Source of the DNA: Microcoleaceae cyanobacterium
GTDB taxonomy: Bacteria > Cyanobacteriota > Cyanobacteriia > Cyanobacteriales > Microcoleaceae
NCBI GenBank assembly: GCA_051652765.1
Contig: JBOFUV010000043.1
Coordinates: forward strand, 1 to 56,498
Direction: 5' to 3'
Length of the DNA stretch: 56,498 bases
Shown here piece by piece: positions 1-56,498 of the stretch. The notes beneath the pieces were generated by a model. That model saw nothing but the letters and a program-made list of their open reading frames with translations. It was not told the DNA's origin and did no database searches. Numbering within the stretch: the first letter of the stretch is position 1; each line of letters begins with the position of its first letter. Made by a program: the position numbers and the translations under genes.

Positions 1-1085
1 ACCTGGCGATGGAAAATGAGGTTGGAATTCTTAAGTTCCAGGCTGAACCTGAGGCTGGAGATGACTTTGAAGTAATTTACAGTGTTGACGAAGATATTCT
101 GGTTCCTGACCTAGAAGGATTAACCCTTTACTACGGTGACAACGGTTCCGGTTACTTGATCGCGTCTAGCCAAGGCGATTCCAGCTACGCCCTGTTTGAC
201 CGGGCTGGAAGCAACGAATATTTAGACAGTTTCGTAATCGCAGGCAACGGTGACATCGACCAGATCAACGAAACCGATGGCTTTGACATCACGAACGTTC
301 CCCTGGGTTCCGCCTATCCCAACGGCTTATTCGTTGTTCACGATGGCGCGAACGACCCCCAATCGGTGATTGAAGATGATGAACAGTTGGAAAATAACAG
401 TACCAACTTCAAGTTTGTTCCCTGGGAGAATGTTGCCAATGCCTTCCCCAATCCGTTGAACATTGACACCACTAGTTACGATCCTCGCAATCCCGCCCAA
501 GGATTAATTGCTGGAACTGCTGACGCTGAAGTCTTAACAGGAACAGATGGAGATGATCTCTTCAACGCTGCTAATGGCAAGGACACTGTTGCTGGCGGAT
601 TAGGCAATGACCTCATTTACGGGGAAGCGGGCAACGACCTGTTGAGAGGCGATCTGAATGAACGAGTTTCGGGAGTTGAAGGTGGTAATGATACGATCTT
701 CGGCGGGTTAGGCAACGACCGAATTAGCGGTAAAGCAGGCAACGATGAACTTTACGGAAATGAAGGCAATGATCGCATCTGGGGCGATCAAGGCGATGAT
801 TTAATTCGGGGCGGTTTGGGCAATGACAAACTGTATGGGGATTCAGGTTATTCCACTGGTGGCGTTGATACGTTCATCCTGGCCGAAAGTGAGGGAATGG
901 ACACAATCTACGACTTTGAAATTGGGATTGACCTGATTGGTTTGGCTGGAGGATTAACCTTCGGTGACCTCGCCCTGGATCAACAGGGACAAAATGCACT
1001 GATTAATTTCGGGGAGACAACCCTGGCGGTTCTACAACAGGTTAATGTTAATAGCCTGTCTGAATCTGATTTCGTGACGATTTAA
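1..1085 (+). CDS. Beta-propeller phytase domain plus C-terminal RTX/hemolysin-type Ca-binding repeats (5' partial)
   Basis: Phytase-like motifs DLEGLTLY, YLIASSQG, ETDGFD, GLFVVHDG, NFKFVPW; GGxGNDxLxG nonapeptides; frame is open to the window edge. Confidence 0.85.
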   Translation, partial: LAMENEVGILKFQAEPEAGDDFEVIYSVDEDILVPDLEGLTLYYGDNGSGYLIASSQGDSSYALFDRAGSNEYLDSFVIAGNGDIDQINETDGFDITNVPLGSAYPNGLFVVHDGANDPQSVIEDDEQLENNSTNFKFVPWENVANAFPNPLNIDTTSYDPRNPAQGLIAGTADAEVLTGTDGDDLFNAANGKDTVAGGLGNDLIYGEAGNDLLRGDLNERVSGVEGGNDTIFGGLGNDRISGKAGNDELYGNEGNDRIWGDQGDDLIRGGLGNDKLYGDSGYSTGGVDTFILAESEGMDTIYDFEIGIDLIGLAGGLTFGDLALDQQGQNALINFGETTLAVLQQVNVNSLSESDFVTI

Positions 1086-1097
1086 TTGTTTCAAAGC

Positions 1098-1133
1098 GAG
1101 GGGATGAGCAAGTTTTATCCCCTCTTGTTTTTT
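1098..1133 (+). terminator. Intrinsic terminator after the phytase gene
   Basis: GAGGGGATGA...TTATCCCCTC hairpin followed by TTGTTTTTT. Confidence 0.7.
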
Positions 1134-1544
1134 GAGTATTCTATTTAAGATTCAAGTAAAAAACGTTTAAAAAACCATTAACAACTTTTTTAAAAAATCT
1201 CTTTAAAATTTTAAACTATCCCCAACAGCAAAAAATTAAACAACTTAAAGAAAGCTAAAACACTAAATTAATAAACGATGAAAATTTATAGTATCCTAAA
1301 GATTGATTTTTTAATCTTTTACTAAAAAATCTTAAAGCTAAGCGTTGAGAAAAAATCATTAATAATCTTGCTATAATTAGAATTTAAGGTATCAAAGATA
1401 ATTTTTTAATTAAAAAAATGTTTCGCAAAAATAGCAATAGCATTTATTTAAAAAATATCAACTTTTTTTGATTTGAATTTTTGATATTGCGAATGGCCGC
1501 TAAATTTGTCTTAAAAAACTCTAAAAACCAGAACGTCACAAAAC

Positions 1545-1605
1545 TTTCACTCTTTTTTAACTCAGTCATAATTCCCTCTTAACCTTCAACAAGTAACCTT
1601 AGGAT
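1545..1605 (+). promoter_or_regulatory. SphR (PhoB-like) Pho box upstream of phoA with a candidate -10
   Basis: TTTCACTC-ttt-TTTAACTC-agt-CATAATTC-cct-CTTAACCT, i.e. 8-mers at an 11-bp period matching the cyanobacterial PyTTAAPyPy(T/A) box; TAGGAT at 1600-1605. Confidence 0.75.
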
Positions 1606-1766
1606 CTGGAACTGAATATAAGACGTAAATTGTTCAGAGATCAGGGCATTGTTTGTGATAAAACCCTTTCCATTGTCTTTCAGTTTTTCTAACATCAAGC
1701 TACCTCCAATCAAGCTTCTAACTACATAGATAGCCTCTGATACGTACTAATAGGAATCCAAATCAA

Positions 1767-4070
1767 ATGGCTAAGAACGTTATCATCATGATCGGCGACG
1801 GTATGGGCTGGGAAATGGCTCGTACTGCCGCTACTGCCAACACCGGAGAGTTCTACACTTCTGGTGCAGGGGAAGGCTTAAGCTTTCAAGAACTAGAGGG
1901 CTACTCTTTTGTAACCACTTACGGTACTACCGTTGCTCCTGGCAGCGAAGAGCTTGATCCTACTAAGCGACTGTTCAGTACAGGTAATGGTGCATTGTAT
2001 GGGTCTGGCTCCAACCCAACTGGAACTAACCCACTCCGTCCTGACTTTGAATTTGTGCCAGACTTCAATCCTGGGATTAGTGCAAGCGGCGAGGCTCCTA
2101 ACCCTGGAACGACTGCGTTAGGCAACTTGGTGGGTTATGATGCTGAGCGCGGCGGTTTAGTGCCCTGGGATGCTAGCTACTACGACAATCGGGAGAATCC
2201 TGCTGAAGGCTTTGACCCAGAGTACATCAAGTACAGCTATCCTGACTCTGCCAATACAGCAACCACGCTCTACACCGGAGTCAAGAGCTACAACAACGCC
2301 ATTGGAGTCGATATCTACGAAGAGCCTCTAGAGTCTGTTCTGCAAATGGCAGCGGATCAAGGCAAGTCTACAGGTTTGGTAACTTCTGTTCCCATCGATC
2401 ACGCAACGCCTGGAGCTGCAGCCGCCAATGTTAACCGTCGGAACAAGTACGACAGTGACTTCCCAACTTTGGACAGCATCCTGCAACAGGAACTGCGGAT
2501 CTACCGTCCTAACGTTCTCTTAGGCGGTGGACATCCCTTCTCTAATACACAAGACCCATTGCCCGATGGAGTTGAGCCGCCAACAGACAACACTTTCATC
2601 ACAGAATCAACTTATGCAGAGCTGAGCGCGAACCCAACTGACAACGTTTACGACTATACATTCCTGGAGCGTGGCCCTGATGCGGCAATGACCCTAGCAG
2701 ATACTGCTGCGGAAATTGACCCCAACCAAGGAGAGCGCCTACTTGGTCTATATGGAGCCAGAGGACAAAACGGCAACCTGCCCGTTAGTTCTGCCGATGG
2801 TGACTACAGCACCACAGGCTTGGATATGTTCTCCCTCTTCAGCTCTGCTCAGGAAACTGGCATTCCGACCCCTGATACTGAGCGTCCCCTGCTCCCTGGG
2901 GAAACCGATGAATCTTTCATCGCAACAGAAGTTAACGAAAACCCCACTTTAACCAACCTGACTGATGCGGCTCTGGAAGTTCTAGGTAAGGATGAAGACG
3001 GGTTCTGGCTGATGATCGAAGGCGGAGACATTGACTGGTCTGCCCACGACAACAACGTTGACAACCTGATCGGTACAGTGAACGACTTTGACAAAGCAGT
3101 TCAGAGCGTAACAGACTGGATTGCTGAGAACGGTGGCTGGGAAGAGAACCTGCTAATCGTTACGGCTGACCACGACCACTATTTGACTCTGAACCCCGAA
3201 TTCCCTGAACTGCTGGCTACTGAAGGGGCTGAAGCTCTGACTTTTGAGCAACACGATCCAGAAACAGCCGGACATTTCTGGGGTTCTGATGATGCGGTCA
3301 AATATGGTTGGGGTTCCCACAGTAACCGTCCTGTTCCTGTGTACTACCAAGGCGCAGGCTCAGAAGTGTTAGATGGTTTAGTCGGCGAAGGCTACACCAA
3401 TTATGGTTTTGAGGTTCCTGGTTTCTCCAATGGAGTCGATCAGAGCCACATCTTCCAAACGATGGCAGCAGCAGTCACAGGAACCGATAACTATCTCAAC
3501 GGTTCTCCCAATGCTGAAACCTTTATCGGTGAAGATGACCAGAATGACTTGATTGTCTCTCGGGGTGAAAACGACACGGTTGCTGGCGGTCTAGGCGACG
3601 ACCAAATCTATGGTGGCTACGGCAACGACCTGCTGCGAGGCGACGAAAATACCCGTGCTTCTGGTACTGAAGGCGGCAATGACAAGATCTTCGGCGGTGT
3701 TGGCAATGACCGGATTAGCGGTAAAGCTGGCAACGACGAACTCTATGGTGAAGAGGGCAATGATCGCATCTGGGGCGACGCAGGCGATGATCTGATCGAT
3801 GGCGGTCTGGGTAACGACAGACTCTATGGAGATGCTGGCGACATGGTCGGCGGCGTTGACACCTTTGTATTGCGAGCAGGTGACGGCAAAGATACGATCT
3901 ATGACTTCGAGTTAGGAATTGACTTCATCGGTCTTTCTGACGGTTTGATGTTCAGTGAATTAGTTCTGAATACCCAAGGACAAAACACCCTGATTCAGTT
4001 TGGAACTGAAACTTTAGCGGTTGTTCAGGGAGTTGTAGGTCTCTCTGAATCTAATTTTGCGCTAGTTTAA
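1767..4070 (+). CDS. phoA: Alkaline phosphatase (PhoA family) with C-terminal RTX repeats
   Basis: KNVIIMIGDGMG, PDSANTAT (catalytic Ser), DHATPG, EGGDIDWSAHDN, TADHDH; RTX tail; no N-terminal signal peptide. Confidence 0.9.
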   Translation: MAKNVIIMIGDGMGWEMARTAATANTGEFYTSGAGEGLSFQELEGYSFVTTYGTTVAPGSEELDPTKRLFSTGNGALYGSGSNPTGTNPLRPDFEFVPDFNPGISASGEAPNPGTTALGNLVGYDAERGGLVPWDASYYDNRENPAEGFDPEYIKYSYPDSANTATTLYTGVKSYNNAIGVDIYEEPLESVLQMAADQGKSTGLVTSVPIDHATPGAAAANVNRRNKYDSDFPTLDSILQQELRIYRPNVLLGGGHPFSNTQDPLPDGVEPPTDNTFITESTYAELSANPTDNVYDYTFLERGPDAAMTLADTAAEIDPNQGERLLGLYGARGQNGNLPVSSADGDYSTTGLDMFSLFSSAQETGIPTPDTERPLLPGETDESFIATEVNENPTLTNLTDAALEVLGKDEDGFWLMIEGGDIDWSAHDNNVDNLIGTVNDFDKAVQSVTDWIAENGGWEENLLIVTADHDHYLTLNPEFPELLATEGAEALTFEQHDPETAGHFWGSDDAVKYGWGSHSNRPVPVYYQGAGSEVLDGLVGEGYTNYGFEVPGFSNGVDQSHIFQTMAAAVTGTDNYLNGSPNAETFIGEDDQNDLIVSRGENDTVAGGLGDDQIYGGYGNDLLRGDENTRASGTEGGNDKIFGGVGNDRISGKAGNDELYGEEGNDRIWGDAGDDLIDGGLGNDRLYGDAGDMVGGVDTFVLRAGDGKDTIYDFELGIDFIGLSDGLMFSELVLNTQGQNTLIQFGTETLAVVQGVVGLSESNFALV

Positions 4071-4080
4071 CGACAATGTT

Positions 4081-4112
4081 AGGAACCTGTAAAACCAGGA
4101 ACCTGTAAAACC
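4081..4112. repeat. 16-bp tandem repeat x2 plus a degenerate third copy
   Basis: AGGAACCTGTAAAACC x2. Confidence 0.85.
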
Positions 4113-4120
4113 AAGAAATT

Positions 4121-4144
4121 GTAGGGCGGGTTTACCTGCCCTAC
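4121..4144. repeat. GTAG-type REP-like palindrome (family A), possible bidirectional terminator
   Basis: GTAGGGCGGGT-TT-ACCTGCCCTAC; related copies at 27341 and 41501. Confidence 0.7.
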
Positions 4145-4518
4145 TTTTCTACTGCTTGTATCAAAATAAAGGGCTGCACAATCAGGGCTTTAAACCGCTT
4201 TTTGCGATCGCGCTCCCAGTCAGCCACTTCCTCCAACTGAGGTTTATGAATCAACTGCTCTTCCATCCATCGCTTCACCAAGAGCATGTTGTCGCTGGCA
4301 ATAGCAACTCCAGCCTCAAGTAGATCTAGATTGGGATCAACAATCACGATCGTATCTCGCTGCAGATGGGGAATCAGCCAGTCCCATTCTGCCTCATCCA
4401 GATTCTCGGCCAGTTGGGCTTTCAGGGCTTGGTTTGGGTCTTGTGGGCTTGAATCTTGTGGGTTTAGGTCTTGTGGGTTAGGATCTTGAGTCACGAATTT
4501 TGATTGAACCTTCTTCAA
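4141..4518 (-). CDS. DUF2288 family protein
   Basis: AEWDWLIPHLQRD...LDLLEAGVAIASD...FKALIVQPFILIQ; N-terminal QDxxP pentapeptide repeats; start uncertain. Confidence 0.8.
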   Translation of the reverse strand: MKKVQSKFVTQDPNPQDLNPQDSSPQDPNQALKAQLAENLDEAEWDWLIPHLQRDTIVIVDPNLDLLEAGVAIASDNMLLVKRWMEEQLIHKPQLEEVADWERDRKKRFKALIVQPFILIQAVEK

Positions 4519-4531
4519 GGGAGTTTACAGT

Positions 4532-5170
4532 CTAGCGCCCTAGGTCGTGCATTGTATTAATTTCCATAGCGCACTTTTGCGTCAAGGCTTCGAGTTCTTC
4601 TCGGTCAGTTGAACGGGGGGGAGGAATTACCTGCCCAATCCGCACGGTGATTGGTACAGGTCGAGGGAACGCAGCATCCTGTCGCCAAATTGCCTGAGTT
4701 CCCCACAGAGACACGGGCAACAAGGGCGCTTGGGCTTTCGCAGCTACCAAAGCCGCCCCCAGCTTGGGATCGGTGATCTGTCCGTCCAGGGTACGGGTTC
4801 CCTCCAGAAAAACCCCAGTTGCCCATCCCTGTTCCAAATATTCCAGGGCAGACCGAATCGCATTCCGATCCGCAGCACCCCGCTTCACAGGGTAAGCCCC
4901 ATAAAGTAGAATAGCCTGTTTCAGGACTGGAACTTTGAATAGTTCTTCCTTGGCCATAAACGCGACGGGGCGACGCATACAGTTCGATAAGAGGGGCGGG
5001 TCGAAGTCACTGGCATGGTTACTCACCACCACCAATGGCCCCTCTTGGGGAACTTGCTCTGCGCCGTAGATTCGGCCTCGAAAATAAACCCGCAGGACAG
5101 GATTAACAATCGACCACTTGAACAAGCGGTAGAGGACTAGGCTCTGAATCGGCTCGCGGGATTGGGCCAC
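4532..5170 (-). CDS. plsC: 1-acyl-sn-glycerol-3-phosphate acyltransferase
   Basis: NHASDFD (HX4D) and FLEGTR motifs. Confidence 0.9.
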   Translation of the reverse strand: MAQSREPIQSLVLYRLFKWSIVNPVLRVYFRGRIYGAEQVPQEGPLVVVSNHASDFDPPLLSNCMRRPVAFMAKEELFKVPVLKQAILLYGAYPVKRGAADRNAIRSALEYLEQGWATGVFLEGTRTLDGQITDPKLGAALVAAKAQAPLLPVSLWGTQAIWRQDAAFPRPVPITVRIGQVIPPPRSTDREELEALTQKCAMEINTMHDLGR

Positions 5171-5185
5171 GATATTGCACCCCTC

Positions 5186-6010
5186 CTACTGTTTGGTCAC
5201 GCGAGCGAATATAGCCTCAATCTCAGATAGCTCAACTGCTCCGGAAAGAGTTTCTCCATTCATCACAAAGAACGGAGTCCCTTGAATGCCCAATCCACTG
5301 GCAAGCTGGATATCTGCCTGAATCTCCGTAGCCGCAGCTTCACTCTTGCGATCGCTGTTAAACTTCTCCAGATCCAGACTCAGGTCTTGGGCGATTTTGG
5401 TATACAAGTCCTCCCCAAGCTTGTCTTGATTGGTAAATAAAGCGTCCTGGTATTCCCAGAATTTCCCCTGTTGTTGAGCGGCCCAGGAAGCTTTGGCGGC
5501 GGGGAGAGCTTCTGGATGAATTTGAGTTAACGGTAAATGTTTGTAGACCAGCGTCACTTGCCCTTGGCGTTTTTCCATAAACTGCTGGACGGTTTTGTGA
5601 GCCTTTGCACAGAAGGGACATTGGAAATCCGAAAATTCCAACAGCACAATTTTTTGATCAGGGGAACCCTTGGTGGGAGAGTTGCCAATCACAGCCTTAG
5701 GATTGGTTCGCATCTGATCTAAAAACTTGCCTCGAGATTGCTTGAGGTCTTCTTGTTGCTTTTCTTGATAGGCTTGGACAGATTGTAGAATCACTTCCGG
5801 ATTATTCCGAATCACTTGGATCACCTGTTGCTCAAACTCCGGACTCACTTTGGTTGGATCTGAAGATTGAGCAGGCTTAGAGCAACTGACTAAGACCAGG
5901 CAAACGATGCAGAATAAACTCGTTGCGAATGCTTGCCAACCTCGCAGCCTGTGTCGATGCGCCAGTGTTTTCATAACGTTTCTCCAATCCAATAGCAATC
6001 CACGGTTCAA
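5186..6010 (-). CDS. DsbA/thioredoxin-fold protein, probably a lipoprotein
   Basis: EFSDFQCPFC and cis-Pro GTP motif; LVLVSC lipobox-like; true start may be the ATG at 5974. Confidence 0.88.
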   Translation of the reverse strand: MNRGLLLDWRNVMKTLAHRHRLRGWQAFATSLFCIVCLVLVSCSKPAQSSDPTKVSPEFEQQVIQVIRNNPEVILQSVQAYQEKQQEDLKQSRGKFLDQMRTNPKAVIGNSPTKGSPDQKIVLLEFSDFQCPFCAKAHKTVQQFMEKRQGQVTLVYKHLPLTQIHPEALPAAKASWAAQQQGKFWEYQDALFTNQDKLGEDLYTKIAQDLSLDLEKFNSDRKSEAAATEIQADIQLASGLGIQGTPFFVMNGETLSGAVELSEIEAIFARVTKQ

Positions 6011-6036
6011 TGTCTATCCTAAGTTTAACGTGAAAC

Positions 6037-7995
6037 TTATCGTCGATTTCCTTTAGTTCTGGTTCGGTTTCTGATCTGAGTTTCCTGGATTGAAGATCCA
6101 ATGCCTTGTAAAACCCCGCGACCAATTAATCCGATCCCGCGACCAATCACCTGAGTTAACAGATAAACTACTCCACTCCCAAGCAGAGACAGGGTTGATC
6201 GTATCCGAGGCGCGATCGCATCCCGTGTTTCTAATGCCAAGGTTACTGCCAAGGAGATTCCATTGAGCTGCATTAATTCGGCATGACGAGGAGAATAAAT
6301 GGTTTCGGTTTGAATGCCGCGATCGCTTAAAACAAAGAGCTTATAAGAACTTTCAAAGATCGCCTGCGGTTCTCCAAAAAACTGTTCTACCCGATAATGC
6401 CAGGATAAATCATTCCGAAATCGCTCGATTTCTCGTGTAGACAGTAAACGGCGATCATAAAATTTTTGCTTAATTTCTTCCACATCGCCAAAGGCATTTA
6501 ACAGCGGTTGGATCACGCTATTGGCCACTCTAATCACCAGATTTTGCAGCAGGATTTCTGCTTGTCTCATGGCATCGGGACTCCCGACGGTGCAAGCCAG
6601 ATTATCCACCATCAAGGGAGTCTGAAACAGTAAGTGAGCCACAAGGTCTGAAATTAAGGGAATTTTACTCAGAATCTCTTGGTCAACCCTAGGTTCAGCC
6701 TCCAGCAATATCGGCACAATGGCCACAATCCGATCGCCCAAGTTCACAGTTGAGTATTTACCAAAGAAATCTGTCAAGGTGGCTACCCAAATATCTCGCA
6801 GCATCTCCAGGCAATTTTCTGGGATCTGATCTGAATGTATTTGAGAAAACTGCAACTCATCCAAACAGTGTTCAAATTGTCGGAGCACGAGATAAATTAA
6901 TTCTCGCTTTTGACTCGGGCGGAGGATATCAGTTTCCAGAGGAATCCCAGTTTGATTGGCCAAACCAGACTGCAATTTGGCAACAGTAGCGTCAAAGAGA
7001 GCTGACTTGAGCATGTTTGGAGAAATCACAGGTTGAACGGCCAAAACAGTCGTTTTCAGTGAAGCTAGAGCACCTGCTGAGGACAGTGTCTGACTGATCT
7101 CAGGGTTAAGGGATTCTAAGGGGTTACTGTCCCGGTTACTTTCCCAGGAATTGGACTCTGAGAAGCGTTCTGAAGGATTACCTAAGGGAGTCTCGGAACC
7201 ATTTTCTGGAGTCATGGATTCAGAGCGAGCAGAAGTCGGCAACAGTTGGCTGACCATCCAACGAGCTACGAGCAATTCTCGCTGTTGTCCCCGAACAATC
7301 AGCCAATTCAGGATTTCAGCAGGATTTCTCCGATCAAACGCCTTGGGATCTGGCAGTTCAGTTTTGACAGCCTCTAGAGCTGAATCAATTTGCCGCAGCC
7401 CTGACTGACCCACCGCCTGACGCAGTTTCTTCAAGGGTTGACTCAAGGCAGGAAACTTGGCAGATGGGTGAGGGGAAGTTGTAGAGGTCGGTAACGGGGT
7501 CACCCAATAGAACTCACCAGACGCAACCTGATAGAGAGCAATCGCTAATTCTTCTGCCGAAACGCCTTTTGGACAGTATCCCTCGATTCCAATGTCCTGA
7601 ATCGTAGTCAACAAAACCGGATCTTGTAAAGCAGTCAGGATTAGAATGGGAAATTGGGAATAATGGGTTTCGAGAAATTGACAAAATGAGATCGCCTCAG
7701 GGGCTATCACCAACTGCGCCTTGGAGTTAAACCTCTGACCTTCAGAGCTACGAAGCGGCGCTGACAAATCCTGAATCCCTGGCTCTAGGACAATCACCCT
7801 GACTGGATTGAGGGGGGAGTTTTGAGGATGAGGGGAGTCCGCTGTCCATCCTTGCAGAACTTTTGTAGCGGCGGCCCGAGTCTCAGCCTCCGCTACAATC
7901 TCGAAGTGATTCGCATCTGCACAGACGGCTCGTATTCCAAACCGAAAGATAGGATCGTCTTCAATCAGGAGAATTTGGATCGTCGATTGACTCAT
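6037..7995 (-). CDS. Ycf55-like protein (atypical receiver domain plus DUF3685)
   Basis: N-terminal ILLIEDDPIFR receiver fold; C-terminal LSTREIERFRNDLSW and LETRDAIAPR...GRGIGLIGRG typical of DUF3685. Confidence 0.8.
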   Translation of the reverse strand: MSQSTIQILLIEDDPIFRFGIRAVCADANHFEIVAEAETRAAATKVLQGWTADSPHPQNSPLNPVRVIVLEPGIQDLSAPLRSSEGQRFNSKAQLVIAPEAISFCQFLETHYSQFPILILTALQDPVLLTTIQDIGIEGYCPKGVSAEELAIALYQVASGEFYWVTPLPTSTTSPHPSAKFPALSQPLKKLRQAVGQSGLRQIDSALEAVKTELPDPKAFDRRNPAEILNWLIVRGQQRELLVARWMVSQLLPTSARSESMTPENGSETPLGNPSERFSESNSWESNRDSNPLESLNPEISQTLSSAGALASLKTTVLAVQPVISPNMLKSALFDATVAKLQSGLANQTGIPLETDILRPSQKRELIYLVLRQFEHCLDELQFSQIHSDQIPENCLEMLRDIWVATLTDFFGKYSTVNLGDRIVAIVPILLEAEPRVDQEILSKIPLISDLVAHLLFQTPLMVDNLACTVGSPDAMRQAEILLQNLVIRVANSVIQPLLNAFGDVEEIKQKFYDRRLLSTREIERFRNDLSWHYRVEQFFGEPQAIFESSYKLFVLSDRGIQTETIYSPRHAELMQLNGISLAVTLALETRDAIAPRIRSTLSLLGSGVVYLLTQVIGRGIGLIGRGVLQGIGSSIQETQIRNRTRTKGNRR

Positions 7996-8022
7996 GGCCA
8001 CACTACCAGCAGAGAGAAGCTG

Positions 8023-8109
8023 AGTTCTTGCTTTAAAGTTCTTGCTTTAAAGTCCTGATTCCAAACCTGATTCCAAACCTGATTCCAAACCTGATTCCAA
8101 TTATTCCAA
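8023..8109. repeat. Adjacent 14-bp x2 and 12-bp x4 tandem repeats
   Basis: AGTTCTTGCTTTAA x2, then CCTGATTCCAAA x4 running into the stop codon of the upstream gene. Confidence 0.9.
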
Positions 8110-10278
8110 AAATAAGTTGTTTTCAGGGGGTGTCGATTCGGGTTCAACAACTGGAATAGGAGCCGGAGCTGATTCAGTCGGAGCGAGTTCAGTCGAAGCA
8201 GGTTCAGTCGGAGCAGATTCAGAATAGTAACCTCCGGATGGCTCTGGCGGGGAAGATGCCTCACCTGAAAACCCTGAATCGGTCGATGAACTTGAGGGTT
8301 CAGCATAGCCCGAGGGTTCAGAGTACCCCGACGAATCTCCCGAAGAACCAGAATATCCCTCTGAATATCCAGAGGAACTGGATGAATCATAATACCTGGG
8401 GGAATCAGAGTAGCCGTCCGAATAGCCGCCGCTATTCCGAGAAGGCGGTCGATAATATTGCTCTTGTTGGGTGGCCCAAATGGCATCTCGTTCGGCTGCC
8501 CAATCTGCAATCAGCCGTTGAGCTTGGTAATACAAGGCTCTGCCGTAGCGAATTCGAGAGGCTTCGGAGATTGCTGCGCTGAGACTTCCTTGACTTGCCA
8601 AGCGTTTTGCCCGACTCAGAATGGGTCGATCTTCAACCACCTGAATCTCGGCCACCCAGTTTCCAATACTGGCTTGAGCCTCTCGATAGAGGGCCCGTCC
8701 TTCATCAATTTCAGCAGCCTTGCTGATCGCTGCCCCCAACTTTCCTTCTTTGGCCAGGACTACAGCTTCGGTCAACAGAGGCTGATCCTCGATAATTTGA
8801 ACCCGTTTTGCCCACTCTGCAATTAAGGTTTGGGCTTCAACTCGAAGGGGGCGGCCCAAATTAATTTGGTTGGCCTGGGCTACAGCCGCTCTAAATCCTT
8901 CTAAAGTTTCAGTTTGGGCAAGCTGTCGTGCCAAAGCAAGATAGGGTCGATCCTCAATCCGTTGTGCCTCTTTGCGCCAGTGGGCCACCAAGGTTTGAGC
9001 ATGAACTCGACGGGGTTGCTCTGGGCCAATCATTTGAACTTGCTCAATCGCTAAGTTGAGTGCAAATGGATGTCCAACCTTGGCAACCTGACTAGCAAAT
9101 TGAAGACTGACAAGATTCTGAATCTGATTCAATAAATCTTCCGACTGCAGCTGAGCGGTTTGATTGAAAAATTGCTGTCGTTTAGCATCTGCCAATGCTG
9201 TTTTCCCCTCTAGCAGAATAAACATCTGTTGGAGAAAAGGCTGATGAGTGGCCTGAGTGGCGAACGTACTCTTGACTCGGCTCAACAGGATCAAATCCTG
9301 CGCTTCTTGGTAGAACGGAGAATACCTGGGCAATAGCTCCGCAATCTTGATGGCTTCGCTGAAGTTGTTGGCCTTGAGGGCTTGTCCTGCCTGTTGTAAC
9401 AAACGCCGACTCCAGATTCGAATCTCCTGCTTAGCGACTCCAGCAATGTAGAGTTGGTGATCGACTTGATTGGCCAGTGCGATCGCCTCCAAAAGTTCTC
9501 GGGGGTTACCTTGTTTGGCAATTTCTTGGGCTTCTTTGAGGCGTTGTTCTCCCTTTTTCTCAATGGACAATCGAGCTAGCAATTCGCTAAATGCCTTTTC
9601 ACTCCAGCGAGCATTTTCTAGCTTTGTCAAGGCTTGAATATAGTAAAAGGCCATTTTCCAGTTTCGGGCCTTAAGTTCTTTATGGGCTTTATCAAAGAGT
9701 TGCTGACCTTCCTGCCAGTCATTTTGCCAACTGGACACGGCCTCTTCGACCGAGGCATAAGCCGGACTATCTTTAGGTACAGCCTTGACGAGGGCCAAAG
9801 CCCCAGCCAGATCCCCAGCATCAATCTTTTGATTGGCAAGCTTGATCAGGGCATAAGTCCACTTGCTCATCATTTGCTGGACTTGAGGCTGGAGGGGGTG
9901 GGTCGAGGGCCAAGACTCCACCAAGTTAAATGCGGCTTGAATCTCTCCTAATCCACCAGATTGAGCGGCCCGATCCACACAATAGAGGCGATCGCCATCG
10001 ACTGAGAGCGCAGAGATTCCCTCACAATCCAAGGGCGGAGGAGCCGTTAACAGCCACAACAAAGCCCCTGTTCCGGCTGTCCCAAACCCCAAGAGAATCA
10101 GTAGCCAGAGCAGTTGCCATCCCCAGAACCCCTTTGGAATTTGTAGGGAGGATAGCTTCCTAGGAAAAGCTGGGTGGCGATCGCCGTCAGCCTCTAAGGT
10201 CGTTTGAGAGGAGATTGCCAGAGAAGCTTCACCTTCAGGGGTTGGTAAGCTAGAGGGGTCAAACTGGGGAGGTGCCAT
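8101..10278 (-). CDS. Conserved cyanobacterial single-TM helical-repeat protein with a Ser/Gly/Tyr/Pro low-complexity tail
   Basis: 725-aa ORF; TM WGWQLLWLLILLGFG; PPPLDC...LYC; repeated IEDxPxLxxAxxLA units. Confidence 0.75.
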   Translation of the reverse strand: MAPPQFDPSSLPTPEGEASLAISSQTTLEADGDRHPAFPRKLSSLQIPKGFWGWQLLWLLILLGFGTAGTGALLWLLTAPPPLDCEGISALSVDGDRLYCVDRAAQSGGLGEIQAAFNLVESWPSTHPLQPQVQQMMSKWTYALIKLANQKIDAGDLAGALALVKAVPKDSPAYASVEEAVSSWQNDWQEGQQLFDKAHKELKARNWKMAFYYIQALTKLENARWSEKAFSELLARLSIEKKGEQRLKEAQEIAKQGNPRELLEAIALANQVDHQLYIAGVAKQEIRIWSRRLLQQAGQALKANNFSEAIKIAELLPRYSPFYQEAQDLILLSRVKSTFATQATHQPFLQQMFILLEGKTALADAKRQQFFNQTAQLQSEDLLNQIQNLVSLQFASQVAKVGHPFALNLAIEQVQMIGPEQPRRVHAQTLVAHWRKEAQRIEDRPYLALARQLAQTETLEGFRAAVAQANQINLGRPLRVEAQTLIAEWAKRVQIIEDQPLLTEAVVLAKEGKLGAAISKAAEIDEGRALYREAQASIGNWVAEIQVVEDRPILSRAKRLASQGSLSAAISEASRIRYGRALYYQAQRLIADWAAERDAIWATQQEQYYRPPSRNSGGYSDGYSDSPRYYDSSSSSGYSEGYSGSSGDSSGYSEPSGYAEPSSSSTDSGFSGEASSPPEPSGGYYSESAPTEPASTELAPTESAPAPIPVVEPESTPPENNLFLE

Positions 10279-10536
10279 TACTCTTCTATTTTCCTTTTAT
10301 CCTCAAGTTCTATCTTGCAAAAGCTGTAAGGGTCAGGCGCTACTCTTCTAGTCACTCTTAGATTGAAACAAAAAATATCCAAAAACTGGACTTGCTTGCT
10401 GCAAATTAAACAGTTCGGCTGTATCTTAGCAAATCCTAACCCTGATGAACCAGGGTCGAACCTACATCTGACAACGGAGTAGACTGAACTGGGTGGACTC
10501 AACGTAGTCCTACTCTCAGGGGTTTACTGGGTTAGC

Positions 10537-11016
10537 CTAAGAAGCTTTGGGAGTTTTTTCCTCGGGAGAACATTCTGCAATAGTCTCCCCAGAAGACTTG
10601 CGATACCCATAAAAATCTATCCGATAGTCTGAGATCTTGACTCCAGTCTGCTGTTCAATTTCCTGGATAATCTCTATCGGAAGCTCGACATGGACATCTA
10701 AAATCTGATGGGTATCTAGGCAGTTGACATGGGAGTGAGAGTCATTAGTATGACCGTATAGGCATCCACCCGAACGCTCGATACACTCAATGATGCCCTC
10801 ACGAGACAGAGCTTCCAAATTCTGATAAACCGAAGTGTGACCAATCACCTTCCCGGCCTGATTTAGGCGATCATAGATTTCGCGGGCCGAGAGATGCTCC
10901 CTCACTTGCCAGAGGAGTTCTAGAATAAAACAACGCTGACGGCTTAGGCGCATTCCTTTAGCTTGACAACAGTTTAGCGCATCCTCCAATGAACGAATCG
11001 GTTTCACTCCCATCAC
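10537..11016 (-). CDS. furC: Fur family regulator, FurC (PerR-like) type
   Basis: KPIRSLEDAL...HLSAREIYDRL...GHTSVYQNLEALS...SHSHVNCLDT closely matches Anabaena FurC as recalled. Confidence 0.85.
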   Translation of the reverse strand: MMGVKPIRSLEDALNCCQAKGMRLSRQRCFILELLWQVREHLSAREIYDRLNQAGKVIGHTSVYQNLEALSREGIIECIERSGGCLYGHTNDSHSHVNCLDTHQILDVHVELPIEIIQEIEQQTGVKISDYRIDFYGYRKSSGETIAECSPEEKTPKAS

Positions 11017-11200
11017 CTTAGCTTGATAAAATTCATTTTTTCTTAGTTCATAAGTCTATAAGTTCCATAACCTATTGACACTTAGTTTATGCCTTCCTCT
11101 ATTTTATCTTGGTTTATCTTGGAAATCCCAATGTGGATTTGCTCTAAGAATAGCCTTGAATTGACAGTATGACTCAGTTCTGATCTGGCTTGGACATCGT

Positions 11201-11677
11201 CTAGGCATCCGCTGAATTCAAGGGAATCATTGCCCAAGTCGTGTAAGTTCCAATCGGACTCCAGAGAATGTAGGGCAACAACAATACTGCTGCCTGAGAA
11301 GAAATAGACAACACACTCAACGCCAGCATCATGCTCAGAATCGCGCCCGTGCCCCCAATCATGGTTCCAACCCGTAGACTCCGAAACTTGCACATGACGC
11401 TGGTATAGGCTAGGGTTACTGCCTCTAGGAGCAAGTAAAGTCCCATCCTTAGCCAGGTTTCTAGGGTTCCGGGGGCTTGGTTCCAGACCAAGATTGCTGA
11501 GAGCGTGGCACAGATGAAAACCACTGTCCAAATCAGCGGAATCCAGGATTCAAAGGTCAGCCACCGGGGACGCTGCAATCGATTAAACCAACGCTGATCG
11601 TCCGGAGTCATGAACTGGCTACTGATCCAGACCACCAGCAGAACAACCCCAACAATTCCCATCCAAGCTCTAATCAT
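11201..11677 (-). CDS. TspO/MBR family tryptophan-rich sensory protein
   Basis: WFNRLQRPRW, IWTVVF, LLLPYILW; about five TM segments. Confidence 0.88.
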   Translation of the reverse strand: MIRAWMGIVGVVLLVVWISSQFMTPDDQRWFNRLQRPRWLTFESWIPLIWTVVFICATLSAILVWNQAPGTLETWLRMGLYLLLEAVTLAYTSVMCKFRSLRVGTMIGGTGAILSMMLALSVLSISSQAAVLLLPYILWSPIGTYTTWAMIPLNSADA

Positions 11678-11738
11678 GGCCCTACCCTATTACTGTTCAG
11701 TCCTGTTAACGGATAACTGATGATTAACTGACTCATGA

Positions 11739-12425
11739 TTAACCCAGTCGATGGGTATTTTCCATTTCCAGGCTGGATACTTCCCTGGGGGAAGGGGCGA
11801 GTAAAAGATCCCCTTTAGATTTCAGCACTGTCTGAATCACCTGCAGAAAACGGTTTTGGCGAGTCCGATCCGATGAACTTTGGCGCTCCTTCACTTTTTG
11901 GGCTAGGTGACGCATCACAGAAGCGTCGAGTTCTTCAATAAATTGTTCGGCGATGTGATCGCCCATCAGATCTACGGTTGCTGAGTACTGTTCGAGCAAA
12001 ACCGACACCATTTCCCCAGCCTGCTGAACAAATTCGTTCGATTGGGGTTCAGGTTCGTCCGTAGCACAATCTGGAATTGAGGGCTCTGAGTGATTGCTCT
12101 GGGTGTTGTTTAGCATGTTGTGTGGCCCGTTGTGTTGGATCAAGTTTGTATCTTTGCAAGGTGTAGATTGGAACTGTATTTGTTGGGACTGTGGGCGACA
12201 CCGAATCAACTCTTGATAGTCCTCAACATCCATACTGAGAATCTGTAAATGGTGATGAACATGATCCAGTAGGCCAATTTCTGAGGGGGAGTAAATTCTT
12301 CGATAGCCATTCATCCCATGCAGTTTTGCCCAATTCTGTAAAAGAGATTCATCATGGATTTGATATCGATCTAAAAGTTGATCTACGGTCAAATCTGTTA
12401 TTGGGGTTGCCTTAAAATCACTCAT
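11739..12425 (-). CDS. Hypothetical protein with a possible N-terminal winged-HTH (MerR-like) domain
   Basis: 228-aa ATG ORF filling the gap; LTVDQLLDRYQI...NWAK...RRIYSPSEI pattern. Confidence 0.6.
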   Translation of the reverse strand: MSDFKATPITDLTVDQLLDRYQIHDESLLQNWAKLHGMNGYRRIYSPSEIGLLDHVHHHLQILSMDVEDYQELIRCRPQSQQIQFQSTPCKDTNLIQHNGPHNMLNNTQSNHSEPSIPDCATDEPEPQSNEFVQQAGEMVSVLLEQYSATVDLMGDHIAEQFIEELDASVMRHLAQKVKERQSSSDRTRQNRFLQVIQTVLKSKGDLLLAPSPREVSSLEMENTHRLG

Positions 12426-12708
12426 AGAAATCCTTTACATCAATCGTCAGAAATCAAGTACTGCAATGAAAACTATACCGAGAAAGTTACCTGAAAAACG
12501 TTACCTGAGAAACGGCGAGGCTTAAAACTCCTCTGTTTTTTATGGGTCTGGTTCGCTTGCGCCACTCGCCACCTTTTTCAAACATCCTCTTAAGATTCGA
12601 GTAGATGTAATTTTCTTCAACTTTGTGCTTAAATAAAACTGATAGTAGGTTGGAATCGGTATTCTACAGGAAACTTGCTAACCCGTGAATCGATCAAACA
12701 CAGCAGTC

Positions 12709-12768
12709 AGACCTTTAAATGTAATACCTTTAAGTGTAAGACCCTTAAGTGTAAGACCTTTAGATATA
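12709..12768. repeat. 15-bp tandem repeat x4 upstream of scpA
   Basis: AGACCTTTAAATGTA / ATACCTTTAAGTGTA / AGACCCTTAAGTGTA / AGACCTTTAGATATA. Confidence 0.85.
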
Positions 12769-12824
12769 GAAACCGAAACATTGCCCATAGGCTTCACCAA
12801 GCTGTTATAGACGTGTAATTCTGG

Positions 12825-13667
12825 ATGACGAATGATCCGACTCAAAGTTTACTGGCGACCCTCTCTCAGCGGATTGCCCTCCTGATTGACCTTGCTGAAC
12901 AAGGAGAAGTTGATCCGTGGGACGTTCAAGTGATTGAGGTGATTGATCGCTACTTAAGTCACTTAACCTCACAACCTTCAACATCCCCTTCAAGTCTATC
13001 CAACAACAATTTTGCGGAACTCTCCCATTCTGGTCAAGCTTTTCTTTATGCCTCAATGTTGGTTCTGCTCAAGTCCGATAGCTTAATGATGTTAGCAAGC
13101 TCTAGCCCACATCCTGCAGAGTCTCCTCCAGAAGACTGGGTGGAATCAGACCCCGGAGTCAGCCTCCAGCGTCCACAAAACCTAGAACAGCAGCTCCACC
13201 GTAGAGCTGTCGCCCCTATTCCTCAAAAGCGTCGAGTCACCCTGCAAGAACTCGTCGAACAACTTCAGCAAGTTGCTCATGTCATTGCCTCCCAAAACCA
13301 ACATCCCCGTCGCCATCGCCTCCGACCCCAGTCTAAGACGCAAGCTGCAAAGACCATTGCCCAGCTCGCTCACCAGGAAAATCTGACCGAGACAGCAGCC
13401 AAGCTTGATCAACTCTTGGGTACACAGAAATCCGATCTGGCGGAGGGATGGGTTGAGCTCGAACAGTTGTCGGTGTGGTGGACTCAGCTGATTACAATGG
13501 AGCAAACTGACTCTAGTTCGGCCCTCTCCCATCCCAATCAAGTTCAATTTCACACTCACGACCGAGTTGGAATATTCTGGGCATTACTCCTGCTCTGTGC
13601 CCAATCAAAAGTTGAGCTAGCTCAAGATGAATTCTACAAAGACCTACGAATTCGTACCCTCGTATAA
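12825..13667 (+). CDS. scpA: Segregation/condensation protein A (kleisin)
   Basis: LLIDLAEQGEVDPWDVQV, LVLLKSD, RRVTLQEL, FWALLLL...VELAQDEFY. Confidence 0.85.
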   Translation: MTNDPTQSLLATLSQRIALLIDLAEQGEVDPWDVQVIEVIDRYLSHLTSQPSTSPSSLSNNNFAELSHSGQAFLYASMLVLLKSDSLMMLASSSPHPAESPPEDWVESDPGVSLQRPQNLEQQLHRRAVAPIPQKRRVTLQELVEQLQQVAHVIASQNQHPRRHRLRPQSKTQAAKTIAQLAHQENLTETAAKLDQLLGTQKSDLAEGWVELEQLSVWWTQLITMEQTDSSSALSHPNQVQFHTHDRVGIFWALLLLCAQSKVELAQDEFYKDLRIRTLV

Positions 13668-13882
13668 GGAGATTATAGATCTGGGAGGCGACATTCGGAC
13701 AAAATCTCGGTAAATTGGGATAAGGAGAGTGATACGCTAGTTCATTAATAGCCACTTGGCTGCATTATACTAGCCAGATGAATAATTGCAACTTTCCTGT
13801 AAGTACCAGTGTGCATTGTTCTACAAAGCAACGATTAAGCAGCGATTAATTGTAATCAACTGAACCACCTAGGGTTGAGGAA

Positions 13883-15046
13883 GTGAATATGAAAGCCATG
13901 ATCTTGGCAGCCGGAAAGGGGACTCGCGTTCGTCCAATCACATACACCATCCCCAAACCAATGATTCCAATTCTGCAAAAGCCAGTAATGGAGTTTTTGG
14001 TCGAGTTACTCCGTCAGCACGGATTTGACCAAATCATGGTCAATGTCAGCCATCTTGCCGAGGAAATCGAAAACTATTTTCGAGATGGCCAACGATTTGG
14101 TGTCCATATTTCCTACTCATTTGAAGGAAGAATCGAGGACGGGAACTTGATTGGCAAAGCCGTCGGTTCTGCGGGAGGGATGAAAAAGATTCAAGACTTT
14201 TATCCGTTCTTTGACGATACCTTTATCGTGCTCTGTGGCGATGCTTTGATCGACTTAGATCTGACTGCTGCCGTAGAATGGCATCGGCAAAAAGGTGCAT
14301 TGGCAACCATCGTCATGAATTCCGTTCCTCGAGAAAGAGTCTCTAGCTATGGGGTAGTTGTGACGGACGATTCAGGCCGAATTCAGGCTTTCCAGGAAAA
14401 ACCTGCGGTTGATGAGGCACTGAGCACTAGTATCAACACTGGAATTTACATCTTTGAACCTGAAATCTTTAACTACATCCCTTCAGGATGTGAGTATGAC
14501 ATTGGGGGCGATCTGTTCCCGAAACTCGTTGAGATGGGTGCTCCCTTCTATGGGATTACGATGGACTTTGAGTGGGTTGACATTGGCAAAGTCCCCGATT
14601 ACTGGGATGCGGTTCGAGGAGTGCTAGCGGGTAGGATCAAAAATGTCCAAATCCCTGGCCAGCAAGTGCGTCCTGGGGTTTATACCGGGTTAAATGTTGC
14701 TGTGAACTGGGACAAAGTTAATATTCAGGGGCCTGTTTATATTGGGGGCATGACTCGGATTGAAGATGGGGCAACGATTATTGGCCCATCAATGATTGGT
14801 CAAAACTGCCGAATTTGCCGGGATGCTTACGTTGATAACAGCGTGATTTTTGAATATTCTCGTCTAGGGCCAGGAGTGCGATTGGTCGATAAGCTGGTGT
14901 TTGGGCGCTATTGTGTGGATAAGATGGGTGCTGCCATTGATGTTCAGGCTGCAGCGTTGGATTGGCTGATTACGGATATTCGTCAAATGACCTTCGATAC
15001 TTCAGAGGAACATCAGGCGATCGCTGATATCCTCAGTGGTTCCTAG
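13883..15046 (+). CDS. cugP: NDP-sugar pyrophosphorylase (CugP-type UDP-glucose pyrophosphorylase; mannose-1-P guanylyltransferase family)
   Basis: ILAAGKGTRVRPIT...PKPM; C-terminal hexapeptide beta-helix; very like cyanobacterial CugP. Confidence 0.82.
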   Translation: MNMKAMILAAGKGTRVRPITYTIPKPMIPILQKPVMEFLVELLRQHGFDQIMVNVSHLAEEIENYFRDGQRFGVHISYSFEGRIEDGNLIGKAVGSAGGMKKIQDFYPFFDDTFIVLCGDALIDLDLTAAVEWHRQKGALATIVMNSVPRERVSSYGVVVTDDSGRIQAFQEKPAVDEALSTSINTGIYIFEPEIFNYIPSGCEYDIGGDLFPKLVEMGAPFYGITMDFEWVDIGKVPDYWDAVRGVLAGRIKNVQIPGQQVRPGVYTGLNVAVNWDKVNIQGPVYIGGMTRIEDGATIIGPSMIGQNCRICRDAYVDNSVIFEYSRLGPGVRLVDKLVFGRYCVDKMGAAIDVQAAALDWLITDIRQMTFDTSEEHQAIADILSGS

Positions 15047-15085
15047 CTTGGATCATAGACTTGGATCATAGACTTGGATGCTAGA
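15047..15085. repeat. 13-bp tandem repeat x3 directly after the stop codon
   Basis: CTTGGATCATAGA x2 plus CTTGGATGCTAGA. Confidence 0.85.
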
Positions 15086-15104
15086 TTGGGATGGGGGTTG
15101 AGAC

Positions 15105-17699
15105 GTGGGCCAAGCAGATCAGCAACTTCCAACGTCTAACTTGTTCCCTGGGATTCCAGGCGAGTCAAGTTTAGGTTTGGGTTCCCCTGACTCAGCGTTC
15201 ATCGAAGTCTTGGTGGACTTGCCGACTCAGCAGTTGAGGACTCAGACTGAGGAAGGTCAGCAGTTGTTCATCTACCAGGTTCCAGATGCCTTGGTGGTGT
15301 GTCCGGGGGACATTTTGAGTGTTCCCTTTGGCAATCAGCAGCTTGGGGCGATCGCCATTCGTCAGATCAATCAACTTCCTCCCGAGTTAGAACGGGATCG
15401 GGTGAAAACCGTTGAAGCGGTGATCCAACCTCGGTTTTTTCCGCCCACCTATCCTCAACTTTTGCAGCAAGTTGCTAGCTACTATCAAGCTCCTTTGATT
15501 CAAGTGATTCGAACTGCTCTTCCGGCTGGGTTGCTGCGCGGGAGTCAGCGGCGGGTGCGTCTACTCACCTCCCTGGTTCCGTCAGGTGCTGAAGTATTTT
15601 TGCCTGTCCATTCACGGACACTGTTGACCCTGCTTCAGACGAGCAAAACTGGGGATCTGAGTTGGAAAGCTCTGAAGCAAAAAATCGGTTCTACAAGTTG
15701 GGCGCGGCGAGCCGAACAAGATTTACTCAAGCGAGGTTGGATTGAAGTCTATCTAGAGTCTCCTAAGCGGCTGCGGGCGATGTTTCAGACTGTGGTAACG
15801 TTGGTGGTCAATCCTGATGGGGCTGAAGCTTTAACCCTACGCCAACGGGAAATTCTGTACCACCTGAAAAACTGTAGCGGCGAAATGGAACGGAGCGCAT
15901 TCCTGAAATTGTGCCAGACCACTTCCCGTACCCTGCAGGGATTGGCGGATCAGGGATGCATTACCCTACAAAAACGAGAAGTCTTACGACTGGCTCAAGG
16001 AGAGCGTCAACCTACGGATACGCCCAAATCATTAACCTCCTACCAGGCTACGGCTGTAGAGGCGATTAATGGGTTGTCAGGGTTTACTCAGGTCTTACTG
16101 CATGGGGTAACAGGTTCGGGGAAAACAGAGGTCTATCTCCAAGTGATTCCGCCGATTTTGCAGCGCTACCAATCGGTCTTGGTTCTAGTTCCCGAAATTG
16201 GCTTGACCCCGCAACTCACCGATCGGTTCCGGGCTAGATTTGGGGATCAAGTCTACGTTTACCACAGTGGTCTGTCTGAGGGAGAACGGTACGACACTTG
16301 GCGGACAATGACCCTGGAACAGCCCCGGATCGTCATTGGCACTCGCTCTGCGATTTTTGCGCCCTTGGCTAACCTGGGGTTAATCATCTTGGATGAAGAA
16401 CATGACAGTAGCTTCAAACAAGACCAACCCGCTCCCTGTTACCATGCGCGCACCGTGGCCCAGTGGCGGGCTGAACTGGAAAATTGCCCCTTGATTTTGG
16501 GCTCTGCAACTCCTGCTCTGGAAAGTTGGGTGGATGTGAAAGTCGGGAACTTCGAGCTGCAAAGTTCTGAATCTTCAGCCCCACGTTCAACTCCGCAGCT
16601 TTACCTCTCTCTTCCAGAACGGGTTCAAGGGCGGCCCCTCCCTCAGGTGGAAGTGGTCGATATGCGCCAGGAACTGCGCCAAGGAAATCGTTCGATTTTT
16701 AGTCAGACTTTGCAACAGGCCCTCGGTCAAATGAAAGATCAGGGTCAACAAGGGATTCTGTTCATTCATCGGCGGGGACACAGTACCTTTGTGTCCTGTC
16801 GCAGTTGTGGTTATGTAATGGAGTGTTCCCGTTGCGATGTCTCCCTCGCTTATCACCACGTTCGTGCCGAGGCGACCCAGCAATTGCGATGTCACTACTG
16901 CAACAAAAGTCAGCCCTATCCTCAGCACTGTCCCGAGTGTGGTTCATCCTACTTCAAACACTTCGGCAGTGGCACCCAACGGGTCAGTCAGGAGTTGAAC
17001 ACCTTGTTTCCGCATCTACGGCTGATCCGGTTTGACAGTGATACGACCCAAACAAAAGACGCTCACCGCATTTTGCTGACTCGATTTGCTCAAGGAGGAG
17101 CCGATTTACTGGTTGGCACCCAGATGCTCACCAAAGGACTAGATCTAGCGTCTGTGGGCTTAGTGGGCATTATCTCAGCCGATGGTTTGCTGCACTTGGC
17201 GGATTACCGAGCCAGTGAACGAGCCTTTCAAACATTGCTGCAAGTTGCAGGTCGAGCCGGTCGAGGTGACGATCCCGGTCGAGTCATTTTACAAACCTAT
17301 AGCCCGGATCACCCGGTGATTCAAGCAGTTCAAACCCATGGACAGGATTCCTTTGTGAAGACAGAGCTAAACTATCGGCGATCGCGCGATTACCCTCCCT
17401 ATAGTCGATTAATTTTGTTGCGATTTAGTGGCCCCAAGTTGGCAGAGGTTGAACAAACAGCCCAGCGGTTTGCTCAGGGATTAACTCAGCAGCTTACCGC
17501 CTTACCCTCTGAAACGATTGCAATTCTTGGCCCCGCTCCGGCTCCAATTCCCCGAATTTCCCATCAGTATCGCTGGCAACTGTTGCTCAAGCTTCTCACT
17601 ACAGTGGCCCTGGATAGCCTTCAGCTCGAAAACCTGCGCCCGCTTTGCCCAAGAACCGTGCGCCTGATCATTGACGTTGATCCCCTTAACTTTAGTTAA
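15105..17699 (+). CDS. priA: Primosomal protein N' (PriA helicase)
   Basis: HGVTGSGKTEVY, DEEH, SATP, four CxxC pairs, QVAGRAGR. Confidence 0.95.
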   Translation: MGQADQQLPTSNLFPGIPGESSLGLGSPDSAFIEVLVDLPTQQLRTQTEEGQQLFIYQVPDALVVCPGDILSVPFGNQQLGAIAIRQINQLPPELERDRVKTVEAVIQPRFFPPTYPQLLQQVASYYQAPLIQVIRTALPAGLLRGSQRRVRLLTSLVPSGAEVFLPVHSRTLLTLLQTSKTGDLSWKALKQKIGSTSWARRAEQDLLKRGWIEVYLESPKRLRAMFQTVVTLVVNPDGAEALTLRQREILYHLKNCSGEMERSAFLKLCQTTSRTLQGLADQGCITLQKREVLRLAQGERQPTDTPKSLTSYQATAVEAINGLSGFTQVLLHGVTGSGKTEVYLQVIPPILQRYQSVLVLVPEIGLTPQLTDRFRARFGDQVYVYHSGLSEGERYDTWRTMTLEQPRIVIGTRSAIFAPLANLGLIILDEEHDSSFKQDQPAPCYHARTVAQWRAELENCPLILGSATPALESWVDVKVGNFELQSSESSAPRSTPQLYLSLPERVQGRPLPQVEVVDMRQELRQGNRSIFSQTLQQALGQMKDQGQQGILFIHRRGHSTFVSCRSCGYVMECSRCDVSLAYHHVRAEATQQLRCHYCNKSQPYPQHCPECGSSYFKHFGSGTQRVSQELNTLFPHLRLIRFDSDTTQTKDAHRILLTRFAQGGADLLVGTQMLTKGLDLASVGLVGIISADGLLHLADYRASERAFQTLLQVAGRAGRGDDPGRVILQTYSPDHPVIQAVQTHGQDSFVKTELNYRRSRDYPPYSRLILLRFSGPKLAEVEQTAQRFAQGLTQQLTALPSETIAILGPAPAPIPRISHQYRWQLLLKLLTTVALDSLQLENLRPLCPRTVRLIIDVDPLNFS

Positions 17700-17708
17700 T
17701 TGAGTGAA

Positions 17709-19994
17709 TCACTTGGGTAAATTACCCTTTGACGTTAAGGCATTCTTTGGAAGCTTGGGCGGACACCAGAAGAGGTTCCTGGTGGACACCCCGAGGGACG
17801 TAAGAATATCTCGCATCACCTCTGTACAGTACATCCAGTGTGCCAAATCCTCGTACATATAATCAGGATTAAAGTCTAGATTGTAGTGCAGTATATTGGG
17901 CAAGTTGGAGAACTCGTCAGAGGACTGGGGGGAAAGGAGTAAGAAGTGAAAGGGTTTTCCTTGGCATTGCCAGGTCAGTTTGTTGACCAGATCAATCACC
18001 CCGCCTCGGTCGGCTATGCCTGTGCGGACAAACAGTAGCTTGTCAGAGTTCTGAAGGGTGTACCAAAACCGCTCCGATCTTGCGGTATAACGAACCCGCA
18101 TTCGTTCATGGACAGGAGACATGTCATTGAGGGGGTCGTCAGTCTCTTCAACTTCGTGGGCAAAGGACAGACCTGTCCATTTGTTGTGGTAAAGTCTCCC
18201 AGCATCAGGACTGTAGTGCAAGAAGTCGGGGTTCCACATGTCATAGAAACGGCTTTCGATCATGTCCGCAACATCGCTAATCCGAGTCGTGCGTGTCAGA
18301 TCAAACGGGAAGGCGGGGCCATCATATTCCATCTTGTACAGCATCATTCGGACAGCACAGCGATCGCCGAGGGGAACAATGGCGACTCGGCTAATGTCTG
18401 ACAGTTGGCACTGGTATTGGAACAGGATCACAGACCGGGGAGCGATCTTAACCCGACTTTCCAGACCATCTTTGCCAATCATTAGGGTGCGAAAGGGAGC
18501 ATCAGGATAGAGCGGATCTTCATAGATACCTGCTGGCATGGCTTTTAAAGCACTCCGTACCTCCTGCCACATGGGATGAATATTAAACTCGTGATGGGAT
18601 TCGTTGATGATCCAGAGGTGACACTCATCCTCTTGCAAAATTCCCAGATGCCCATCATAAAACAACAGATGTGAGTTGTGAGGTGAAAAGAAATTGAAGG
18701 CAGCGCCGTATTCCAGATTGGCATCAGGGGGAATATTCAGAGTGGTTTCGATCCTGCCGTCCTCCTGCACTGCAAAAAAGGGGAGCGCCCTAGTCTGGGT
18801 ATTCTGGGCGATATAAAGACCCGGTACTAATCCGGCATGGTGTTGCAGTGCTATTTGCAGCTCTTGCCAGTAGGGAGCAATTGTGTAGCTGTAGGAAGAT
18901 AGATTGAGGATTCGCAACCGTTGCTCTTCGAGACAGGCAGAGATCTGGAAACCCGTATTACTGTGATAAACAGGGACTTCATGCTGCTGTTGGAAGCGTT
19001 GGGTTTCAGCGGTCAGGTCGGCTTTGCTGATTTGAAAGAGATAGGGGTCGATCGCCTGATACATCAGACGATGACCAATCGTGTTAGGGTGAGCGGGGTC
19101 AAAGGACATGCCCTCTTTCCAGTGTCCCTGGCCATCATCAACGGCTGCTAGCCAATCCAGTACGGTGACACCCCAATTCAGCATCCGGTTGTGGGTGTCT
19201 TGCAGCAACCAGTAGTGTTCAGGGTAATAGTGATCGTGAGGATAGACTCCCCCGAGGATGGGTCGGGCTCCCAAGGCTCGGGTCATTTTTATCAGTTGCT
19301 GTAAACCACTTTCAAAGCGTCGCTGCACAGCCCGTCGTTCATGGGGGGGGCAGTAGGCCAATCCCTCGTTGCCCAGAGACAGGGCAATAATCACAACATC
19401 CGGTTGTTCTGGCGTGACCACTGACGGAAACCGGGCAATCGTGGTGCTAACATTGGCACCGACTTCCGACAGATTCACCAGTTGATGACCATAATATTGT
19501 CGCAAGGCTTTTCCCAACAGCGAAGTCCAACCGTTCAGCAGCCAAGCCTTATGACCTACCGCTATGGAACTCCCCATAACCACAATTTTTAGCCCTTCAG
19601 GTTCTTTGTCTAGGGGCAGCCCAGCAACAGCATCCTGGATATATCCAAATGGATAAGGTTGTAAATAGCCAAACACTCCGTCCTCCACAACCAAGGTGTA
19701 GGAGTGATGATCGGGATTGATAGGTACCCAGCGGTTTGAACCCAGAGATTCCCATTCTACGCGGCGGTTTGAACTGAGGCGAATATATTTATACTCAACT
19801 CTTTGACGCTCGGCTGACTTCGAAGACGGCTGAATGTCAATGTCTACATCTGTCCACCACAAAGGATACTGATTGGCACTGGTACGAAGGTGGACACACC
19901 TTGTCTCATCCCACAACCCTAGCTCAGGAGTGGAACCAATGAGACCGATGGATTCGCCCACTTGTGTATCTGCGTTGATCTGGAATCGGTACAT
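17709..19994 (-). CDS. CBM20-like + SGNH/GDSL hydrolase + duplicated unit + DUF1796-like multidomain protein
   Basis: GSTPELGLWD...YPLW...EYKY...WE...NR (CBM20); GSS / G / GNE / DPAHP (SGNH blocks); PLGDRC...FPFD...FAHE...LLFVR (DUF1796-like). Confidence 0.78.
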   Translation of the reverse strand: MYRFQINADTQVGESIGLIGSTPELGLWDETRCVHLRTSANQYPLWWTDVDIDIQPSSKSAERQRVEYKYIRLSSNRRVEWESLGSNRWVPINPDHHSYTLVVEDGVFGYLQPYPFGYIQDAVAGLPLDKEPEGLKIVVMGSSIAVGHKAWLLNGWTSLLGKALRQYYGHQLVNLSEVGANVSTTIARFPSVVTPEQPDVVIIALSLGNEGLAYCPPHERRAVQRRFESGLQQLIKMTRALGARPILGGVYPHDHYYPEHYWLLQDTHNRMLNWGVTVLDWLAAVDDGQGHWKEGMSFDPAHPNTIGHRLMYQAIDPYLFQISKADLTAETQRFQQQHEVPVYHSNTGFQISACLEEQRLRILNLSSYSYTIAPYWQELQIALQHHAGLVPGLYIAQNTQTRALPFFAVQEDGRIETTLNIPPDANLEYGAAFNFFSPHNSHLLFYDGHLGILQEDECHLWIINESHHEFNIHPMWQEVRSALKAMPAGIYEDPLYPDAPFRTLMIGKDGLESRVKIAPRSVILFQYQCQLSDISRVAIVPLGDRCAVRMMLYKMEYDGPAFPFDLTRTTRISDVADMIESRFYDMWNPDFLHYSPDAGRLYHNKWTGLSFAHEVEETDDPLNDMSPVHERMRVRYTARSERFWYTLQNSDKLLFVRTGIADRGGVIDLVNKLTWQCQGKPFHFLLLSPQSSDEFSNLPNILHYNLDFNPDYMYEDLAHWMYCTEVMRDILTSLGVSTRNLFWCPPKLPKNALTSKGNLPK

Positions 19995-20143
19995 AGAACT
20001 CTTCCCAGTTAGAAAGACGGCAGCAGATAAGAGTTTAAATCCCTAGATCTAATCTGAAGGTATCATGCAGAACTCGTTAAAATTGGTATTGGAAATAACC
20101 TTGAGTCAAAGACTTGTGGGGGAATCCGGGCCGTCAACTTGTT

Positions 20144-20179
20144 CTCATGGTTCACTGACTCACGGTTCACTGACTCACG
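20144..20179. repeat. 15-bp tandem repeat x2.4
   Basis: CTCA(T/C)GGTTCACTGA. Confidence 0.8.
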
Positions 20180-20344
20180 ATGACAGTCATCATGCTCCAA
20201 TCAATCGAGTCAAGCGGGTTCATCTGCAAAAATCATGAACTTTTTTAACACACCTGCTCAATTTTGTAACTTCATTCCCCCTGTCTGCATAAAATATGAC
20301 CTTAAGGTGATTTACAAACTTTTTACAAAAAGGAGCAACTAAGG

Positions 20345-20845
20345 ATGTCTGAGGCTTTAGATACCGGAGTGGTTCAGCCTTACAAAGGTGATCCCTTTGT
20401 TGGCCATCTCTCAACCCCTATTAGTGATTCTGAATTCACTCGAGCCTTTATTGGAAATTTACCTGCCTACCGCAAAGGGCTCTCTCCATTGCTCAGAGGG
20501 TTAGAAGTTGGGATGGCCCATGGTTATTTCGTAATTGGCCCTTGGACAAAACTAGGCCCATTACGGGACAGTGAGAATGCTGCAATTGGAGGGCTGATCT
20601 CCGCGATCGCCCTGATTATGATTGCGACAATTTGTCTATCTGCCTATGGGTTAGTGTCTTTCCAAAAAGATGATCCATTTGGCAAGGAAGCACCAGGCCC
20701 TGATCCATTAAAAACGGCTGAGGGTTGGAGTCAATTTTCCGGTGGTTTCTTTATCGGAGCCATGGGTGGGGCTGTTGTGGCCTATTTCCTGCTGGAAAAT
20801 TTTGATGTTATAGACTCTATTTTCCGGGGATTCGTCAACAATTAA
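20345..20845 (+). CDS. psaL: Photosystem I subunit XI
   Basis: [13 protein letters not shown]...[34 protein letters not shown]. Confidence 0.97.
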
Positions 20846-20973
20846 CCAACCTGAAGTGATCGAGATTTTCTGGATCACTGACATGAATATCAGTTTACAT
20901 TCAGTTTGAACATTCAGTTTGAGGGTGTAACCTAAAACCCAGTTTGTAATTTTACTCAAAGGAGCATTTGAAG

Positions 20974-21090
20974 ATGACAGGTTCATACGCCGCTTCATTC
21001 TTACCCTGGATTCTGATTCCAGTGGTTTGCTGGCTCATGCCGATTGTCGTCATGGGTTTGTTGTTTATCTATATCGAAAGCGAAGCCTAG
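20974..21090 (+). CDS. psaI: Photosystem I subunit VIII (38 aa, missing from the ORF track)
   Basis: Manual translation [47 protein letters not shown]; adjacent to psaL. Confidence 0.95.
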
Positions 21091-21126
21091 TTGTATTGAG
21101 AGAGGGTAACCTCACCTTTGCAAACC

Positions 21127-21160
21127 AAAGTCCTCTACCAGTCTGGTGGAGGATTTTTAT
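21127..21160 (+). terminator. Intrinsic terminator after psaI
   Basis: TCCTCTACCA-GTC-TGGTGGAGGA followed by TTTTTAT. Confidence 0.75.
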
Positions 21161-21252
21161 TGCCTGATTTTTATAGTCTGATTTTTACTTTCTATCCTGA
21201 ACGAACCCCTCCTAATCTGTAGTCAGTTGTAACAGCATTCAGGAGCAAATTT

Positions 21253-21522
21253 ATGGCAGACCAGGAACCAATTACAATTGATGGTTTCAGAATTTCTGGC
21301 CCAGTTCAAGGAAAGAAAATTGAGATTCAACTTGACGTGAAGTCGGCCTCTCAAAAAGACTCAAAGCCCTCTTCAAATTCATCCGAGGGTGAGAATATTG
21401 GATACTTGTTTCTCTTGCTGCTGGGGCTCATCCTCTTTATTGGGATTGGAGCTAGAAATGGAACTCTTACGAATGAAGCATTCCAAGTTCCTGAAGCTCC
21501 AGCTCAGCCTGCTGTTCCCTAA
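21253..21522 (+). CDS. Small hypothetical single-TM protein
   Basis: AGGAG RBS and ATG; hydrophobic IGYLFLLLLGLILFIGIG. Confidence 0.65.
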   Translation: MADQEPITIDGFRISGPVQGKKIEIQLDVKSASQKDSKPSSNSSEGENIGYLFLLLLGLILFIGIGARNGTLTNEAFQVPEAPAQPAVP

Positions 21523-21555
21523 TTCCTTACCCTAACTCCTTACCCTAACTCCTTA
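21517..21555. repeat. 13-bp tandem repeat x3 spanning two convergent stop codons
   Basis: CCCTAA(T/C)TCCTTA x3. Confidence 0.85.
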
Positions 21556-22542
21556 AATACTGGGGGCTAGCCAGCCTCGGACAAAGTAGTAGAACGTAAT
21601 CAAATATTCCTCAAAGACTCTGGTAGTTAACAACAAGGCTTCAGCGCTGGGGGCAAAATCAGCTCCGCTAACCCGATGCTTCTGCTTATCTTGACGAACA
21701 AAGGTATTGAAATTGGTCGGTGCCGGAATCACTTTGAATCCTGCATCTGCAAAGGCCAAACTAGCTCGTCGGATTTCCAAGGCAGAAGTCACCAAAACAA
21801 CAGTTCGCCCCAGATTCTGTTCCTTCATAATTTTTTTCACTTGGCGCACACTCTCGCTCACACTACTGCCATGGGGTTCAACAACAATGTCTCCGGAGGA
21901 AACCCCCATATAAACGAGCAGCCGCTTAACATCTTCTGCCTCATTGGTGGGCTGGAAGAGTTCTTTGCGAGGGCCAGCACTCACGATCACATTGGGGGCA
22001 AATCGATCCCGATAAAGCTGAGCGGTGTAGGGAATGCGATCGCCGGATCGGGTTAATTGAATTTGGCTACGGTAGGGGAGCTTGGGTTCCGTTGTGCCTC
22101 TGCCCAACAGCACAATTGCCCCAGCCTTTTCGCCGCAACATAGGTCAGGTTGAATCGCAGTTAAGGCGGTCTGTTCTAGTTGAAAGGCAAGCCACTGAGC
22201 AACAAAAGGAGTACTAGAGAGGATCAAAATCAGCAGAGATGTCAAAATCAGGTTAGGCGCAGGATTCCTAATCCCATCTTTAGTGATTTGGGTACAAGCA
22301 ATAATCAGCAGCAGAATCGACAATCCCAAGGGCTTAATAAAAACTGCCAGGATCTCCAGAACAACCTGTCCAATTGGGCTATCGGGGGCAGTAAAAGCCA
22401 CCATCAAAAGAAATAGCCCCAAGATAAACCAGAGGCGGCTGACCAAGTTGCTATCCTTACCTCCAACCAGCAACTTCCAGAGCCTGAATATGATTGTGCC
22501 AATGAGAAGCAGAAGGAGAAGCCGAGTCAGTTGTACAAACAT
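21553..22542 (-). CDS. YdcF/DUF218 family membrane protein
   Basis: N-terminal TMs; AIVLLG, DRI, EAED, LVTSALEIRRA...PAPT. Confidence 0.8.
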   Translation of the reverse strand: MFVQLTRLLLLLLIGTIIFRLWKLLVGGKDSNLVSRLWFILGLFLLMVAFTAPDSPIGQVVLEILAVFIKPLGLSILLLIIACTQITKDGIRNPAPNLILTSLLILILSSTPFVAQWLAFQLEQTALTAIQPDLCCGEKAGAIVLLGRGTTEPKLPYRSQIQLTRSGDRIPYTAQLYRDRFAPNVIVSAGPRKELFQPTNEAEDVKRLLVYMGVSSGDIVVEPHGSSVSESVRQVKKIMKEQNLGRTVVLVTSALEIRRASLAFADAGFKVIPAPTNFNTFVRQDKQKHRVSGADFAPSAEALLLTTRVFEEYLITFYYFVRGWLAPSI

Positions 22543-22777
22543 AGTCCTTGCTTGTTGAGTGAATGGCGAATTTAGAGGGGCTAAGCTAGAGCTAATCCTA
22601 AGACAAGTACGATTAGAGTTCTAACCGTCAAGGATATCAATAATTTGCCAGGTTAAAGCACTAAAATATCTAGAATCCCAGTCTTTTGCTAGGATTATAT
22701 GACTAAAGTTATAAGGCTAAAGTTTACATAAACTGATTCCTGTTGACAACTGGTTCAGAACCCCCCAGCAAAAGTGA

Positions 22778-24268
22778 TTACATTCGTTCCAGCTTTTGGT
22801 CAATCGCATCCACAACAGTTTCCACAATCTTCACTCGAGCGTAGTATTTGTCATTTGCGGCAACTAGGCTCCAGGGAGCGATCGGCGTATGGGTGTATTG
22901 AATCATCTGATTCAACGCAACGGTGTACAGGGGCCATTGTTCGCGATTGCGCCAGTCTTCATCCGTCAGTTTATATTGCTTGTAGGGATCATTTTTTCGG
23001 TCTTGGAACCGTTGGAGTTGGGTTTCTGGATCAATCTGCAACCAGAACTTGACTAGAACATAGTCGGCGCTAATCAGTTGTTCCTCAAACTCATTGATCT
23101 CCTGATAAGCCCTGCCCCATTCTGCATCCGTCGCGAATCCCTCTACCCGTTCTACTAAAACCCGCCCGTACCAAGTCCGATCAAAAATGGCAATTTTTCC
23201 AGCCGCAGGGAGGTTGCGCCAAAATCGCCAGAGGTAATGATGAGATTTTTCTTCCTGGGTTGGGGCCGAAAATGTATGCACTTCATAGCTGCGGGGATCA
23301 AGGATGTCTGTTAATCGTTTGATTGCGCCTCCTTTTCCAGCAGCATCCCAGCCTTCAAACAAAATCAATACCGGAATTTGCTTTTCATAAATCTTCCGTT
23401 GCAGTTGGCCAAGACGAGCTTGTTCAGATTGTAAATATCGTTTGTATTCCTGGAGAGACAGGGATTGGCTTAAATCGACCTGATCTAGGAAATTGGGTTC
23501 TGGTGTTAAACTTAGCTGATTCTGAACAGGGAGTGTCAGGACAGGAGTTTGGATCTTAACGCTTGCTAGCGTTGCTTTAATCTGGGCAACCAGGGTAGAA
23601 AGGACTTTGATTTTGGCAAATCGGCGGCAGTCTGCTTCTACCAAAGTCCAGGGAGCAGATCCAGGACTTGTGTAGAGAATCATTTCGTCCGCAAAGGTAC
23701 GATACGTTTCATAACTTTTTGCCTGTTGCCAGTCCTCAGGCCGAATTCTCCAAGCGTCCAACTGATCATCTGCCGCTTTTTTCAAGCGGCGCTTTAACTC
23801 TTTTTTACTCAGATGGAGCCAAAACTTGGCAATAATAGCGCCGTCATCCACCATTTGTCGTTCAAAGGCATGTATTTGGCCCATCGCCGTCGGGACTTCA
23901 GACTCCTGCAAGCGTTCAAACAGGCGATCCTCTAGGACATAGGTATACCAACTGTGATAAAAAATGCTGATTTGGCCTCTGGCTGGAAGTTTTTGCCAGA
24001 AGCGCCAGAGAAAAGGATAGTGGCGTTCAGTCTCACTAGCGGGCCAAATCGGATGCACGAGGAATCCACGAGGGTCCATGTAACCTACCATTTTCTTCAC
24101 CAACGCCCCTTTCCCGGCAGCAGCCCATCCTTCTAACACAATAATCACCGGGATTTGCTGTTGCCAGCACATGTGTTGTAGCGATCGCATCTGCCGCATC
24201 AACGCTCCAACTTGACTTTTGTAGGTGTCTTTGTCAAGGGTCAGGGAAAGGTCTAGGTGATCTAACAT
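22778..24268 (-). CDS. ppk2: Two-domain polyphosphate kinase 2 (polyphosphate:AMP phosphotransferase)
   Basis: Duplicated PPK2 domains, EGWAAAGKG and EGWDAAGKGG; FDRTWYGRVLVERV. Confidence 0.92.
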   Translation of the reverse strand: MLDHLDLSLTLDKDTYKSQVGALMRQMRSLQHMCWQQQIPVIIVLEGWAAAGKGALVKKMVGYMDPRGFLVHPIWPASETERHYPFLWRFWQKLPARGQISIFYHSWYTYVLEDRLFERLQESEVPTAMGQIHAFERQMVDDGAIIAKFWLHLSKKELKRRLKKAADDQLDAWRIRPEDWQQAKSYETYRTFADEMILYTSPGSAPWTLVEADCRRFAKIKVLSTLVAQIKATLASVKIQTPVLTLPVQNQLSLTPEPNFLDQVDLSQSLSLQEYKRYLQSEQARLGQLQRKIYEKQIPVLILFEGWDAAGKGGAIKRLTDILDPRSYEVHTFSAPTQEEKSHHYLWRFWRNLPAAGKIAIFDRTWYGRVLVERVEGFATDAEWGRAYQEINEFEEQLISADYVLVKFWLQIDPETQLQRFQDRKNDPYKQYKLTDEDWRNREQWPLYTVALNQMIQYTHTPIAPWSLVAANDKYYARVKIVETVVDAIDQKLERM

Positions 24269-24350
24269 CTCAAGCTGAGGGTAGAGGATACTAAGGTTAA
24301 TCCTCTACTTTAGCAACTCTTTGCCAGGTTTTGCGCTCAAGAGAGTTGAA

Positions 24351-25829
24351 CTAGTACCCTAAACCCTGGGCGATCGCCCCTGGAACCGGCAAAAGGATGA
24401 CCAATAATAAAACCAGAGTCAAGAGCCCGATAAAGTCCCGCAGATTATCAAGTTCTGTAATGTCATTCAGGGCAGGTTCATCATTCAACGGCAAGAAAAA
24501 CAGCAAGAGCGCCAGTAGCCAAAACTCCGAACGAACCATCGCTAAAACCAACACACATAGACGGGCAACCTGACTCACGACTATTCCCGCCCGCTGCCCA
24601 AGCATCGCATGAACCATATGACCGCCGTCAAGTTGTCCAACCGGCAAAAGGTTAAAGGCCGTAACAATCAGTCCTAAATAGCCAGCAATGGCTACAGGAT
24701 GGAGATCAATCGCTCGATCTGCGGTCAAAGCTGCTCCCAAGGCGAGCTTACTGATGACAGTGAGCAGGAGTGAAAAACTGGGGTCGAGGGCATTAAAGTT
24801 GAGGATGCCAACCTCTTCAGGGTTGATGTCAACAACCTGGGAATGGGCTAATCCCCAAGCCAGCAGCGGTAAAGTGACAACCAAACCAGCCCAGGGCCCA
24901 GCAATGCTGACATCAAACATAGATTTGCGATGGGGGAAAGGGGATTGCATTTGGATGAATGCCCCAAGCGTTCCCAAAAAGAAGGGAATTGGAATGAAAT
25001 AGGGTAAGGTCGTTCGCATGTGATAAACCTGTGCTACCCCATAGTGGGCGAGTTCATGGGTTCCCAAAATTGCCATCAGGGCCACTCCATAAGGGAGACC
25101 TTGTAACAATGCAGTGGGGTCAGACTGCCAGACCTCTGGAGCAACATTAGCCATCTCTAGCCCAATAATTGTTGTAGTGAACAGAGTGATGAACAGTAGC
25201 GCAACGGCCAATAGAGGACGGTTGAGGGGGTCGGATTGAAGTTGAGTCTGTTCTCGATAGGGATTTGGGATCAGAGCAAAAAATGGTTTGTTGTGAGAAT
25301 CGGCCTGAAACATCACCAGGAAGCGATCGCCAAAGCGTTCTTCAATCCGATGGCGAATCGTTTGATAAGCGACTTCAGGTTGGGAACGCAATTGACCTCG
25401 ACAAATCACTGCTTGAGAGCGGAACTCTAATTTTTGCAGCGGAAAAACTGACCACGGAAAGCAGTTCCGCAGGGTATCTTCTTCCGTTGGCGAGATTAAG
25501 CTCTGAGCCGCAGGCTTTTCCTTGAGTTCAGGAGTGGGCAATGGCTCAGGATGGCCTAGGTCTACTAAGTCACTTTTTCTTGGCGGTTGCCGTCCACGCT
25601 GCACGAGAAACCAGTACAGCAAAGAACAAACAACCATCGCGCTCAAGATCAACTCAACGGGAACTGGTTTCTGGGAACCGTAGAGCAGCATCCAAATGAG
25701 CCAGATCGCCATTGGCGTGATCAACACCAACCACAGCAACCAAATGGGGGTTTGCGTCACTCGAGCTACACTAGAGCGCAGAATGACGTACATCATCACA
25801 ATCAATAAAAGTAACCAAACCACAATCAT
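24351..25829 (-). CDS. Site-2 protease (M50 family, EGY-like)
   Basis: HELAH, IAGP, NLLPVGQLDGG. Confidence 0.9.
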   Translation of the reverse strand: MIVVWLLLLIVMMYVILRSSVARVTQTPIWLLWLVLITPMAIWLIWMLLYGSQKPVPVELILSAMVVCSLLYWFLVQRGRQPPRKSDLVDLGHPEPLPTPELKEKPAAQSLISPTEEDTLRNCFPWSVFPLQKLEFRSQAVICRGQLRSQPEVAYQTIRHRIEERFGDRFLVMFQADSHNKPFFALIPNPYREQTQLQSDPLNRPLLAVALLFITLFTTTIIGLEMANVAPEVWQSDPTALLQGLPYGVALMAILGTHELAHYGVAQVYHMRTTLPYFIPIPFFLGTLGAFIQMQSPFPHRKSMFDVSIAGPWAGLVVTLPLLAWGLAHSQVVDINPEEVGILNFNALDPSFSLLLTVISKLALGAALTADRAIDLHPVAIAGYLGLIVTAFNLLPVGQLDGGHMVHAMLGQRAGIVVSQVARLCVLVLAMVRSEFWLLALLLFFLPLNDEPALNDITELDNLRDFIGLLTLVLLLVILLPVPGAIAQGLGY

Positions 25830-25924
25830 TTTGAGTTTTTGTTTTGAGTTTTCGTCCCCACGATGAGGATGCTTGACCCGGCATCCAGACCCATATCCAA
25901 CCTTAAGGATCGAAGTAAACTGTC

Positions 25925-26611
25925 ATGACCCAATCAACTTCTGTTTTCAAACCTCCCCACGCTGTTCTGGAGAATATCTATGCTTTCCCGCCTAATCGAG
26001 GGACGTTAGGTGCGACTGCTTACTTTATTGTAGAGAACCAAGCCAACATCTTAGTGGACTCGCCCCCTTGGGATGAAACAAATCAGGAATGTTTGACGGA
26101 GTTTCTGGCAGATCAAGGGGGTGTCGAGTGGTTGTTCATTACTCATCGCGGTAGCCTAGGCAAAGCCCATGCAATTCAGCAAGCAACAACCTGCAAAATT
26201 CTGATCCAAGAACAGGAAGCCTATCTTTTACCGGAGGCAACGGTTACAACATTTCATCATGAATTTACCCTCACCCCTTACAGTTGTGCCCTTTGGACTC
26301 CGGGCCATTCTCCTGGATCATCTTGTCTTTACTCTACCCTTAATGGGGGTATCTTGTTTTCTGGTCGTCATCTGTTGCCCAACCTGCAGGGGCAACCTGT
26401 CCCCCTCCGAATAGCCAAGACGTTTCATTGGGGTAGACAGATTCAAAGTGTGCAACGGTTGGTTGACCAATTTACGTCAGAGACTTTGCACTACATTTGT
26501 CCAGGAGCAAATACTGGAGCATTGCGTGGGAAGTATATTATTGAGCAGGCTTACTCTAAATTGGCTGAATTGGATTTACAAGCCTTACAAACTCTGAAAC
26601 CTGGACTATGA
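25925..26611 (+). CDS. Metallo-beta-lactamase fold protein with a degenerate metal motif
   Basis: ILVDSP, LFITHR, TPGHSPGS, LFSG. Confidence 0.8.
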   Translation: MTQSTSVFKPPHAVLENIYAFPPNRGTLGATAYFIVENQANILVDSPPWDETNQECLTEFLADQGGVEWLFITHRGSLGKAHAIQQATTCKILIQEQEAYLLPEATVTTFHHEFTLTPYSCALWTPGHSPGSSCLYSTLNGGILFSGRHLLPNLQGQPVPLRIAKTFHWGRQIQSVQRLVDQFTSETLHYICPGANTGALRGKYIIEQAYSKLAELDLQALQTLKPGL

Positions 26612-26871
26612 AGGGCTGAGAAATTAACATTCTGATCCTTCACGTTATCAAGGTTGTGAAATAAAAGTTTATAAACTTTGGATGGATGTCTGTTTCGGTT
26701 CTCCGGGGTCAAGAACTGGCCAAGATTGGGGGAAAAGCTCTCTTAACTTGTTTTTTCTAACTGTTCAGGAGTGTTTAGAGGTCAAGCTTACTCAAATATC
26801 AGCCAAGTAAACCCATGGAGTTCAGTGCAGAATGTTAACTGTAAATCGCTTCGAATAAAGTCAGGATATCA

Positions 26872-27330
26872 ATGACAACTGTTTACTCTACTGCCCCAGA
26901 TTTATCGCCCGAAGATTACATTGTAGTTGGCTTGGCCACTTGCTTTGTGAAAGAGGACGGTGAAGTTCGTCAAGTCAAGGTCGTTGAACCGATTCCCTCC
27001 GCAGCTCTGGAAGCCCTGCTCAAGGGAGTCCCCACCTCCTATGAACTCGCCCAAGCCACCACCCTTGGGACGGTATTGACCGCAACTGAGATTCAAATTC
27101 CCCTGGACTTTCCTCCAGAAGCTCAGATCGGGGAAGAGTTCTCGGAACGGGCCTTTGCAACAGCCCGAACCTACAAGCGCCATCCCCAGTCGCAATCCCA
27201 TATTTCCCTGGGCACGACCTATCGGGAATTCAATTACTCGACAGAACGCAAGCGAGTCCTGAACTCAGAGAACGTGGTTCGTTCTGAGGATAATGTCAAG
27301 CAACATGCCTATACTCACCAAGTTCTGTAG
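26872..27330 (+). CDS. Conserved cyanobacterial hypothetical protein
   Basis: DYIVVGLATCF...EPIPSA...DNVKQHAYTHQVL; AGGA RBS. Confidence 0.75.
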   Translation: MTTVYSTAPDLSPEDYIVVGLATCFVKEDGEVRQVKVVEPIPSAALEALLKGVPTSYELAQATTLGTVLTATEIQIPLDFPPEAQIGEEFSERAFATARTYKRHPQSQSHISLGTTYREFNYSTERKRVLNSENVVRSEDNVKQHAYTHQVL

Positions 27331-27340
27331 GACAGGTCGG

Positions 27341-27365
27341 TTAAGGTGGGCACTGCCCACCCTAC
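27341..27365. repeat. REP-like palindrome (family A)
   Basis: AAGGTGGGCA-C-TGCCCACCCTAC between convergent genes. Confidence 0.7.
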
Positions 27366-27392
27366 CCGTCGTTTGTTCTGTGTAATATTGTA

Positions 27393-29459
27393 TTAACTCC
27401 AGAGCTTTGCCATGAGCACAACGGAGGAACGGGCACTAACCCGATAATGATTGCCGTGCACAGCCACCGCCACCTTAACATCCGAAAAATCATTCGGGGG
27501 AACTAACGCAGTATCTACAACTCGGTGCCAAGACTTGCCTGACTCCAGGGTAGGCAGCTCAAAGCTCAGTGTTTCCCAGTAAGCGTTGAGCATCACATAG
27601 AGGGTTTCATCTTCTGCAGGATGACGGAGGCAGAAGGCTAGGCAACGAGAATCCAACTCCCAACCGGGAGCTTGCAATTGAGTGCCATGCCAACTAATAT
27701 TCGGGTTGAGGCTATCGGGATCAGTCTCTAAAACAGCATCAATCCGAAAAATGTGATGTTCTTGAGTAAACCGAATCAGTCCTTTGACAAACCGAAACAC
27801 ATCAGCCTGTTTGCCAATCGCACTCCAATCAAACCAACTCAACTCGTTGTCTTGACAGTAGCCATTATTGTTGCCCCATTGAGTCCGTCGCACTTCATCA
27901 CCCATCAGCATCATCGGCGTGCCCTGAGACAGGAATAAAATCGTCCAGAGGTTTTTAATTTGCTTGAGTCGGAGCGCTTCAATCGTAGAACTATCCGTTT
28001 CACCCTCTTGACCACAGTTCCAACTCAGGTTGAAGTTCGAACCATCCCGGCTCTCTTCTCCATTGGCTTCGTTATGCTTTTCGTTGTAAGCGACTAAATC
28101 ACTTAATGTAAAGCCATCATGACAGGTCACGAAGTTAACACTACAGTGAATTTCCCGATCGGGGTGGGGATAGATGTCAGGGCTGCCCATAATTCGGTTG
28201 GCAAGTTGTGGGACTCTCCCTGGATCGCTCCGCACAAAACCCCGCACATCATCTCGGTACTGACCATTCCACTCCGCAAAGCGATCGCCTGCCAACGATC
28301 CCACTTGATACAGTCCGCCTGCATCCCAAGCTTCGGCAATCAGTTTACTGCCCGCGAGCACCGGATCAGATTTGATAATCCACAAGATCGGGGGGTCATC
28401 CATGGGATAGCCCTTTTTATCGCGAGAGAATATCGAAGCCAAATCAAAGCGAAATCCATCCACATGCATCTCTGAAACCCAGTATCTCAAGGAATCGACA
28501 ATGAGTTGACCTGCGATTTCCTGATTGGCTTTGATTGTATTCCCACAACCGCTATAGTTGCTGTAGAACTCTGGATCATCCTCCAGAATGTAATACATGA
28601 AGTTGTCCAGCCCTCGAAATGAGAGGGTCGGCCCATTATGATTGCCCTCAGCAGTATGGTTGAATACCACATCCAAGATGACCTCGATCCCAGCTTTGTG
28701 AAATGCTTTAACCATATCGCGAAACTCATCCACAGGCCCCAAAGGATCGCGACGGGAACTGTAAGAACGATGGGGAGCAAAATAGGAAATACTGCTATAG
28801 CCCCAATAGTTTTTCAAGGGAGAAACGGCATCTTGTTCATCAAATTGATGGACAGGCATAAGCTCAACCGCCGTAATTCCCAAGTCTTTTAAATAGGGAA
28901 TTTTTTCTACTAATCCAGCATAAGTTCCCCGTTGATCGGCGGACAAACCGGAGCTGGGATGTCGAGTAAATCCGCCAACATGAAGCTCATAAATAATTGT
29001 TCTCGCATACGGAATTTGTAGGGGGAGATCTCCCTCCCAGTCATAAATTGTTGGATCTACGACAACGCCTTTCAGGGCTTGGGCACAGTTGTCTCCTTCA
29101 GAGGATGCCGCTTTGCGAGAGTAGTTTTTGTCATTGACGACGGCCTTGGCATACGGATCTAAAAGAAGTTTGCTGCGGTCAAACCGATAACCCGCTTCAG
29201 GGCAATAAACACCGTCCGCCCGATAACCATAAATTTGTCCAGCCTGAAGTCCTGGGATAAAGACATGCCAATAATAAAACGTCCGATTGACAACAGGGTC
29301 GAAGGGGATGACAGAGGAAGGGCGAGCTGCATCAGGGGTATCAAACAGCAACAGTTCCAGAGCGCTGCACGTTTTGGAGAAAATGCAGAAATTAACACCA
29401 TCTGGATAAACGACTGCACCCAAGGGAAAACTTTTGCCTGCTAAAGCTTTGAGGGTCAT
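27393..29459 (-). CDS. glgX: Glycogen debranching enzyme (isoamylase)
   Basis: NYWGY, DVVFNHTAEG, VDGFRFDLA, IAEAWD, FVTCHDGFTL. Confidence 0.95.
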   Translation of the reverse strand: MTLKALAGKSFPLGAVVYPDGVNFCIFSKTCSALELLLFDTPDAARPSSVIPFDPVVNRTFYYWHVFIPGLQAGQIYGYRADGVYCPEAGYRFDRSKLLLDPYAKAVVNDKNYSRKAASSEGDNCAQALKGVVVDPTIYDWEGDLPLQIPYARTIIYELHVGGFTRHPSSGLSADQRGTYAGLVEKIPYLKDLGITAVELMPVHQFDEQDAVSPLKNYWGYSSISYFAPHRSYSSRRDPLGPVDEFRDMVKAFHKAGIEVILDVVFNHTAEGNHNGPTLSFRGLDNFMYYILEDDPEFYSNYSGCGNTIKANQEIAGQLIVDSLRYWVSEMHVDGFRFDLASIFSRDKKGYPMDDPPILWIIKSDPVLAGSKLIAEAWDAGGLYQVGSLAGDRFAEWNGQYRDDVRGFVRSDPGRVPQLANRIMGSPDIYPHPDREIHCSVNFVTCHDGFTLSDLVAYNEKHNEANGEESRDGSNFNLSWNCGQEGETDSSTIEALRLKQIKNLWTILFLSQGTPMMLMGDEVRRTQWGNNNGYCQDNELSWFDWSAIGKQADVFRFVKGLIRFTQEHHIFRIDAVLETDPDSLNPNISWHGTQLQAPGWELDSRCLAFCLRHPAEDETLYVMLNAYWETLSFELPTLESGKSWHRVVDTALVPPNDFSDVKVAVAVHGNHYRVSARSSVVLMAKLWS

Positions 29460-29651
29460 GTGTAAATTTTCAGGAACGATTTACTCAATTCTTGATAGCC
29501 TATCACTAATCTTGGAGGATTAGGGTTAATGGAGCATAAAGCCTAAACAATCAAAAAATTATAGTACCCATAATAGTTTTAGATCATGATTCTAGATGCA
29601 GCGATTTCTAAATCCGAACAAAAACGGCTGTAGTTGTCTTAGATGTGTTTA

Positions 29652-29693
29652 ATAAATATGTTTCTATAAATATGTTTCTATAAATGTATTTCT
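29652..29693. repeat. 14-bp tandem repeat x3 in an AT-rich divergent promoter region
   Basis: ATAAATATGTTTCT x2 plus ATAAATGTATTTCT. Confidence 0.8.
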
Positions 29694-30017
29694 ATAAGTA
29701 TGATTAATAAACACACTTATAGAATAGAGAAACGTGACTTTAATCAAAGAGACTTTTATGAATGAAATATTGGCCAACCCAGCAATTTTTCTATTTGCTT
29801 TCCAGTTGAATTTTAACGGCCAAAGTTATGCTTTAGTGAATCCAACTCTCTGGCAAATCTTAGGGATTTGAGAAGAAGATTCAGGACAGGTGATCGGCTT
29901 AAACAACCTGTAACTAAATGTTCCTAAAGAATGAAATCGCCAGAACCGACCATTTTTTTCATGATAGGATAAAAAAAGAATTGCTTCTCGTTTTCTAACT
30001 GCCAGTAATCAGCCTGC

Positions 30018-31721
30018 ATGTCACGCTTTGACTGTCCTTCTTTTAGCATTGCGATCGCCCGTCTCAGTACTTCTCTCAACATTTTAGAGGTTAACCATTT
30101 TGCAACTTGGATTGTTCAATCTCCTGACCCGAGTGGATATACTCATCATGACTCTGTTTGGCCAGATGAATTATCACAGGCTTGGAGAGCCTGGTTAGAG
30201 ATGTTTGCTCCCCACGGTTTGCCCCATCAGCTCTCTAAAACTTCAACCGTTGATTCCCTCAACAGCCTAGCCTCAGGAGTCGATCAAAAAAGTTACAGTA
30301 GTCGCCTGATGCAACACTTTGGCATGGGCCTATGGCAGTGGCTCTTTCAGGGCGCGATTCAGGCTAGTTTTCATCGTAGTCAGGGCATTGCCCTAGGTCA
30401 GGAGCAACCACTGCGGATTCGGCTAGATTTGCGAGAAGAAGATTTAATTCCCCTGCCCTGGGAGATCATGCAAGCTCAACCGGGTCAACCGGCGATTTCT
30501 TTGGGTCAGCAGATTTTATTTAGTCGAACAACCAGTGAGGTCAATCCCCTGCCCTCTCAGTTTCAATTGGCCCAATCCTTAACGATTTTGTTAGTGATGG
30601 GTCAACCGGAAACTAACTATTCAGGCAATTTAGAGGTTGGCGGTGGCTATGACGTTCTGAGGACTCCCAAACCATTACAGCTTGAACAGGAAGCCGAGCA
30701 GTTGCGGCAAGTCCTGGAAAAAGGGAGGTCTACCGACGGAACAGTTCCCTGTCAAGTTACCACTCTGATTCAACCGACGATTGCTGAACTGCTGGCCCAG
30801 CTCAAAACCCAAGCTTACAATGTTTTGTTTTATGCAGGACATGGGGTTCCAGCTCCCGATGGCGGATTGTTGTTTCTCCGGCCTGGAGTTGCTCTAAATG
30901 GTACAGAGTTGGCCCAAGTGTTGGTTCAATGTGGGGTGACGTTAGCCGTGTTCAATGCCTGCTGGGGGGCTCATCCTGCCATCGAACCCGTACCTGAGAT
31001 GGCCCCATCTCTCCCCAGAATGTTTCAGGCCATTCCAGGAAGTAGTTTGGCTAAGGTGCTGATTCACCATGGTGTTCCGGCAGTGTTAGGGATGCGGGAT
31101 GCAATTGCTGATCACGAAGCCTTGAGTTTTATTCAAGCCTTTGCCCAAGCTTTGACTGAACGGTGTCCCATTGACCAAGCTGTCTTGATCGCCCGCCAAC
31201 AGTTGTTGACGCTGTATAAGTTCAATCAACCTGCTTGGACATTGCCCGTGTTGTACATGCATCCAGAATTTAATGGACAGTTAGTTCACCCGACAGAAGA
31301 AAATCGCACCGAGCTTCCGGTAAATTCTCACACTTGGCTCGGTCACTCCCTCCAACGAGCCTGGTTACGCACCCCCAACGGATCAACCGAGATTACTTTT
31401 CCCCAAAGCTGGCCCATTGCAGCCGGGAGTGTGCGGGTGGGTCGGGGAGATGATAACGACGTGGTCATTCCAGAACAGTGGGTTTCCAGTAAACATGCTG
31501 AGATTTATTGCCGCAATGGTCAAGAAGCAAAACCGACTTACTTTCTACGGGATTTTTCCCGGTATGGAACTTTAGTTTGGGAAAAGCCCCAGGAGAAAAT
31601 CCAGGAAAAAACAACTTGGCAGCGGGTGCATCATCAGGAAATTTCCCTGGAATCCGGAACTCAGTTAAAATTTGGCAGTTCCCAGGGGCAAGTGCTTGAA
31701 TTTATTATTGAAATCCTGTAA
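30018..31721 (+). CDS. HetF-like CHAT (caspase-fold) protease with a C-terminal FHA domain
   Basis: LFQG...QGIA...LRIRL...LPWE; His/Cys dyad in FYAGHG and FNACWG; AVLGM; FHA motifs GR..., VSSKHA, LRDFSRYGT. Confidence 0.85.
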   Translation: MSRFDCPSFSIAIARLSTSLNILEVNHFATWIVQSPDPSGYTHHDSVWPDELSQAWRAWLEMFAPHGLPHQLSKTSTVDSLNSLASGVDQKSYSSRLMQHFGMGLWQWLFQGAIQASFHRSQGIALGQEQPLRIRLDLREEDLIPLPWEIMQAQPGQPAISLGQQILFSRTTSEVNPLPSQFQLAQSLTILLVMGQPETNYSGNLEVGGGYDVLRTPKPLQLEQEAEQLRQVLEKGRSTDGTVPCQVTTLIQPTIAELLAQLKTQAYNVLFYAGHGVPAPDGGLLFLRPGVALNGTELAQVLVQCGVTLAVFNACWGAHPAIEPVPEMAPSLPRMFQAIPGSSLAKVLIHHGVPAVLGMRDAIADHEALSFIQAFAQALTERCPIDQAVLIARQQLLTLYKFNQPAWTLPVLYMHPEFNGQLVHPTEENRTELPVNSHTWLGHSLQRAWLRTPNGSTEITFPQSWPIAAGSVRVGRGDDNDVVIPEQWVSSKHAEIYCRNGQEAKPTYFLRDFSRYGTLVWEKPQEKIQEKTTWQRVHHQEISLESGTQLKFGSSQGQVLEFIIEIL

Positions 31722-31789
31722 CGTCCTTCTGAAGCAATCAGAATTGCGGAATTGCTCAGGTTGAGGCTGTAGCTAGGGAGGTGAGGTCA

Positions 31790-31951
31790 ATGCAAGACCG
31801 ATCACCACTCAGGATTGTGAATTCACACTTGAATTCACATTTGAATTCACACTTGAATCTACGCTTGAATTTGCACTTGAATCCAACCCGTGGGAAATGT
31901 TCTGGCTGCCTGAGTCAGTCAGAATGCCCAAATCACAAAGACGACCTCTAG
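31790..31951 (+). CDS. Putative 53-aa microprotein (NSHL repeats plus CxxC-x5-C-x2-H)
   Basis: Manual translation MQDRSPLRIVNSHLNSHLNSHLNLRLNLHLNPTRGKCSGCLSQSECPNHKDDL; GGAGGTGAGG just upstream of the ATG. Confidence 0.4.
   Translation: MQDRSPLRIVNSHLNSHLNSHLNLRLNLHLNPTRGKCSGCLSQSECPNHKDDL
31819..31883. repeat. 12-bp tandem repeat, about 5 degenerating copies
   Basis: TGAATTCACACT-type units. Confidence 0.8.
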
Positions 31952-31974
31952 ATGACTGATAAGGAAACGATGCT

Positions 31975-32547
31975 ATGACACGAGAGATTTCCCCATTTGA
32001 AACCCAGGCTGAACTCGATCTGCTAGATGCTCTGTTCCAACCCGAGCAACTCTATCCGATTAATCCACTGGAACCCGAGGCAGAAGCCAGGTTATCTCAG
32101 CTAGAAGAGAGATTCTCAGTTACCGACTGCTTGACCGATGCTGAGGTACTAGAGAAATCTCAGACCTTGCTGACCCACATCGATCGGTTGTGGTTGATCC
32201 CGCAATTGCAGAAGTCTCTCCAGCAAAGATTTGCCCAGTGTATGCCTCGGCATCTCCTGTATCAGTTGGTGCAAAAGGGAGTGGAGATGGCAGCGAGCGG
32301 GGTATCCTTTGCTGATCAGTTGGTACAGAGCGCACAAGCCGCACTCCCCCAATGGCAGGAAGAAGATCTGTGGGTATTAGCTCGTCCCTTTGCCTATGCG
32401 ATGCGGGGAGACACTTCCCCAGAATCCGCCCTAGCTACGATGCAATCCCGAGACTGGGCAGATCTCTCAGAAGTTGAACAAGCAAGAGTGAGTTTAATGA
32501 TCGCTTGTGCAGCTCTCTCAGAACTTGCGGCCCTAGAGCAAGATTAG
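31975..32547 (+). CDS. Conserved cyanobacterial hypothetical protein, possibly PatU3-related
   Basis: AAGGA RBS; helical protein with LARPFAYAMR and WADLSEVEQARVSL; by-eye similarity to the PatU3 N-terminal domain. Confidence 0.7.
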   Translation: MTREISPFETQAELDLLDALFQPEQLYPINPLEPEAEARLSQLEERFSVTDCLTDAEVLEKSQTLLTHIDRLWLIPQLQKSLQQRFAQCMPRHLLYQLVQKGVEMAASGVSFADQLVQSAQAALPQWQEEDLWVLARPFAYAMRGDTSPESALATMQSRDWADLSEVEQARVSLMIACAALSELAALEQD

Positions 32548-32617
32548 TGAAGTGGAGCAAGATTCCAGAATTGACGTTGGGTATCTTAATCTTGGTTACT
32601 GAACCGTAAGCAGTTAG

Positions 32618-33769
32618 CTAAGATCTTACAGGGTCTTCCTGTTCCAGGATGGATAAGACATAGTCAAACTGGTTCACGGACTGATTGGTTGACAGATCAA
32701 ATACTAATCCTCCAACCTCAGCGTAAACTTCAACCATTTGCGGGGTCTTTCCCATTTTATTAAAGCTTAAAATCTCATACAGAAGTTGGTTTTTCTCAAC
32801 AAAAGTTCCCAGTTCCATTCGATTTTGGATCATCCCCCCTGCCGTCGCATAATACTTTTTGATCTGATGTCTGACCATGAACTGAATTTCATGATCACGG
32901 GTGGCAGGGAGGGGAAAACCGGGGATACTGAGCAGTCCTTTGATCGCCAGGTAATTTTTAATTCCCTGCACGCCTAAACCCACAGAAATTTCATCCGAGA
33001 CCATCCCTGAACCCAGTTCTAATGTCCAGGATTCTACTTCAAATTGAATCGGTTTGCCTAAAGCAGCGAAACACTGTTCTAAAGCCAACCAGGGTTTGAG
33101 AAAGGCTTCATCAAAGGCATCCCCATCATAGTCATTCATTAAAATGCCATAGTCTAATAAAAACGCTTGAGCACTGGCTTCTCGACTCTGAAAACAGTAG
33201 AGATAGTCTAGGGCTTGATTCGTCGAACTATGCAGATCCAGCACGTAGTCAGCATCCAAACAGAGAGCCTGCAATTGATAGCGATAGTAATCTTTGAATG
33301 AAACTCGACTGGGAGAATTGATCTCAGGCAAAAGCTGATGAAAGCGATCGCAAATCATTTGGCGATAGTTTGCTTGAATCGCTTCCGGCTCGAGAGACAG
33401 GTTGGCTTGGGCAAAGGCGGCAATGTCCGCCTCAGTTTTTTCGTAGTCCCAAAAAATCCGATTCCAGTCTTTGCCATCGTAGCTGTTGTACCGCCCCGAG
33501 GAAAAATGGTGCGATCGCTGATTTACACTTAACGGGTTACAGACTGGAACCAACCAAATTTCTCCCTGCAATTGACTCTCTTCCAGGGCTTCTAAACATT
33601 GAATCAGTTGATAAATTACGGCATTACCACTAATTTCTGCACCATGTAAATTGGCTTGAACATAAACTTTCTTCCCTGGGATTGCACCCTGAAACTTGTA
33701 AACTTGCAATGTCAGGCGATCGCCTGAAGCAAGTTGTAGCAAAGGAAAAATCGAGATTTTTGGGATCAT
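32618..33769 (-). CDS. Succinylglutamate desuccinylase/aspartoacylase (M14-like) family protein
   Basis: ANLHGAE, PVCNP, DWNR, LDLH, TLELG. Confidence 0.88.
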   Translation of the reverse strand: MIPKISIFPLLQLASGDRLTLQVYKFQGAIPGKKVYVQANLHGAEISGNAVIYQLIQCLEALEESQLQGEIWLVPVCNPLSVNQRSHHFSSGRYNSYDGKDWNRIFWDYEKTEADIAAFAQANLSLEPEAIQANYRQMICDRFHQLLPEINSPSRVSFKDYYRYQLQALCLDADYVLDLHSSTNQALDYLYCFQSREASAQAFLLDYGILMNDYDGDAFDEAFLKPWLALEQCFAALGKPIQFEVESWTLELGSGMVSDEISVGLGVQGIKNYLAIKGLLSIPGFPLPATRDHEIQFMVRHQIKKYYATAGGMIQNRMELGTFVEKNQLLYEILSFNKMGKTPQMVEVYAEVGGLVFDLSTNQSVNQFDYVLSILEQEDPVRS

Positions 33770-33832
33770 TTAGACTAGACAACTCATTCAGCAATGCACT
33801 AACTTGCCAACTATAACAGTCCTAAGCCATCT

Positions 33833-33864
33833 GTGAACGTTCGTGGCGCGGACATCTTGCCTGC
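33833..33864. repeat. Short dispersed repeat (family B)
   Basis: GTGAACGT..GTGGCGCGGACATCTTGCCTGC; related copy at 37294. Confidence 0.55.
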
Positions 33865-33945
33865 AACATTTCCAATTTAAATTGGACATTATAAACAGTT
33901 CACTAAACAGTTAATCAAACCATCAACTAACTGTCAATCAAACTG

Positions 33946-34809
33946 TTAACTAAACTGTAATTCTTGCAATAGCCAAAACCCTGCAAACGACTCCGAGTTG
34001 GGATCGGATTGAATGGCCAGAAAGTGAATATTCTTTGCCTGATGTTTGGCTGCTTCAAACCCTTGGGCTTCAGCTTGAGTGGCAGTATCGGTCAGGCTCG
34101 CTAAAATCCAGCTTTCCCCCTCTCCAGTTTCCAACACCAAATTGGGACGAGCACTCCCATCAACTCTCAGATACGCCAATTCCAACCCAGACATCCAAGC
34201 CGCCAAAGCAACTGCCCGTGTTGAAAAAACAATCACCCCAGGAATTTGGGTCTCTGGACTCAGGTTGAACATAGACAGTCCAAATGCCTCCCCAAAACCA
34301 ATTTCCCACTCAGGCATCTCCGTAAAAGCACCCACTTCTAAGTTCACCAAGGCCCATTGATCTCCCTGCAGGGCATCCGGCAATCGTTGGGGCTGAGTAG
34401 GCAGGAATTGCACAGAAGGATTTGCCCCTGACTGATAGTTGGCCAGGGTTGGGTAGAGGGTGTCTGACCGCTCTTGCAACCAGAGGAACAGCGCATAGGT
34501 TCGGCGACTTGCCGACGCTGGAACGGCTAATTCTGCACAGGCTTTGGCAATCATATTCGCCATGGGGCGACGAAAAAATCGAATTCGATCGGGAGGACTA
34601 GGAGCCTTATGAATCGCCTCTTGAATGGCCTCTTTCAACCAAATCGAGTTAACCTGGCTGCCGGGACAAAACTGGGTATAGCGAAACAACTCTGCGGCGC
34701 GATCGCCAACCTTTAAAGGTGTTTCACAGATCAGGACTTCCCAAACCTTTTTGCCTGACTCATCCAGTAGAGGCCGACTATAAAAATCCAGTTCCCAGAT
34801 GGTTGCCAT
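33946..34809 (-). CDS. Tab2/Atab2 (DUF1092) RNA-binding protein
   Basis: WELDFYSRP...KKVWE...VNSIWL...LAAWMSGLE...HFLAIQ...FAGFWLL. Confidence 0.9.
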   Translation of the reverse strand: MATIWELDFYSRPLLDESGKKVWEVLICETPLKVGDRAAELFRYTQFCPGSQVNSIWLKEAIQEAIHKAPSPPDRIRFFRRPMANMIAKACAELAVPASASRRTYALFLWLQERSDTLYPTLANYQSGANPSVQFLPTQPQRLPDALQGDQWALVNLEVGAFTEMPEWEIGFGEAFGLSMFNLSPETQIPGVIVFSTRAVALAAWMSGLELAYLRVDGSARPNLVLETGEGESWILASLTDTATQAEAQGFEAAKHQAKNIHFLAIQSDPNSESFAGFWLLQELQFS

Positions 34810-34872
34810 CTTGTGTTGTAACTATAGTGAACGTTGATAACAACCGTACCAAATCTCCTGTACCTCCGGTGA

Positions 34873-36075
34873 CTAATTCTTGGGTGAAGTGATTAAATCT
34901 TGCAACGGACGAGTCATCCAGTTGAACGCAACCTTGATCTGATGATCCAAAGTTGGCAGACGATAAAGATAGATCAAACGACGGGCCAAGTGAGCCAGTT
35001 GACCGTCTAATTTCAGACCCAAACCAGTAAGCGTCGCGTTGTCAATGCCAAGGGTCATCATCTCCCCTAGCCCCTGATATTGGAAGGGCAGCAACGGTCG
35101 ATTGGTTGTAGAAGCCCACATATTCCAACCCGCATAGTCTGCCTGTTGCAGGGCTGCTTGGGCTGTTCCCGGCACTTGCTGACCTTGGGCATCTCTACAA
35201 CTGGCTAAATCCCCCAAAGCAAAGATTTCAGGATGATCCATCACTTGCAAGGTTGGGCTAGTCAGAATTTGACCGCGATCGCTCTTCTGCAGAGGGAGGG
35301 AATCAATCACTGGAGCCACCTGAGTTCCGACTGTCCACAGCACAATGTCTACTGGAATGGGATCAAGTTGGTCACGGTATTCCAGTACGATTTGGTTTGG
35401 CTCCACAGATTTCACTGTTGTTTCCAAATCCAGCCAAATCTGTCGGGCCTGCAACGCTTTTTGAGCTGCTTCTCGGTTAAAGTCAGGAGATCCGCGCAAA
35501 ATGGTATCCCCTCGTTCAACAATTCGAACTCGACCGCGACTCTTCAACCGATCTGCCAGCTTACACGCCAACTCAACCCCGCTGTAGCCTGCTCCTACAA
35601 TCGCCACCCGAATTTTGTCCAGGTCAGAAGCTTCCAAGATTCTTAACTTTTCCTCTAAATGGTAGGCATCTTCAAGGGTGCGGAACGGCAGGGCATAGTC
35701 CTTGGCTCCGGGGACAATCCCTAACGGGGTTTCTCCCCCCATGGCTAGCACGAGATAGTCATAGGAAAACTGCATATCGTCATCGAGATGAACGTATCGA
35801 GACTCAAGGTTGATCTCGCTCACGACCCCTTGCTTAAACCGAATGTCTGTTCCCTGGAGCAACTGTTCAAAGGGAGGCGAAATTTCCCAGGCTTCTAATT
35901 CTCCCGTAATCAGTTCATACAACAGAGGAGAAAACAAAAAGCGATCGCGCTGATCAATCAGCACAATTTCAGGATGTTCCGACTTTTGCCAGGGAAGCTG
36001 ACTCAGGCGGAGGGCAGTGTAGAGCCCACCAAAGCCCCCCCCCAAAATACAAATGCGATTTGGTTGTTCAGTCAT
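34873..36075 (-). CDS. ndbB: Type II NAD(P)H dehydrogenase, NdbB/NDC1-like
   Basis: RICILGGGFGGLYTALRL, GAGYSGVELA, ALGD; start placed at MTEQPNR (36075) because the upstream extension runs into a tandem repeat. Confidence 0.8.
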   Translation of the reverse strand: MTEQPNRICILGGGFGGLYTALRLSQLPWQKSEHPEIVLIDQRDRFLFSPLLYELITGELEAWEISPPFEQLLQGTDIRFKQGVVSEINLESRYVHLDDDMQFSYDYLVLAMGGETPLGIVPGAKDYALPFRTLEDAYHLEEKLRILEASDLDKIRVAIVGAGYSGVELACKLADRLKSRGRVRIVERGDTILRGSPDFNREAAQKALQARQIWLDLETTVKSVEPNQIVLEYRDQLDPIPVDIVLWTVGTQVAPVIDSLPLQKSDRGQILTSPTLQVMDHPEIFALGDLASCRDAQGQQVPGTAQAALQQADYAGWNMWASTTNRPLLPFQYQGLGEMMTLGIDNATLTGLGLKLDGQLAHLARRLIYLYRLPTLDHQIKVAFNWMTRPLQDLITSPKN

Positions 36076-36215
36076 GGGTAATGGTGAAGAAGAGAGGATT
36101 GGAATAGTGTGCTGGATGCCTAGAGACATCTCCCTTACTAGGATAGCAAGGTGCACACCTAGTGGACATTGAGTTGTCCCAGTCAAGGGTTCCTTGGAAA
36201 TTGCATCTGATGAAT

Positions 36216-36282
36216 TTGCAAACCTAACTTGCAAACCTAACTTGCAACTTAACTTGCAACTTAACTTGCAAACTTAACTTGC
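36216..36282. repeat. 12/13-bp tandem repeat x5
   Basis: TTGCAA(A)C(C/T)TAAC units. Confidence 0.88.
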
Positions 36283-36731
36283 TACTTGAGAGCTGACAGT
36301 CGCCTTTGTTCAGAGCGATACGGAGCGATCGCCCAAAATGCCTTTTAAAAGGAGGACTGGAGTGACTGAGATATCCTTCACTGCTATAAAAACCGCTCTG
36401 AAAACTGCTGTAAATTGAAAAATTAATTTTTCAATTGATCTAAAAAACGAGTTTAAGCAACACCGGAACCCTTGGCTTATGATTAAGTTAGAGGCTTGGT
36501 GATAGCAGCCATGACATCTACCTATTTGCTTTTTTTGGGGTTCTGTTGCCCTGAACTGAAGCACAGAACTTTTTAAGCCAAGGGATTGCAGGCTAGACAT
36601 CCGCTATTCAAGAGAATAAAAGGGCTCAAATTCAGTTGAGACGCTACTTGTAGCTGATCGTTGTAACCTCTGATTGCAGCCTTTTTGTTAAAGCTTTCTA
36701 GTTGAAATCTGACTCGTTAAAATCTCAACAA

Positions 36732-37139
36732 ATGACTGCAGATAGATTATTTGGGCAAGGGCACTATAGCAAACTGCTAGTGCTGGAGTTGCAGCGACGA
36801 TTACAAGCCAAAGGGTTAGATCCGGGAGCACTGAATGGTCGATTGTCTCCTGAAACAGAATTGGCATTAGAGAAGGTTCAGCGAGCCTACGGAGTGGGTG
36901 GGGGCAAAGCCAGTGCTGCCTATTTTGTGGTGATTCCAGGCAAGCCAGAAGATTTACCAAAAATTGCCGAACAGATCATTTTGTTGGGAGTCCCAGAAAC
37001 TGGGGTCTATCAACGAGGACATCTACTTGAACCCAAGGTCGCGGTTGGCCCTTTTTCCAACGTAGAGATTGCTAAGCGATGGCACCATTACTTACGAGAT
37101 TTTGGACTGACTAATGCTCAGGTTTATTATGGTTGTTAG
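36732..37139 (+). CDS. Peptidoglycan-binding domain plus SPOR-like domain protein
   Basis: VLELQRRLQAKGLDPGALNG...TELALEKVQRAYG; YFVVIPG...VAVGPF...YLRDFGL; start uncertain (36702 or 36732). Confidence 0.65.
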   Translation: MTADRLFGQGHYSKLLVLELQRRLQAKGLDPGALNGRLSPETELALEKVQRAYGVGGGKASAAYFVVIPGKPEDLPKIAEQIILLGVPETGVYQRGHLLEPKVAVGPFSNVEIAKRWHHYLRDFGLTNAQVYYGC

Positions 37140-37293
37140 TCATTCGGTAAGATGATCAGATTTACCTCTTTTTTCTGTCATGTTGCAAAACTTGAAGAAA
37201 TTGTTAATTATTTAAACATTTTCTAACATCAGGAAATTTAGGTTTTTATAATTATTTTCTGTTAGAGATACTGATAGCAATCTAATTTAAAGC

Positions 37294-37321
37294 GTGAACG
37301 TGGAGTGGGCATCTTGCCTGC
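37294..37321. repeat. Short dispersed repeat (family B)
   Basis: GTGAACGTGGAGTGGGCATCTTGCCTGC. Confidence 0.55.
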
Positions 37322-37440
37322 GTAGACCGAAAGCTTGTATCACGCATATCTCATTAATCATTAGAGATTGCGACAGCCATTTTTGTTTAGATGTGATTTT
37401 GTTGTTGTGATTTTGTTGTATCGACTGGAGATTTAAATTA

Positions 37441-37722
37441 ATGAATTCATTCTGGCTCTTGATTGCTCAAGCTACTGTCCCCACAACCCCAACTTGGTCG
37501 CCTAAGGTTGCCCTGATTATGATTACCTGCAATATATTTGCGATCGCCGTTGGGTTTTATGCCATTTCCAAAGAAAATCGCGGCAATGGGCCTGCACTTC
37601 CAGTCCGTCTTCCTGGATTATTTGAAGGGTTCGGAGTCCCAGAGTTACTGGCAACGGCAAGTTTTGGCCATTTATTGGGGGCAGGTATGATTTTGGGGTT
37701 GGGCAACGTTGGCTTGCTTTAG
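37441..37722 (+). CDS. psaK: Photosystem I subunit X
   Basis: PTWSPKVALIMITCN...PELLATASFGHLLGAGMILGL. Confidence 0.95.
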   Translation: MNSFWLLIAQATVPTTPTWSPKVALIMITCNIFAIAVGFYAISKENRGNGPALPVRLPGLFEGFGVPELLATASFGHLLGAGMILGLGNVGLL

Positions 37723-38002
37723 AATCTCGTGGTGTTCTAAGGGGGAGAATGACAATATTGCTCTTGAATTGCTCTTGAACGGTTCTCCACACTGTTTCAT
37801 CGGGAATACCCTTAGAGCCAACCGAGCTGTTCTTGATAAACTGAGGGTAAGTAAATTTGTATAGTAGCTTTCAACTGTGTTAGGCCAGGTTGAGGGATAA
37901 GGGTGTAGAGTATACACTTTTACACGCTTAACCTTCCCGTACACAAATTTAAAGCGCTGTAAACTAACTTTTTAAGCGTTCAGTTAAACAGCAGGACAGC
38001 TC

Positions 38003-39235
38003 ATGCAAGCAGGTTGGCGCATTGGTTCGATATTTGGCATTCCACTTTTTATTGATTCATCTTGGTTTTTGATTGTAGCGTTTATTACCATTGCCTACAG
38101 CCAGGATTATTTGGCTTGGGGGCCCGCGCTGTCCTGGGGAGCAGGTCTGACAATTGCTTTATTACTGTTTGGCTCAGTCTTATTGCATGAGTTGGGTCAC
38201 AGTTTGGTGGCGAAATCCCAAGGAATTAAAGTAAATTCTATTACTCTGTTTTTGTTTGGGGGGGTTGCTTCCATTGACCAAGAATCTAAAACCCCTGGCC
38301 AAGCATTTCAGGTGGCGGTTGCTGGCCCCTTGGTCAGTTTGGGGTTGTTTTTTCTGTTCAGTGTGACCGCCCAATTGCTTCCGACTTCTAGCCTTTTAAC
38401 TGCTTTGATTCAGCGAGCGGCGGGGATTAATCTGGTGCTTGCGGTGTTTAACATGATTCCGGGTCTCCCCCTCGATGGTGGGCAGGTGCTCAAATCTGCG
38501 GTTTGGAAGTTGACCGGGAATCGATTTACAGGAATTCGTTGGGCGGCTCGAACCGGCCAATGGCTTGGATGGAGCGCAGTTGCCCTAGGCTTAACAACAT
38601 TTCTACTGGCCAATCAGAGTGGCGGATTGTGGATGGCGTTGGTGGGTTGGTTTGTCGTGCGGAATGCCAACTCTTACAATCGCATGACTGACCTGCAAGA
38701 AGCCCTGACTCAAATTCAGGCGGCTGAGGCGATGACCCGTGAATTTCGGGTTGTAGATGCAAACTTGACGTTACGAGAGTTCGCGGATGAGTATGTAGTG
38801 TTGTCTGAGGCAACAACTGCATCGGTCTACTTTGCGGCTTCTGAGGGGCGGTATCGGGGTTTGGTTCCCCTAGACGCTTTGCGATCCATCGAACGCAGCC
38901 AGTGGGAGATGCGAATAGTCCAGGAGATTGTTCAACCTTTAGAACAGCTTGTCACGGTTTCGGAAACAGCCACCTTGGCTGAGGTGATTAACCGTATGGA
39001 AACTGAGCAACTGCCTCAGATTACGGTGATTTCTCCAGCAGGAGCCGTTGCGGGGATTATCGATCGAGGGGATATTGTTCAAGCCGTGGCGAAACGCTTA
39101 AAGGTCTTGATTCCGGCAGCAGAAATTAAGCGGATTAAGGCTGAGCGGAGCTATCCTGCTGGCTTGCCCTTGGCCGCGATCGCCCGGACGACGAACAGCT
39201 ATACAGACCTATCAGCTAAAAATCAGAACAATTAG
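38003..39235 (+). CDS. Site-2 protease (M50) with a CBS domain pair
   Basis: HELGH, VAGP, FNMIPGLPLDGG; C-terminal CBS motifs. Confidence 0.92.
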   Translation: MQAGWRIGSIFGIPLFIDSSWFLIVAFITIAYSQDYLAWGPALSWGAGLTIALLLFGSVLLHELGHSLVAKSQGIKVNSITLFLFGGVASIDQESKTPGQAFQVAVAGPLVSLGLFFLFSVTAQLLPTSSLLTALIQRAAGINLVLAVFNMIPGLPLDGGQVLKSAVWKLTGNRFTGIRWAARTGQWLGWSAVALGLTTFLLANQSGGLWMALVGWFVVRNANSYNRMTDLQEALTQIQAAEAMTREFRVVDANLTLREFADEYVVLSEATTASVYFAASEGRYRGLVPLDALRSIERSQWEMRIVQEIVQPLEQLVTVSETATLAEVINRMETEQLPQITVISPAGAVAGIIDRGDIVQAVAKRLKVLIPAAEIKRIKAERSYPAGLPLAAIARTTNSYTDLSAKNQNN

Positions 39236-39266
39236 CAACCGTTAGCATGGTCTTTGTTCATCCGTT

Positions 39267-39310
39267 CGGAAGAGCGCTCTACGTGATAAAAATTGTAGAG
39301 TGCTCTTCCG
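39267..39310 (+). terminator. Long 3' hairpin after the M50-CBS gene
   Basis: CGGAAGAGCGCTCTACG-N10-TGTAGAGTGCTCTTCCG (17-bp stem with G-U pairs); no strong U tract. Confidence 0.55.
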
Positions 39311-39555
39311 TCTGAATAAGCCCCATAAGACTAAAGTCTTGTGCTTCTTTTTACCTGGAGAGACATGCTATGGCAGTTAATTGTTCCTGGTTTTCCAGGT
39401 CAATTTTTTGGAACTCTAAGGCAAGAGAATCGGTCTAATCCTTTAGTTTCAGAGCTAATCTCAATCCTTTTCCATTGAGTAGAGACGACTGACTGTCCTC
39501 TCATGCTCCGAAATAAAAGTATAAAACAACACTAGTATTGCAACCTGAGAACCCC

Positions 39556-40497
39556 ATGAGAAGTCAAACGTTTGTAGTCGCGGTCGCCCTATGTGGAATT
39601 TTTAGTCTTGCTAGTAATGGTATCTTGGCAGCGCAGCCCGCCCAGGCCCGAGCAACCCGAGCCCAGGATGCCTTGAAAATAGCTCGTAGCCAGCGAGAAG
39701 GAGTATTAACCGCCAGTGACCCCAACGCTCAGATTAACCTCCGTTCCGAACCTTCAGAGCGAGCCAGAATCAGTGGCTATGGGGTAGTGGGCGATCGCGT
39801 TGAGATTCTCAATGAAGCTCGCAACCGAGATGGGAATTGGTATGAAGTCCGTTTTCCCCAATCTGGGGCTAAAGGCTGGATTCGTGGAGATTTTATCCGC
39901 GTGTCAGGAGACGGATCGACTTCGTCTTCTAGTCAATCCATGAGTCTCTCTCAAACTGGCAAGGGGCGCTTTACCTTGGCCGGTCGGCGAGACCAGACTA
40001 TTGAGAGTGCTTCAGTGAGTGTGGACTCCCGTGGGAATGCAGAACTGGCGCTGAGAATGAGCGATCGCAATCTCGTTCGATTCAGTGGGCGGATGGTGGC
40101 TAAAGACGCTTATGCCCTAACCCTTGATCTACGGAGTTCGGGTAATGCGGATGCTGAAGGTACAGCCAACGTTGAGTATGGGGCCAATAATTCTATCAAT
40201 CGCATCATTGCAGATGGTCGTTTGGATGGGCAGAATTTTTCAGTGAACTTTACAGGAAACCAAAATTCTGGCAATAATTCTGGTAATAATTCTGGTAATA
40301 ATTCCAACAATACAGATTTAGACTTCTTAGGAAAAAATGTTGACGAAGTTGTCAGTCGTCTTCGGCGCGATGGGTGGCAAGTTACGGAATCTACAAATAG
40401 TGTCGTCAAGTTAGATCGAGGTCAAATTGGGATGGATATTGAGTTTAATTCCCGTACTCGCAGAATTACCTCTGTCCGGATGGCGGACTTGACTTGA
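39556..40497 (+). CDS. Exported bacterial SH3 (SH3b) domain protein
   Basis: Signal peptide ending PAQA; INLRSEP...GDRV...WYEV...GWI; NSGN repeat linker. Confidence 0.8.
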   Translation: MRSQTFVVAVALCGIFSLASNGILAAQPAQARATRAQDALKIARSQREGVLTASDPNAQINLRSEPSERARISGYGVVGDRVEILNEARNRDGNWYEVRFPQSGAKGWIRGDFIRVSGDGSTSSSSQSMSLSQTGKGRFTLAGRRDQTIESASVSVDSRGNAELALRMSDRNLVRFSGRMVAKDAYALTLDLRSSGNADAEGTANVEYGANNSINRIIADGRLDGQNFSVNFTGNQNSGNNSGNNSGNNSNNTDLDFLGKNVDEVVSRLRRDGWQVTESTNSVVKLDRGQIGMDIEFNSRTRRITSVRMADLT

Positions 40498-40541
40498 TGG
40501 GTTAACCACTAGAAGATAACTATGAATCAGGCGTTAACAGG

Positions 40542-41420
40542 ATGAAAATCATTAAAACTAGTGCTCTACTTTTAGTTGGATTTCTATCATTATCTGGGAT
40601 TTTTTGTGAAAGCATTAACCCAGATCGATTAAGGGCGATCGCCCTTGAATCCGACTTGCCAACTTCAATTGCTCAAGATCCTTTACCCATCAATAACACC
40701 CTGGAAAACACAACTTGGACGTTATTGTCTTGGACAGAACAATCAGGCTCAAAAACACCCCTTGCAGACTCGAAAATCACCTTGAACTTTACTCAGGATA
40801 GACTCAGCGGTTCTTCAGGGTGTAATCAGTACATAGGAGGTTATCGCTTAGATCAACAACTCCTAAAAGTTGGTACTTTAGGTTCAACCCTTCGCGCTTG
40901 TCCGGATGAAATTATGGCTCAAGAATTCCAATATCTAACCGCATTGCAGGCAGCAACCCGGTATGAAATTGATGCTCAAGGGCAACTCAGAATTTCTTAC
41001 AGTCAAGGCACTGAAGAAGGGGTTTTGATTTTTGGTACTCAACCAACTATCCGTTTAGAAGGTTCATCTTGGCGGCTAACCCGTTGGGAGGATGCAGAAT
41101 CAACAGGAGTTCCTCTAGCAGAAACGATAATTGACGCGACCTTTGTAGACGGAAAAGTAGCAGGTTCTTCGGGATGTAACCGTTATATAGGCTCCTATCA
41201 AACTGAGGAAAATACTTTAAAAGTTAGTGAAATAGCCACAACCAAAAAAGCTTGCCCTGAACCCATTCTGAAACAGGAAAGTCGATTTGTAATGGCGCTT
41301 CAAGGTGCACAAAACTATGAAATTAGTCCTCAGCAACAACTGACAATTTTCTATAATTCTCAGGAAAGTTCAGGATCAATGACATTTGTTTTGGAAGAGA
41401 CCTCCGCCAACCCTCTGTAG
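40542..41420 (+). CDS. Tandem META-domain (HslJ-like) exported protein
   Basis: Two copies of W-L...GSSGCN-Y...T--ACP...QE..F/Y..AL. Confidence 0.88.
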   Translation: MKIIKTSALLLVGFLSLSGIFCESINPDRLRAIALESDLPTSIAQDPLPINNTLENTTWTLLSWTEQSGSKTPLADSKITLNFTQDRLSGSSGCNQYIGGYRLDQQLLKVGTLGSTLRACPDEIMAQEFQYLTALQAATRYEIDAQGQLRISYSQGTEEGVLIFGTQPTIRLEGSSWRLTRWEDAESTGVPLAETIIDATFVDGKVAGSSGCNRYIGSYQTEENTLKVSEIATTKKACPEPILKQESRFVMALQGAQNYEISPQQQLTIFYNSQESSGSMTFVLEETSANPL

Positions 41421-41497
41421 TGGGGAAGTCTGGAGGCAAGATATACTGGAGGTAAAACTTATCAGTTAATTCTAGTACTCTTATTGAGTCGGAACAG

Positions 41498-41530
41498 TCA
41501 GTAAGGTGGGCAATCTTCCCGCCCTACTGA
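41498..41530. repeat. REP-like palindrome (family A)
   Basis: TCAGTAAGGTGGG...CCCGCCCTACTGA between convergent genes. Confidence 0.65.
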
Positions 41531-41546
41531 CATTCATCAATCGTAG

Positions 41547-41611
41547 TAAAGTTTGAGAATAAAGTTTGAGAATAAAGTTTGAGAATAAAGTTTGAGAATA
41601 AAGTTTGAGAA
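41547..41611. repeat. Perfect 13-bp tandem repeat x5
   Basis: TAAAGTTTGAGAA x5. Confidence 0.95.
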
Positions 41612-41661
41612 CTTTGTCTGGAGGCAGGAGCAACGCCTCTTTATCCTATCTCACAGGTTAT

Positions 41662-42186
41662 TTACAAATCATTTGGGATGGCTACATAACTTGTTTTCAA
41701 TTTCTTTTTTAGCTTTAACAGGAATTTAAACCATGCCTGGGCAGGTTGATCATAGAATGTAAAAATATCTCCATACGCAACTCTTGAATTGCAATGATGT
41801 TGCCAATGTCGTTCGGGAGTTGTAACAAATAATTTTTGACAGAGTTGTGCGAGCAAGGGAGGAGTTTGCCACTTTTGCAAAGACAGATGTCGCCACTCCA
41901 CATGACACTCTGCCACGACTAATCCTAAGACGGTTCCGATTGGAGAAATCATCCAGAACACCGGAATAAACATCAAGTAAGGGAATGCCGCAAAAAATCC
42001 CACAATCAGAGCACAGGGCTGCTTGGCTCGGAAAGCGTAGCGAATAAAGCTCCGATTCGGGCTATGATGAACGATACAGTGAAACTTGCCAAAGATGTGT
42101 TCGGGAACGTGGTAGAAAAATGTAGCGACAAAATCTCCGACCAAAAGCAGGAGATACGCAACTAGAATAATCTTAAAACAGGCCAC
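41662..42186 (-). CDS. Fatty acid hydroxylase/sterol desaturase family protein
   Basis: His boxes HVPEH, HCIVHH, HVEWRH, HWQHH; TM segments. Confidence 0.8.
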   Translation of the reverse strand: MACFKIILVAYLLLLVGDFVATFFYHVPEHIFGKFHCIVHHSPNRSFIRYAFRAKQPCALIVGFFAAFPYLMFIPVFWMISPIGTVLGLVVAECHVEWRHLSLQKWQTPPLLAQLCQKLFVTTPERHWQHHCNSRVAYGDIFTFYDQPAQAWFKFLLKLKKKLKTSYVAIPNDL

Positions 42187-42475
42187 AGGAAATTCCTCAC
42201 GAACTATGATGACGGTAATGGACTGAGGTTAAATTAGACTTACTTTGGGGTTAAATCTGATTTAACAAATCATTCAGAAGTCCTGTTGCGTTTCAGAAAA
42301 GCTTTCTTTTCTGACGTTTGAATGGTTGCCATAGCCATCCTATTGGAATCGTAAGCGTTAAGTTGGGCATTTTACCTGGGCAAGCTTTAGCCTGCACTAC
42401 AAATTTTCACAGAATTTTCATAAACTATTTGAGATTGCTATATCAAGGTTACTGTAACAAAGGAAACGCTTAAAG

Positions 42476-43090
42476 ATGGTAAGTTTTGACCACCCCCCTA
42501 GAATTCTGTTTTTGTATGGTTCATTGCGGGAACGCTCTTACAGTCGTTTATTGGCAGAAGAAGCTTCCCGGATTATTACAGAAATGGGTGCAGAAATTAA
42601 GTTCTTTCATTCCCATGACTTACCGTTAAGAGATCGAGTTGAAGAATCCCATCCCAAAGTCCAAGAGATCCGAGAATTAAGCCAGTGGTCTGAAGGTCAA
42701 GTCTGGTGTTCTCCAGAAATGCATGGCAACATTACAGGCATTTTCAAGAATCAAATTGACTGGATTCCTTTAAGTATTGGTGCAGTTCGACCGACCCAGG
42801 GAAAGACCCTGGCTTTAATGCAAGTGAGCGGGGGGTCTCAATCCTTTAATGCCCTGAATACGATGAGAATATTGGGGCGCTGGATGCGAATGTTTACCAT
42901 TCCCAATCAGTCTTCTGTAGCAAAAGCATATCAGGAGTTTAATGAGGATGGAACCATGAAAGATTCACCCTATCGCGACCGGATCATTGATGTGATGGAA
43001 GAGTTGTATAAGTTCACGATACTTTTACGGGACAAGGTTGATTACTTGACAGATCGCTACAGTGAACGCCAGGAAAAAAACAACCCATAG
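42476..43090 (+). CDS. arsH: Arsenical resistance flavoprotein ArsH
   Basis: [51 protein letters not shown]. Confidence 0.95.
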
Positions 43091-43183
43091 ATTTTTTTGA
43101 TGGCTCAAAATGCCCTTAAGATACAATTGGCTTGAGACATAACTAAAAAATAAAATCAAATGAAATTTTAGGAGTCTATTTCA

Positions 43184-43639
43184 GTGGAGCAGCAATCTTC
43201 TCAACCAATTACGGAAAATCTATGGTGGGCAATTCCAGGTAAATTAGCCGGGGTTCGGAAACCGACAGTTGAGGAAATTCCTGAATTGAAGACGGCGGGG
43301 ATTGGAGCAATTGTCTCAGTTATGGATGATCCTTCCAACCTGGATTTGTATGAACAGGCCGAGCTACCCCATCTCTGGCTGCCAATTACCGGGGGAACTG
43401 CCCCTAGCCCAGAACAGGTTCAGCAGTTGCAGAGCTTTATCGATACCCAAAATTCCCAAGGAACTGCCGTTGCTATTCACTGTACCAGTGGCAGACGACG
43501 AACTGGAACTGTTCTGGCCGCCTACTTAATTCGTTCTGGTGTGTCCTATGAAACAGCAGTGCAAACTGTTCTAACGGCAAACCCAGAGGTTGAGTTACGA
43601 GCAGCTCAAACAACCTTTCTGCAGGAATTGGCAAGTTAA
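43184..43639 (+). CDS. Dual-specificity/protein-tyrosine phosphatase-like protein
   Basis: AIHCTSGRRRTG (HCX5R); AGGAG RBS with GTG start. Confidence 0.85.
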   Translation: MEQQSSQPITENLWWAIPGKLAGVRKPTVEEIPELKTAGIGAIVSVMDDPSNLDLYEQAELPHLWLPITGGTAPSPEQVQQLQSFIDTQNSQGTAVAIHCTSGRRRTGTVLAAYLIRSGVSYETAVQTVLTANPEVELRAAQTTFLQELAS

Positions 43640-43674
43640 CCAAGCCTGATCCTGTTCAGAAATTTTCATCCTTT

Positions 43675-44880
43675 ATGGCGCTGATGAACCCGGCAAAAAA
43701 ACAGACTGCGATTCTGTGGAGACAGGTTTTGGGATTGGCTGGCTTACAAGGGGCAATTACCCTTTGTTGGCTAATTTATCATCTCTATTTTCCTCAACTT
43801 CTAGCTGGAGTGGGGATGAGTGGTTGGGGACAAACCGTGATTTTGCTGGAATCCATTCTAGCAATTGTGCTCGAACCCATTGCTGGGAGCCTATCAGATC
43901 GGCAAAAACACTGGCTGGGAACTCGTTTTCCTATCATTGGCTTAGGTGTGATTCTGGCTTCAGCCTTATTTATTGCGATTCCAATTGTTTTTGGCCTGGG
44001 TCAACCTGTTCAAGGATTCCGATTTTTACTCCCTGGGGTTTTAATCGCTTGGGCCGGAGTCATGGCTCTATTTCGGAGTCCAGCAACTGCATTATTGGGT
44101 CAATACGCTAAGGCAACGGTTCTGCCCCAAGCCATGAGTGTGTTAGTCCTCGTGGGCGGATTGGTCAGAGCCATTCAACCCATTGCTAGTGATTTAATTC
44201 TGAGTTGGGGGCCAAACATCACCTTTACCCTAGGTTCCTTAACGCTTTTATTGGCTGTGATCGGACTCAGATCGCTCAATCCCAACGAGATCAACCCCCA
44301 AGGGTTGACGGCTCAACCTGTGGCTCAGAGAACTTCTTTCAAAGTATTTTGCCAAGGTCTAGGCTCGATCATCGGTTTGGGAATCTCCATTGCTTGGGGA
44401 ACCCGGTTGATGCTGGGAGAAATCCTGCCTGCCGTTTTAGTCAATGCAGTCCCGAATACAAACCTGAAATTGCTCTCCTTTGCAATTCTGGCATTGCTGG
44501 CCATGGCAGCACTCCCTGCGGGCAGGTTTGCAGTCAAAGTTGGGAACCGACAAGCTCTGTTGATGGGGCTATTGACAACGGCAGGGATCGTCATGGTAAT
44601 GGCCTACAGTCAAGGAACTTTATCGGTGTTTCTGGCACTTTTGGTCACGGTTGCGAGCTATAGCCTCGTTGCGAATGGAGCAGTCCCATTTGCCCTCTCC
44701 GCCGTTCCGGTGAATCAAGGGGGACTGGGGGTAGGACTTTACTTTAGCGGCTTTTCCCTGGGAATGGCCCTCTATGATGGGGTAATGCCGGGGTTTGGTC
44801 AGCTTTCCCTAGTTGCAAAAGCAGGAATTGCCGCGATCGCCTTTCTTCTCGGAGGGGTTTGGGTCAGGGTCAAGACCTGA
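43675..44880 (+). CDS. MFS transporter
   Basis: About 12 TM segments; GSLSDR motif-A-like; PAGRFAVKVGNR. Confidence 0.85.
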   Translation: MALMNPAKKQTAILWRQVLGLAGLQGAITLCWLIYHLYFPQLLAGVGMSGWGQTVILLESILAIVLEPIAGSLSDRQKHWLGTRFPIIGLGVILASALFIAIPIVFGLGQPVQGFRFLLPGVLIAWAGVMALFRSPATALLGQYAKATVLPQAMSVLVLVGGLVRAIQPIASDLILSWGPNITFTLGSLTLLLAVIGLRSLNPNEINPQGLTAQPVAQRTSFKVFCQGLGSIIGLGISIAWGTRLMLGEILPAVLVNAVPNTNLKLLSFAILALLAMAALPAGRFAVKVGNRQALLMGLLTTAGIVMVMAYSQGTLSVFLALLVTVASYSLVANGAVPFALSAVPVNQGGLGVGLYFSGFSLGMALYDGVMPGFGQLSLVAKAGIAAIAFLLGGVWVRVKT

Positions 44881-44971
44881 TTTGTCCAAATTCTGGACGT
44901 TAAATTAAGCTTTCTCAAAATCATGAAGATTTGTTACCTTATAAAGGTTGGCATCCCATCCAGTCAGCCCT

Positions 44972-46624
44972 GTGAACTGCACTCTTGTTTGGTTTCGTCG
45001 CGACCTACGGGTTGTTGACCATGCTCCCCTACATCGGGCGACGAAGCGGGGAGCCGTTATCCCGGTGTTTATTCTCGACCCGGCCTTGTTGCACCATCCT
45101 GAGACAGGTGTTGCTCGGGTTAGCTTTATGCTGGAATGTCTCCGCAGTTTGGATCAGGATCTACGGGAACGGGGTGGACGGTTGATCCTGCGGTATGGCG
45201 ATCCGGTTAAGGTTCTGCCCCAACTCGTTCAGGAAACAGCAGCAGCAGGAATTTACGCCTATATTGACTACGAACGGATTTACGGGCGGGTGCGGGATGC
45301 TCGGCTCAATCAGGTGCTTGAACAGAAGCTGATGAAAATCCGCTGGTTTGAGCCAACGACTGGAACGAGCAGTCTAATGCCCTATCCCCAATATCGAGAG
45401 TGGTGGTTTTCCCAAATGCGAGAATTGATCCCCCCTGCTCCCCAACAAGTGACAGTACCTGAGGAGGTGCGGAGTGAGGCTCTGCCGACTTTAGCTGACT
45501 TGGGATTACTGGAGGATGGCAAACCAATTCCCCCGGCTGGAACGGGTGCTGCCCGGAAGTTACTGCAAGATTTTTTAGACCATAAGACTCGGGATTACTA
45601 CTGGCAACTGTCCTATCCGGGAGCTGAGGCCACAACGGGGTTAAGTCCCCATATTAAATTTGGCGCAATCTCAGTGCGGGAGTGCTATCAAACAATTCAG
45701 GCTTACCCTGCCCAGGGAGATCCTCGAATTGAACGCAGTAAACAGCAGGCGATCGCCCGGTTGCGATGGGGCGTGGGATTTGCTCAACGATTTCGTTATC
45801 TGCCTCAGTTGGAGTTGCGATCGCTCTATAGCATCTTTGATCAGGAAGGTTGGGAGTTTGACGAAGAGCTGTATCAGGCTTGGAAGCATGGCAACACAGG
45901 CTTTCCAATTGTTGATGCGGCGGCTCGTTGTCTGCAAGCCACAGGGGGTTGGCGAGCCCTCAACTTTCGGACTCGGGCAATTTACGCAAGCTTCCTGGGA
46001 AATTTGCTGGGGATGGACTGGCGTTACGGCGCTTTGCACTTTATGCAGCACCTCATTGATGGTGACTGTCCGATTGATCATTACCAATGGGCAATGCAAA
46101 CGGGGGTCACTCACTGTATTGACAAGACTTGGACAAGAATTTACAACCCCGGACAGACTGCCGTAGATCGCTGTGATCCAGAGGGAATTTTCATCAAGCA
46201 CTGGGTACCTGAATTGGCTGACGTTCCTCCAGACCAGTTGGGTAATCCACCTCAGAGGCAGGATTATCGGACACCCATTCTGAACTATCGTGCTGCCCGT
46301 AAGCGTCGAGTTGAGCAGCTTCAAGCCCAGCGAGGTCAATTTCTGGGTCAGGAGAATGTTCTAGCCTTTCTGGCGCGGTTGCCTGAGGACTTGACACCCT
46401 TTGGGAGCGATCGCCAAATTTGTGAGGTGAGCTGGGCCCATGCACCAGTTGATGATCTGTTTCCTAAAGCCCTAGACCTAGAGACCTTGAATGCCACCCA
46501 ATCTAAAGCTCTACGCACTTGGTTTGTGGCTCACGTTGATATTAAGCCGCCTCGAACTCAAGCCCGTCGTCGCAAACAAATCAGTGAGTCCAATGACTTT
46601 GTGCAGCTTTGTTTACCAATCTAA
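44972..46624 (+). CDS. Cryptochrome/photolyase family flavoprotein (atypical)
   Basis: WFRRDLRVVDH, LSPHIKFG, GNTGFPIVDAA, LIDGD, RIYNP, DPEGIFIKHWVPEL; start at GTG 44972 or TTG 44948. Confidence 0.88.
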   Translation: MNCTLVWFRRDLRVVDHAPLHRATKRGAVIPVFILDPALLHHPETGVARVSFMLECLRSLDQDLRERGGRLILRYGDPVKVLPQLVQETAAAGIYAYIDYERIYGRVRDARLNQVLEQKLMKIRWFEPTTGTSSLMPYPQYREWWFSQMRELIPPAPQQVTVPEEVRSEALPTLADLGLLEDGKPIPPAGTGAARKLLQDFLDHKTRDYYWQLSYPGAEATTGLSPHIKFGAISVRECYQTIQAYPAQGDPRIERSKQQAIARLRWGVGFAQRFRYLPQLELRSLYSIFDQEGWEFDEELYQAWKHGNTGFPIVDAAARCLQATGGWRALNFRTRAIYASFLGNLLGMDWRYGALHFMQHLIDGDCPIDHYQWAMQTGVTHCIDKTWTRIYNPGQTAVDRCDPEGIFIKHWVPELADVPPDQLGNPPQRQDYRTPILNYRAARKRRVEQLQAQRGQFLGQENVLAFLARLPEDLTPFGSDRQICEVSWAHAPVDDLFPKALDLETLNATQSKALRTWFVAHVDIKPPRTQARRRKQISESNDFVQLCLPI

Positions 46625-46706
46625 TTCCGCCAGTCTAATTACCATCAATCTGATCATCGCCAATCATTCCTAGCGACCCAACCACACTTAGTTTGTTTAA
46701 TCACCC

Positions 46707-47087
46707 CTATCGGCTGAGGATCGCCTGCCGGAATCTTACCACTCTAGACAATCCGTACCGCAAAAGTTGAGAGAGGCTGATCGGATGAGCGATCGCCCAA
46801 GTATTCAATCCTAGACACAGGCTTCCCAAAAATAACAGAATAAACGTTGGGGCTTTGACCACGCCAATATCAAACCAGGTATAAACATGAACAATCATTA
46901 ATACAGCATAAAAACTGGCACAACCCGTGATCAAACCCAATTTCAAGCGAGGCAATTGAAGTTCTATAAAAATTAGGGTCTGCAAGGTGGCGATGAGATT
47001 GGCCGGAACTAGAAAGGCGCAGATCGTCACGCAGTTGACTCTAGAAAATTCAGCAACACGAGGCCAATCCAAAATCCAATCCAGCAT
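46707..47087 (-). CDS. Conserved cyanobacterial membrane protein
   Basis: EFSRVNCVTICAFLVPANL...HVYTWF.IGVV.APTFILL; ATG at 47087 overlaps the upstream stop codon. Confidence 0.7.
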   Translation of the reverse strand: MLDWILDWPRVAEFSRVNCVTICAFLVPANLIATLQTLIFIELQLPRLKLGLITGCASFYAVLMIVHVYTWFDIGVVKAPTFILLFLGSLCLGLNTWAIAHPISLSQLLRYGLSRVVRFRQAILSR

Positions 47088-47194
47088 TATTCTCCAAGTT
47101 TCTTCACATTGGTGAACATCATCACGACACCGCTGACAAAGATGATTGCGGCTAACCCACCGATGATCACATTCTGCCAATCAATTCCTTCCAT
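47087..47194 (-). CDS. 35-aa single-TM microprotein
   Basis: MEGIDWQNVIIGGLAAIIFVSGVVMMFTNVKKLGE; TAATG stop/start overlap with the next gene. Confidence 0.6.
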   Translation of the reverse strand: MEGIDWQNVIIGGLAAIIFVSGVVMMFTNVKKLGE

Positions 47195-47335
47195 AGGGTT
47201 TGAGTAGTAGCACTTAGATGACAATAACACAATTCCATTTTTCCTGGCCAACTCGTAAGGCCACTCCAAGCATTCGCACAGTCTCTGAGCGGGAGGCAAT
47301 ACTGATCAAAACTAAGATCACTCAAGGTCTATCTC

Positions 47336-47371
47336 AAAAAAAGAGAAGGACAACTTTTGGAGTTGCCCTTC
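47336..47371 (-). terminator. Intrinsic terminator of the RTX gene
   Basis: Minus strand GAAGGGCAACT-CCAAA-AGTTGTCCTTC-TCTTTTTTT. Confidence 0.75.
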
Positions 47372-47403
47372 AACAGAGAGATTAGTGACTGTACGAGTAG
47401 TCC

Positions 47404-48306
47404 TTAGAACAACTCAAAATTATCCACAGTAATCTCTGGGTTACCCACAAAGGTTGCAACTAGCTCACCCTCGAAGTAGACTTCACCAGTCTCACGGACG
47501 TAGACCAGAGCGGTATCAGCATCGGCCAGTTGAGACTCAGCATCAACAGCCGTAAACTCACTGGCTTCTACACTTGCACCGAGGGATGCAAATGTATCAG
47601 TCCCTAAGAGAATCCGGTCAGTTCCAGCATCAAAGCCGACTACGGTATCCGCATTTGCAGACCCTGTGAAGCTGAAACCAAACGCATCAGAACCCCCGTC
47701 GGTATCGACTAGGCGGTCATTGCCCTTGTCACCGAACAGAGTGTCATTGCCGCTGCCACCTTGAACCGTGTCATTGCCTTGACCACCATAGATGATGTCA
47801 TTGCCTGCACCGCCTTGGAGGAAGTCATTGTCTTGGTTTCCATAGACAACGTCATCTCCGTCACCACCGTTTATGGAGTCAGCGCCCTCACCACCAAAGA
47901 TAGTATCGTTGCCTGCACCACCGTCTATAGTGTCACTGCCTGCACCACCCAACACTCTATCGTTACCTTCACCTGAGAAGATCAGGTCATCTCCTGCATC
48001 ACCGGAAACCTCGTCGTCTCCAGCTCCACTGAAGACAGTATCATTGCCTGCGCCGCCAAAAACAGCATCAGACCCAGAACCACCGACAACTGAGTCATTA
48101 CCGCCACCTGCAGAGATCTCAAGATCACTCGTTGATTTGCTAAAAGCAAAAATGTCTGCGCCCCCTGTGCCACCCACAAAGGCAACAGGATTTCCACCGA
48201 CACTTTGAGACTGAGAAAACTGAACGCTATTTGCACCGGGTGGGGGCAATAAACTGACTCCGCCATCTTCAAAAACTGGGGTGGTAGGGTTAGTTACCTG
48301 TGACAT
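47404..48306 (-). CDS. RTX/hemolysin-type calcium-binding surface protein
   Basis: Many GGxGxDxUx nonapeptides; GAGGAGG RBS; no catalytic domain seen. Confidence 0.88.
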   Translation of the reverse strand: MSQVTNPTTPVFEDGGVSLLPPPGANSVQFSQSQSVGGNPVAFVGGTGGADIFAFSKSTSDLEISAGGGNDSVVGGSGSDAVFGGAGNDTVFSGAGDDEVSGDAGDDLIFSGEGNDRVLGGAGSDTIDGGAGNDTIFGGEGADSINGGDGDDVVYGNQDNDFLQGGAGNDIIYGGQGNDTVQGGSGNDTLFGDKGNDRLVDTDGGSDAFGFSFTGSANADTVVGFDAGTDRILLGTDTFASLGASVEASEFTAVDAESQLADADTALVYVRETGEVYFEGELVATFVGNPEITVDNFELF

Positions 48307-49085
48307 AATTCCTCCTCACGAGAAGTTTACTTTACTAAAAAACTGCAACACTGGGATTCTACACTAGGAGTTAGGATATCTGGTAGGTTTTTGACCTAAC
48401 GGTAAGGGTTCTGAAAAAACACTAAGCCTAACAAAGCCAGCATTTAGTTTAACGAACACTCCAATAAGGTAACAACCGAGTAAATTCGGATTTTATCAAG
48501 GTGCAAGTTGTAAAACAATATGTCCTACAGCCTGACTTCATAGTTTCACTATCATCACACCATTTACATAACCTGAATCAAATCCAGTTTTCAGTTGAAT
48601 CCGCAAAAATTCTGTATCAGAATAGCAGAATTTTGGTCGGAATTTCAAGAAACTGGCACGCTTTTCAGAGAAACACATCAGCCTGACTAAGTGTTAGGTT
48701 CGAAGTTACAGGTATTCACAGTTCCATAGAGATTTTAGAAATGTTAACCATATTGGAGCTAGAGTTAGTGCTGCTACCTAGAACCTGTGCAAAAATTTGA
48801 CTCCTGTCGCTGCAAGCCCGAAGCTTAGAAGCTACAGAGGAATTTCAGTAGCAAAGAGAATAACCCTTTGCCTCAAGACTGAAGAGCGTTTAGAAAGTTC
48901 CCAGTAGTAAAAAAAAAATTCTGGGATTCCCTAGAACGCTTGCCTCCGTACCAGAAAGCGAAACCTAAGATCTACAGTTAGCGTCTGTTTTCTCAGCCTC
49001 TATCCTTCAGCCCTCAAGGGTTAGAGTGTGATTTTAGCGGACTGAGCATTATTCCCTAACGCTCAATCCGTTAAAATGCTTACAT

Positions 49086-50867
49086 TTGATTCACACTCCT
49101 ACCTGTAAAAGTATTATGACTCATCCCCAGACTTCCCCTGAGAGCAAACGGAGAACAGCAATATCTGTTCTTTCCTCAAGTCGGTGTTTCTTCCTGAAGC
49201 TCAAAACGTCCGGCTTTGCTGTGATTTTGCTAGCAACTCTAGGATTTCTAGAGCAGCCTACTCAGGCTAAGTTTTTAGCTGCACCCTCTAACCCCTTAAC
49301 CGTTAACCCTTTAACCGTTGCCTCAACAACCCAGGAGCCAACTTTAGGGCAGCTTGTCCAAACTCAGCCCGCTGCTCAAACCCAGGTAATTTACATCGAT
49401 CCGGTGAATGGGCTCGACACCGCTAGTGGCAGTCAAGCTAGCCCGCTCCGAAGTATTACTCACGCGCTCCAGCGGGTGAAACCGGGAATGATGATTCAGC
49501 TTGCCCCTGGAACCTATTCTCAGGAAAATGGGGAAGTTTTTCCAATTCTCCTGCCCAATGGAGTCATCTTACAGGGAGACCGGGCTAGTAATGGCCAACG
49601 CATTGTGATTGTGGGAGGGGGCAACTTTGTCAGTCCGACCTTTGCGCGTCAGAACGCGACTCTCCGAACCGCAGGCAACAGTCAAGTTCTGGGGGTTACT
49701 ATTACCAACCCGAATACCCGTGGAACAGCGCTCTGGATCGAGTCTTCTAGTCCAACGGTGATGAACTCTACCTTTGTCAATAGCAAACGGGATGGGATTT
49801 TTATCAGTGCCGAGGGCAACCCCAAGGTGATAGAGAATATCTTTACTCAAAATGAGGGAAATGGGATTTCAGTGGCTCGGTCAGGTCAAGGAGAAATTCG
49901 CAACAATCTCTTCCAAAATACGGGGTTTGGTGTGTCAATCAACGATCAGGCTGCCCCGTTAATTATCGAAAATAAAATCGTTGACAACCGAGATGGGATT
50001 GTGATTTCTCACACTGCAAAGCCAACGCTGCGAAATAATTTGATTGAGAATAATAGTCGAGATGGGGTAGTGGCGATCGCCCAGGCTCAGCCAGATTTGG
50101 GCACCGCTGGCAATCCGGGCCAAAACATCATTCGGAACAATGGCCGTCATGAAGTTTACAATGCCACTCGGGGCTATACGATTTCTGCCGTTGACAATGA
50201 CATTGATCCCAGCCAAATTTCTGGGCCTGTCGAGCTGGTTGCCGTTGCGGTCAAGCCGCCTAACGTTTCTGTCGGTTCTGGAACGAGTTCAGACTTGCGA
50301 GGACATTGGGCTCAGTCCTACATTGAAGCATTAATCGTAAAAGGGGTGATGTCGGGGTTTGGGGATGGCTCCTTTCGCCCTGATGAACCCATTACCCGAG
50401 CCCAGTTTGCCACCATTGTTCAAAAAGCGTTCAATCCTGCGCCTCAGCAGCCTGAAACTCAGTTTGGGGATGTGGCTAGAAATTTCTGGGGTTACGGGGC
50501 CATTCAGGCTGCCTATCGAGCCAAGTTTCTGTCCGGGTTTCCAGATGGGAAATTCCGCCCAAATGACCGAGTCACCAGAGTTCAGGGATTGGTGAGTCTG
50601 GCAAACGGTTTAGGGTATGCTTCGGAGAATACAAAAATCTTATCCGTCTATCAGGATGCCAATGCAGTTCCAAACTGGGCACTGAAACCCTTGGCTGGAG
50701 CTACGGAGAAACAGCTCGTGGTCAACTATCCCCAGCAAAACCGCTTGAATCCGAACCAACCCGCAACCCGTGCCGATGTTGCCGCCTTTGTTTACCAGGC
50801 ATTAGTCAACTCAGGACAAGCCCAAGCTATTACCTCTCCCTATTTGGTTCAGTCCCCTAGACCGTGA
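49086..50867 (+). CDS. DUF1565 right-handed beta-helix plus 3 SLH domain protein
   Basis: YIDP..G.D...GS...PLRSITHAL...LAPGTYS; beta-helix N-G-I repeats; HWAQ...FRPDEPITRAQFA SLH motifs; start uncertain. Confidence 0.85.
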   Translation: MIHTPTCKSIMTHPQTSPESKRRTAISVLSSSRCFFLKLKTSGFAVILLATLGFLEQPTQAKFLAAPSNPLTVNPLTVASTTQEPTLGQLVQTQPAAQTQVIYIDPVNGLDTASGSQASPLRSITHALQRVKPGMMIQLAPGTYSQENGEVFPILLPNGVILQGDRASNGQRIVIVGGGNFVSPTFARQNATLRTAGNSQVLGVTITNPNTRGTALWIESSSPTVMNSTFVNSKRDGIFISAEGNPKVIENIFTQNEGNGISVARSGQGEIRNNLFQNTGFGVSINDQAAPLIIENKIVDNRDGIVISHTAKPTLRNNLIENNSRDGVVAIAQAQPDLGTAGNPGQNIIRNNGRHEVYNATRGYTISAVDNDIDPSQISGPVELVAVAVKPPNVSVGSGTSSDLRGHWAQSYIEALIVKGVMSGFGDGSFRPDEPITRAQFATIVQKAFNPAPQQPETQFGDVARNFWGYGAIQAAYRAKFLSGFPDGKFRPNDRVTRVQGLVSLANGLGYASENTKILSVYQDANAVPNWALKPLAGATEKQLVVNYPQQNRLNPNQPATRADVAAFVYQALVNSGQAQAITSPYLVQSPRP

Positions 50868-50892
50868 TAAGTTCCCTGGCTGCAGCCCTACC

Positions 50893-52362
50893 CTAGCTCA
50901 AAACCCATTGAACTAGCGATCGCACTGCAAACCCAGTAGCTCCAGTACTCTTGTAGCCATAGTCCTTGTCGGCCCAGACTGTTCCGGCAACATCAAAATG
51001 TGCCCAAGGGGTCTTTTTAACAAATTGCTTCAGGAACAAAGCTGCGGTGATCGCACCTCCTGAACGGGGGCCAGTATTCTTGATATCAGCGTGAATGGAT
51101 TTTAGCCCCTCAAAGTAGGATTCTTCCAAGGGCATTCGCCAGAGTTTTTCCCCCGTTGCTTTTGAAGCTGCTTCCAACTCAGCCGCCAGATCATCGTTAG
51201 GGCTCCAGAGTCCAGCAATGTCATTGCCTAGAGCAATCACACAAGCTCCTGTCAGGGTAGCCAGGTCAACAATGGCATCTACCCCCAACCGATCTGCAAA
51301 CACCAGCGCATCAGCCAAGGTGAGCCGTCCTTCAGCATCGGTATTGTTGACCTCAATGGTTTTGCCATTAGAGGCTGTGAGAAAATCTCCAGGGTGCATC
51401 GCGCGTCCGCTAATCATGTTTTCAGTCACGGCACTAATAAAGTGCACTTCCACATCTGGCTTGAGCTGGCCAATGGCTTTAGCCGCCCCAAAGGTTGCAG
51501 CTGCACCCCCCATGTCCGTTTTCATCATTTCAATGCTGCTCGCGCCAACCTTGAGGTTTAACCCGCCAGAGTCAAATGTGAGACCCTTACCCACAATTGC
51601 TAGCTTGCGACGAGGGGTTCCTGAGGGTTTATAGGTGAGGTGAATAAACTTAGGCGGCAACTCCGAAGCTTGAGCAACCCCTAAAAAAGCTCCCATCCCT
51701 AGTTTTTCACAGTCTTCCTGCTCTAAAATCTCAAGTTCAAATCCATACTCAGTGGCCAAACCCTGGGCCATCTCAGCCATGGTGACAGAATTCACTGCAT
51801 TCGCCGGAGCAGCAACCAATTCACGGGCGAGGAAAACTCCAGAGCAAATCTGTTGGGCCTGGGTAACGGCTGCTTCTGTTCCAACAAGTCCCAACAATTC
51901 AACCTGTTCAAGTTTTGTGCCCTTGTCATCTGACTCTGATTTGAACCGATTGTCCTGATAGAGCGCAAGCTCGATCCCTTCTACAATTGCTTGAGTGGTG
52001 GCTGCCGGTGTTTCAAAGACAGGCAGGCTAATCCCTAGGGTTTTGCACTTAATTGCTTTGGCTAAGCGAGCAGCGCTGGCTGCCCCTACTCGTAACGTCT
52101 CCAGTTTCAAATCCTCAGGCTTGCCTAAGCCAATCAGAATCACCTTCCGCACTGGACTAGTCCCTCCCACCCGCGATGAGGCACTGTTATTCGCCTTACC
52201 TTCAAATGCCGTCTCTGAAATCAGTTCCTGCAGAGTTCCTGCCAATTTCTCGTCCAACTGGGCCAGATCCTCTGGGAGTGTAAGTTCATTCTCAAACAAC
52301 CCAATGACAAGAGTATCTCCAGCCCAGTCTAAGCGCGGCGCATCTACAACTCGAAATTCCAT
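50893..52362 (-). CDS. pepA: Leucyl aminopeptidase (M17)
   Basis: [36 protein letters not shown]. Confidence 0.96.
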
Positions 52363-52504
52363 ACGACGTATCTTTACTGTGAAATTCTTGTAATACTCAA
52401 CACTATAGCTGAACTTTTTCCTGACTTGAGCAGACTGTAGGGGCTCAAACAGGAATCAGGTAGGAGGATGGACTGGTGCAGCCTATTGACTGAGACCAAC
52501 GCAC

Positions 52505-52548
52505 AATCAGAACACAATTAAATCAGAACACAATTAAATCAGAACACA
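52505..52548. repeat. 16-bp tandem repeat x2.8
   Basis: AATCAGAACACAATTA. Confidence 0.85.
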
Positions 52549-52582
52549 AAAAACGAGGAAGGTTAGCTTTTAACCCTCCTCG
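52548..52582 (-). terminator. Intrinsic terminator of the porin gene
   Basis: Minus strand CGAGGAGGGTTA-AAAGC-TAACCTTCCTCG-TTTTTT. Confidence 0.8.
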
Positions 52583-52633
52583 CCAATCAAAAGATGGAAC
52601 TCAAACCATCCAGCTTAGACAAATAGTTCTGCC

Positions 52634-54535
52634 CTAGAAGCGGAACTGAGTCCGAAGAGTCCCTACAACAGTAGTATCATTATCCTCGTTGTGATCAGGA
52701 TTGGTGACAACAAAAACTCCTGGAGTCACCGAAATGTAGTCATTCACTTGGAAGCGATAAAAGGCTTCAATGTGAATTGAGGAATCTCTGTCTTCTAAAT
52801 CCTCAACGTCATGATTGACAACGATAGGAGGAACGCCGACCAATATACCGCCTAGGTCACCGTCATTGAGAAGGTCAGGAAACGCAAGGGTCACAGCACC
52901 ATTCAGGATAGTCGCATCCCGATCTCCGCCGCCTTCCTCTTGAGCCCAAGCCACCCCAAACCAGCCGCCAATTTCGAACCAGTCTGCAATGCCCCAGTTG
53001 GCTTGAATACCCAGGTTATCCGATGAAGTTGCACCGTTACCAAAGGGCCTTCTTGCAATAAAGCTTCCAGTTCCACCAGAAACGTCAACATTATCTTCCC
53101 GGAAGTATCGGTGAGAATATTCAACCGCTACGCCAAAATCATCAAAGGGTTCAAAGGCAACTTGAGCAGACGCACTGTAGCTGCCGTTGAACAAGCCTCG
53201 GCCATCACTCGCATCTGCACCATCACCGGTTAGATAACCGACAGTAACGGTAGCAAGATCCTCAAAGCTATACCTGAACATTGCTCCAACCCCTTGAGGG
53301 CCACGAGCAGTCAAAGGATTATAACGTCCAAATCGGGAGGCAACCCCTGCACCTGTACTCTGAAGGGGGTTAAGAATTTGATTTAAATCATCTAGGTCAA
53401 GACTGTTGGCACCAATGAAAACTTGACCATTACCCAATACAGGGAAGCGATAGTACAAATCATCAAGCTCAAATCCTCCGTCTCCACCATCAGTACTCAA
53501 ACGAGTCATTAAGGTGTTGTTTAAACTCGTTCTGCTAAGGTTTGGAAGATTGGCAACCTGCAAACGAGTTCGCAACAGATCTTCCCCTGTAAAGCTGGTA
53601 TCAAAGTTGAGACGAACCCGATAGCCGAAGAAAGTTTGGGTTGGGTCGTCATCTTCTTCGACTAACCCTCTCGGGTCATCGTAGCCAGGGTTAAATTCAT
53701 CATCATCGTCATCATCATCGTCGTCATCATTGTCGTCATCAAACTCGAAGCCTTGGTTGCCGTTCACGTTATAGGTAGAGCGGTCACCAAAGGTATCTCC
53801 AGCGAAGAAAATAATTTCCCCGTTCAGCTTGGTTGTTGTAGAGAACTGGTTGGCTTCCAACTCAGCAGTCCGAGCTTCTAGAGCTAACACCCGACCTCTG
53901 AGGGCCGCGAGTTCAGCCGCAAACTCTTCTTGAAGGCGTTGTAGAACAGCCAAATCTTCACGGGTCACAAGGTTGGCCGTTGAAGCAGCAATCAACTCAT
54001 TGACTCGTTCCAAACAGGCATTTAAACCTGCAGCAAACTCAAAGCGAGTCATTGCTCGGTTACCTTTGTAGGTTCCGTCGGGATATCCAGCAATACAACC
54101 GTAGCGCTCAACCAGGGACTGCAGCGCTTGGAACGCCCAATCTGTCGGTTGAACATCTGAAAGCTGCGAAACAGAAGTCACCTGATCCATTGCATCAGTT
54201 GCTTCTTCCGCGTAGGAATTAACTTGCTCTAAGCCAGAAGCGGCATCAGGCTGAGGTTCATTCTCAACTTGAGCCAACTGGAACTGAACGCCTTCAGGTG
54301 CTACAAGGGTGCTTTCTAGGGAAAGCACTTGGGCTGGAGCCTCACCTGCTGCTTCTGTAGGCAGAGAAACAGGCTGCTCTAGAACCTGAGCATCTGAACT
54401 CGATTGAGCTGAAATTACAGAATCCTGCCCTGCGGGCTGCGTTTCGATGGCTAGGGCAGCATTTGCTAAAAGGAAAACAGCTCCCAGAATACCTGGGCTC
54501 TGTTTAATTGCATTCCATAGGATTTTGTTCATCAT
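52634..54535 (-). CDS. Cyanobacterial SLH-domain outer membrane porin (SomA/OprB-like)
   Basis: QVTSVSQLSDVQPTDWAFQALQSLVERYGC, FSTTTKL, RVRLNFDTSFTG, C-terminal LRTQFRF. Confidence 0.93.
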   Translation of the reverse strand: MMNKILWNAIKQSPGILGAVFLLANAALAIETQPAGQDSVISAQSSSDAQVLEQPVSLPTEAAGEAPAQVLSLESTLVAPEGVQFQLAQVENEPQPDAASGLEQVNSYAEEATDAMDQVTSVSQLSDVQPTDWAFQALQSLVERYGCIAGYPDGTYKGNRAMTRFEFAAGLNACLERVNELIAASTANLVTREDLAVLQRLQEEFAAELAALRGRVLALEARTAELEANQFSTTTKLNGEIIFFAGDTFGDRSTYNVNGNQGFEFDDDNDDDDDDDDDDEFNPGYDDPRGLVEEDDDPTQTFFGYRVRLNFDTSFTGEDLLRTRLQVANLPNLSRTSLNNTLMTRLSTDGGDGGFELDDLYYRFPVLGNGQVFIGANSLDLDDLNQILNPLQSTGAGVASRFGRYNPLTARGPQGVGAMFRYSFEDLATVTVGYLTGDGADASDGRGLFNGSYSASAQVAFEPFDDFGVAVEYSHRYFREDNVDVSGGTGSFIARRPFGNGATSSDNLGIQANWGIADWFEIGGWFGVAWAQEEGGGDRDATILNGAVTLAFPDLLNDGDLGGILVGVPPIVVNHDVEDLEDRDSSIHIEAFYRFQVNDYISVTPGVFVVTNPDHNEDNDTTVVGTLRTQFRF

Positions 54536-54715
54536 CTCCAATCTCACACCGACTTAAAAATACTAAAGCAAGGGAGTCCCCAGCTCAACTGAACCAATAG
54601 TACCACAGATCAAATTAAATGTAGTCTTGCCTCAAATTGAGCGGAGACCCAAGGACATCAGGCTTTCCCCGGTTGACTCCAGCACTTCAACAATAGCCTA
54701 ACATCCCTCTTCCCT

Positions 54716-56498
54716 CTATACAATCTGTCCAGAATTTATCCGGCGAATTGCTACAACTGCTGGTTTTGGTGGCTCATTTTGCCGCAAACTGGGCCAATTA
54801 GATCCCATTGGCACTTGTCGGGTCTGCATAAACTCTTGGCCATTAGTTGTCTTGAGAGAAAATTCTCGTTTCTCAGACCCCATATCCTTACGTGTTCCCT
54901 TATTTTCTCCAGGATGCTGAACGGCGATGAATAGGGTTTCCTGATTTTCCGTAAAGAATGGCCCAGTCATTTCACATTCCATTGGCCCCATGGCAAACAG
55001 ATAGCCATTGCCCGCATTTTCACCGGAAGTGGGGAAGAACCACAGAGAGTTGTTCCCAAAGATTCCAGCTATTTCGGGCTGCTCCATGGGTTGATTCTTT
55101 TTGGGATTCATCCGTCCCATAGGAACGGCTTTGTTCGTTTTGCTCGTGGAGACATCCGTGACCATCCAGAGGTTCCCATTGCGGTCGAATTCTAGGTTGT
55201 CAGGGTTGGAGAACCCTAGACCGCCGTCAGCAACCTCGCCTCCGGTGGCAAACATTTCCCAACGGAATTTCAGGGCATCAGGGGCGTTGTTCTCCTCGTC
55301 CAAACGCATAATCCAGCCATATTCCCACATATTGCTATCAGGCCCCTTGAATACTCGCAGATCTGGCCCGCCAGTTTCTTCTTCCGGGAAACCGGAGGTG
55401 AAGGCAATAAATGCAGCGCCATTGGGCCCGATTTCTGTATCTTCAGGGCGCGCTGTGCAGGTGGCCCCAGCCGCACTAGCGGCCAGATGAGCATCAATTA
55501 GAATGGCCCCCTGAAGTTCTTCGGGAGTATTGCCCTGGTACAAATCTCCTAAAGTCTTAAACTGTTGTTTAAATTTCGTAATGTCTGCCGCCGTTGTTGC
55601 CAAAAAGTCCCCCCCTTCAGGGCGTTGTGGCAAGCCAATCGTGCCACCTGCATGGACTTCAGGTGCATCAGGATTGACGGGAGTATCTGCTTTGAGGGGA
55701 ATCCATTCCCCGGAACCGTCCGCGTTGAACTTGGCAGCATAGAGCATTCCAGTGTTCAGGAAACGGGAATTGGCTTTGTCTTTGGGATCAACCACCGCCT
55801 CTGCACTCACAAACTTGTACAGATGTCCACCTCGGCGATCACATCCTGAATAGAAGATTAAGGGTTTTCCAACTTCTGCCCGGATTGCAACGGCTTCATG
55901 GCGGTAACGCCCCAGCCAAGTATGTTTTGTCCCATAATCTTCTGGATTGGCGGGATCAATTTCGACCATCCAACCGTACTTGTTTCCGGCCAAGCCAAAC
56001 ACATTCCCTAAGCCTTCAAGGGCTCCAGAGAAGGGCTTTTTGCTGGGAGGATAGGAGGTGCCATCGGGGTACATGGCATCCGCAACATACATCTGAACGT
56101 TCTCTTCCCCGCTAAACACCGTTCCCCAAGGGGTTGTTCCGCCCGCACAGTTGCCAAAGGTACCAATGATGCGATCGCCTAGACCGTCGTCATACCCCTG
56201 GCCCTTTTTCTTAAAAACAGCCGTGGCTGGCCCGGTTGATTTTAGATAGCGGTTGTCTGTCCAGCCAGACAGCCCAGTTACTCGGCGATCAGCCTTGGAA
56301 AAGGTGCGTTCCCACTGTCCTTCAGCATTGCGACGTAGGGAAATTACCCCCAGCCCTAGATCCGTCAATCCTTCTTGAGACACCTTGAGAACAGCTTGTC
56401 GCGCTGCATTATCTGCCTTAAGCCCAAAAGCATTAATTTCCGCATTCTTAGAGGATTTTAGGGCGGCTTCCAATTTTGCCATGGGCAAGGATTTGCCA
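54716..56498 (-). CDS. phoX: PhoX family alkaline phosphatase (5' partial)
   Basis: GTFGNCAGGTTPWGT, KYGWMVE, LGRYRHE, RPED, NPDNL, ECEMTG, AVQHPG. Confidence 0.9.
   Translation of the reverse strand, partial: GKSLPMAKLEAALKSSKNAEINAFGLKADNAARQAVLKVSQEGLTDLGLGVISLRRNAEGQWERTFSKADRRVTGLSGWTDNRYLKSTGPATAVFKKKGQGYDDGLGDRIIGTFGNCAGGTTPWGTVFSGEENVQMYVADAMYPDGTSYPPSKKPFSGALEGLGNVFGLAGNKYGWMVEIDPANPEDYGTKHTWLGRYRHEAVAIRAEVGKPLIFYSGCDRRGGHLYKFVSAEAVVDPKDKANSRFLNTGMLYAAKFNADGSGEWIPLKADTPVNPDAPEVHAGGTIGLPQRPEGGDFLATTAADITKFKQQFKTLGDLYQGNTPEELQGAILIDAHLAASAAGATCTARPEDTEIGPNGAAFIAFTSGFPEEETGGPDLRVFKGPDSNMWEYGWIMRLDEENNAPDALKFRWEMFATGGEVADGGLGFSNPDNLEFDRNGNLWMVTDVSTSKTNKAVPMGRMNPKKNQPMEQPEIAGIFGNNSLWFFPTSGENAGNGYLFAMGPMECEMTGPFFTENQETLFIAVQHPGENKGTRKDMGSEKREFSLKTTNGQEFMQTRQVPMGSNWPSLRQNEPPKPAVVAIRRINSGQIV

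Follow-up and report, generated by a model that had tools for sequence, protein, structure and literature searches.

A CHAT-FHA cysteine protease and a small PatU3-like protein, encoded side by side in a Microcoleaceae cyanobacterium, are moderately likely to form two parts, protease and anti-sigma factor, of a three-part switch that is a paralogue of HetF/PatU3/sigma-HetZ. New here is the third gene, HetZ-related protein 2, which is found in the genomes that carry the small gene, the protease gene or both. The pair lies in a window of 56,498 nucleotides, which is the whole stretch of DNA that was analysed. A first-pass annotation of the window had proposed a second HetF/PatU3-type pair. Homology and adjacency agree with this proposal, but it had missed the probable third component and the promoter of the small gene. 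The two open reading frames lie where it had placed them, both on the + strand, and the motifs it quoted are present in the translations.

The CHAT-FHA protease is a paralogue of HetF

The protease gene has the following features:
30018-31721, + strand: CHAT-FHA cysteine protease, cytosolic, HetF paralogue, 567 aa; orthologue of Anabaena All1730 by annotation and synteny
30324-31223, + strand: CHAT domain (PF12770, residues 103-402, E 1.3e-19, 71.1 bits against a Pfam cut-off of 24)
30840-30842, + strand: codon of His275, catalytic dyad
30960-30962, + strand: codon of Cys315, catalytic dyad
31431-31676, + strand: FHA domain (PF00498, residues 472-553, E 2.6e-11)

His275 and Cys315 aligned with the dyad of HetF and were invariant in all 81 rows of the orthologue alignment, which is rich in Microcoleus. 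By domain and dyad the protein is a predicted protease of the CHAT type (clan CD, HetF/separase-like). The intact dyad and the C-terminal FHA domain had both been recognized in the first-pass annotation, and so had the lack of a transmembrane segment. A crude scan of this protein gave no sign of a membrane helix: the peak 19-residue hydropathy was 1.52 and fell inside the catalytic core. The closest paralogue of the protease within the genome is HetF (E 2e-28; the next one 4e-11). The likely HetF orthologue of this genome is an 815-aa protein on C46, which scored 828 bits on the NCBIfam HetF model NF045509, also below the cut-off of 1200. The CHAT-FHA protein matched the same model with 151 bits and over residues 80-436 only. 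Judged by its sequence, it is not a HetF orthologue, since NF045509 does not match at full length and the membrane helix and the TPRs are missing.

Arg-specific proteolysis is predicted for the CHAT-FHA protein. Asp365, which is kept in 79/81 rows and is also Asp in HetF, is presumably a candidate Arg-pocket residue by analogy to separase. In the FHA domain the Gly-Arg and Ser-x-x-His motifs are present (G475 in 81, R476 in 79, S490 in 81 and H493 in 81 of the 81 rows), while the Asn of the Asn-Gly motif is absent: where Dun1 has Asn, 75/81 rows have Tyr and 4/81 have Phe. A comparison of the protease with solved structures gave good matches to FHA domains only, and one CHAT chain at E 1.5.

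The small protein resembles the N-terminal part of PatU3

Two features belong to the small protein:
31975-32547, + strand: PatU3-like protein, 190 aa, predicted to be an anti-sigma factor and the substrate of the protease; its Anabaena orthologue is All1729
32404-32406, + strand: codon of Arg144, predicted cut Arg144/Gly145, aligned with PatU3 Arg117/Ser118

No Pfam family matched the 190-aa protein at E<=0.1, and neither it nor HetZ-related protein 2 had a match among solved structures at E<=0.001. BLASTP aligned it to P0455 (E 1e-31), an Atlas search returned unnamed cyanobacterial clusters only, and a plasmid search gave no match. Profile comparison indicated remote homology of the small family to PatU3, with an HHalign probability of 81-88% (P 1e-5 to 1e-6) that had climbed from 45% through 67% with the depth of the alignments. 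The real comparison scored 38.7, against 24.0 for a reversed template and no more than 20.8 for any of 25 block shuffles. The PatU3 motifs quoted in the first-pass annotation are the same as the peptides in Dataset S3 (PMC13342950) except for one residue, and its comparison with PatU3 is borne out by the profiles. At E<1e-3, an HMM of the PatU N-terminus recovered 34 of the 147 small-family members and no reversed sequence, and the profile of the small family picked up, unprompted, the PatU gene of another genome (G116). Searched with the window protein alone, the HMM gave a weak match (E 0.015 among 10,606 genome ORFs), and an unrelated protein outscored it (E 0.0013). The second-best PatU HMM match in the genome, a protein on C34, was Hpt-domain-like by eye and was rejected as a false positive. 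A supposed likeness of the PatU C-terminus or the small protein to DUF1822 was also unsupported, with a two-sequence profile only.

The likeness to PatU3 could have arisen by convergence on a helical pattern, with the neighbouring position of the protease gene being functionally neutral. Identity is only 22-25%, and helical proteins do score spuriously, as a designed helical bundle did at E 0.017 and the false match above. We consider this very improbable, since the reversed and shuffled controls were negative and the match is colinear over about 150 columns, including a (Y/F)PW motif, two prolines and the Arg. Moreover, the parallel context of a HetF paralogue, a HetZ paralogue and a HetZ-like promoter played no part in the alignment.

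The alignment of the small protein with PatU3 is confined to the N-terminal 156 residues of the latter, and the C-terminal domain of about 100 residues is missing. Orthologues of PatU/PatU3 were defined as lying downstream of hetZ, being about 260-330 aa long and having the C-terminal domain. The true patU of this genome comes after hetZ on C3. On these grounds the small protein is not a PatU/PatU3 orthologue, because it is not downstream of hetZ and has no C-terminal domain. Rather, profile homology above the controls, together with an Arg at the HetF cut position, suggests that it is a PatU3-like paralogue. The best 150 representatives of its family are 118-287 aa long.

HetF cuts PatU3 at Arg117 (PMC9457339), a numbering that we checked on the peptides in Dataset S3 (PMC13342950). 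The aligned column, that of Arg144, is Arg in 139/147 small-family rows and 125/133 PatU rows. However, Arg144 sits in a motif that is conserved throughout (Arg137 in 145/147), so its conservation need not mean cutting. The equivalent predicted cut residue in Anabaena All1729 is Arg165.

A third gene, HetZ-related protein 2, shares the distribution of the pair

The candidate sigma factor is encoded elsewhere in the genome:
G000:C54:10910-12007: HetZ-related protein 2, HetZ sigma paralogue

Residues 103-378 of this protein aligned with HetZ at an HHalign probability of 99.7%, over regions 2-4 and the i2 and i3 insertions, while residues 1-102 did not align and gave no i1 domain by our criterion. 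The core-binding and -10 residues of HetZ are kept (Asp109 in 35/40, Gln112 in 36/40, Arg156 in 40/40 and Arg167 in 40/40; D131, Q134, R175 and R190 of HetZ by the numbering of Dataset S3 and the text). The -35 residues R291, D294, Y295 and Q298 of HetZ are replaced by Lys, Tyr, Arg and Glu, so a different promoter specificity is expected. HetZ-related protein 2 is thus a predicted sigma factor of the HetZ type. Like it, sigma-HetZ' (Alr0202, NCBIfam HetZ_related) is a HetZ paralogue encoded elsewhere in the genome, but sigma-HetZ' recognizes HetZ promoters and has PatU3 as its inhibitor, whereas HetZ-related protein 2 is far more distant (77 bits on the HetZ model for All4254 and 482 for HetZ') and travels with the pair. 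In Anabaena 7120 the three proteins are All1730 (protease), All1729 (small protein) and All4254 (HetZ-related protein 2).

Among 301 genomes, the small gene was present in 83, the protease in 83, HetZ-related protein 2 in 84 and all three in 82, counts that overstate co-occurrence because kin share gene sets. The genomes with HetZ-related protein 2 are the exact union of those with the small gene and those with the protease (84/301). Thirteen genomes have HetZ-related protein 2 and no HetZ, HetZ' or PatU; HetF is absent in 12 of them and broken in one. Genome G220 has HetF, PatU and HetZ and none of the trio. The small gene was not found in G204, an assembly of 270 contigs. The adjacency of the pair, surveyed across genomes, is conserved: the small gene and the protease gene are neighbours in 64 of the 82 genomes having both and apart in 18, and the small gene adjoins a CHAT-FHA gene in 76/80 loci. 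The sigma gene adjoins neither of them in any genome compared. A PP2C gene is upstream in 12/80 loci and an FHA-PrsW gene downstream in 13/80, and both also occur in further families; the PP2C neighbour is absent from the window.

It is likely that the protease cleaves the small protein. Alternatively, the small protein might be an anti-sigma factor that is not cut by its neighbour, serving as a protease inhibitor or adaptor or as a substrate of HetF or FHA-PrsW. In genome G011 the protease is only a remnant, yet the sigma gene and the small gene with its Arg are still there, and the FHA-PrsW protease gene is convergent with the small gene in 13/80 loci. HetF cleavage of PatU3 depends little on the residues flanking the Arg (PMC9457339), so cross-cutting is conceivable. 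Nevertheless, this alternative is unlikely: 12 genomes have no HetF-like protein other than CHAT-FHA, the Arg is kept in all 7 of these whose motif was inspected, and adjacency to CHAT-FHA is far more frequent than adjacency to FHA-PrsW.

The pair might also duplicate the cell-division arm of HetF/PatU3, with the small protein blocking the divisome and the protease removing it. PatU3 blocks septal synthesis and is a reported Ftn6 binder (PMC9457339), and all1729 was initially among ten filament 'core' genes but was later dropped (PMC2821919). The protease, however, has no membrane anchor or TPRs, and the small protein has no PatU3 C-terminal domain, so a cell-division role is unsupported. The genes around the pair in 80 loci include no recurrent division gene either, and we regard this role as highly improbable.

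A predicted HetZ-type promoter precedes the small gene

Upstream of the small gene, the following features were found:
31745-31751, + strand: predicted -35 TGCGGAA of an ECF/HetZ-type promoter of the small gene, motif found de novo
31768-31775, + strand: predicted -10 TGTAGCTA, 16 nt after TGCGGAA
near 31779-31781, + strand: predicted start site of the small-gene transcript, by analogy with the sigma-HetZ consensus
31818-31885, + strand: 12-nt tandem repeats with hairpin potential, predicted 5' leader

The motif T[AGT]CGGAA-N16-TGTAG was upstream of 38/40 small-gene orthologues, and the predicted promoter in the window has the top matrix score in its genome. In its strict form the motif was found in 36/40 small-gene upstream regions, but not upstream of the protease (0/23), sigma (0/35), patU (0/13) or hetZ (0/13) genes. 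It was kept in all eight HetZ-less genomes examined. A de novo search of the protease and sigma upstream regions gave no conserved promoter motif, and the region has no excess of sigma-70 promoters or terminators. The consensus of sigma-HetZ is TCCGGA-N16-17-TGnA-N7-9 (PMC13342950), from which the small-gene motif is one base off. An anti-HetZ ChIP peak over all1729 in Anabaena is ambiguous, being 5.1-fold in the wild type and 4.2-fold in the hetZ mutant. Beyond the small gene, the strict motif was modestly commoner than the control (111 versus 68 matches). No other widely recurring orthologous target was found among these matches, the largest other clusters being 3/76. The switch probably governs a small regulon that varies between lineages and encodes envelope, secreted and signalling proteins, rather than cell division.

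These data make HetZ-related protein 2 the probable reader of the motif. A different possibility is that the substrate controls something else, that another ECF sigma factor such as SigG reads the promoter and that the distribution reflects shared ancestry. The sigma gene is indeed unlinked to the pair, in 6/80 loci the small gene is immediately followed by an ECF-like sigma gene, and GGAA-N17-GTA resembles general ECF promoters. Excerpts of PMC4390870 also report all4254 to be about twofold lower in a sigG mutant. We nevertheless find this possibility rather unlikely, because the gene sets are exactly equal over 301 genomes with G220 as the counter-case, and because the motif is so close to the sigma-HetZ consensus. 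Moreover, in 13 genomes without the sigma gene the motif was not enriched (5 versus 10 control matches), although sigG-sapG is reported, in the part of PMC2758279 that bears on it, to be widely conserved.

Proposed switch and comparison with known systems

We propose that HetZ-related protein 2, an orphan sigma factor, is bound and kept inactive by the 190-aa protein, as co-occurrence and the promoter evidence make likely. The CHAT-FHA protease would cut the 190-aa protein after Arg144 and release the sigma factor, which would probably read T[AGT]CGGAA-N16-TGTAG and so switch its inhibitor back on, in the way that sigma-HetZ acts on patU. Whether the protease is switched by FHA binding to phosphothreonine is evenly balanced; a Ser/Thr kinase would set the mark and a PP2C such as PrpJ would remove it.

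The proposed switch shares with HetF/PatU3/sigma-HetZ of Anabaena sp. PCC 7120 (PMC9457339, PMC13342950, PMC8406250) the HetF-type CHAT His/Cys dyad, the PatU3-type helical domain with Arg at the cut position, the core of the HetZ-type sigma factor and an inhibitor-gene promoter of the form T.CGGA-N17-TG.A. It differs in that the protease is cytosolic and has an FHA domain, whereas HetF has a membrane helix and TPRs; the inhibitor lacks the C-terminal domain and its gene is beside the protease rather than the sigma gene; the sigma factor departs from HetZ in its region-4 helix and N-terminus; the -35 is T[AGT]CGGAA, not TCCGGA, with a -10 of TGTAG; and the trio also occurs in genomes without HetF/PatU/HetZ. 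Csx29-Csx30-CASP-sigma of type III-E CRISPR is another CHAT protease/anti-sigma system. A caspase fold is likewise coupled to ECF sigma factors, according to excerpts of the two papers, in DdvA-DdvS of Myxococcus (CHAT/caspase fold and ECF sigma release, PMC6061681) and in neighbourhoods of caspase, ECF sigma and DUF1822 genes (PMC8195603). In contrast to these systems, CRISPR, a TPR sensor and DUF1822 are all absent here, and no sequence match to their proteins was found.

Many cyanobacteria, including Anabaena, probably carry a second, apparently unstudied copy of the heterocyst protease/inhibitor/sigma switch, and our literature search found no description of this protease/PatU3-like/HetZ-related switch. 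Only recently was HetF-PatU3-sigma-HetZ shown to lie at the heart of heterocyst fate control. A full paralogue of this circuit in the same model organism, with a cut site, a sigma partner and a promoter consensus all predicted, would give a testable function to three genes that lack annotation. More tentatively, this would be a second and more widespread circuit, in which a phospho-gated cytosolic All1730 cleaves the anti-sigma factor All1729 at Arg165 and frees sigma All4254 with its own promoter class, the heterocyst switch being a sister copy; we put this slightly below an even chance. If true, it would provide cyanobacteria with a new sigma factor and promoter class and show the origin of the heterocyst switch. 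The module would link Ser/Thr phosphorylation to sigma release, connecting transcription to the PrpJ/alr1728 locus, both genes of which are required for aerobic nitrogen fixation, and gating of a CHAT protease by FHA would couple Ser/Thr phosphorylation to anti-sigma proteolysis in a new way.

The CHAT-FHA protease and its small neighbor

The features of the locus are as follows.
29646-29705: three tandem repeats of 14 nt and an inverted arm (29644-29724), in AT-rich DNA that separates glgX from the protease gene
30018-31721, forward strand: CHAT-FHA protease, 567 aa; CHAT at residues 103-402 (Pfam, E 1.3e-19) and FHA at 472-553 (Pfam, E 2.6e-11)
31745-31775: motif site upstream of the small gene
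31818-31885: 12-nt tandem repeats, a possible hairpin, within the small gene's predicted leader
31975-32547, forward strand: small gene, co-oriented with the protease gene, 190 aa

The first-pass annotation claimed an intact His/Cys dyad, a C-terminal FHA domain, and no obvious transmembrane segment, and all three were borne out. All 81 orthologue rows, of which many are from Microcoleus, have His275 and Cys315, and no membrane helix was evident in these rows. The Gly-Arg and Ser-x-x-His motifs of the FHA domain are kept in 79-81 of the 81 rows, with Tyr or Phe in place of the FHA Asn. Against the HetF model NF045509 the protease scored 151 bits (cut-off 1200). Its closest paralogue in the genome is an 815-aa HetF-like protein (E 2e-28; the next, 4e-11) on contig C46, which scored 828 bits on the same model and is likely to be the HetF orthologue. 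The 567-aa protein is a CHAT protease, yet not HetF.

On contig C3, hetZ (645 bits, over the cut-off) and patU lie together, and a HetZ'-like gene and a third HetZ-like gene are on C19 and C54. Since the HetF-like protein and hetZ-patU are on other contigs, the window pair is extra to the known HetF/PatU3/HetZ system, in agreement with the earlier proposal of a second HetF/PatU3-type pair. Upstream of this hetZ is a divergent 179-aa gene (L002:2856-3392), and in genome G190 (L207:3249-3752) the small gene is divergent from a homologue of that gene.

No Pfam family was found for the 190-aa protein. When the small family was compared with PatU by HHalign, the probability was 45% with shallow alignments, 67% with 147 rows, and 81-88% (P 1e-5 to 1e-6) once 147 rows were set against 133; the real score was 38.7, against 24.0 for a reversed template and at most 20.8 for 25 block-shuffled templates. 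At E<1e-3 the PatU N-terminal HMM detected 34 of the 147 small-family members and no reversed sequence, and patU of G116 (E 5e-4) was the only second match of the small-family profile in 301 genomes. The claimed PatU3 likeness thus stands above the controls for the profiles and is weak for the window protein alone, which ranked third (E 0.015), behind an unrelated protein, when the PatU HMM was run over 10,606 genome ORFs. A likeness by chance would fit that ranking, but set against the controls it is most improbable. The alignment spans the (Y/F)PW motif and the helical core, and ends at the start of the PatU C-terminal domain; the Trp is present in 141/147 rows and is Ile in the window copy. 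As judged by sequence, the small protein is PatU3-like, yet not PatU.

HetF cuts PatU3 at the Arg117/Ser118 bond, according to PMC9457339; we fixed this numbering on peptides printed in Dataset S3 of PMC13342950. Arg144 of the window protein shares a column with the cut-site Arg in every alignment, and Arg occupies that column in 139/147 small-family rows and 125/133 PatU rows.

Conservation of the pair

In a sample of 301 genomes from across the phylum, 83 carry the small gene and 83 a protease orthologue (G220, an 84th genome with a HetF-level match only, was left out of the protease count). Both were in 82 genomes, adjacent, co-oriented and less than 1 kb apart in 64 and apart in 18. The genes were adjacent in 76/80 loci from named genomes, and adjacency is thus conserved beyond the window. 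A PP2C phosphatase gene upstream of the pair (12/80 loci) and an FHA-PrsW gene converging on it (13/80) recur in other families. An ECF-like sigma-70 gene (L071:7093-8280) is directly 3' of the small gene and co-oriented with it, a cluster seen in 6/80 loci.

The PP2C, CHAT-FHA, small gene, and FHA-PrsW arrangement is that of Anabaena 7120, where PMC13056922 and PMC6161253 give the order all1731 (prpJ), all1730, all1729, alr1728 and annotate the last three as 'CHAT domain-containing protein', hypothetical, and PrsW family. Protein P0455 (BAB73428.1, 214 aa, 6,413,771-base contig) matched the window protein at E 1e-31 and is taken as All1729 on protein length, contig, and synteny.

No description of the pair, or of the trio that it forms with HetZ-related protein 2 (HetZ_rel_2; All4254 in Anabaena), was found in the literature searched, which did not extend to subscription papers (e.g. 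the 2007 PrpJ paper, which may mention all1730); All4254 may figure in the HetZ-homologue tree of PMC13342950 (Fig. S4A), a figure outside the text search. A signature-protein table (PMC2823733) and a list for the sigG mutant (PMC4390870) include all4254, alr1728 is a Fox gene (PMC4005646), and the accessible parts of PMC8406250 name no HetF paralogue. The small protein is hypothetical in the databases. Its gene all1729 was listed among filament-associated genes and then excluded (PMC2821919). We consider a cell-division role for the pair very unlikely.

HetZ-related protein 2 as a probable third component

The NCBIfam HetZ_rel_2 was found in 84/301 genomes, the exact union of the small-gene and protease sets. 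All three genes were in 82 genomes, and PatU was in 71; no small-gene match was found in G204. Thirteen genomes have HetZ_rel_2 without a HetZ, HetZ', or PatU match. In 12 of them the CHAT-FHA gene is the sole HetF-model match, and the 13th, G011, has a HetF without its middle. G220 has HetF, PatU, HetZ, and HetZ' and wholly lacks the trio. Therefore, the trio and the known system were gained and lost separately, although these are counts of genomes, related and so not independent, rather than of losses on a tree. G011 kept the small gene and the sigma gene, with the protease down to an FHA remnant. Action of another protease, or a non-substrate role for the small protein, would accommodate this genome, but against the shared Arg column and the linkage it is quite unlikely. 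The FHA remnant (L197:3675-3851) and the hetF without its catalytic middle (G011:C28:52848-54332) indicate loss of both proteases in one genome.

HetZ_rel_2 matches HetZ through its residues 103-378 (HHalign, 99.7%) and keeps the equivalents of D131, Q134, R175, and R190; it differs in its -35 recognition helix and N-terminus. It is HetZ-like, yet not HetZ. In locus L157 (G038:C1:154000-168000), hetZ, patU, a gamma-glutamyl cyclotransferase gene, and hetZ-related 2 form one cluster, possibly a trace of duplication. Second HetZ_rel_2 copies occur at L193:1707-4133 (G144, with N-terminal TPRs) and G278:C9:112521-113648, in 809- and 835-codon frames, and a HetZ match in G041, which lacks a PatU match, is within a 943-codon open frame (G041:C1:3382045-3383067). 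A gene with MshEN and partial T2SSE domains follows hetZ-related 2 in 26/53 loci (L145-L195), a weak hint of surface or pilus functions. Small BMC-like genes (ccmK-type by eye) are upstream in many others of these loci.

A putative promoter motif of the small gene

In 40 deduplicated small-gene upstream regions, de novo search found a single bipartite word that stood out, GGAA-N17-GTA, present in 33; comparable words occurred in at most 8 regions after shuffling. The full motif T[AGT]CGGAA-N16-TGTAG(C/T)T matched 38/40 regions in at least 10 of its 13 positions, and its strict form 36/40. The strict form was absent upstream of the protease (0/23), sigma (0/35), patU (0/13), and hetZ (0/13) genes. 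The window site has the genome's top matrix score, 30.7 against 23.9 for the runner-up, a lead that is in part built into the matrix.

The motif is one base off the sigma-HetZ consensus TCCGGA-N16-17-TGnA. It is kept in 8/8 examined of the 13 HetZ-less genomes, in part diverged at -35, and in these genomes HetZ_rel_2 is the sole HetZ-like protein. Another sigma partner for the small protein is unlikely. In Anabaena, an anti-HetZ ChIP peak over all1729 was 5.1-fold in the wild type and, in the hetZ mutant, 4.2-fold. Since it persists in the mutant, it is independent of intact HetZ; cross-reaction and background both fit.

The exact pattern had 111 matches in 36 sigma-bearing genomes (reversed control, 68) and 5 in 13 genomes without the sigma (control, 10). 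Away from the small gene, a new ORF starts 12-200 nt after 31/76 examined matches; half-site controls, taken from the window's genome alone, gave 10.2% and 6.5%. The downstream genes were mixed among 23 hand-picked for scanning, and include three Ser/Thr kinases, three caspase-domain proteins, a TPR protein, DUF1822, DUF928, an L,D-transpeptidase, a GH10-like protein, and a band-7 protein. The best other site in the genome (G000:C13:32630) is 34 nt before the gene of a 222-aa protein (L232:1563-2228) that belongs to no Pfam family; this gene is a candidate regulon member.

A proposed switch

That the trio is a variant of the known switch of Anabaena is well supported by sequence comparison. 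The domains, homology, linkage, distribution, and motif are observed, whereas every interaction among the members is inferred; we lean towards the switch as a whole. The small protein would hold HetZ_rel_2 inactive, and the FHA domain would read a phosphorylation signal by which the protease is activated or targeted. A cut after Arg144 would release HetZ_rel_2, and the freed sigma would transcribe a small regulon together with its own inhibitor, which would reset the switch.
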